A stretch of 33,587 bases of DNA from Chiloscyllium plagiosum (Eukaryota). The notes beneath the pieces are model-generated. The model made no database searches, was not told where the DNA came from, and was given only the letters and a program-made list of their open reading frames with translations. The DNA lies in the NCBI RefSeq assembly GCF_004010195.1, contig NW_025214660.1, forward strand, positions 1 through 33,587. Reading direction: 5' to 3'. Below are positions 1-33,587 of the stretch, in pieces. Each line of letters starts with the position of its first letter. Positions within the stretch are counted from its first letter, which is position 1. Position numbers and translations under genes: made by a program.

Positions 1-188
1 TCTCCCCACCCCCACCCTCCTCTAGCTTATCTCTCCACGCTTCAGGCTCACTGCCTTTATTCCTGATGAAGGGCTTTTGCCCGAAACGTCAATATCGAAG
101 CTCCTTGGATGCTGCCTGGGCTGCTGTGCTCTTCCTGCGCCGCTGGTCCGGAGTCTGGTTTCCAGCATCTGCAGTCATTGTTTGTACC
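1..188 (+). mobile_element. Penelope-like element 3' end / pseudo-LTR (cut by window start)
   Basis: 1-150 is gap-free colinear with 604-753, which directly follows a GIY-YIG C-terminal peptide; contains CTGATGA..GAAAC motif. Confidence 0.85.
56..95 (+). ncRNA. Minimal type I hammerhead ribozyme motif (PLE-associated)
   Basis: CTGATGA (63-69), extra A, stem II GGGC-TTTT-GCCC (71-82), GAAA (83-86), palindromic ACGT with GTC triplet (88-90); stem I is weak. Confidence 0.65.
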
Positions 189-238
189 TTTTTAATTCCC
201 AGTTGCAGTATTTATATAGCTGGTACAGTTAAGTTTCT

Positions 239-342
239 GGTAGAGACAATAGCTGTGGATGCTGGAGGCCAGATTCTGGATGGTGGTGCTGGGGGAGCAC
301 AGTGGTTCGGGCAGCATCCGGGGAGCTTCGAAATCGACGTTT
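239..342 (-). mobile_element. Inverted pseudo-LTR segment of Penelope-like element
   Basis: Reverse complement of 84-188 and of 687-753, with many A>G differences as read on +. Confidence 0.85.
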
Positions 343-753
343 AAGATGCCTGGAGGAAGAACGCCTCATCTTCCGCCTCGGAACACTTCAACCCCAGGGT
401 ATCAATGTGGACTTCAACAGTTTCCTCATTTCCCCTTCCCCAACCTCACCCTAGTTCCAAATTTCCAGCTCAGTACTGTCCCCATGACTTGTCCGGACTT
501 GTCCTACCTGCCTATCTCCTTTTCCACCTATCCACTCCACCCTCTCCTCCCTGACCTATCACCTTCATCCCCTCCCCCACTCACCCATTGTACTCTGTTA
601 CTTTCTCCCCACTCCCACCCTCCTCTAGCTTATCTCTCCACGCTCCAGGCTCACTGCCTTTATTCCTGATGAAGGGCTTTTGCCCGAAATGTCGATTTCG
701 AAGCTCCTTGGATGCTGCCTGAACTGCTGTGCTCTTCCAGCACCACTAATCCA
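343..753 (+). mobile_element. 5'-truncated Penelope-like element (end of GIY-YIG endonuclease + pseudo-LTR)
   Basis: From 350 translates LEEERLIFRLGTLQPQGINVDF, typical of the C-terminus of vertebrate PLE ORFs; followed by pyrimidine-rich tract and pLTR. Confidence 0.85.
659..698 (+). ncRNA. Second minimal hammerhead ribozyme motif
   Basis: CTGATGA (666-672), A, GGGC-TTTT-GCCC, GAAA (686-689), TGTC; C>T at 690 relative to the first copy. Confidence 0.55.
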
Positions 754-909
754 ATAATTGCTAATCTTGACATTTGTGACAGGCAACTGAAAAAAATGTT
801 CATCCGTGTGAAGCTCCCTAAAACAGCATAATCATATGGGCTGCAGGGATTTTTCGATGTAAATTTTCAGATATGGGGTAGCATAATACTCTATAAATTT
901 AATTCAATG

Positions 910-1140
910 AAAACTGAAAGAACTGCGGATGCTGTGAATGAGAAACTAAAAATAGAAGTTGCAGGAAAAACTCAGCAGGTCTGGCAACATCTGTAAGAGA
1001 AATCAGTGTTTAACATTTAGAGTCCGGTGATCCTTCCTCAGGACTCTTCAGAGGGTCACCAGACCAAAGGTTAATTTTGATTTCTCCTCACAGATGCTGC
1101 CAGACCAGCTGAGCTTTACCAGCAGCTTCTGTTTTTTGTT
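910..1140. mobile_element. Fold-back (palindromic) PLE pLTR-derived mini-element
   Basis: Arms CTCAGCAGGTCTGGCAACATCTGT / ACAGATGCTGCCAGACCAGCTGAG are reverse complements; centre about 1042-1050 next to TCCTCAG (CTGAGGA on -). Confidence 0.75.
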
Positions 1141-1913
1141 GGTAATGAGTTCATGATAGCTCTGTCATAATTGAATGACACCAACAGGTGGCAATGTTTC
1201 TCCACTGTGGTGCATAGTTGAACTTGTAATGAAATTAGAACAGTGGCACTTGTATGGTCCAGGAAATCTTTTAGGAGTATTTGTTCAATTTTTTCTGAAA
1301 TGTATTTAGTTGGCATAAGTGGGCAGGTTCCCTCTTTCAAACAAAGCAACAAATTATCAGCTGCATTAAGCCTCCAGTGTTTCATTTGTGCTTTAGATCT
1401 TGTTTGATTCAGGTATGCAAGGTTGTTAAAAAGCACTGCCTACTAATACCTTGATCATATTTCTTTCCTCTAAAGTAGAATACAAAGCTCTAAGCATGCA
1501 TTTTTAGCTCTGCATATGCCAGGCATTTTCCTTACTAGTTCCCAGCTGCAGATGAAATCTCTACAGTTAGGAATGAGTTTCATTTGTCTTTGTAGTGTCA
1601 GGGATCTAGCAAATTGCTTATCCTGTTATAAACCACATTGCTATAAATCCAGATGAGCAGAGTTGCTTTCAAACAATAGGCTTCAGTTATATCTTAAATG
1701 GGAAATTACATGCATTTTTTTGTAATTATGCTGTGATTGTTTATCTTGCTCGTCTCTGTCGCAGTGAATCAAGTGTTAAAGATCCCTGGTAGCTGTTAGA
1801 CGCTTTTACAATGTTTAATTGTGAAGTAAGAAAAAGGCTATCAGGTACTTTGATAGAAGTTCAATGTTAATTAATGATGGTCCCCATTATCCAGAATATT
1901 GTTATTGTTACTG

Positions 1914-3400
1914 CATAGAACGGAGGCCATTTGGCTCATCATCTCTGTGCTTGCTGTCCAGAACAAGCAATACAGCTAGCCCCTTACCTTCTCTCCCAAA
2001 CCAATTTTTTTTCAGTCAATAATCCTGTTCCAACTTGAATGCTTTGATTTGAACCTGCTTGCACCACATACTCAGGCATCCCATTCCATATCTTGATCTC
2101 TCACCATTTGAAAAGATTTCTTCTTGTATTTCTCTCATATCTTTTGCCAGTTCCCTTAAATTTGTGCTCTTATGTTTGATGCTTCCCTCCTATGGGTGCT
2201 GTTTTTTCCCTATCTGTTGTGCCTGGATGCCTCAAGATTGTGAAGATGATTGTAAAATTTTTAACATTTTTTGTTCTCTGAAAAAAACTTAACAAATTGT
2301 TGAATTTTATCATGTAATTTAAGTTCATTACCATTTGGGCAAATCCCTTTTACTCTCACTCTAATGCATTTACATCCTTAAAGTAGAATGTGCAGAACTG
2401 AATCCAATCCTCTGAAATAAAACTGATCCAGAATTCTATACAAGTTCAGCATAACTGCCTTGCTCTTGTATGTCATATTCTTATTAATAAAACTGAGGAA
2501 ATTATATTTTTACTCAATGTTCTCTCATCCTGCACTGTGTTCTTCAATGATTCCTGTACAAATACATCCAGTTTCCTCTGCTCCTGCACATCCTTTAGAA
2601 GTACTCTTTAGCTTATTTTATGTCTTCATGTTCTTGCAAAATGAGTCACTTCTTTACTCTTGAATGCATCGAACTTGATGTGCTCCTTATCTGTTCATCT
2701 GACAACTTGTCCATGTCCTTTTGAGATTGTGTGCTATGCCGTCCTTGTATTAATGATGGTTGAACGTTTTGTATTATTTACAAATTTTGAAATCGTGCCC
2801 TGTACATGATTTAGGTCATTCAACATAGAAGACTAACAGCAAGGAGCCCACAACGATCCCTGGGGAACACCAGTACAAACCTTCCTCCTGTCCGAAAACA
2901 TTCATTAAACACTGCCATCTGTTTCCTGTCACTCAACCAATTTTGTAACCACATTACTATTGTCCCTTTTATATGATAAGCAGAAATATTGCTGCAACAT
3001 AGACTGGTGCCAACGATTCACTTAATACATATTATTTGTAAATGCCCTTGGTTCCTCATCAGCCATATTCCTTTATCTTGTTTTTCAAAAATCACTAACA
3101 ACTATGCTAAGCACACTTTATTTCAATTGTCATCCAGGGAGCTCTATTTGTCTGTTCTACATTTCCCCTTTGTGAAAATTTACCTTGACTGAGCCTAAAT
3201 TATCTCTTTTTTGAAAGATAATCCATTGAGCAGTTAGCATTTTCCCTGTCAACCTTCCAATACAGAAAAATATGTTGTTTCCCTCATGCAAGGATCAGAT
3301 ATCATTGCTTGCTAATTTTCCACTTGAATCTTGAAATTATGATTGCAATTCTACATGTCTCCAATTATTTAGTTAGTACTAATGTGGCCTGAGTTCATTG
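1914..3400 (-). mobile_element. Degenerate CR1 LINE (3' tail and RT region)
   Basis: Minus strand 2871-2854 encodes GVPQGS; TTCTATG-type tail at 1914; many stops and indels. Confidence 0.75.
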
Positions 3401-3479
3401 GATTGTTTGTCACCTTTCCCTTGCAGCCGCTCCTTGACATCTGGAATCCTGGGAGGCAATGCATCATTTGAAGCTGCAA

Positions 3480-3770
3480 AAACTTGCATCTAATCCAGTA
3501 GCCATCAAATCTTCTATCATTATTGCGTTTTTTAGTCATCTTTGTGTCCCTCCCAATTTGACTCCGGTTGCACCCCTCAGGTGAACCATCATTGTCATCA
3601 GTATTCAGAACTGAATACTGGTTGGCAAGTGGGATTCACCTGGGGGACTTCTGCAGTTTTTCTGTTCTTCTTGACAGTCTGCTGCTTGCCCATTCTCCTT
3701 GTTTGCTTTTCACCTGCAGGATGACCACATCAATAACTATACCAATCACAAAGCACTCAATGTGACCGAT
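3480..3770 (-). mobile_element. Probable CR1 ORF1-region remnant
   Basis: Nucleotide resemblance to shark CR1 ORF1-region sequence, from memory only; highly decayed. Confidence 0.4.
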
Positions 3771-4080
3771 GCACTATCGTTTTGCCAGCTGATATTCAAG
3801 CTCTGAAATCAGGACTTTTTTTGACACCCCTACCCCCCTCATTCAACTGGCTATCCAGAAGACATGAAATATGCTGGAATTCCCAGATAAGGCATACACT
3901 GTAGAGCTCTAAACAGCTCTACCAATCCTCTACCTGTTAATTCATAAAGCTACTGCTAATGAACCTTACTTGAAAATTAGAGTTAAAACTCACCAATGGC
4001 TCCCCTCTATTCTGTTGGTATCTCTTAAATTCAGGGAAGCTCACTCGATGTTTTGCTTTAGATTTTTAAATTTCCCCAGT

Positions 4081-4440
4081 TAGAATCATGGAATCATAGA
4101 ATCCCTGCAGTGTAGAAAGAAGCCATTTGACGCATGTGAGTCTGCACTGACACTCTGAACAGCATCCCACCCAGAGCCAATTCCCCCCCCCCCCCTCCTA
4201 TTCCTAACCCTGCATATACTATGGCTAATCCATCCAGGTTGCACATCCCTGGACACTACAGACAATCTACCATGGCCAACCCACTTAACCTGCATGTCCG
4301 TGGACTGTAGGAGGAATCTGAGCACCCTGCGAATTCCAAGCAGACACTTGAAAACTCCATATGGTCACCCAGGGATGGAATTGAACCCGGGTCCCAGATG
4401 CTAAGAGGCAGCAGTGCTAACCTCTGAGCTACTGTGCCAA
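4081..4440 (-). mobile_element. HE1-like tRNA-derived V-SINE
   Basis: On -: A box TAGCTCAGAGG, B box GGTTCAATTCC, CR1-type (ATTCTATG)n tail; homologous to copies at 13831, 15486 and 19082. Confidence 0.85.
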
Positions 4441-4620
4441 CCAAGTCGTGTAGACGCAATCCCTAACTTTAGAAAAAGAGAAGCACTGCAGTAATACTCA
4501 CCAGCCAATTAACTGAAGACTCTCCTCCATATCACTTATTTTTCCTTCTTTTGATTTCAAACCTGGCACACAATTGGTTCACTGTTTCTCATGATTTCCC
4601 CCTCTTTAACTGCTGGTCCC

Positions 4621-4655
4621 CAATTTAGAAGATATCAATTTAGAAGATATCAATT
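4621..4655. repeat. 15-bp tandem duplication
   Basis: CAATTTAGAAGATAT x2 plus CAATT. Confidence 0.9.
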
Positions 4656-4989
4656 ACTCCCAAGTCTGCTACTTCTGATTCATTCCTCTCCCCAATTGTA
4701 ATAATTTACAATCAGCATGATTGGCAGTTCAACAGAAATCAACTGCTTTCTGCAGTCATTGCAAAATGTTGCCGAAATGGAAAACTGTTTAACTTAAGTC
4801 ATCTCTGTCAGATCTAACTTGATTGCCATGAATGTATGTGCCCTGTGGTTTGCAGATTGCTGCAGCGTCATTGCCTATTCTTTAGCCATGTTTCAAGTCC
4901 CTCTCAATCACTACTTACAAAATACTTGGCTGTCATTGACTGTAGCCATAACAAGAAAAATCCCATTCCTAATTAGCCAATATTCCATC

Positions 4990-5500
4990 TTCAAACAATG
5001 CTGAAGAACAGACTGTGGAATATTTTGAGTACTTCATGGACATTGTCAGGCATCTCTTTCAAATGGCCACCATTATTGAGAAGATCAAACACTAGATCAG
5101 CTGTACCTACCATAAGTTACGACAGCAAGTGTTGGCAACAAAGTCCTCTGCAAATCAACAAATGTCCTCCTGTACAGATCAGGTGTCGTCATGTTCCTGC
5201 TCGGCCTTGAGACCTTGACTGTGTACCAGCAACACGAAAGACCTGTGGGGAAGTGATGCCTCCATAGTATCCTCCAGGTTCAATGGAAGGACGATTGAAC
5301 ACATGTTAGTGATACTTTATGAAACCAGCTCCACCAAAATTCAAGCAAAACTTCTGCAAAATCAGCCACTTGATATGAAGTCTGGATGCCCAAAATGCAT
5401 CTTGCCACCAGGTCTGTTTTTCCCACTGTTCTCAAACAGCCATTACCTGGGGGAAAGCCAAGCGCACACTACATAGACTCTGAATCTGTCCTTAGGACAG
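4990..5500 (+). mobile_element. Degenerate RTE-clade LINE fragment (post-RT region)
   Basis: Translates EYFMDIVRHLFQMATIIEKIKH, ETLTVYQQH and SILQVQWKD, resembling RTE motifs FPYLGS..IDEEIQHRI, ETWT.Y.RH and ILQI.W.D. Confidence 0.6.
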
Positions 5501-8500
5501 TGCTGAAGTTAATAACTAGAAAGTTATTAACTAGTAATTATTTAAAATGGCAACGACTTGCATGTTGAATCACATCATGCTTTGTGTCACAACTTTTCAA
5601 TGGTGCAGCAGAGAAGAAAAGAAAAGGATACAAATTCTGAACTCAGATCCTCCTCCGCTATGGGACATTCTGCCCAAAGCAGAAATTTGCAACCCTGAAT
5701 TGATGTCATCTTTGAATTTCACAGAGCACCCATTTTAAAAAAAAAATGCTTTCTAGGTTTTCATACCCCCAGAATTACTTCTGTGATTTAAGGATCCTCC
5801 ATGTTCATTAAATTTGAGAAGGAATTGCCTTGTTTACTTTAGAATTAAGCAGTGCTCATACTTATGCCACATTTACAACTTTGCTTAGCGAAGTGTGGGG
5901 AATCTTCATATTTCTTCATTTAAAAATTAAGATGTTGTCCATTGTTTTCAATCATCAAATTTCACAGGTGGTTTGTTTTCTTTGATAATTTATAAGCAGT
6001 TTATTTCTTTCTTCAGTTTTGTTTTTTAGTGCAGCCAAGGTGTTATTTATACCACTACATTAGACACAGCATATAAATGTTCTTTGTAACTTTGTCCCCT
6101 TCACCTTGATGCGACTGTCCTTTTTCCATACTATTTAATTAGAAATTGCCCTATGTGATAATAGTCTGAGCAATCTTCAATGCTAAGTCACAAAATTCAG
6201 TTTGTCTCCCCAGTTATTTACGTATTCAAGATCAATTGTGGCAGACATTCCAGACACTGCTCTGAAAAGCACATTGTGTGTTTTATGAAAAAAAAACTCT
6301 CAAGCCATCAATTGCTGGCAGAAAATCTTTCACTGTTCAAAGTAAGCGCAAGCGCATTCACCTATTATCTTGCAGCACACACCATTATTGATGTATTTTT
6401 AAGCATTGTCGCGCAGGAACTTTTGCAGCATGAGATTTTTTTTTTCCGTGATTGCAGCTTTCCTTGAGACTTGTTTGAAGTGGTTGCAGTTTTTTGATTG
6501 GCATTTCTAATCATTTGTCAGGCTTCTGTATGTTTCACGACTAAGTTCAAAAATGTATTTCTTTGTCTGGAGTCTGTGACCCTTTAGACATTTATTCTGT
6601 CTTCAGTCGTGAGTTTTTAAATTTCTTTGCTGACTGCACTGGCACACCTTTTTCAGTAGTTATTTTGTGCACAGACCATTGCCACTGCCATTTTTTGATC
6701 ACTGGTCTTTGAAATTGTTACGGACAAGATCCAATTAATCAAATAAATTGATACTATTAATGAACTTTCTCTCAAAATGTATAGCAATAGTAAGGTTCCG
6801 GATGAGTTTCTGATTAAATGTGAGTAATTTTTAGATCTCCAGATTTAATTATTTTAAAAATAACTTTTCATCCTATTACATCATTCATATTTAAGAAACA
6901 CATCCTTCTGTGTATACGTTACTGTTCCACTCATTAATGTTTAAGTGGATCACAGACCTTTGTGTGTGGCCGTAGAACTATTGTTCTTTTGGCCTCTGAC
7001 ACCATTCCCTGAGACCTATTACCTTCTTCACTTATTGCCACAAACAATGGTAAAGACTGCTTATTATGAGACCCCATTTATACAAGCAGTAAAGTTCAAA
7101 ATTCCAGTATAACATTAGCTAGTCTTAACCATTTAATAATCTGTGGAGTGTTGGGGAAAAATCAGTGGGAAAATGACAAAGGTGCACTGAAATATGGGAA
7201 ATATGCTACAATAAATGTTTGAGAAGTTGGTTACTGTGTTGTAGCATATTTTCCTTATTCCATCATATTGGAATTTATATCACCTTAATTACAAAAGTAA
7301 TCTTTCATATGTTTTGCCACTGCATAACCAAAAACAAATTTTTCTAGTTAAATGATGTGTTGGTAAACTCGTCCAGGTGGAAAGTATATTGCATTTCTTG
7401 TATTCAATTCATTTATCTATATCCAGTAGCAACTGAATGTTGACTTCATTCAAATTTCTGAAGGTAAATAAAATGCAAGTTTATTTTGCTTTTGATCACT
7501 AACAACTTTCTAGCAAGTATGTTGTTTCTCATCATAAAGGTAATTATACTTTTTGTCCTCTAAAACTTAACTTCTTACCCTTTGAGAAAAATCTTCAAGC
7601 ACATTTAAATTAATGTCCTACAGTTTGAATACTCTTGTACAACAGATTGACATATTCTTGTTTACTATTTTGTACTTTTGCAAGCCTTCTATCTTGTTTT
7701 AATTATTAGATTGTTCGAAAACTCATGAATTCCTTTCTAGTCTTGCTAATTTTGTGTAAAAATTAGTGAATTTAATATATTTGAAAAATCTTCAGTACTA
7801 ATTATTTTGAAGTTGTTTGCATCCATTAGATTTAGCTTAAATGATCCATGTAATTAAAAAAAAATGAACTCAAATGTACTTCATGAAGAAAATTAAGTGA
7901 AAGTGAAAATAAAAACAAGGTTAGCATTTTACATCGCACACCAATTTGTTGTTAATGCTCACATTCAATTGCAATCTTCATTAAAGCACAATAGGGGGCC
8001 CTCTAGGCTTTGATCTTATACATCGTATGCAGAAAGAATTTATCCTTCTTATGTCATGTGTAAATTTAAGGATTTAAGCTTGCAATGTTCAGCCTATTTT
8101 TGTGTATTGAATACAGGTTGCATAGGCTGTGCTTCCCTGTATCATGTTCTAAGATTGTTCTAGTACGGCTTTCTAATTTTAATCATGCATACCTCATGAT
8201 CAGTTTATAAAGAAACACTTTGATGGAGCTTTTTGACTAGTGTGACATAAGCATTTTCAATACAATGGGTGGTCAAAATGCTGCTCAAAGGGCAGCCTCA
8301 TTTTGTATGCCTTTCTTCTGTTCAACTTGCTTGCAAAAGATAAAAAAAATGTATTCTTCACTATATTTCACAAGTATTGCTCTGTGAAATTAGTGCATTC
8401 TTTGATCCATGTGTGAACAACACTGGTAGCCTCTGATTGCCATATCCAGATGGTGTTACTGGAAACAAACAGTTGTGTTGTAGGATTTCTCAATAGACTG

Positions 8501-9489
8501 TCTAGACTGGCCTCACAGGAGACAGATATAGGCTCCCATCAAATTAGCGTTTGTCAGATTTATGGTAATGGTTGGCAAAAGCCTTCCTGTCACTGACACA
8601 AAGATTTATGTTCCAGAGTTTTTCTAGAGAACATGATGTCTCCGTTAAAGGATCATTTTTATTTGGTTGACTTTTAATTATTTTTGAAGGTGTAGTTTGA
8701 ACAGGAACAATAGAATATTAACTTCACTAAGTCATTTTTCGTGTGGAATTTCAATCCCTAAAGTGATGGGTGACTGGGTCAGGTTTGAGCCAGCAGTGTT
8801 ACTATCTTCAATTTTGCCCCTTTTAGGAAAGAAAACATGTTTATGGATTGCTGTGGCAGAATTTTGTGCTTTCATGTTGGTATACTGAAGTAATTTGAGC
8901 CATTCCCTCTACACAGTGGGAATCACCTTTTGACAGGCAGTTCGTCCATTCTGAGTAGAAATGTTTTTCCAAGTCTGCCCAATCTTCTTTGATCCTTTGG
9001 TCTCAAATTTATTGTTGGAGCTACTAAGTTAGGCAAGGAGCTGATGGCTGTTCCTGGGCAGAATGAGTGATTATTAAACAACAAAATAGACTGTCCCAAA
9101 TGCAACACTTGTGGGACCTCTGTCCATTTGAGTTGCAAAATAAGATAACTACTCTTCAAAGGCTGATAATTAGACAAATTTCACTGTCTATATGCATGGA
9201 AATTTGAAACAAATGTTATCTTTTGACTGCAGTGTCATTTTAGAAAGACAGACGGATGTAAAAGTGTGAAGTTTCAGGTTAATGCACGATAGAATAAAGA
9301 TAATAAGTAGTTTTCAAAGGCTGAATCAAGTTGCCGTGCAATTGATGTAAATATTGCTTGAATTGTCAGCTTGCAGTCATGAACGGTTAATCAGCCCAGG
9401 CCTATTTAAAACTAGCGCAGCAGTAAATTATTGATTATTCTGAAACTGTCTTAAACCTGGCATAGAAACAGGAGAAAGCCTGTTCTCTC

Positions 9490-9850
9490 CTGCCTTTTCT
9501 GCCATTCACTTAGAATCAAGGTACAAATCAACCAACATCTATCTACCAATGTTTGCTCTACATACTTTAAGATGCTTAACTGACAACAAAAACTCTCAAT
9601 CACTGTTTTGAAATTTTCATTTGACCCAGCAGCCATAATCTTTCGGACGATAGATTCCAGATTCCTTCTAATAATAAGAATAAATTCAAGGACCTAATTT
9701 GAAGATTGTGTGCCATCTTGTTCTAGATTTTTTTTTACAAAAGGATATTGTTTCTTTTGTCTGTTCAGTCAAACTGTTTTTAATATCTAGATTAGTCTAC
9801 CATTTAACTTCATGTGTGCCATGTAAGTAAAAACTGAGATCATACCCATG
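9490..9850 (-). mobile_element. Old CR1 3' end
   Basis: Decayed similarity to the other minus-strand CR1 tails in the window (e.g. 32550-32900). Confidence 0.5.
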
Positions 9851-10379
9851 CTTTAACCCATATATTTCTGTCAAGATTAGCAATTTAGCCCCTTGTGTGA
9901 TTTCAATATCACTAGTGTTGAGACTATTGAGATGCATTGAGTCATTTCATTTGATTTTGGAGAAGACAAAATGATTTTGCAACTCTTAAAACACAATTTT
10001 AAGTTTGTCATGACACTGTTGATTTTGATTAAATATGAAGCAAAGTAAGTGATTCAATTCTCAAGTAAGGAATAACATCAAAGCTGGGGCATAAATTCCA
10101 GCAAACCTCAAAAATTGCTAAGCATAAAAATATTTCCAATCTAACACAATTTGAACAGTTATCCAGACTTACTGGCACAACTACAGATTTATTTGCTCAT
10201 TTTAAACAACTTCACCCGGAGTCTAAACACGTCCATGTGTTAATGAAGCCATAACCAATAAGCTACACAAGGAATACATTACATCTGGGTGCCAGCCCAA
10301 ATGTAGATGGATATTAATTTTAAGTTACTTTGTGATTTTTCATTTTTATTGTTTTGGCACCCTTACTCTGATTTAGTTA

Positions 10380-10727
10380 GGGGAGGTGACAGCCTAGTGG
10401 TATTATTGCTGGACTGTTATTCCAGAGATCCAAGAATGTTCTGGGGATGTGGGTTTGAATCCCACCTTGGCAGACTCTGGAATTTGAACTCAGTTACAAA
10501 AAAAATGGAATTAAGAGTCTAATTGTGACCATCAATCCATTGTCAATTGTTGGAAAAACCCATTCAATTCACAAATGTCCTTTTAGTGAAGGAGACTATC
10601 ATCCTTATCTGGTCTGGCCTGTGTGTGATTTCAGAACCACAACAACTCTTAACTGGGCAGTTAGGGATGGGTAATAAATGATGGCCTAGCCAGCAACACT
10701 CTCATCCTGTGTATGAATTTTAAAAAA
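10380..10727 (+). mobile_element. tRNA-derived SINE (second family, LINE-derived tail)
   Basis: A box-like CAGCCTAGTGG, B box GGTTTGAATCC, tail GGGATGGGTAATAAATGATGGCCTAGCCAGC shared with 12720-12937 and with the LINE end at 22450-22510. Confidence 0.8.
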
Positions 10728-10949
10728 CACATTGTAAACCACTTGATTTATATCTGTAAGTAAAATGTTTTGGTTTTCTAGTATTTGATTAATTTGAAAT
10801 TACGGCCTGTCCAAAACTGTATTTTGCACAAATAATATCATGGCAAAGGTGGTATGACAATGTTGAGATGAACTTCGAAATGTAATTTCTTGTGAAATCT
10901 AAGTGGAATTGTGTGGATAACTAAATGGAAGTAGGCAATGCCAATTGAC

Positions 10950-11392
10950 TTGGGAACTCTGGAGGGAATGCCTTGCTGGACATTCTATATCTATCCAAGA
11001 TAACATAGGTTACTGAAATAGGTAAAAGTGGAACCAAATAAGTTCAAAACCTCAAATCCAGGCAGTGGTGAATCGTGTCATTGCCCATGTCAGAGGCTAT
11101 AAGAAGGCAGTGGGAGGGAAGTTGGAATAGGCAATAAACATAAGGTGTTGTTTTTAACTTATGTTTAGGTCATTTCATTGCTGTGGAAAGGGTGAAAATA
11201 TGATTGAGGTTCATCATTGAACTGTGGAGACATGGTCATGATTTCAGAATTGTCAAAAATGTGCAGGACTGTGGAAAGAAAAGTGATCTTGAAGATGGGG
11301 CAAGATATTGGAAGTAGCAGGGTCAAAATGGGCATTTTGAGGGTGAGGTGAAGCCTCTGGTTTTGAAAAGGGTGGGAACAGTATTTGACAAA
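10950..11392 (-). mobile_element. Degenerate L2-clade RT fragment
   Basis: ORF 11165..11437 contains CPIFKITFLSTVL..QSYFHPFHSNEMT, matching L2 YRPISNLPFLSKVLE..QSGFRP.HSTETAL. Confidence 0.6.
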
Positions 11393-11954
11393 GAAACTTT
11401 TCATAATATTGCTTAATGTTAAGGTATGCATGTTCATTCATGTAGTATTCAATAATGTTTGTAGTTTGTACATTATCTGATATTGATTAGGACTTTTGAA
11501 TGCCATTATTGTATATTGCAGCAGAGGGTGAAGTGATCCATTTTAAAAAGGACAACAAAAAACCACGTTAGAGTTGAACAATAAACTTTGTAATTGTTTG
11601 CAATTAAAAGCTGGACTAAATCATAAAAAGCTTAAGGCTTTTAATGCTTTGGTTAAATTGTTTTGTAACATGTGCATCTCTTAAAATACACCATGAAAAG
11701 TAAATTCTACTGTTGCAGCCTTTTCTTAGTTTTAGGCTGCAGTTTTCATGGCATTTTCAAAGCTTTTGCTAGCAAACATTAATGTATTGTGAGCAAATCA
11801 TAAGTACAGTGTTTGTAACCACATTGATATGTTTAAAGTAGATCAGAATGTTATGTTTTCTTGTAAAATCCAAGCATTCATACAACAGTCATTAACACAA
11901 AGTAAACATTTGTTGAGGTTTTGATGGAAAATTTATTAAGTGAGCAGCGTTTAC

Positions 11955-12190
11955 TAAAATAAAAGACTGCTGGAAAGCACTCAGCAAGGTAGGCAGCATC
12001 TGTGTAGGAATTACCATTTCTGGTATGTTCCGTCAGACCTGGGGAAAGTTGGAATAGGTTTTGAACAAAGGAAAGGCAAGAACAAAGGAAGGGCTCCGAT
12101 AAGAGCAATAGAATGACAGGTTAGAGCAGGCCTACTGTTTAAAGAAAATTAATTGAAAAAGAAATGGACAGAAAAAAAATGATGTGGGCA
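11955..12190 (-). mobile_element. PLE pLTR remnant
   Basis: TGCTGGAAAGCACTCAGCAAGGTAGGCAGCATCTGTG resembles the left arms at 960-995 and 30614-30646; followed by purine-rich tract. Confidence 0.55.
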
Positions 12191-12227
12191 TCTGTCAAGG
12201 GTGTGCAGTTGGGTTTACTGTTGGACC

Positions 12228-12700
12228 CAAGAGCAGGAGTAGGCTTTTTGGCTCTTTGAAGCACTTCCACTTTCATAGTCATGGTTTTAGGAGCCATCAA
12301 AAATCTATCTTACTCTGAATAAATTCAATGACTTCTACTTTCCACAGAGAATGCCACAGATTGATGTCAGACAAAAAAAAAATCCCATCTCTATCTTAAA
12401 AGCAAAACTTCTTTTTATTAAACAGGTGTGTCTCTAGTTCTAGGTAAGTGAAGCATTCTCTCAAAATCTGTTTTTTCAGATCCCTTCAGTACCTTGCACG
12501 TTTCCATGAGGTTGCTCTTCATTTGTAACTTCAGATTACTCCAGATGTAGTCTCGTCAAGGCCCTGTAACACACCAGTAAGACTTCCTTGAAATGAGTTC
12601 CATTGCACTAAATGATGACATTCTACTCGCCTTCCTAATCTCTTGCTGTACATGTAAACTAAAGTTTTGTGATTTATGTACCAGGACATTCCTTGTACCT
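12228..12700 (-). mobile_element. Degenerate CR1 3' fragment
   Basis: GAGCAGGAGTAGGC tail start and similarity to 32550-33090. Confidence 0.6.
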
Positions 12701-12719
12701 AGATGTTTCCGACTCTCAG

Positions 12720-12937
12720 AGAGGTGATAGCTGAGTGGTATTATTGCGTGACTGTTAATCCACAAATCTGGGTCATGTTCTGGGGAACTGGGTTTGAATC
12801 AGGCCAAGGTAGATGGTGGATGATGTTCTTTAGAGAAGGAAATTTACCTGATCTGATCTACGTTCCCTTTGGACAATTAGGGATGGGCAATACATGCTGT
12901 CCTAGCCAGTGAGCTGCAACCTGTATATGAATAAAAC
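12720..12937 (+). mobile_element. Internally deleted copy of second tRNA-SINE family
   Basis: Homologous to 10380-10727 (GTGGTATTATTGC, GGGTTTGAATC, GGGATGGGCAATA). Confidence 0.75.
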
Positions 12938-12958
12938 AAAATTAATAGTATATTAATG

Positions 12959-13322
12959 TGAAGATGAAGAAGGCGACTTAATAGAGGTATACAAGATGAT
13001 CAGATGATTAGACAGGGTGTACAGTTAAAGCCGTTTTGCTCGGATGGTGATGGCTAGCACGAGGGGATATAGCCTTGAATTGAGGGTTGATATGTAGGGC
13101 AGATGTCAGAGGTAGTCTCTTTACTCAGAGTAGTAAGGGCGTAGAATGCCCTGCCTTCAACAGTAGTGGACTCACCAATATTAAGGGCATTTAACTGGTC
13201 ATTGGATAAACATATGGATGATAATGGAATAGTGTAGGTTAGATGGGCTTTAGATTGATTTCACAGGTCAGCGCAACATTGAGGGCTGAAGGGCCTGTAC
13301 TGTGCTGCTATGTTCTGTTCTA
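12959..13322 (+). mobile_element. CR1 3' end
   Basis: GDLIEVYKMIR peptide and GAAGGGCCTGTACTGTGCTG..TATGTTCT tail. Confidence 0.8.
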
Positions 13323-14215
13323 ATTCTTCCTACCAAAAGTACATAAGTTTTTATTTCCTAACTTTATACACCATCTGCCCACTCAACCTATTCCTATCAT
13401 TTTGCAGATTCTTTAACTCCTCTTGACAACTTGTTTCATACCTATGTGACTGATACTGGCAAACTTAGCATGTATGTGGTTTCCATTTCCAAGTCGTGGG
13501 CATAGTTTGTGAAGACTTGATGCTGCAGCCCTGACTTCAATGGCACTCCACTGATTACAGCTTGCCAACCCCCAAAAAAGGACACTTTATTCCTACTCTG
13601 CTTCCTGTAGTTCACTAATCTTTTATCCATGCAATTATTACCCCTTACACCATTAACTCTTATTTGAGTAGTGACCTTTTTGATGTACTTTATCAAATGC
13701 ATTTTGGAAATTCGATCACCCCACGTTCACAGGATCCCTTTGATCCACTTCTTTCTTTCTCAAAACAACTAAAATTAGTGAGAGAATTTTTTTCCTTTAA
13801 TGGAATCATGTTGAATCTGTCTGATCATGAGGGCAGCATAGTGGCTTAGTGGTCGCGCTGGTGTATCACAGCACCAGGGACCTTGGTGTACGTGTGTGTA
13901 TGTCTGTGACCTCTTGGTGCTCCGGAGTTCTCCAAAGATGTGCTGGTCAGGTAGATCCGCTATGCTAAATCGCCCAATGTGACCAGGGATGGCCATGGGA
14001 AATGGGTTACATGGTTAGGTTAGAGGGTCTGGGCAGGATGCTCTTCAGAGGGCCAATGTGGACTCAGTGGGATGAATGATCTGCATCTACATGGTAGGGA
14101 TTCTATGGTTCTATGACCACATTATGATTTTTTTTAAAGTTAAATTATTGTTACTAGCAATTTGTCTATGATAGCTGTTAAGTTAGCTGATTTTAACTTC
14201 CCATTTTTATGTCTC
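13323..14215 (-). mobile_element. Degenerate CR1 RT fragment interrupted by a SINE
   Basis: ORF 13442..13702 has WQAVISGVPLKSGL (GVPQGSVL-like). Confidence 0.7.
13831..14116 (+). mobile_element. HE1-like V-SINE
   Basis: TGGCTTAGTGG A box, V-domain-like body, GGGATTCTATGGTTCTATG tail. Confidence 0.8.
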
Positions 14216-14249
14216 TCTCCTTTTATCAGTTTTCATTCACTACCCTCTC

Positions 14250-15215
14250 CTGACCTGAACTCATTCTTTGGATCAGTGTGAGGGTGTCACATAGTGGAGG
14301 AGAAGCAGACAGATTCCCTCAACTCCTTTTTCCTGTCCATTGACATCTCATTCGGTATAATATTCTGATCTCTCTTTGAATTGGAAAGACTCTTTGCTTC
14401 CCCAACTCTATCTCCATTTCTGCTGCTCAACTAGCAACTAATATTCACTATAGGTTCAATCATTTCCACAGCTCACTCAACTACAATGTCTCGCACCTGA
14501 TAATATGTAAGAGCTCCATTCCATTCTACTGCATCGCATCCTATTCTGATGATAAAACATTGCTTAATAGGGCAATTGAGAATTATCCACCATAATGGTT
14601 AACAGGACTTTTGACTGAATCCACTACATTTTCTATTCTTCTGCTCTCAAGCCTCCACCCGAAACCCTATCTCAGAACCACGATAGGATTCCTTTTATCC
14701 TCACCTGGGTCTGGGTGGGCTATTCTTCAGAGGGTCGGTGTTGGGCCGAAGGGCCTGCTTCCATACTGTAGGGAATCTATCAATGATATTCCTCCATATT
14801 CAAAGGATCATTTTCCACCATTTTCACCACTTTGAACGTGAGGCCACAATCAACCATATCTTCCTTTCATTATTCTTAAGGGGCCATTTCTTTTGTCTAC
14901 CCAACACATTCACCCCAATTTCCCTAGCCCCTTTCCACAAAGCCTTTCTGTGCAAACACGGGAAATTTAACACCTCTTTTATCTTCCTGCTTCGCGCACA
15001 CACTTTTCAAATGAAGCAGAGATTTCTGTGTGCTTCTATGCTTTACTATTCCTGCTCATAATGTAGTTTCATTTACACTGAGGACACCAAACTTTGGGTG
15101 ACTGGCATTGATCCACAAAACATTCTGTTGGCAGGGGTAATCCCCAGCTTCTGGTGGCCTGTTGTTTTAGTTCTTTGCCTTGCATTCAACTTGCTTACAT
15201 CTCTGTCCTCTGCCT
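14250..15215 (+). mobile_element. Degenerate Penelope-like element (RT thumb, linker, GIY-YIG)
   Basis: 14431-14526 LATNIHYRFNHFHSSLNYNVSHLIICKSSIPF (TDIYYKPTDSHSYLDYTSSHP..CK.AIPF-like); from about 15005 FQMKQRFLCAS..YSCS*CSFIYTEDTK (VYCI.C..C.LLYIGETK-like). Confidence 0.75.
14706..14779 (+). mobile_element. HE1 SINE 3' fragment nested in the PLE
   Basis: GGGTCTGGGTGGG..TTCAGAGGGTCGGTG..GGGCCGAAGGGCCTG..TGTAGGGAATCT matches the 3' end of 13831-14116. Confidence 0.7.
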
Positions 15216-15260
15216 GACTATCCTGTGCGATGAGGGACCTGCTCTACGTTTCTGAATCAG

Positions 15261-15318
15261 ATCGGAATTTCCTGTCCGAAAGGCAGAGCTCAGCTGAAAG
15301 TAAAAGAACAGAATGACA
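15261..15318 (+). other. Candidate 58-nt cassette exon with stop, (x)RNFLSERQSSAESKRTE*
   Basis: Acceptor CTGCTCTACGTTTCTGAATCAG, donor GTAAGT at 15319, unique CpG-retaining sequence; host gene unknown. Confidence 0.3.
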
Positions 15319-15485
15319 GTAAGTGTGATTGTCAATCCTTGGAAAGTTTAGCCTAGATGTTCAAAATGAACCATAAAATTTTAATCTGGTAAATTTATTT
15401 CCCAAATGTAAAATTTATTTTGAATTTGAAGTTGAGTTTTTTTTTTTGCTTTTCTTCCTAATGCTAGTAAAGGCGCAAAAGCTTG

Positions 15486-16615
15486 GGGTGGCACTTGAGC
15501 TCAGTGGTCAGCACCGCTGCCTCACAGCGCCAGGGACCCGGGTTCGATTCCAGCCTTGGGTGACTGTCTGTCTGTGTAGAGTTTGTATGTTCTTGTGTCT
15601 GCTGTGGGTGCTCAAGTTTCCTCCCACAGTCCAAAAATGTTTTGGTGAATTGGCCATGCTATATTGCCTATAGTGTTCAGGGATGTGTAGGTTAGGTACA
15701 TTATTTTGGAGTAAATGTAGGGTAGGGGGAATGGGTGGGTTACTCTTTGGAGGGTAGGTGTGGATTTAGTCATAGAGATGTTCAGAATGGAAACAGATCC
15801 TTCAGTCCAACTCGTCCATGCTGACCAGACATCCCAACATAACCTAGTCCCATTTGCCAGCACTTGGCCCATATCTCTCTAAACCCTTCCTATTCATATA
15901 TCCTTCCAGATGCCTTTTAAGTATTGCAATTGTACCAGGCTCCACCACTTCCTCTGGCAGCTCATTCCATACAGGCACCACTTTCTGTGTGAAAACGTTG
16001 CCCCTTAGGTCTCTTTTATATCTTTCCCTTCTCACCCTAAACCTATGCCCTCTAGTTTTGGACACACCAACCCCAGGAAAAAGACTTTGTCTATTTACCC
16101 TATCCATGCCCCTCATAATTATGTAAAGGTCTCCGATACTCCAGGGAAAACAGCTCCAGTTTATTCAACCTCTCCCTAGAGCTCAAATCCTCCAACTCTG
16201 GCAAGATCCTTGTAAATCTGAAACTTGAAGGTTCAGAACATAACATCCTTCCAATAGGAAGGAAACCAGAATTGCACGCAATATTCCAAAAGTAGCCAAG
16301 CCAATGTCCTCTACAGCCTCAACATGACCTCCCAACTCCTGTACTCAATACTCTGACCAATAATGGAAAGCATACCAAACGCCGCCTTCACTATCCTACC
16401 TGCGACTCCACTTTCAAGGAGCTATGAACCTGCACTCTAAGGTCTCTTTGGTCAGCAACACTCCCTTACCATTTTGGGAAAGCAAATCTTAGCAAATTCT
16501 GCTAAGTTTTGCTTTCCCAAAATGCAACCTCGCATCTACCTAAATTAAACTCTATCTGCCGCTTCACTTGTTGGGCAGAAGGGCCTGTTTCCACACGGTA
16601 GGGATTCTATGATTC
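15486..16615 (+). mobile_element. HE1-like V-SINE split by a CR1 insertion (15486-15765 and 16566-16615)
   Basis: B box GGTTCGATTCC at 15541; ..GGTGTGGA | CTTGTTGGGCAGAAGGGCC rejoins into a continuous SINE 3' end. Confidence 0.85.
15767..16565 (-). mobile_element. Relatively young 5'-truncated CR1
   Basis: ORF 15844..16116 is a CR1 ORF2 C-terminus (TRGHRFRV..FTQKVV.VWNELPEEVV..KRHL). Confidence 0.9.
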
Positions 16616-17227
16616 ATACTTGGAGGCTTCATGTAACTTTAGATGCCAGTACAAGAATATATTAACCAAGAGCCTTGAGCATGTTAGCCAATTACTGACG
16701 CAACCAGCAGGGCACATAAGGCCAAACTTGCATCTGGCCAAATCCTCGAAATTAAACATGCTATATTTATAAACACTTTGCCAGTGAGTCCAAGCCAACA
16801 GGGATTTATGAAAATGTGTTAAGTTTGCTTTGAGTTGGTCAAGTTTGGTCAAAGAATTTTGTGTATAGTTTTGTTTTTGAAGAATATTTTACACGTGGCT
16901 AAAGTGAAAACAACTTGAATTTAAGTTCACAATATAAACTGGATGATTAATTCTCCAGTTCATGGCTGTCAAGTTTTTGATAAGTATTTGTGGCTGGAGG
17001 GTTTGGTGAACTGTAGATTTGTTGATTGCTGAGATGGGATGTAATTTTTTTTAAATTTCACCTATTTTCCTAATCAACCTATTCATTGTTATTACACTCC
17101 TCTGGAAGAGGTGGGACTTGAACCCAGGCCTTGGATAGGATATGCACAGTTCCTTATCTCTATATTGCATACATATGCAATTAATTTTTAAATATTAATT
17201 CCATCGAGAACTGGATATTCATAATCC

Positions 17228-17930
17228 GAGTCACAGAAATGTACAGCATGGAAACCGAGCCATTGATCCAACGTATCCATGCTGACCAGGTATCCTAAAT
17301 AAATCTAGTCCCATTTGCCGGCACTTGGCCCATATATCCCTCTTAACCCTCCCTATTCATATACCGATCTATATGCCTTTTTAAATGTTGTAATTGTATC
17401 AGCCTCCATCACTTCCTTGCCCATGCCTGCTCTCAAATCTCCTTCCATATACTATAATCCCTTTAGCCACAAATACGATATCCAACTACTTCTTGTTTTG
17501 GTCTCGACTGCTTTCTGTGGCAGCAAATTCCACAAGCTCACCACTCAGGGTGAAGAACTTTCTCCTCAGCTCAGTTCTAAACTGTTTTACCCCATATCCT
17601 AAGGCTATGACGCCCATTCTGGGCGCCCACAATCATTGGGAACATATACTATTGTTGCAGCAAAGCCTTACCCTATCAATGCACTTCATGATTTTATAAA
17701 TTTCTATAAGGTCACCCCCCCCAGCCTCCGATGCTCCAGGGAAAACAGCCATAGCTTATTCAGCCTCTTCCTAAAGCTGAAACCCTGTAACCCTGGCAAC
17801 ATTCTTGTTTATCTTTTTCAATCCCTTTCAAGTTTCATAACATTCTTCCCATAGGTGGGAGGCAGAATTGCACACAATATTCCAAAAGTGGCCTAACCAA
17901 TTTCCAGTACAGCTGCAACATGACCTCCCA
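17228..17930 (-). mobile_element. CR1 3' fragment (same subfamily as 15767) with replaced internal segment 17418-17667
   Basis: 17228-17417 and 17668-17930 align with 15767-15953 and 16095-16333. Confidence 0.85.
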
Positions 17931-17934
17931 AATA

Positions 17935-18918
17935 GTGGCTGGAATGGCATGAATTTATGAAGCCAAAATAATGCTTGATTACTGGAATTCTTCAAGGATG
18001 TAGAGTTTGAGGGGGAGCCAATGGATGTAGTTTATTTGGACTTTCCAAAGGCTTTCGACGAAGTCATACAAAAGGAATCAACATGTAAAATTAATGTGCA
18101 TGGGCTTGGGGGTAGAGTATTGAGATGAATAGAAAACTGGGTGGCACAGAGGAAACAAAGTAGTAATAAATAGGTCTTTTTCCGAAATCCTAATAGGGTA
18201 ACACCGGGATTAGTGCTAGGATCCCAGCTATTCACCAGATATATAAATGATTTAAGTGAGGGAATTAAATGTAGCAGAGCCAAATTTGTAAATGATACAA
18301 CTGAGGGTGAGCTGTGAGAGGATGCAGAGATGCTTTACTGTGGCTTGGACAAACTGAGTGGGTGAGCAAATGAATAGCAGATGCAATATAATGTGGATAA
18401 TTATGCGGTTATCCACTTTGCTACCAAAGTTGGGAAGGTGGATTATCATCTGAGTGCTATAAATTGAAAGTGATCAAATGTACAAATAGAATAAGGTGTA
18501 CACTATTCATTAAAGGTAAGTGTGCAGGTGCAGTAGGCAGTAAAGTAAGTATTTTGGATTTCAGAATGAGAAGATTCGGTTACAAGAGCAGAGATGCCTT
18601 GCTGCAACGATGGTATATGTTCCTGATGATTGTGCCGCCCAGAATGGGTGATCATAGCCTTAGGATATGGGGTAAAACAATTTAGAACTGAGCTGAGTAG
18701 AAACTTCTTCACCCTGAGTGGTGAGCTTATGGATTTGCTGCCACAGAAAGCAGTCGAGACTAAAACGAGTAGTAGTTGGATATCGTATTTGTGGCTAAAG
18801 GGATCATAGCATATGAAAGGAAATGTGAGCGCAAGCTGTTGAGTTGGATAATCAGCCTTGAACATAATAAATGGTGGAGCAGTCTACCACTACTCCTATT
18901 TTCTTTGTTTCTATGATT
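17935..18918 (+). mobile_element. CR1 RT-to-3' end fragment with internal deletions
   Basis: 18021 MDVVYLDFPKAFDEV; later LVLGSQLFTRYINDL..AKFVNDT; tail TTTCTATGATT. Confidence 0.85.
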
Positions 18919-19081
18919 CCAGTTATTATACACCTGGAGATCAGTATGATGACAGACTGCAAAGTAACACCAAAACATTTAATTTCTGTTGCTGTTCAAT
19001 CTGATATCAAGTTATGTGAATGTAGCTAATGAAAAGCTGACTTGAAATTTGTACATTGGTAATGGAGAAATCCAACTGTGG

Positions 19082-19385
19082 ATCATAGAATCCCTATAGT
19101 GTAGAAGCAGGCCATTTGGCCCATTGAGTCTGCATCAACCCTCCTAGGAACATCCCGCCCAGACCAATCCCACTACCTTATTCCCTGTAACCCAGCATTT
19201 GCTGTGGCTAATTCACCTAGCCTGCACATTCCAGGACTGGGGGAGGAAACAGAGTACCCGGATGCAACCCACACAGACAGGGGAAGAATGTGCAAACTCC
19301 AGACAGTCACCCAAGGTTAGAATCAAAATCTGGTCCCTGGCGTTGTTAAGTAACTGTGCTGATCACTGAGCCATCATGCTGTCCC
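19082..19385 (-). mobile_element. HE1-like V-SINE
   Basis: On -: GGGACAGCATGATGGCTCAGTG head and GGGATTCTATGAT tail; homologous to 4081-4440. Confidence 0.85.
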
Positions 19386-19716
19386 ACGGATGGTCTTGAA
19401 ATTGCTGCATTCACAATGTTAGCAACCCTATAGGGTTCTAATGTTCCCCACTATGTGTCCCTGAACAAGATGGGTCCTGTGTTCGCAATCCCTTGTCCTA
19501 CACTGGAACTTGTGGAGCTGAACCTCTGGCCCCTAGGTTACTGTCCTTCCACAGCTATGCATGGCAGACTGGAATGGCAAAATAAATCAAATAAACAGAT
19601 TTCATTATAGCCAAAAGTGTGTTCAGTGCTGTGCAGCTGCTCTCAGTTCCCATCAGCAGTAGTCTGGCTCTCACATTTCACATGCCACACATACTGTGTT
19701 TGCACATTTCTTGCAG

Positions 19717-19773
19717 CTAATTATCTCGAGTTTCGTATTCGTGTACGGAACAGCAGGAAATCACACTGAACAG
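19717..19773 (+). CDS. Candidate 57-nt alternative exon, (x)NYLEFRIRVRNSRKSH*
   Basis: Acceptor GTTTGCACATTTCTTGCAG, donor CAG|GTAGAG; 4 CpGs within about 20 nt, three in Arg codons of this frame; phase 0 is also open (LIISSFVFVYGTAGNHTEQ); protein not recognised. Confidence 0.45.
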
Positions 19774-20549
19774 GTAGAGAATGTGCTGAACATAAAACAT
19801 GTATAGTAATTCTGAGTTTTAACAAACTTTCTGTACGAAAGAGCAGTTCCTTTTGAGATCTGGGTCTTAAATTTATGGTGTGTCAAAATTAATCATTAGA
19901 AGAGTTCGCAACCATAGTTTCCAGCAAACCTCATTTCCTACAATTCTCGGGAAAAGTCTTGAATCTGTGAAAACATGGTCAAGAAGCTCCCAGCTTGCAT
20001 CAGTAGGTTTAATGTAGAGTAGTCTAAAACTTGTGGATCTTGCATTTCAAGATGTAAGGTGATTATTGTAATGGTGGACATAGTTTTGGTGAAGTATTCA
20101 ACGTGACTTTGGAACTTGATTTTTCAGAGCTTTCCAATGTAGGAAGCAAAAGGATGCATGCACAGTTGTAAAACTGGGTTGAAGCTAAAAAACAGAAAAT
20201 ATGATTGAATATGAGTTTAAGAGCGAGGGAGAGCAAGAGAGAAACAAGAAATACGGAGGAAAAGAGAACCCCACATGCAAGAGTGAGTGGGGAACAGACT
20301 GGAGTGAATAGGTGAAATTTTAAATTCATAAATTTTAAATACTAATTACACCACAGTTTAACTTATTTACATTATGAAACAGAAGTAGAGTAGTTTTAAG
20401 TTGGGGATAACGCTTGCAGCAAAACATTTATTCTCCTTTTTTTAAGGCACCAAGGCAGCACATTATTAAAGATCAGTCTAGGCCATTTTAGAGGCTCAGA
20501 GGACATAATGACATCTTTCCAAATGGTCTGACCAATTTAATTGTTCTGT

Positions 20550-20642
20550 TGAGTTCATTCCTTGAATTGTTGCAGACCATTTGGTGTAGGTATACTCACA
20601 ATGCTATTTGGAAGGGAGTTCCAGGACTTTGATCCAGCGATC
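20550..20642 (-). mobile_element. CR1/L2-type LINE 3' fragment
   Basis: Homologous to 22520-22615 (GTGTAGGTA..GGGAG..TTGA.CCAG). Confidence 0.55.
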
Positions 20643-21457
20643 TTTGTTCAGTTCTGAATATGTACCAACATTTCCTCCAAGGTAGTAGGAGGGCTGCCTA
20701 AAATTAGTTTCAATGAAATAAATCTCCCATTTCTTGTAAAACTAGCTGCAAGTTGCTGGATTCACAACTAGTGTTTTTTTTTTGTTTCTTTTGTGGACTC
20801 CTTTGGAGATTTGAGGATTGCTTTTTTTTATTCTCACGAACTCTCATATTAGGACAAACAATGACAATGCTTACTGAATTTGTGTAGATACAAGTGTATT
20901 TGGACTGTAACACAAGTAAAATTAGAATAATTCATTAGCCTCAGTTATGATTAAACCTTCATTAAACCTAAAGCCAAAACATGTAAGGAAATAATTAATT
21001 TCCAAGACGCTTCTATATTTAAATTGGTACAAAGTAAAACAGCCAGAGTTATCGGAGTTATTTTTTTCCCAAAATAACTGACACACAAAAAGTCAGAATC
21101 CCAAAATTCATCTTGTGTTTCCATCACGTATGCTCCGAGCTGGGAAAGAATAAGCAGGACTTACAACCCAATTTAGTGCATCTCAGATTACAATCCTAGA
21201 TTTAAATTAAAAAATTTGATGGTGTTCAATACAGTAGGATCCACGGCACTATTCTTCAAATGTATAGGAGGTCCTGAATTCGACATTCACATTCGTTTAC
21301 AAATAAATTATTTCTTCAGTGATTTGAAGCTTTCTTTGATTCCAGTTAGCAGAGTATTGCTTTGCTGACAGGTTTTAAAACTGTTCTTGCTGCATTGTAG
21401 GCTCCTATTTCCAATGTCTTCTGCCCAACTGCAACTCTCATGCTGCCTCTTGCAGCT

Positions 21458-22045
21458 TCCCAATCTTCTCTCACATTAAACATATGCTCCCTATTCTTCA
21501 AATCCCCAATCCTAGGAAAAGGACACCTGCCATTCATGTTATCTCTGCCCCTCAACCTCCTACCTTCCAGTGAAAAACGTCCCAGCCTATCCAGTCTCCT
21601 ATAACTCAAACCTTTCATTCCCAGCAACATCCTGGTACATCTTTTCTGAACCCTCTCCAATAATCTCCTTCCTATAACAGGGCGATGAGAACTGGACTCA
21701 GTACTCCAGAAGAGGCCTCACCAACATCCTGTACAACCTCAACCTAGCGTTCCCAACTCTTATACGAAAAGGTCTGAGCAATAAAGCCAAGTGTGCTGAA
21801 CATTTCAACCACCCTATCTACATGTGACTCAAGCTTCAAAAGAATTAGGTGCCTGAACCCCTAGGTCTCTCTTCTACAACACTACCTATGGCTCTACTTT
21901 TAATTGTATAAGCCCTAACCTTGTTTGTTGTACCAAAATGTAATATCTTGCATTTGTCCAAATTCAACTCCATCTTCCACTCCTCAGCCCATTGATCCAA
22001 TTGATCATGATTCCTTTGTAATCTGCGAGAACCTTCTTCACTGTT
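21458..22045 (-). mobile_element. CR1 ORF2 C-terminal fragment
   Basis: ORFs 21845..22054 (LDQWAEEWKMELNLDKCKILHFG) and 21346..21660 (ERVQKRCTRMLLGMKGLSY..RLGRFSLEGRRLRG). Confidence 0.9.
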
Positions 22046-22239
22046 GTTTGGCAATTCCTCTTACCTCTGTCATTTAAGCTTTTGTATATGTGTCTGAATT
22101 GAGATTATGGTGAGGTTCACAAACAAGCAACATTGGGAGAATTTGAACTGAGTTTTTGTAAACAAGTTACAATTTAGTAAATGAAAATCAATTGAATTAT
22201 TGACTCCTTCACTCACTTGATTAATGCTAGTTGAATGAA

Positions 22240-22625
22240 TTGCATTGTGTTTTATGGATCTAACCAACTGGGGACATTTTCCATACTGTATTGTAGATCC
22301 CAGTGCCATAAGTGCAAAACAGTTTGGGTAGAAGAGCAGTTAACCCTGATCTTTCTGGTTTGTTGTCAGAGCTCATAACTTTCACTCTTTTCATTACCCT
22401 CAATGTGGATTATATTTCAAAGTTCTAAGCGTATTACTGAAGTTCTTTACTTTCATTAATGGGATGTGCATGATGCTGGGAGCATTTATTGCCCATTCCT
22501 AGATGCCCTTGAGAAGGTGGTGATGAGCTGTTTTGTGGAGCTACTGGAGTCCATTTTGTGTAGGTAGACCTACAGTGCTGTTAGGGAGGGGCTTCTAGGT
22601 TATTGACCCAGTGACATAAATGAAA
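22240..22625 (-). mobile_element. CR1/L2-type LINE fragments including the 3' tail shared with the second SINE family
   Basis: GCATTTATTGCCCATTCCT is the reverse complement of the SINE tail at 10660-10680. Confidence 0.6.
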
Positions 22626-24682
22626 GGCAATTAACATATGCAGATGGTGCAAAATGCTCTGCTTTGTTTGTGAAAAGTCTATATAATTGATTTTAGAACA
22701 TAACTTCTATCTAAACTTTCACTTTAATTTCATGAAATAAATATTGGCTGTGTGTAGTTTGATTTTGATGTTCCATATAAGTACCTGCATTTTAAATTCT
22801 GCTTGAATGGCCTAGTTAGCACCCGTTTTGTGAACTAATACATTGATATTATAGTAAAGACTTGATGAGAGAGAATCAGGTTTGAACTATTGGTTACAAC
22901 ATATTCCATATTGACCTGAGGGAAGGGAAGGCATTGAGATTCTCTGGAGTTTCCACTGCTTCCAGCCCATGCTTTAAAGTCTATCAAAAAATATCCTGAC
23001 ATTGGAGGACAAACTATTAGCTACAGCGTTCAACTTATTTTGGGTCAGTGCTCCTCCACGGGGCATCTTGTCAAGAGCTCAACCATGACATTATAGCTGT
23101 TGGCAGTGCATCATCAGTTAGTATCCTATCTCCAACTCTGTGGAGAGCACTCGCTTAATGGTTTAATTCATATTGCTGTTAATTTTGAGAAGTTAAAAAG
23201 ATGTTCTCTAAGTTTTCTTTTATATGCTTGCAATTTTCTGGCATTTCTTTATTCACATTAGGGCAAAAGTTAGGTCTTTTATCCTTTCGATTCTAGCATT
23301 TTGCTTTAGTATGTTAAGCCTGCACATTTTAAAATTGATACTTTTTAATTGCTTTCTGAATTGTGAACAAAGCTGCCAATGAAGCTACATGTTCATACTT
23401 CACATATTGAAAATGGGCATTGAACTAAAGAGGTGAGGGAGTGAAAATTGAGATAATCCTAAACGCTCTGCAAAATAAAAATGTAGCCAAAAGATTTCTG
23501 TCAATTAAACATTTAAATGACGGGTTCCATTTTCATTTCAGTTTTGTTTCCTTAATTTGAGGTTTTATTTAGTACCATGAAATGTGCATTGAACTGGACT
23601 TTGTGGTAAGCAGTGTGGTGACAATAACCACCATTGAACTTGAAGGAAGTTGCCAAGATGGAAATTCCACAAGCCAACCATTCTAAGGGTGATTTGCACC
23701 CCAAATTCTGTTTCTTTTTATTTAGATTCAGGACCCTAGTTATGGATTTGACTACTTCACTCTGTATCTTAATAAAGGATCAAATCATATTATGGTCACT
23801 GTTCCCCATGGAACCTCTGTAACAAGATTGGTAATCAGTTCTTCTGCACTGCACAGTACCCTATCTAGAAAAGCCTGAGCTCTGGTTCCTCAAAGTAATG
23901 GTCTAAAAGAAATTAGATATACATTCCAGGAAATCTTCCTCCACAGTACCATTGCTAGATTGGTTTGTCCAACTATATGTAAATTAAAGTAACCTTTGAG
24001 TAGATCAACACCTTTATTGGACACATGTCAGAGTTCTTGTTCAGTGCCTTCCCTTACATGCAACATTATGATTAGGAACCTTTCGAGGATCCTAACAACC
24101 CTTCCACCCCTTGGTATTTCTCATATCCACCTGTACAGTTTCTAAATCATGATTCTCTGAGCTAGCATAATTTCTCAGCATTGCATTGAACTTTTTTTTA
24201 CAAACTAGTTTCTTTTTTCTTCTGTTTGTCCTTCTTGAACAATGAACACCCTGATATTCTTGCAACTATATCTATGTAATCACAACTATATCATTTTTAT
24301 ATTGGTTTGCATTGCTAATGTATCTCTCAACACAAATGCAATGCAACAAGGCACAAAGCCTTTAGATTTGGCATTTTAATCTTGTTAGTTGTTTTAGCTT
24401 TATTTTTTACTGTGGCTGCATTTGCTGTCTTCTGCTTCTTACCTTTTTTTTGTCTTTTGTTTCTATCCTTGTTTCTCCCTCCTCAGTGTCCCTGCTGAGA
24501 TTCCCAATCCCTTGGCATTCTATTTAAACCTTGTCCCACTGCATAAGCAAAAACCACCACCCCCTCAGGTGGTCACTAATTCTAATACTGCCCAGGTGCA
24601 ACCCATCCTGCTTGTATCGGTTACACTTTCCCTAGAATCAATCCCATTTCCCAAAATCTGAATCCCTCCCTCCTACATCATT

Positions 24683-25270
24683 TGGTGATAATAGGCAACA
24701 ACACCTCTTCCACAACAATTTTCAACACTGGCACCGTGCAAGTCTACATACTTAGCCCGTTACTCTACTCCCTGTACACTCGTGACTGTGGACAAATTTC
24801 ATCCTAACTCTGTCTACAAGTTCGCTGCCACCATCATTGTAGGCCATATCTCAAATGATGATGAGACCAGATAATTTCTCACTCAAGATCAGCAAAAGAG
24901 CTGGTCATTGAATCCAGGAAGCAAGGTGTTGGGCACACCCCATCTCCATTGGAGATGGTCGAGAGCATAGAGTTCATAGGAGTGACGGTTAACTACTGTT
25001 TACACACATTGATACGAAAGCACAATCATGCCTACACTTCCTCAGGAGTTTAAGGAAGTTCAGCATGTCTGTAAAGACTCCTGCCAATTTTTATAGATGC
25101 ACCATCGAAATTATCCTATCCTGATGGACCACAGCTTGGTACGTCAATTGCTGTGTATCATAAGAAAGTACAGAAAGCTGTGAACGTAGCCCAGTCATGC
25201 AAGCCAATCTCCATCCATTGACTCAATCTGTACTACCTGCTGTTTTGGAAATGCATCAACATACTCACAG
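24683..25270 (+). mobile_element. Rex1/Babar LINE RT fragment
   Basis: 24694 GNNTSSTTIFNTGTVQVYILSPLLYSLYTRDC then NSVYKFA, matching Rex1 NTGAPQGCVLSPLLYSLYTHDC..KFADD. Confidence 0.8.
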
Positions 25271-25299
25271 CTCCAACCTCTCCCCCCTCCCCCACCCTT

Positions 25300-25324
25300 A
25301 CACACACACGCGCGCACACACACA
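25300..25324. repeat. Short CA/CG microsatellite
   Basis: ACACACACACGCGCGCACACACACA. Confidence 0.8.
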
Positions 25325-26585
25325 TTTATTATGTGACAGTAATAAATCAAATATCATCAAATTTCTGTACCCATTCATCTGGTATATCCTGTTATTTTGA
25401 CTCTAACCTGTAGTACTGGTTGTAATCCTAAGATTTTTTGCCTCTTGAGATATTACTTCTACCTTCCATCCTAACTCTCTATATCGTGCTTATAGGACCT
25501 CATACTTTTGTTTTATGCTTGTCATTATTTCTAATGTGTACCATGACCACCTTATGTTCACCCTCCCCCTTTATAATGCCCTGCTCTGAGACATCATTGA
25601 CCCTGGGACTTGGTAGGCAAAATACATCCTGGAGTCTGTCTCTCATCACAGGAATGCCTTTCTATTCCACACCCTCTGGTAGAGCAGGGAATGATTGGAG
25701 ATGTCTAGATTTCCATATTATAACTACATGAGAATGCCAAAGTTGCTGCTGGTTTTACAGTTGTATAATGGTGAACATTAGCAAGTAAATACAATAGCTA
25801 AATTTAAGTTATTACATTATAATTTTCTGGCTTCCTGCATCATTATCATTATGTACATATCACAAGTTATTTGAAAAGAAGCAGAAGTACTTAAATCTGC
25901 AAGGTCTTGAGGTTGATAAATAAAAGTGTCTGCTACCCTGAATTCATAGTGAGGTCTGGAGATTTAGGGGGAAGACATTTATTGACGAGGCTTTTATACA
26001 TGTCAGCATTCCTGGCTTGTCAGCTTTTTTTTTAAAAAAAGAGGCCGGCCACAGGAAAACTCTTTTGTTTTTAAACTGCAGAATAAATAGAACAAATGGT
26101 ATTGCATTATAAAGGTAATACTTTAGCTGCACGGGTGAGCATAATTAGAGTTTTGGTCCCAATTGTTTTTACTGATAATTGGGTTAAGGTTCTCAATTCT
26201 AGTCATCAGTCTCCCATGTGCCCAATCTGAGGTGGGTAGGGGAAATATTGGAAGGTATACTTTTGAGATGTCATCTAATGCAGTGCAGATTAATGATATT
26301 TCTTATGTTCATGTCCTGTGTCAAGTTTAGATGAGGATGTAATTGTTCTCTGCTGCAGTTGCCTCTGGTCAAATATTTTGCAAGCATTCTGCCTCTGTGC
26401 ATGAAAAGTAGCTAATTTGTTGAGCTTTGGAGGGAAAATGCTGTTCTACTCTCATGTGCAAGATATTGCCTTCTGGAAAGAAGGGTAATAAACTGGGGAA
26501 ATAGAAGGATTGATTAGTTGAATTGATTGCACGTTTTATGCAAGGCACATGCTGGAATGAAGTCTGTGTACATTTTCTTTTCTAG

Positions 26586-26669
26586 GAGTACTTGCTTAAT
26601 TCAGTGCAAGATGTTCCTCTGTTGTCCAAAAAACAAATTAAACAAGTTCTTACGTTGGCAAATAAATAG
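26586..26669 (+). other. Candidate terminal coding exon EYLLNSVQDVPLLSKKQIKQVLTLANK*
   Basis: Strong acceptor CATTTTCTTTTCTAG|G, 27 open codons in phase 0, AATAAA at 26661 and 26788. Confidence 0.25.
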
Positions 26670-27191
26670 TTAGCAACCAATTATACTGGCAGCTGTAAGC
26701 CATTGTAGGCATCTGTTGAACACCTTAACTTATGCTTGAATAATGAGCCAAATATTGAGAAATGCATTTTGTGGGAACATTGGGAAAAATAAAACAGTAA
26801 TTTACCTTCAGTTTTCAAAGCTGAAATTTCACTTCAGTCACAATTAAAACTTTGCATGCAATGTTGTTGCTGCAATCTTCTTGAATTGATTGAGTATTCA
26901 AAATTGCAAGTGCAGCTTTGCTGTTCAGGTAATCAATCCAAAAAGCAAAGAGAATTACTGGCCAGCAAGTCCAAATTGCACATTCAGTCAAGGCCAGTGT
27001 GGGTTTGCTCCCACTGTCCCTCTATCTCTTCCTGATTCCATTTTCCACCTACATTCATTCTCTGATTCTTGTGTATATTTTCCCTTCCGATACTTTACAA
27101 TTTTGCTACTTTGTATTTTGATTTTTCTCATTTTTGCTCAACTGGTATAAATACAGGTTATTATTTGCTTTCTTCCATTCTTTCCATCAAG

Positions 27192-27268
27192 CTTGTAAAG
27201 GAACAGCAGGGGACCAGGCTAAGCTGAAATTCATAAGTTTCCGAGGAGATTACCATCTGCAAGATTAG
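27192..27268 (+). other. Candidate terminal exon (x)CKGTAGDQAKLKFISFRGDYHLQD*
   Basis: Long pyrimidine tract 27164-27188 then AAG acceptor; 24 open codons in phase 1. Confidence 0.2.
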
Positions 27269-27964
27269 TATTTTAATAACTGGTGTTTATGGACATTGTG
27301 CATCTTGGAATGACCAGGCTTCTATTCTACTTCACCCTTCCTTCATATTCACTGTCCTTCAAAAGATAGCTGAAGAAAGAAGAAAAGATATGGAGGTAGA
27401 TCTCTAGTGACTTAAGCATATGTTCATGGATATCATATGGCTCGCAGAAGTTGCGCATGGTCACGGTGAATATAGTGCGCTGCCTTGCAGAAATCATCCA
27501 GAAATATCAATGCAGTTGGGAAGTACAAGTGGAAGATCATGAAGTAGCATGTCAATAGGTAGTTTTTGGGATGGCCTCTATTTTGCTCGAAGTTGATTCC
27601 TAGGCTTAAAAAGATTAACCAATTCATTATGTTTTAACTGAGACACTACTTATGTTTACTAAACCAACTGGGGTGTCTGTTGTCATTCCAAGTTCTATCT
27701 TACTGCCATTAACTATTTTAGTTTGACAAAAAAATCCTTTTTGGCCATTTGCCTGGATGTTCAAAGTTGTTTTTTTTATTTGTAGGCTGGAAAGTATTAT
27801 AAAACTTTGGAAACTGTATATCTGTGCTGGAAGACCTATTTCTTTTCCATTCTCACACAACCAAGTTTAACCAAATATCATCCTAAACTACAAGATTCAC
27901 TACATTTTTTATCAGTCTACTGAGACAGTGGTAACAGGAAATCTGATTGCCTATATAGACACCT

Positions 27965-28850
27965 ACAAAATAGAAACAGGACTATGCCATTCTGCCATTT
28001 ATTATGATTGCAGGTGATCATCATTCTCAGTTGGCCTGTTCCTGTTTTTGCTTCACAACCTTAGTTTCCTTTAGCCCAAGTAGTGTAGCCAACTATTACT
28101 TGAAATCATAGCATTTTGATTTTGACTAGTTTCTGTGGTAACAAATTCCATAGGCTCACCACTCTGAGTGAAGACATTTCTACTTATCTCAGTTCAAAAC
28201 GGTTCACCCTGTTTCCTTAGATTATGACCCCTGGTTGTGGACTCCCCAGCCATCGGGAATACCCCCCCCCCCCACACCCACAACTTTTACTGCACTCCCT
28301 CTAAAGCAAGAGCATTCCCTTTCTCGGACTTCTGGCATAGGTTCCCATCCACGTGACATTTGTAATTTTAAAGTCTCCCATCCACTGAAGCAAGTACACT
28401 GCTGAGACCATAGGCCCCAGTCCTGTCCAAATGTTACCTGTCCAGTTTATACTGTTCCCACCTCCCCCAGAACCAGTGCCAACTTGCCAGGAATCCGAAA
28501 CCCTCCCTCTTGCACCATGTTTTCAGACACACATCCATCTGACATAATTTGCTGTTACCACTCTGACTGGCATATGGAACTGTTGGTAATGCTTAGATCA
28601 CTACTGTGAGGTCCTACATTTCACTCCCTTCCTAACTCCCTGTATTCTGCTTTTGGGACCTCATCCCCTTTTCGTTTAAACCTGTGTCATGGCTGATATG
28701 TTTCTCAACCCCATTCTCCTTCCTTCTCCCTGTAACCCTTGATTCCTTGACTAATCAAGAACCTATGTATCTCTGTCTTAAATATGACTTAGCTTCTACA
28801 GCCTTCTGAAACCATGGGTTCCACAAATGCACCACCCTCAGACTGAATCT
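27965..28850 (-). mobile_element. Mosaic of CR1 fragments (two 3' tails and an ORF1-region piece)
   Basis: 28130-28260 is homologous to 17510-17640; 28400-28660 resembles 24540-24680 and 25380-25500. Confidence 0.7.
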
Positions 28851-28924
28851 CCAGCCATCAATTTTCTGAGGGTCACCATTACCCAAAATTGTAATGGGAC
28901 TTTATTAGCTTAACCTTAAATTAT

Positions 28925-29068
28925 AACATTTAAAAGGCATCCGGAGTATATGGATAGGAAGGTTTAGACGGATATGGGCCATCTGCTAGATTAGCTGAGG
29001 ATATCTGGGCAGCATAGACAAGTTGGACTGAAGGGTCTGCTTCCATGTGCTACATCTCAATGACTCAT
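28925..29068 (+). mobile_element. CR1 3' tail
   Basis: Reverse-complement match to 15767-15920 (TTTAAAAGGCATC..GGATATGGGCCA..TTGGACTGAAGGGTCTG). Confidence 0.75.
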
Positions 29069-29227
29069 GGGTAAGTCTTCCTGGACTGTTGATAACTAAA
29101 GGAATCTCTCACTAATACTGTGATAAAATCACTGAATTTTAGGAATCTCCACACTCGCTTATCATAGCAGTACATCAGTTGGTAATACATACCTGTAATG
29201 GTAAGCGGATGTCACTGATATCCATCA

Positions 29228-29922
29228 ATGAAGGAAATCTGCATGGTCTGGCCTACATGTGAATACAGAACCACTAGTAAGCATTCAGTTGTATCAATCA
29301 CTACGAAGTCCAAGACAAAAAAAAATGAAATTGGACTGACTACCAAGAATAGGTAGACAAGCAGGAGGCTGGAAGAAATAGCAAGCCAGGCGGCATCAGG
29401 AGGTGGAGAAGTTGACGTAACCCTTCTTCAGGACTGGGGATGGGTTACACCCAAAACGCCGACTTCTCCTCCACCTGATGCTGCCAGGCTTGCTGTGTTC
29501 TTTCAGCCTCCTGCTTGTCTACCTTTGAATTCCAGTGTCCGCAGTTTTGTTTTGTTTCTGACCATCCAAGACAAAGCAGCCCATTTCATTTTCATCATAT
29601 CCATAAGCATCCATTCCCTTACTACTGATATTCAGTAGCAGAACTGTGTCTACAAGATGGACTGCAAAAATTTGTTCAATATCCTTAGACAGCACCTTCA
29701 ACCCACAACCACTTCCTTCTATTACATAACAGGAGCAGATGCATGGGAACATCACACCTGCAAGCTTCTCTCTAAGCCACTCACTATGCTGTCATTGTTC
29801 TTTTCACCGTTGCTGGGTCAAAATCCTAGATTTCCTTCCTTTAGGGTGTTATGGGTATAGATAGACTGTAGTGGTTCAAGAGGCAACTCATTACCACCTT
29901 CTCGAGGACAACAGGTAATAAA
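29228..29922 (+). mobile_element. Second-family SINE body followed by long LINE 3' region, interrupted by a PLE palindrome
   Basis: GAAGGAAATCTGC..TGGTCTGGCCTACATGTGA matches 10588-10630; 29840-29910 is the reverse complement of 22505-22590. Confidence 0.65.
29351..29559. mobile_element. Fold-back PLE pLTR-derived mini-element
   Basis: Arms 29351-29417 and 29456-29524 are near-perfect reverse complements; TCTTCAG (CTGAAGA on -) at 29425; imperfect TSD CTGACTACCAAGA / CTGACCATCCAAGA. Confidence 0.85.
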
Positions 29923-30069
29923 TCAAATAATGGTCAGCTCATATTTAATTCCTTTCAGTTGGCGACAATGACAAAAGATTACAGAAACATATAGGAGGGA
30001 AAATTAACAGTTAACATTAGTTTGCTCCCCTTGCTATCAGAATAAATGGAAGTTATTTTGAATTATTAG

Positions 30070-30400
30070 AATTTGGTTGTTGCTGGTAAGGTAAGCTTTT
30101 CTAGCCTACCTCTAATTGCCATTGAAGAGATGACATCCATGTGATGGAGGTATATCCTTACTGCTGGAAGGAGGGGAGTTTCAGAATTTTGGCCTTATAA
30201 AGAAACAGCATTAGAGTTGCAAATTAGGATGGTGTTTGCCTTGGGAAATTGAAGGTGGCTGGTGTTACTGTGTATCTGCTCAACTTGGTGTTTTAGTAAT
30301 AGAGGTCATGGGTTTGGAGGAAGCCTTGGTGTCTTGCTACATTGCGTCCTATGGAAAGTGCACACTACTGCCACAGAATGTTGAGGATGGAGTAAGCGAA
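30070..30400 (-). mobile_element. CR1/L2-type LINE 3' fragment
   Basis: Reverse-complement similarity to 29630-29920 and direct similarity to 22460-22610. Confidence 0.55.
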
Positions 30401-30595
30401 TACTAAGATATTGTGAATGGAATATTTGGTGACGTTATACTGAATTGTATATGCTATTTCTTTCTGCAGTCTTGCATGAAACCATTCCAATAAGTTTATT
30501 CTGAACTTCCAATAAGTTTATTTAGTGAAGAAGAATGAAAAAAAAATTAGTTTGTCGGCAAGCCAATTGGATATATAGAACCTTTGTGATTTATA

Positions 30596-30805
30596 CAGGG
30601 CTGAAAATGTGTTGCTGGAAAAGCACAGCAGGTCAGGCAGCATCCAAAGAGCAGGAGAATCGATGTTTCGGGCATGAGCCCTTCTTACTCATGCCCGAAA
30701 CGTCGATTCTCCTGCTCCTTGGATGCTGCCTGACCTGCTGCACTTTTCCAGCAACACATTTTCAGCTCTGATCTCCAGCATCTGCAGTTTTCACTTTCTC
30801 CTAGA
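30596..30805. mobile_element. Fold-back PLE pLTR-derived mini-element with 12-bp TSD
   Basis: 83-bp arms 30596-30678 / 30688-30770, 9-nt loop; TGATTTATACAG duplicated at 30587-30598 and 30806-30817; arms homologous to 680-740. Confidence 0.9.
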
Positions 30806-30999
30806 TGATTTATACAGTGTCGCATTTCAACTTTGTGCCCAAAGTTAGATTAAAACAACAAATTGAACAAAAGTTGGCAATTACTTTTAAAATGAAGTTC
30901 AAGATTTTTCATTACTTTTAAAAGCATTTTCAACAATCTAAAACACAATTTACTCTGAATATTTTACTTGACAAAAAAAAATCAAGAATGAAGTGCATT

Positions 31000-31910
31000 T
31001 ATTGAGTGCCTTTATTATATTCCAATGCATTTAACATGATTTTAGTCGGAGACCAACTGGGAGAAGAGTTTAACAGAAAAGATGGTTGATGTACATTGAC
31101 AGATGTTTAAGGAAATAGTTCATGATTAACAACAAAAATATATTGCAAGAGGGAAAGGGGAATAAACCAACCATGTTTAACCAGAGAAATTAAGCATTGT
31201 ATCACATTGAAAGAAACATATACAATGTGGCAACAATTAGTCTGAAGCTAGAGAATTGCAAATGTGTAACAAAAAAGTCATCAGAAGCTGACCAGAACAA
31301 TAGTAAAGAGATTGAACGTAAACTTTGTAGGTAAACTGGCAAGCAATATTAAAAAGGATGGAGAGAGTTCCTTTAAATGTGTAAAAAGCAAGAGGGATGT
31401 CAAAGTGAACATAGGCTGTTAAGAGAATAAATGTGAGGAAATAATGGAGAGGTAGAAAGTGCCAGAGGAGTTGAATAAGTACATTGCATCACAGCCTTCA
31501 TGGTAGAAGACATTGAGCATTGCAAAAATAAATAAAATTAGAAAATCAAGGAGTAAGGGGAGGAGAAAACACAATAGAATACACAATACAAGACAACTGC
31601 GCTGGAGAAAAAGGAAACTATTGAAGCCAATGACTGATAAGACCTCTGATAGGTTGTCTCCGAGGATATTAAAGGAATTAGCTGCAGAAATGTAAATTTG
31701 TGACCAATGCAGCCACAAAGAATCTTTAAATCCTGGAAAGGTCCCAGGGCTGGGTAATTAAGCATGTTAAGGGCTGAGATTGAGAGATCATTAAAGGAAT
31801 CAAGGTTACAGGGGTAAGCAGTAGAGTTGAGTATCAAATCAGCCATGATCACATTGAATGGCCTAGTACACTGAGCTAAATGTTGTACATCTGCTCCTAC
31901 TTACTTGGTC
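31000..31910 (+). mobile_element. Degenerate CR1 ORF2 fragment with 3' tail
   Basis: ORF 31513..31695 ends DKTSDRLSPRILKELAAE (DKSPGPDGLHPRVLKE-like); tail AATCAGCCATGATCACATTGAATGG. Confidence 0.7.
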
Positions 31911-31929
31911 TCTCTCACTCCCTTCTTAA

Positions 31930-32245
31930 AAATCACAAGGGTCACAATGGAGAAGGAGGCCATTCAGCCAACAGATCTGCACCAGCTCTCCAAATGTGTA
32001 TTGTGATTTTGTGCCATTCTCCTGTCTCTTCTCCAAATTCTTGCACATTGGATGATTATCTAAGTTGATACAGTGGCCATTTGAATGCCTCAATTAAGCC
32101 TAGCCCCACCACACCTCCAGGCAGTGCAGTCCAGATCTGAAATAGTTTTTCTCGTCTCATGTTTGCTGCTTTTCCAAATCAACTTCGATCTGTGTCCCCT
32201 TTTTCTTGATCATTTTAAGAGAGGGACCAGTTTCTCTCTACTCTA
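31930..32245 (-). mobile_element. Old CR1 3' tail
   Basis: GAAGGAGGCCATTCAGCC start; homologous to 1914-2210. Confidence 0.6.
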
Positions 32246-32261
32246 TACATCCCACTTGACT

Positions 32262-32430
32262 TTAAATACTTTTAAGAGGCATTTAGTCAGACACATGAAC
32301 AGGCAGGAAACGGCGGGGATGCAAATCAAGTGCAGGCAGATGGAATTAGTTTAGAATGGCACTGTAGTTGGCACAGAAATGGTAGGTTGAAGGGCCTGTT
32401 CCTGTACAGTACTGTTCTCTGTGTTCTGTT
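32262..32430 (+). mobile_element. CR1 3' tail
   Basis: TFKRHLVRHMNRQ peptide and GAAGGGCCTGTTCCTGT..GTTCT tail. Confidence 0.75.
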
Positions 32431-32549
32431 AGATTTGTTCTTAGCCTTCACTTCAAAGCAAACATACCCAATTGCTCCAACATGACCTCATAACTGAAGC
32501 TTCTTATCCCTGGAACCATTTCATTCCTCTCTGTCTTCATATACCCAGT

Positions 32550-33090
32550 CAAACATATGTAAAAGAAAAGAAGTAAAACAATCAGCTCATTGAGTCTGCT
32601 CCTCCATTCAATAAAATCATGGCTGATTTAATTGTAACCTCATCCACATTGCTACGGACCTCTGATAACCTTTCTTCCACTTGCTTAACAAGAATCTAAC
32701 TACTTCAGCCATAAAATTTTCACTGCTTCCATCCCCTTCTCAGGAAGACTGTTGCAAAAAGACACTCAGAAAAAGAATTTAGCCTCATCTCTATTTTAAA
32801 TGAGTATCCCCTAGTTCTGGACTCTGTCAAGGGAAAGCGTCCTATCCACATGTAATTGGTCAATACACACGAGACTCTTGCAATCAAAGCACCTCTTAGT
32901 CTTCTATGTTCCTGAGGATACAAGCCCAGCCTGTTCAACCTTTTCTGATTATTAGCTGCGTATTCAGGTCTAGTAAACCACCTCTGAATTGCTTCCAACA
33001 TACCTACAGCTTTCCTTAAAGAAAATGACCAGTACTGTGTCCAGTATTTCAAATGGTCTCTAGGAATGCCTTTGTCATTTCTGTCAAACT
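32550..33090 (-). mobile_element. CR1 ORF2 C-terminus and tail
   Basis: ORF 32720..33100: HLKYWTQYWSFSLRK..LEAIQRWFTR..RLNRLGLY..RRLRGALI..ESRTRGYS. Confidence 0.85.
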
Positions 33091-33100
33091 GATACATCAA

Positions 33101-33587
33101 CTCACTCTCTCACTCACTCACTCACTCACTCACTCACTCACTCACTCACTCACTCACTCACTCACTCACTCACTCACTCACTCACTCACTCACTCACTCA
33201 CTCACTCACTCACTCACTCACTCACTCACTCACTCACTCACTCACTCACTCACTCACTCACTCACTCACTCACTCACTCACTCACTCACTCACTCACTCA
33301 CTCACTCACTCACTCACTCACTCACTCACTCACTCACTCACTCACTCACTCACTCACTCACTCACTCACTCACTCACTCACTCACTCACTCACTCACTCA
33401 CTCACTCACTCACTCACTCACTCACTCACTCACTCACTCACTCACTCACTCACTCACTCACTCACTCACTCACTCACTCACTCACTCACTCACTCACTCA
33501 CTCACTCACTCACTCACTCACTCACTCACTCACTCACTCACTCACTCACTCACTCACTCACTCACTCACTCACTCACTCACTCACTC
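33101..33587. repeat. (CTCA)n / (TGAG)n tetranucleotide array running off the window end
   Basis: Uninterrupted from 33109 to 33587 (about 120 units), with a CTCACTCT lead-in. Confidence 0.98.

Follow-up and report, generated by a model that had tools for sequence, protein, structure and literature searches.

Introduction

In the available parts of the papers cited here, A-to-G hypermutation is described in avian retroviruses, where, as at the locus reported below, an element copied by reverse transcription had nearly half of the adenosines of its long terminal repeat or inverted repeat region turned into G (PMC12925331). Those retroviruses are exogenous, whereas our case concerns a non-viral Penelope-like element (PLE) that several individuals carry in their inherited DNA, that has an unedited source locus and in which CpGs decayed later. 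DNA editing by APOBEC has been found in LTR retrotransposons fixed in vertebrate genomes, and it resembles the present changes in being clustered, one-way, strand-biased and polarised against the family (PMC4866542). However, APOBEC produces G-to-A changes via C deamination of cDNA, while the changes here are A-to-G, affect sense and antisense pieces on one strand and are tied to double-strandedness; the word ADAR occurs 0 times in the main text of that paper. ADAR hyper-editing of inverted repeats in RNA likewise gives dense A-to-G clusters in fold-back substrates with depletion of 5' G (PMC4365171, PMC3197674), this depletion being an ADAR motif (PMC4365171). Such edits are RNA-DNA mismatches, whereas the G studied here is genomic and repeated between individuals, and 3'-G enrichment is not significant.

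EN+ PLEs of the Neptune and Nematis type share with our locus a tandem plus inverted arrangement, a hammerhead-like core, variable tail ends and, in a sister copy of it, a Cys-rich linker before a GIY-YIG-like domain (PMC8557442, PMC11167929). Hammerheads occur in the pLTRs of PLEs (PMC8557442, PMC11167929), a CX2-5CxxC linker between RT and EN is a Neptune/Nematis trait (PMC8557442), and PLE reverse transcription starts at internal tail sites, with both target strands cut and extended (PMC11167929). PLE structures are also described as troubling short-read assemblies (PMC8557442). The available text of both descriptions (PMC8557442, PMC11167929) contains neither RNA editing recorded in copies nor a captured flank between facing tails.

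Our literature search, with most subscription journals outside its scope, found no ADAR-edited PLE copies in germline DNA in the texts available. A 2015 review by Knisbacher and Levanon reportedly covers DNA and RNA editing of retrotransposons and may discuss the idea. A germline case of an ADAR-edited retroelement is likewise absent from the available text of PMC5974252 and PMC3197674. G alleles at edited sites have been ascribed to selection on ordinary mutations (PMC7186786), and within these sources prior descriptions of A-to-I-like genomic change concern either such selection or exogenous retroviruses only.

Results

Organization of the PLE locus

The stretch of DNA analysed, hereafter the window, comprised bases 1-33587 of contig C101255 in an assembly of Chiloscyllium plagiosum, and the assembly searched contained 3.56 Gb in 101,977 contigs. 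Bases 1-753 of the window hold pieces of a PLE that is sense on the + strand, arranged as follows.

1-83, + strand: end of the PLE 3' untranslated region, running into a hammerhead-like core; gap-free against 604-686 with 2 differences and without an A>G shift
63-86, + strand: putative hammerhead-like core, with CTGATGA at 63-69, a short stem-loop and GAAA at 83-86
84-188, + strand: arm 1, a sense PLE tail that ends where tails of the family usually do; its 8 A>G and 1 A>T lie within 119-153
189-193, + strand: T5 run joining the tail to the spacer, a candidate template-jump junction judged from its sequence
194-238, + strand: spacer, 45 nt of old LINE flank from G000:C25:11711763, essentially unedited
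239-342, + strand: arm 2, a PLE tail in inverted orientation with 13 + strand A>G, of which two read CA>TG
343-454, + strand: unedited sense sequence with the final PLE ORF codons, at the end of the endonuclease region (frame 344-451)
455-753, + strand: 3' untranslated region with a second hammerhead-like core (666-689), and an unedited tail that is cut short; varies between assembly places

The frame at 344-451 was nearly identical to the ORF piece's C-terminus in a sister copy, L112. This L112 piece gave a weak Pfam GIY-YIG match (17.7 bits, E=0.0046; below the 22.6 cut-off), and the 36-aa piece of the window alone gave no Pfam match, only the last 36 codons lying in the window. The L112 translation contains a CX2-5CxxC linker ahead of the GIY-YIG-like domain, and by this linker between RT and EN the PLE fits, as far as the translation can tell, the Neptune or Nematis clade. 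The partial tandem, inverted 5' copy and tail form the anatomy of the window, L002, L004, L005, L007 and L112. An Rfam scan returned no match at gathering score for the cores at 63-86 and 666-689, which resemble hammerheads by their motif, and a promoter scan was empty.

Several other repeats were seen in the window. At 30596-30770, two PLE tails from a related subfamily, inverted relative to each other, meet at the hammerhead loop, with arms of 83 nt around a loop of 9 nt, and no A>G cluster was seen in them. An inverted repeat of ~240 nt in LINE-like sequence, 87-94% complementary, lies at 17425-17666 and 18596-18836 around 0.9-1.2 kb, and a long simple repeat of CACT units occupies 33093-33587, up to the window end.

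A-to-G changes in both arms

The preliminary description had reported that 1-150 and 604-753 align without gaps, and its counts were reproduced in full, with 5 mixed differences in 1-118 (at 10, 42, 87, 91 and 94) and, within 119-150, A>G at 119, 120, 139, 142, 145, 146 and 150 and A>T at 136. To polarise the changes, we took the majority letter in each column of 24 tails of the matching subfamily at other loci, so that polarity is independent of 604-753 as a partner. Because these 24 reference loci were found with the edited query, and are thereby biased towards G, the polarity is conservative. By this reference, arm 1 carried 8 A>G (153 being added) and 1 A>T. Arm 2, for which at least 12 A>G on the + strand had been claimed, carried 13, at 243, 245, 252, 257, 267, 268, 282, 293, 294, 304, 309, 320 and 321. 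Two of them stand as CA>TG (256-257 and 303-304), and this arm also has G251A and a 1-nt deletion.

Taken together, 21/55 adenines of the two arms had become G, all on the + strand, and T>C was 0. The binomial p for this share was 6e-28 against a 1% rate and 8e-14 against 5%, the background of A>G in unedited copies being 48/5196 A over 28 alignments (~1%). Other substitutions in the arms numbered 7, including the two C>T of CA>TG; G>A was limited to 2, and sense-strand G-to-A clustering of the APOBEC type was not found in them. A was the majority letter at every edited site, most weakly at 145 (17/24), 153 (17/22), 320 (18/24) and 243 (13/18). G as the ancestral state was rejected, since the 24 matched tails and the copy L007 on C25 (see below) have A as the family state. 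The polarisation that the preliminary description had called for thus returned A as ancestral and the 21 A>G as derived, strand-specific and confined to the arms. Its own counter-explanation, that the G-rich variant is a widespread subfamily, does not agree with the 7 places at which the spacer occurs in the assembly.

A pooled majority of all 103 tails was discarded as a reference, for it mixed two subfamilies, missed the edits at 145 and 320 and made false calls at 96, 98, 106, 328 and 330. What looks like a single edit can be a subfamily variant, for example in a 1001-copy subfamily differing at two tail positions, and ~20 tails genome-wide have GG where the window has 145-146 but lack any other A>G.

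Adenines with a 5' G were edited in 3/16 cases versus 18/38 for the others in the window (p=0.068), a trend only, and those with a 3' G in 7/15 (p=0.54), without enrichment. Edits in arm 1 were patchy (0/5 A in 164-186 and 0/7 A in 84-109), and at most 1/12 A had changed in the spacer. Folded as a single hairpin, the arms reached -182 kcal/mol (z -18.8) on the + strand and -118.5 on the - strand, the stronger + fold being expected when A-U pairs are turned into G-U pairs on one strand. The same strand was changed in both arms, each in a pattern of its own, so that copying of one edited sense RNA in mirror image does not account for them. An ordinary inverted PLE pair, L096 (G000:C37:19904164), contrasts with the window in that its arms carry the same variants mirrored, as if from one template.

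Source of the spacer

The search for the 189-238 spacer elsewhere, proposed in the preliminary description, was run over the assembly and led to an unedited source on C25. The spacer sequence was present at exactly 7 places, at six of them together with the edited arm; at the seventh, L007, it is accompanied by an arm 2 that is mostly unedited and by an identical 342/343 junction. Spacer 194-238 and L007 were identical at 43/45 positions. The upstream flank on C25 was unique in the assembly and the downstream flank resembled an old LINE, and window 226-241 corresponded to one copy of the C25 target-site duplication (16 nt, 1 mismatch), the second copy of which follows the 3' end of the element. 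On these sequence matches, C25 is the source of the spacer and of arm 2, and its unedited copy may be one allele of a polymorphic locus. The 3' tail on C25 ends at the equivalent of 150, too short to pair with the arm 2 sites 243-268 (six edits), so that a full tail like arm 1 would be needed. The C25 copy (G000:C25:11711763-11712080; L007:1501-1819) also skips internally from what corresponds to 374 to what corresponds to 613, and its arm has lost one base at each of two points.

G alleles in other individuals

Contigs from five of 24 runs were compared, X1, X2, X3 and X7 on the window and X1-X4 on L007. The DNA label of these runs was guessed or absent, their contig sets were genome-sized (1.5-3.0 Gb), and one run may be from the assembly's own sample. 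Contigs of X2 (194-339 and 164-223), X3 (194-332) and X7 (106-176) had 0 differences to the window, and another X2 contig (112-180) had 3. The X1 contig (160-302) differed once, by C at 256, which together with G at 257 makes CG. The T5/spacer junction was bridged by X1 160-302 and X2 164-223, the latter with <31 letters on one side. X7 lacked cover of 255-293 and X1 lacked cover of the C25 flanks, and neither was counted as absence. The G alleles are present in samples S1, S2, S3 and S6 of studies P1 and P2, and the confirmation in genomic data that had been suggested was thus obtained from contigs of four samples with 0-1 differences. Since random editing would not repeat, the same pattern in different individuals points to inheritance, not to ongoing RNA editing. 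The CG kept at 256-257 in X1 supplies part of the predicted CA>CG>TG series, in agreement with the earlier interpretation of the two CA>TG sites as decayed new CpGs.

On L007, a 496-nt contig of X4 (sample S4) connected the unique C25 flank to an arm that differs by 11 and then by 7 letters, exactly as many as the edited arm predicts. In X2 and X3, the flank contigs stop where the path from arm 1 comes in, and the C25 3' junction was supported in X2 and X4 with 1 difference.

Copies of the edited module in the assembly

The six module places (the window, L002, L003, L004, L005 and L006) showed 0/3920 pairwise differences in 60-364, compared with 183/4156 (4.4%) in 365-753. Private changes numbered 0 in 1699 nt of 60-364, where 25.5 were expected, versus 30 in 1998 nt of 365-753 (p=8e-12). 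An N gap adjoined 4/5 of the other module copies versus 4/23 control loci, and the window itself starts at contig base 1. Target-site duplications of 11-19 nt had 1 mismatch each in L004, L005 and L006 and 0 in L002, and none was found at L003. The host insertions were aged, their left arm and right tail differing at 8/156 and 5/184 positions, and the flanking arms of L005 share a subfamily variant absent from the module. In X2 the contig depth of the edited arm (28.5) was close to the sum of two upstream paths (12.2 + 10.2), with depth not to be equated with copy number.

An amplified edited subfamily of six copies is unlikely in view of the identity of 60-364 against 4.4% divergence beyond it, the aged hosts and the depth. 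As judged from these sequences, one real 305-nt module was probably pasted into several loci by gap filling; recent chimeric insertions with different 3' templates are a possible origin of the six copies. The join between 1-364 and 365-753 may be an assembly artefact, in which case 604-753 does not belong with 1-360. For the pLTR hairpin reading of the preliminary description, this leaves the changes in the arms intact and casts doubt on 1-150 and 604-753 as pLTRs that belong to a single insertion.

A second edited locus

On the - strand of G000:C37, at ~34027924-34029371 (L112 reversed, 3530-4977; also L110), a 1448-nt edited tract extends across sequence of two PLE families; compared with the family majority it has 191 differences, 163 of them A>G. 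With adenines grouped by 5' neighbour, the share edited was U 0.79, A 0.64, C 0.29 and G 0.18 (Fisher p=9e-8), and among those with a 3' G it was 0.47 versus 0.30-0.43 (p=0.21). The 5'-G depletion of ADAR, named in the preliminary description as a check, is therefore clear at C37 and only a trend in the window. Nearly all changed adenines went to G, 163/166 at C37 and 21/22 in the window.

Editing was distributed unevenly along this locus. The inverted piece of the second PLE family was edited at 26/57 A and the sense part paired with it at 30/74. The sense remainder was edited at 93/239 A over 857 nt and had no inverted partner in 9.9 kb, so that a long-range or trans duplex would be needed there. 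The inverted tail of the window's PLE family was edited at 14/45 A, and the sense body (0/67 A) and tail (0/24 A) were unedited. The LINE flanks were unshifted (5/172 and 1/20 A) and continuous across the insertion. As in the window, the edited part lies 5' and unedited sense PLE lies 3'. The two-family junction was unique in the assembly, where the locus has no N gap. By its length and neighbour order, as read in the assembly, C37 is a stronger example than the window. A third copy, L100 (G000:C98101:4875-4997), is a sense PLE tail with 7 A>G in a pattern unlike the window's, directly after an N gap.

The edited-arm screens were narrow, and no genome-wide rate is derivable from them. The first gave 28 matches, namely 5 of the module, L100 as a new multi-G copy and 22 with at most 1 extra G. 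The degenerate-pattern screen that found C37 gave 9 (6 of the module, L110 edited and 2 unedited), the third gave 7 (6 of the module and 1 unedited) and the fourth 0. An all-against-all screen of 118,498 polarised columns flagged one C>T cluster besides the module and C37 and nothing else; having missed L100 and most module copies, it was insensitive. There were no G>A clusters in the 118,498 polarised columns of the compared loci. A G>A pattern tried as a control proved useless, as it matched the 1001-copy subfamily, and none of its matches was clustered among the 100 listed.

Discussion

We consider it probable, at roughly 85%, that ADAR edited double-stranded RNA and that the Penelope reverse transcriptase then copied the edited RNA into germline DNA. 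This reading follows from the finding that sense and antisense pieces were changed on one strand and only where pairing is possible, the edits being confined to sequence able to form dsRNA, that is, to the arms versus the spacer and to the C37 tract versus its LINE flanks. The naming of ADAR as the likely enzyme draws mostly on the order of 5' neighbours at C37. The core of the hyper-editing and reverse transcription proposed in the preliminary description therefore stands, with changes that are derived, one-stranded, limited to the arms and found in several individuals.

The proposed series of events starts with a step seen in the assembly, the insertion of a PLE with an inverted 5' arm into an old LINE at C25, from which the window's spacer and arm 2 derive. 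The arm 2 part of a + strand read-through RNA of C25 would then have formed a duplex with a complete sense tail (arm 1), and ADAR would have deaminated ~40% of adenines in both strands while the unpaired spacer was spared. The reverse transcriptase may have copied the C25 RNA back to 194 and begun again on its pairing partner, at the end that tails usually have, which would give arm 1 - T5 - spacer - arm 2. The new CpGs would later decay by CA>CG>TG, as partly seen in X1.

We lean slightly, and tentatively, towards this joining of two paired RNAs by a template jump over a hairpin that existed beforehand. In the latter case, which is covered by the main reading and which we regard as possible, an unedited arm 1 - spacer - arm 2 was inserted first, transcribed as a hairpin with a 50-nt loop, edited and copied again. 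The pairing of the arms in exact register, the editing of both on one strand and the local fold-back at C37 with edits in both of its arms speak for it; yet it requires two insertion events, and among the 7 spacer places there is no unedited arm 1 junction, in an assembly gapped at such repeats. The single transcript including the spacer, as the preliminary description had it, is thus possible only, with no unedited precursor of the arm 1-spacer junction in the assembly. We also considered RNA-templated gene conversion, in which the edited RNA would have overwritten its own source locus in place, because the X4 contig joins the C25 flank to the edited arm and because the C37 tract lies between continuous LINE flanks without a separate source junction in the assembly. 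The 38 nt of shared spacer exceed the 31-letter contig word size, so the X4 contig may be a false join, and we regard in-place rewriting as unlikely.

Explanations that dispense with reverse transcription of ADAR-edited RNA fare far worse. If ADAR had deaminated a DNA strand directly, in the RNA:DNA hybrid of an R-loop or an insertion intermediate, the edits that seemingly lie at the source locus in X4 would be explained, and such editing is reported for hybrids in model substrates (Zheng 2017, cited in PMC12925331). However, sense and antisense pieces are changed on the same + strand, unlike in editing of first-strand cDNA, and the changes stop at the repeat borders and spare the spacer and LINE flanks, where an R-loop should run on. 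Editing of 40% of adenines is also far above the level known for hybrids, and overall direct DNA editing seems very improbable. We give slightly less credence still to another adenine-biased mutator, such as reverse-transcriptase misincorporation, A:T mutagenesis of the polymerase-eta type or a single-strand adenine deaminase. The A>T at 136 and G251A among the edits and the weak neighbour bias of the window would suit it, but mutators that turn A into any letter do not match the almost exclusive change to G in the window and at C37, and neither the limitation of the changes to parts able to pair nor the ADAR 5' order at C37 would be expected.

The explanation to which we assign the smallest probability is an artefact of assembly, polishing or cDNA contamination, with the G-rich module absent from genomic DNA. 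The multiplicity of the module does look artefactual, given 0 versus 30 private changes, the N gaps and a window that begins at contig base 1. Against this, contigs of four other runs, from genome-sized sets, contain the module sequence with no more than 1 difference, and the CG/TG difference at 256 between samples is a DNA-type change. Copying of ADAR-edited RNA into the germline accordingly remains the reading that we prefer.

In practical terms, the locus is a warning that a unique edited module, pasted into several gaps of a short-read assembly, can mimic an amplified subfamily. The unedited source locus and the CpG intermediate make the proposed route testable. If the in-place variant were true, RNA editing would rewrite existing germline loci and not only seed new insertions. 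For PLEs, the edits serve as a tag indicating that the copied RNA was a read-through transcript with sense and antisense pieces, and they mark points of template change, which bears on how the tandem and inverted ends of Penelope elements form. More broadly, these results provide sequence evidence that A-to-I RNA editing can become an inherited DNA change through a retrotransposon.
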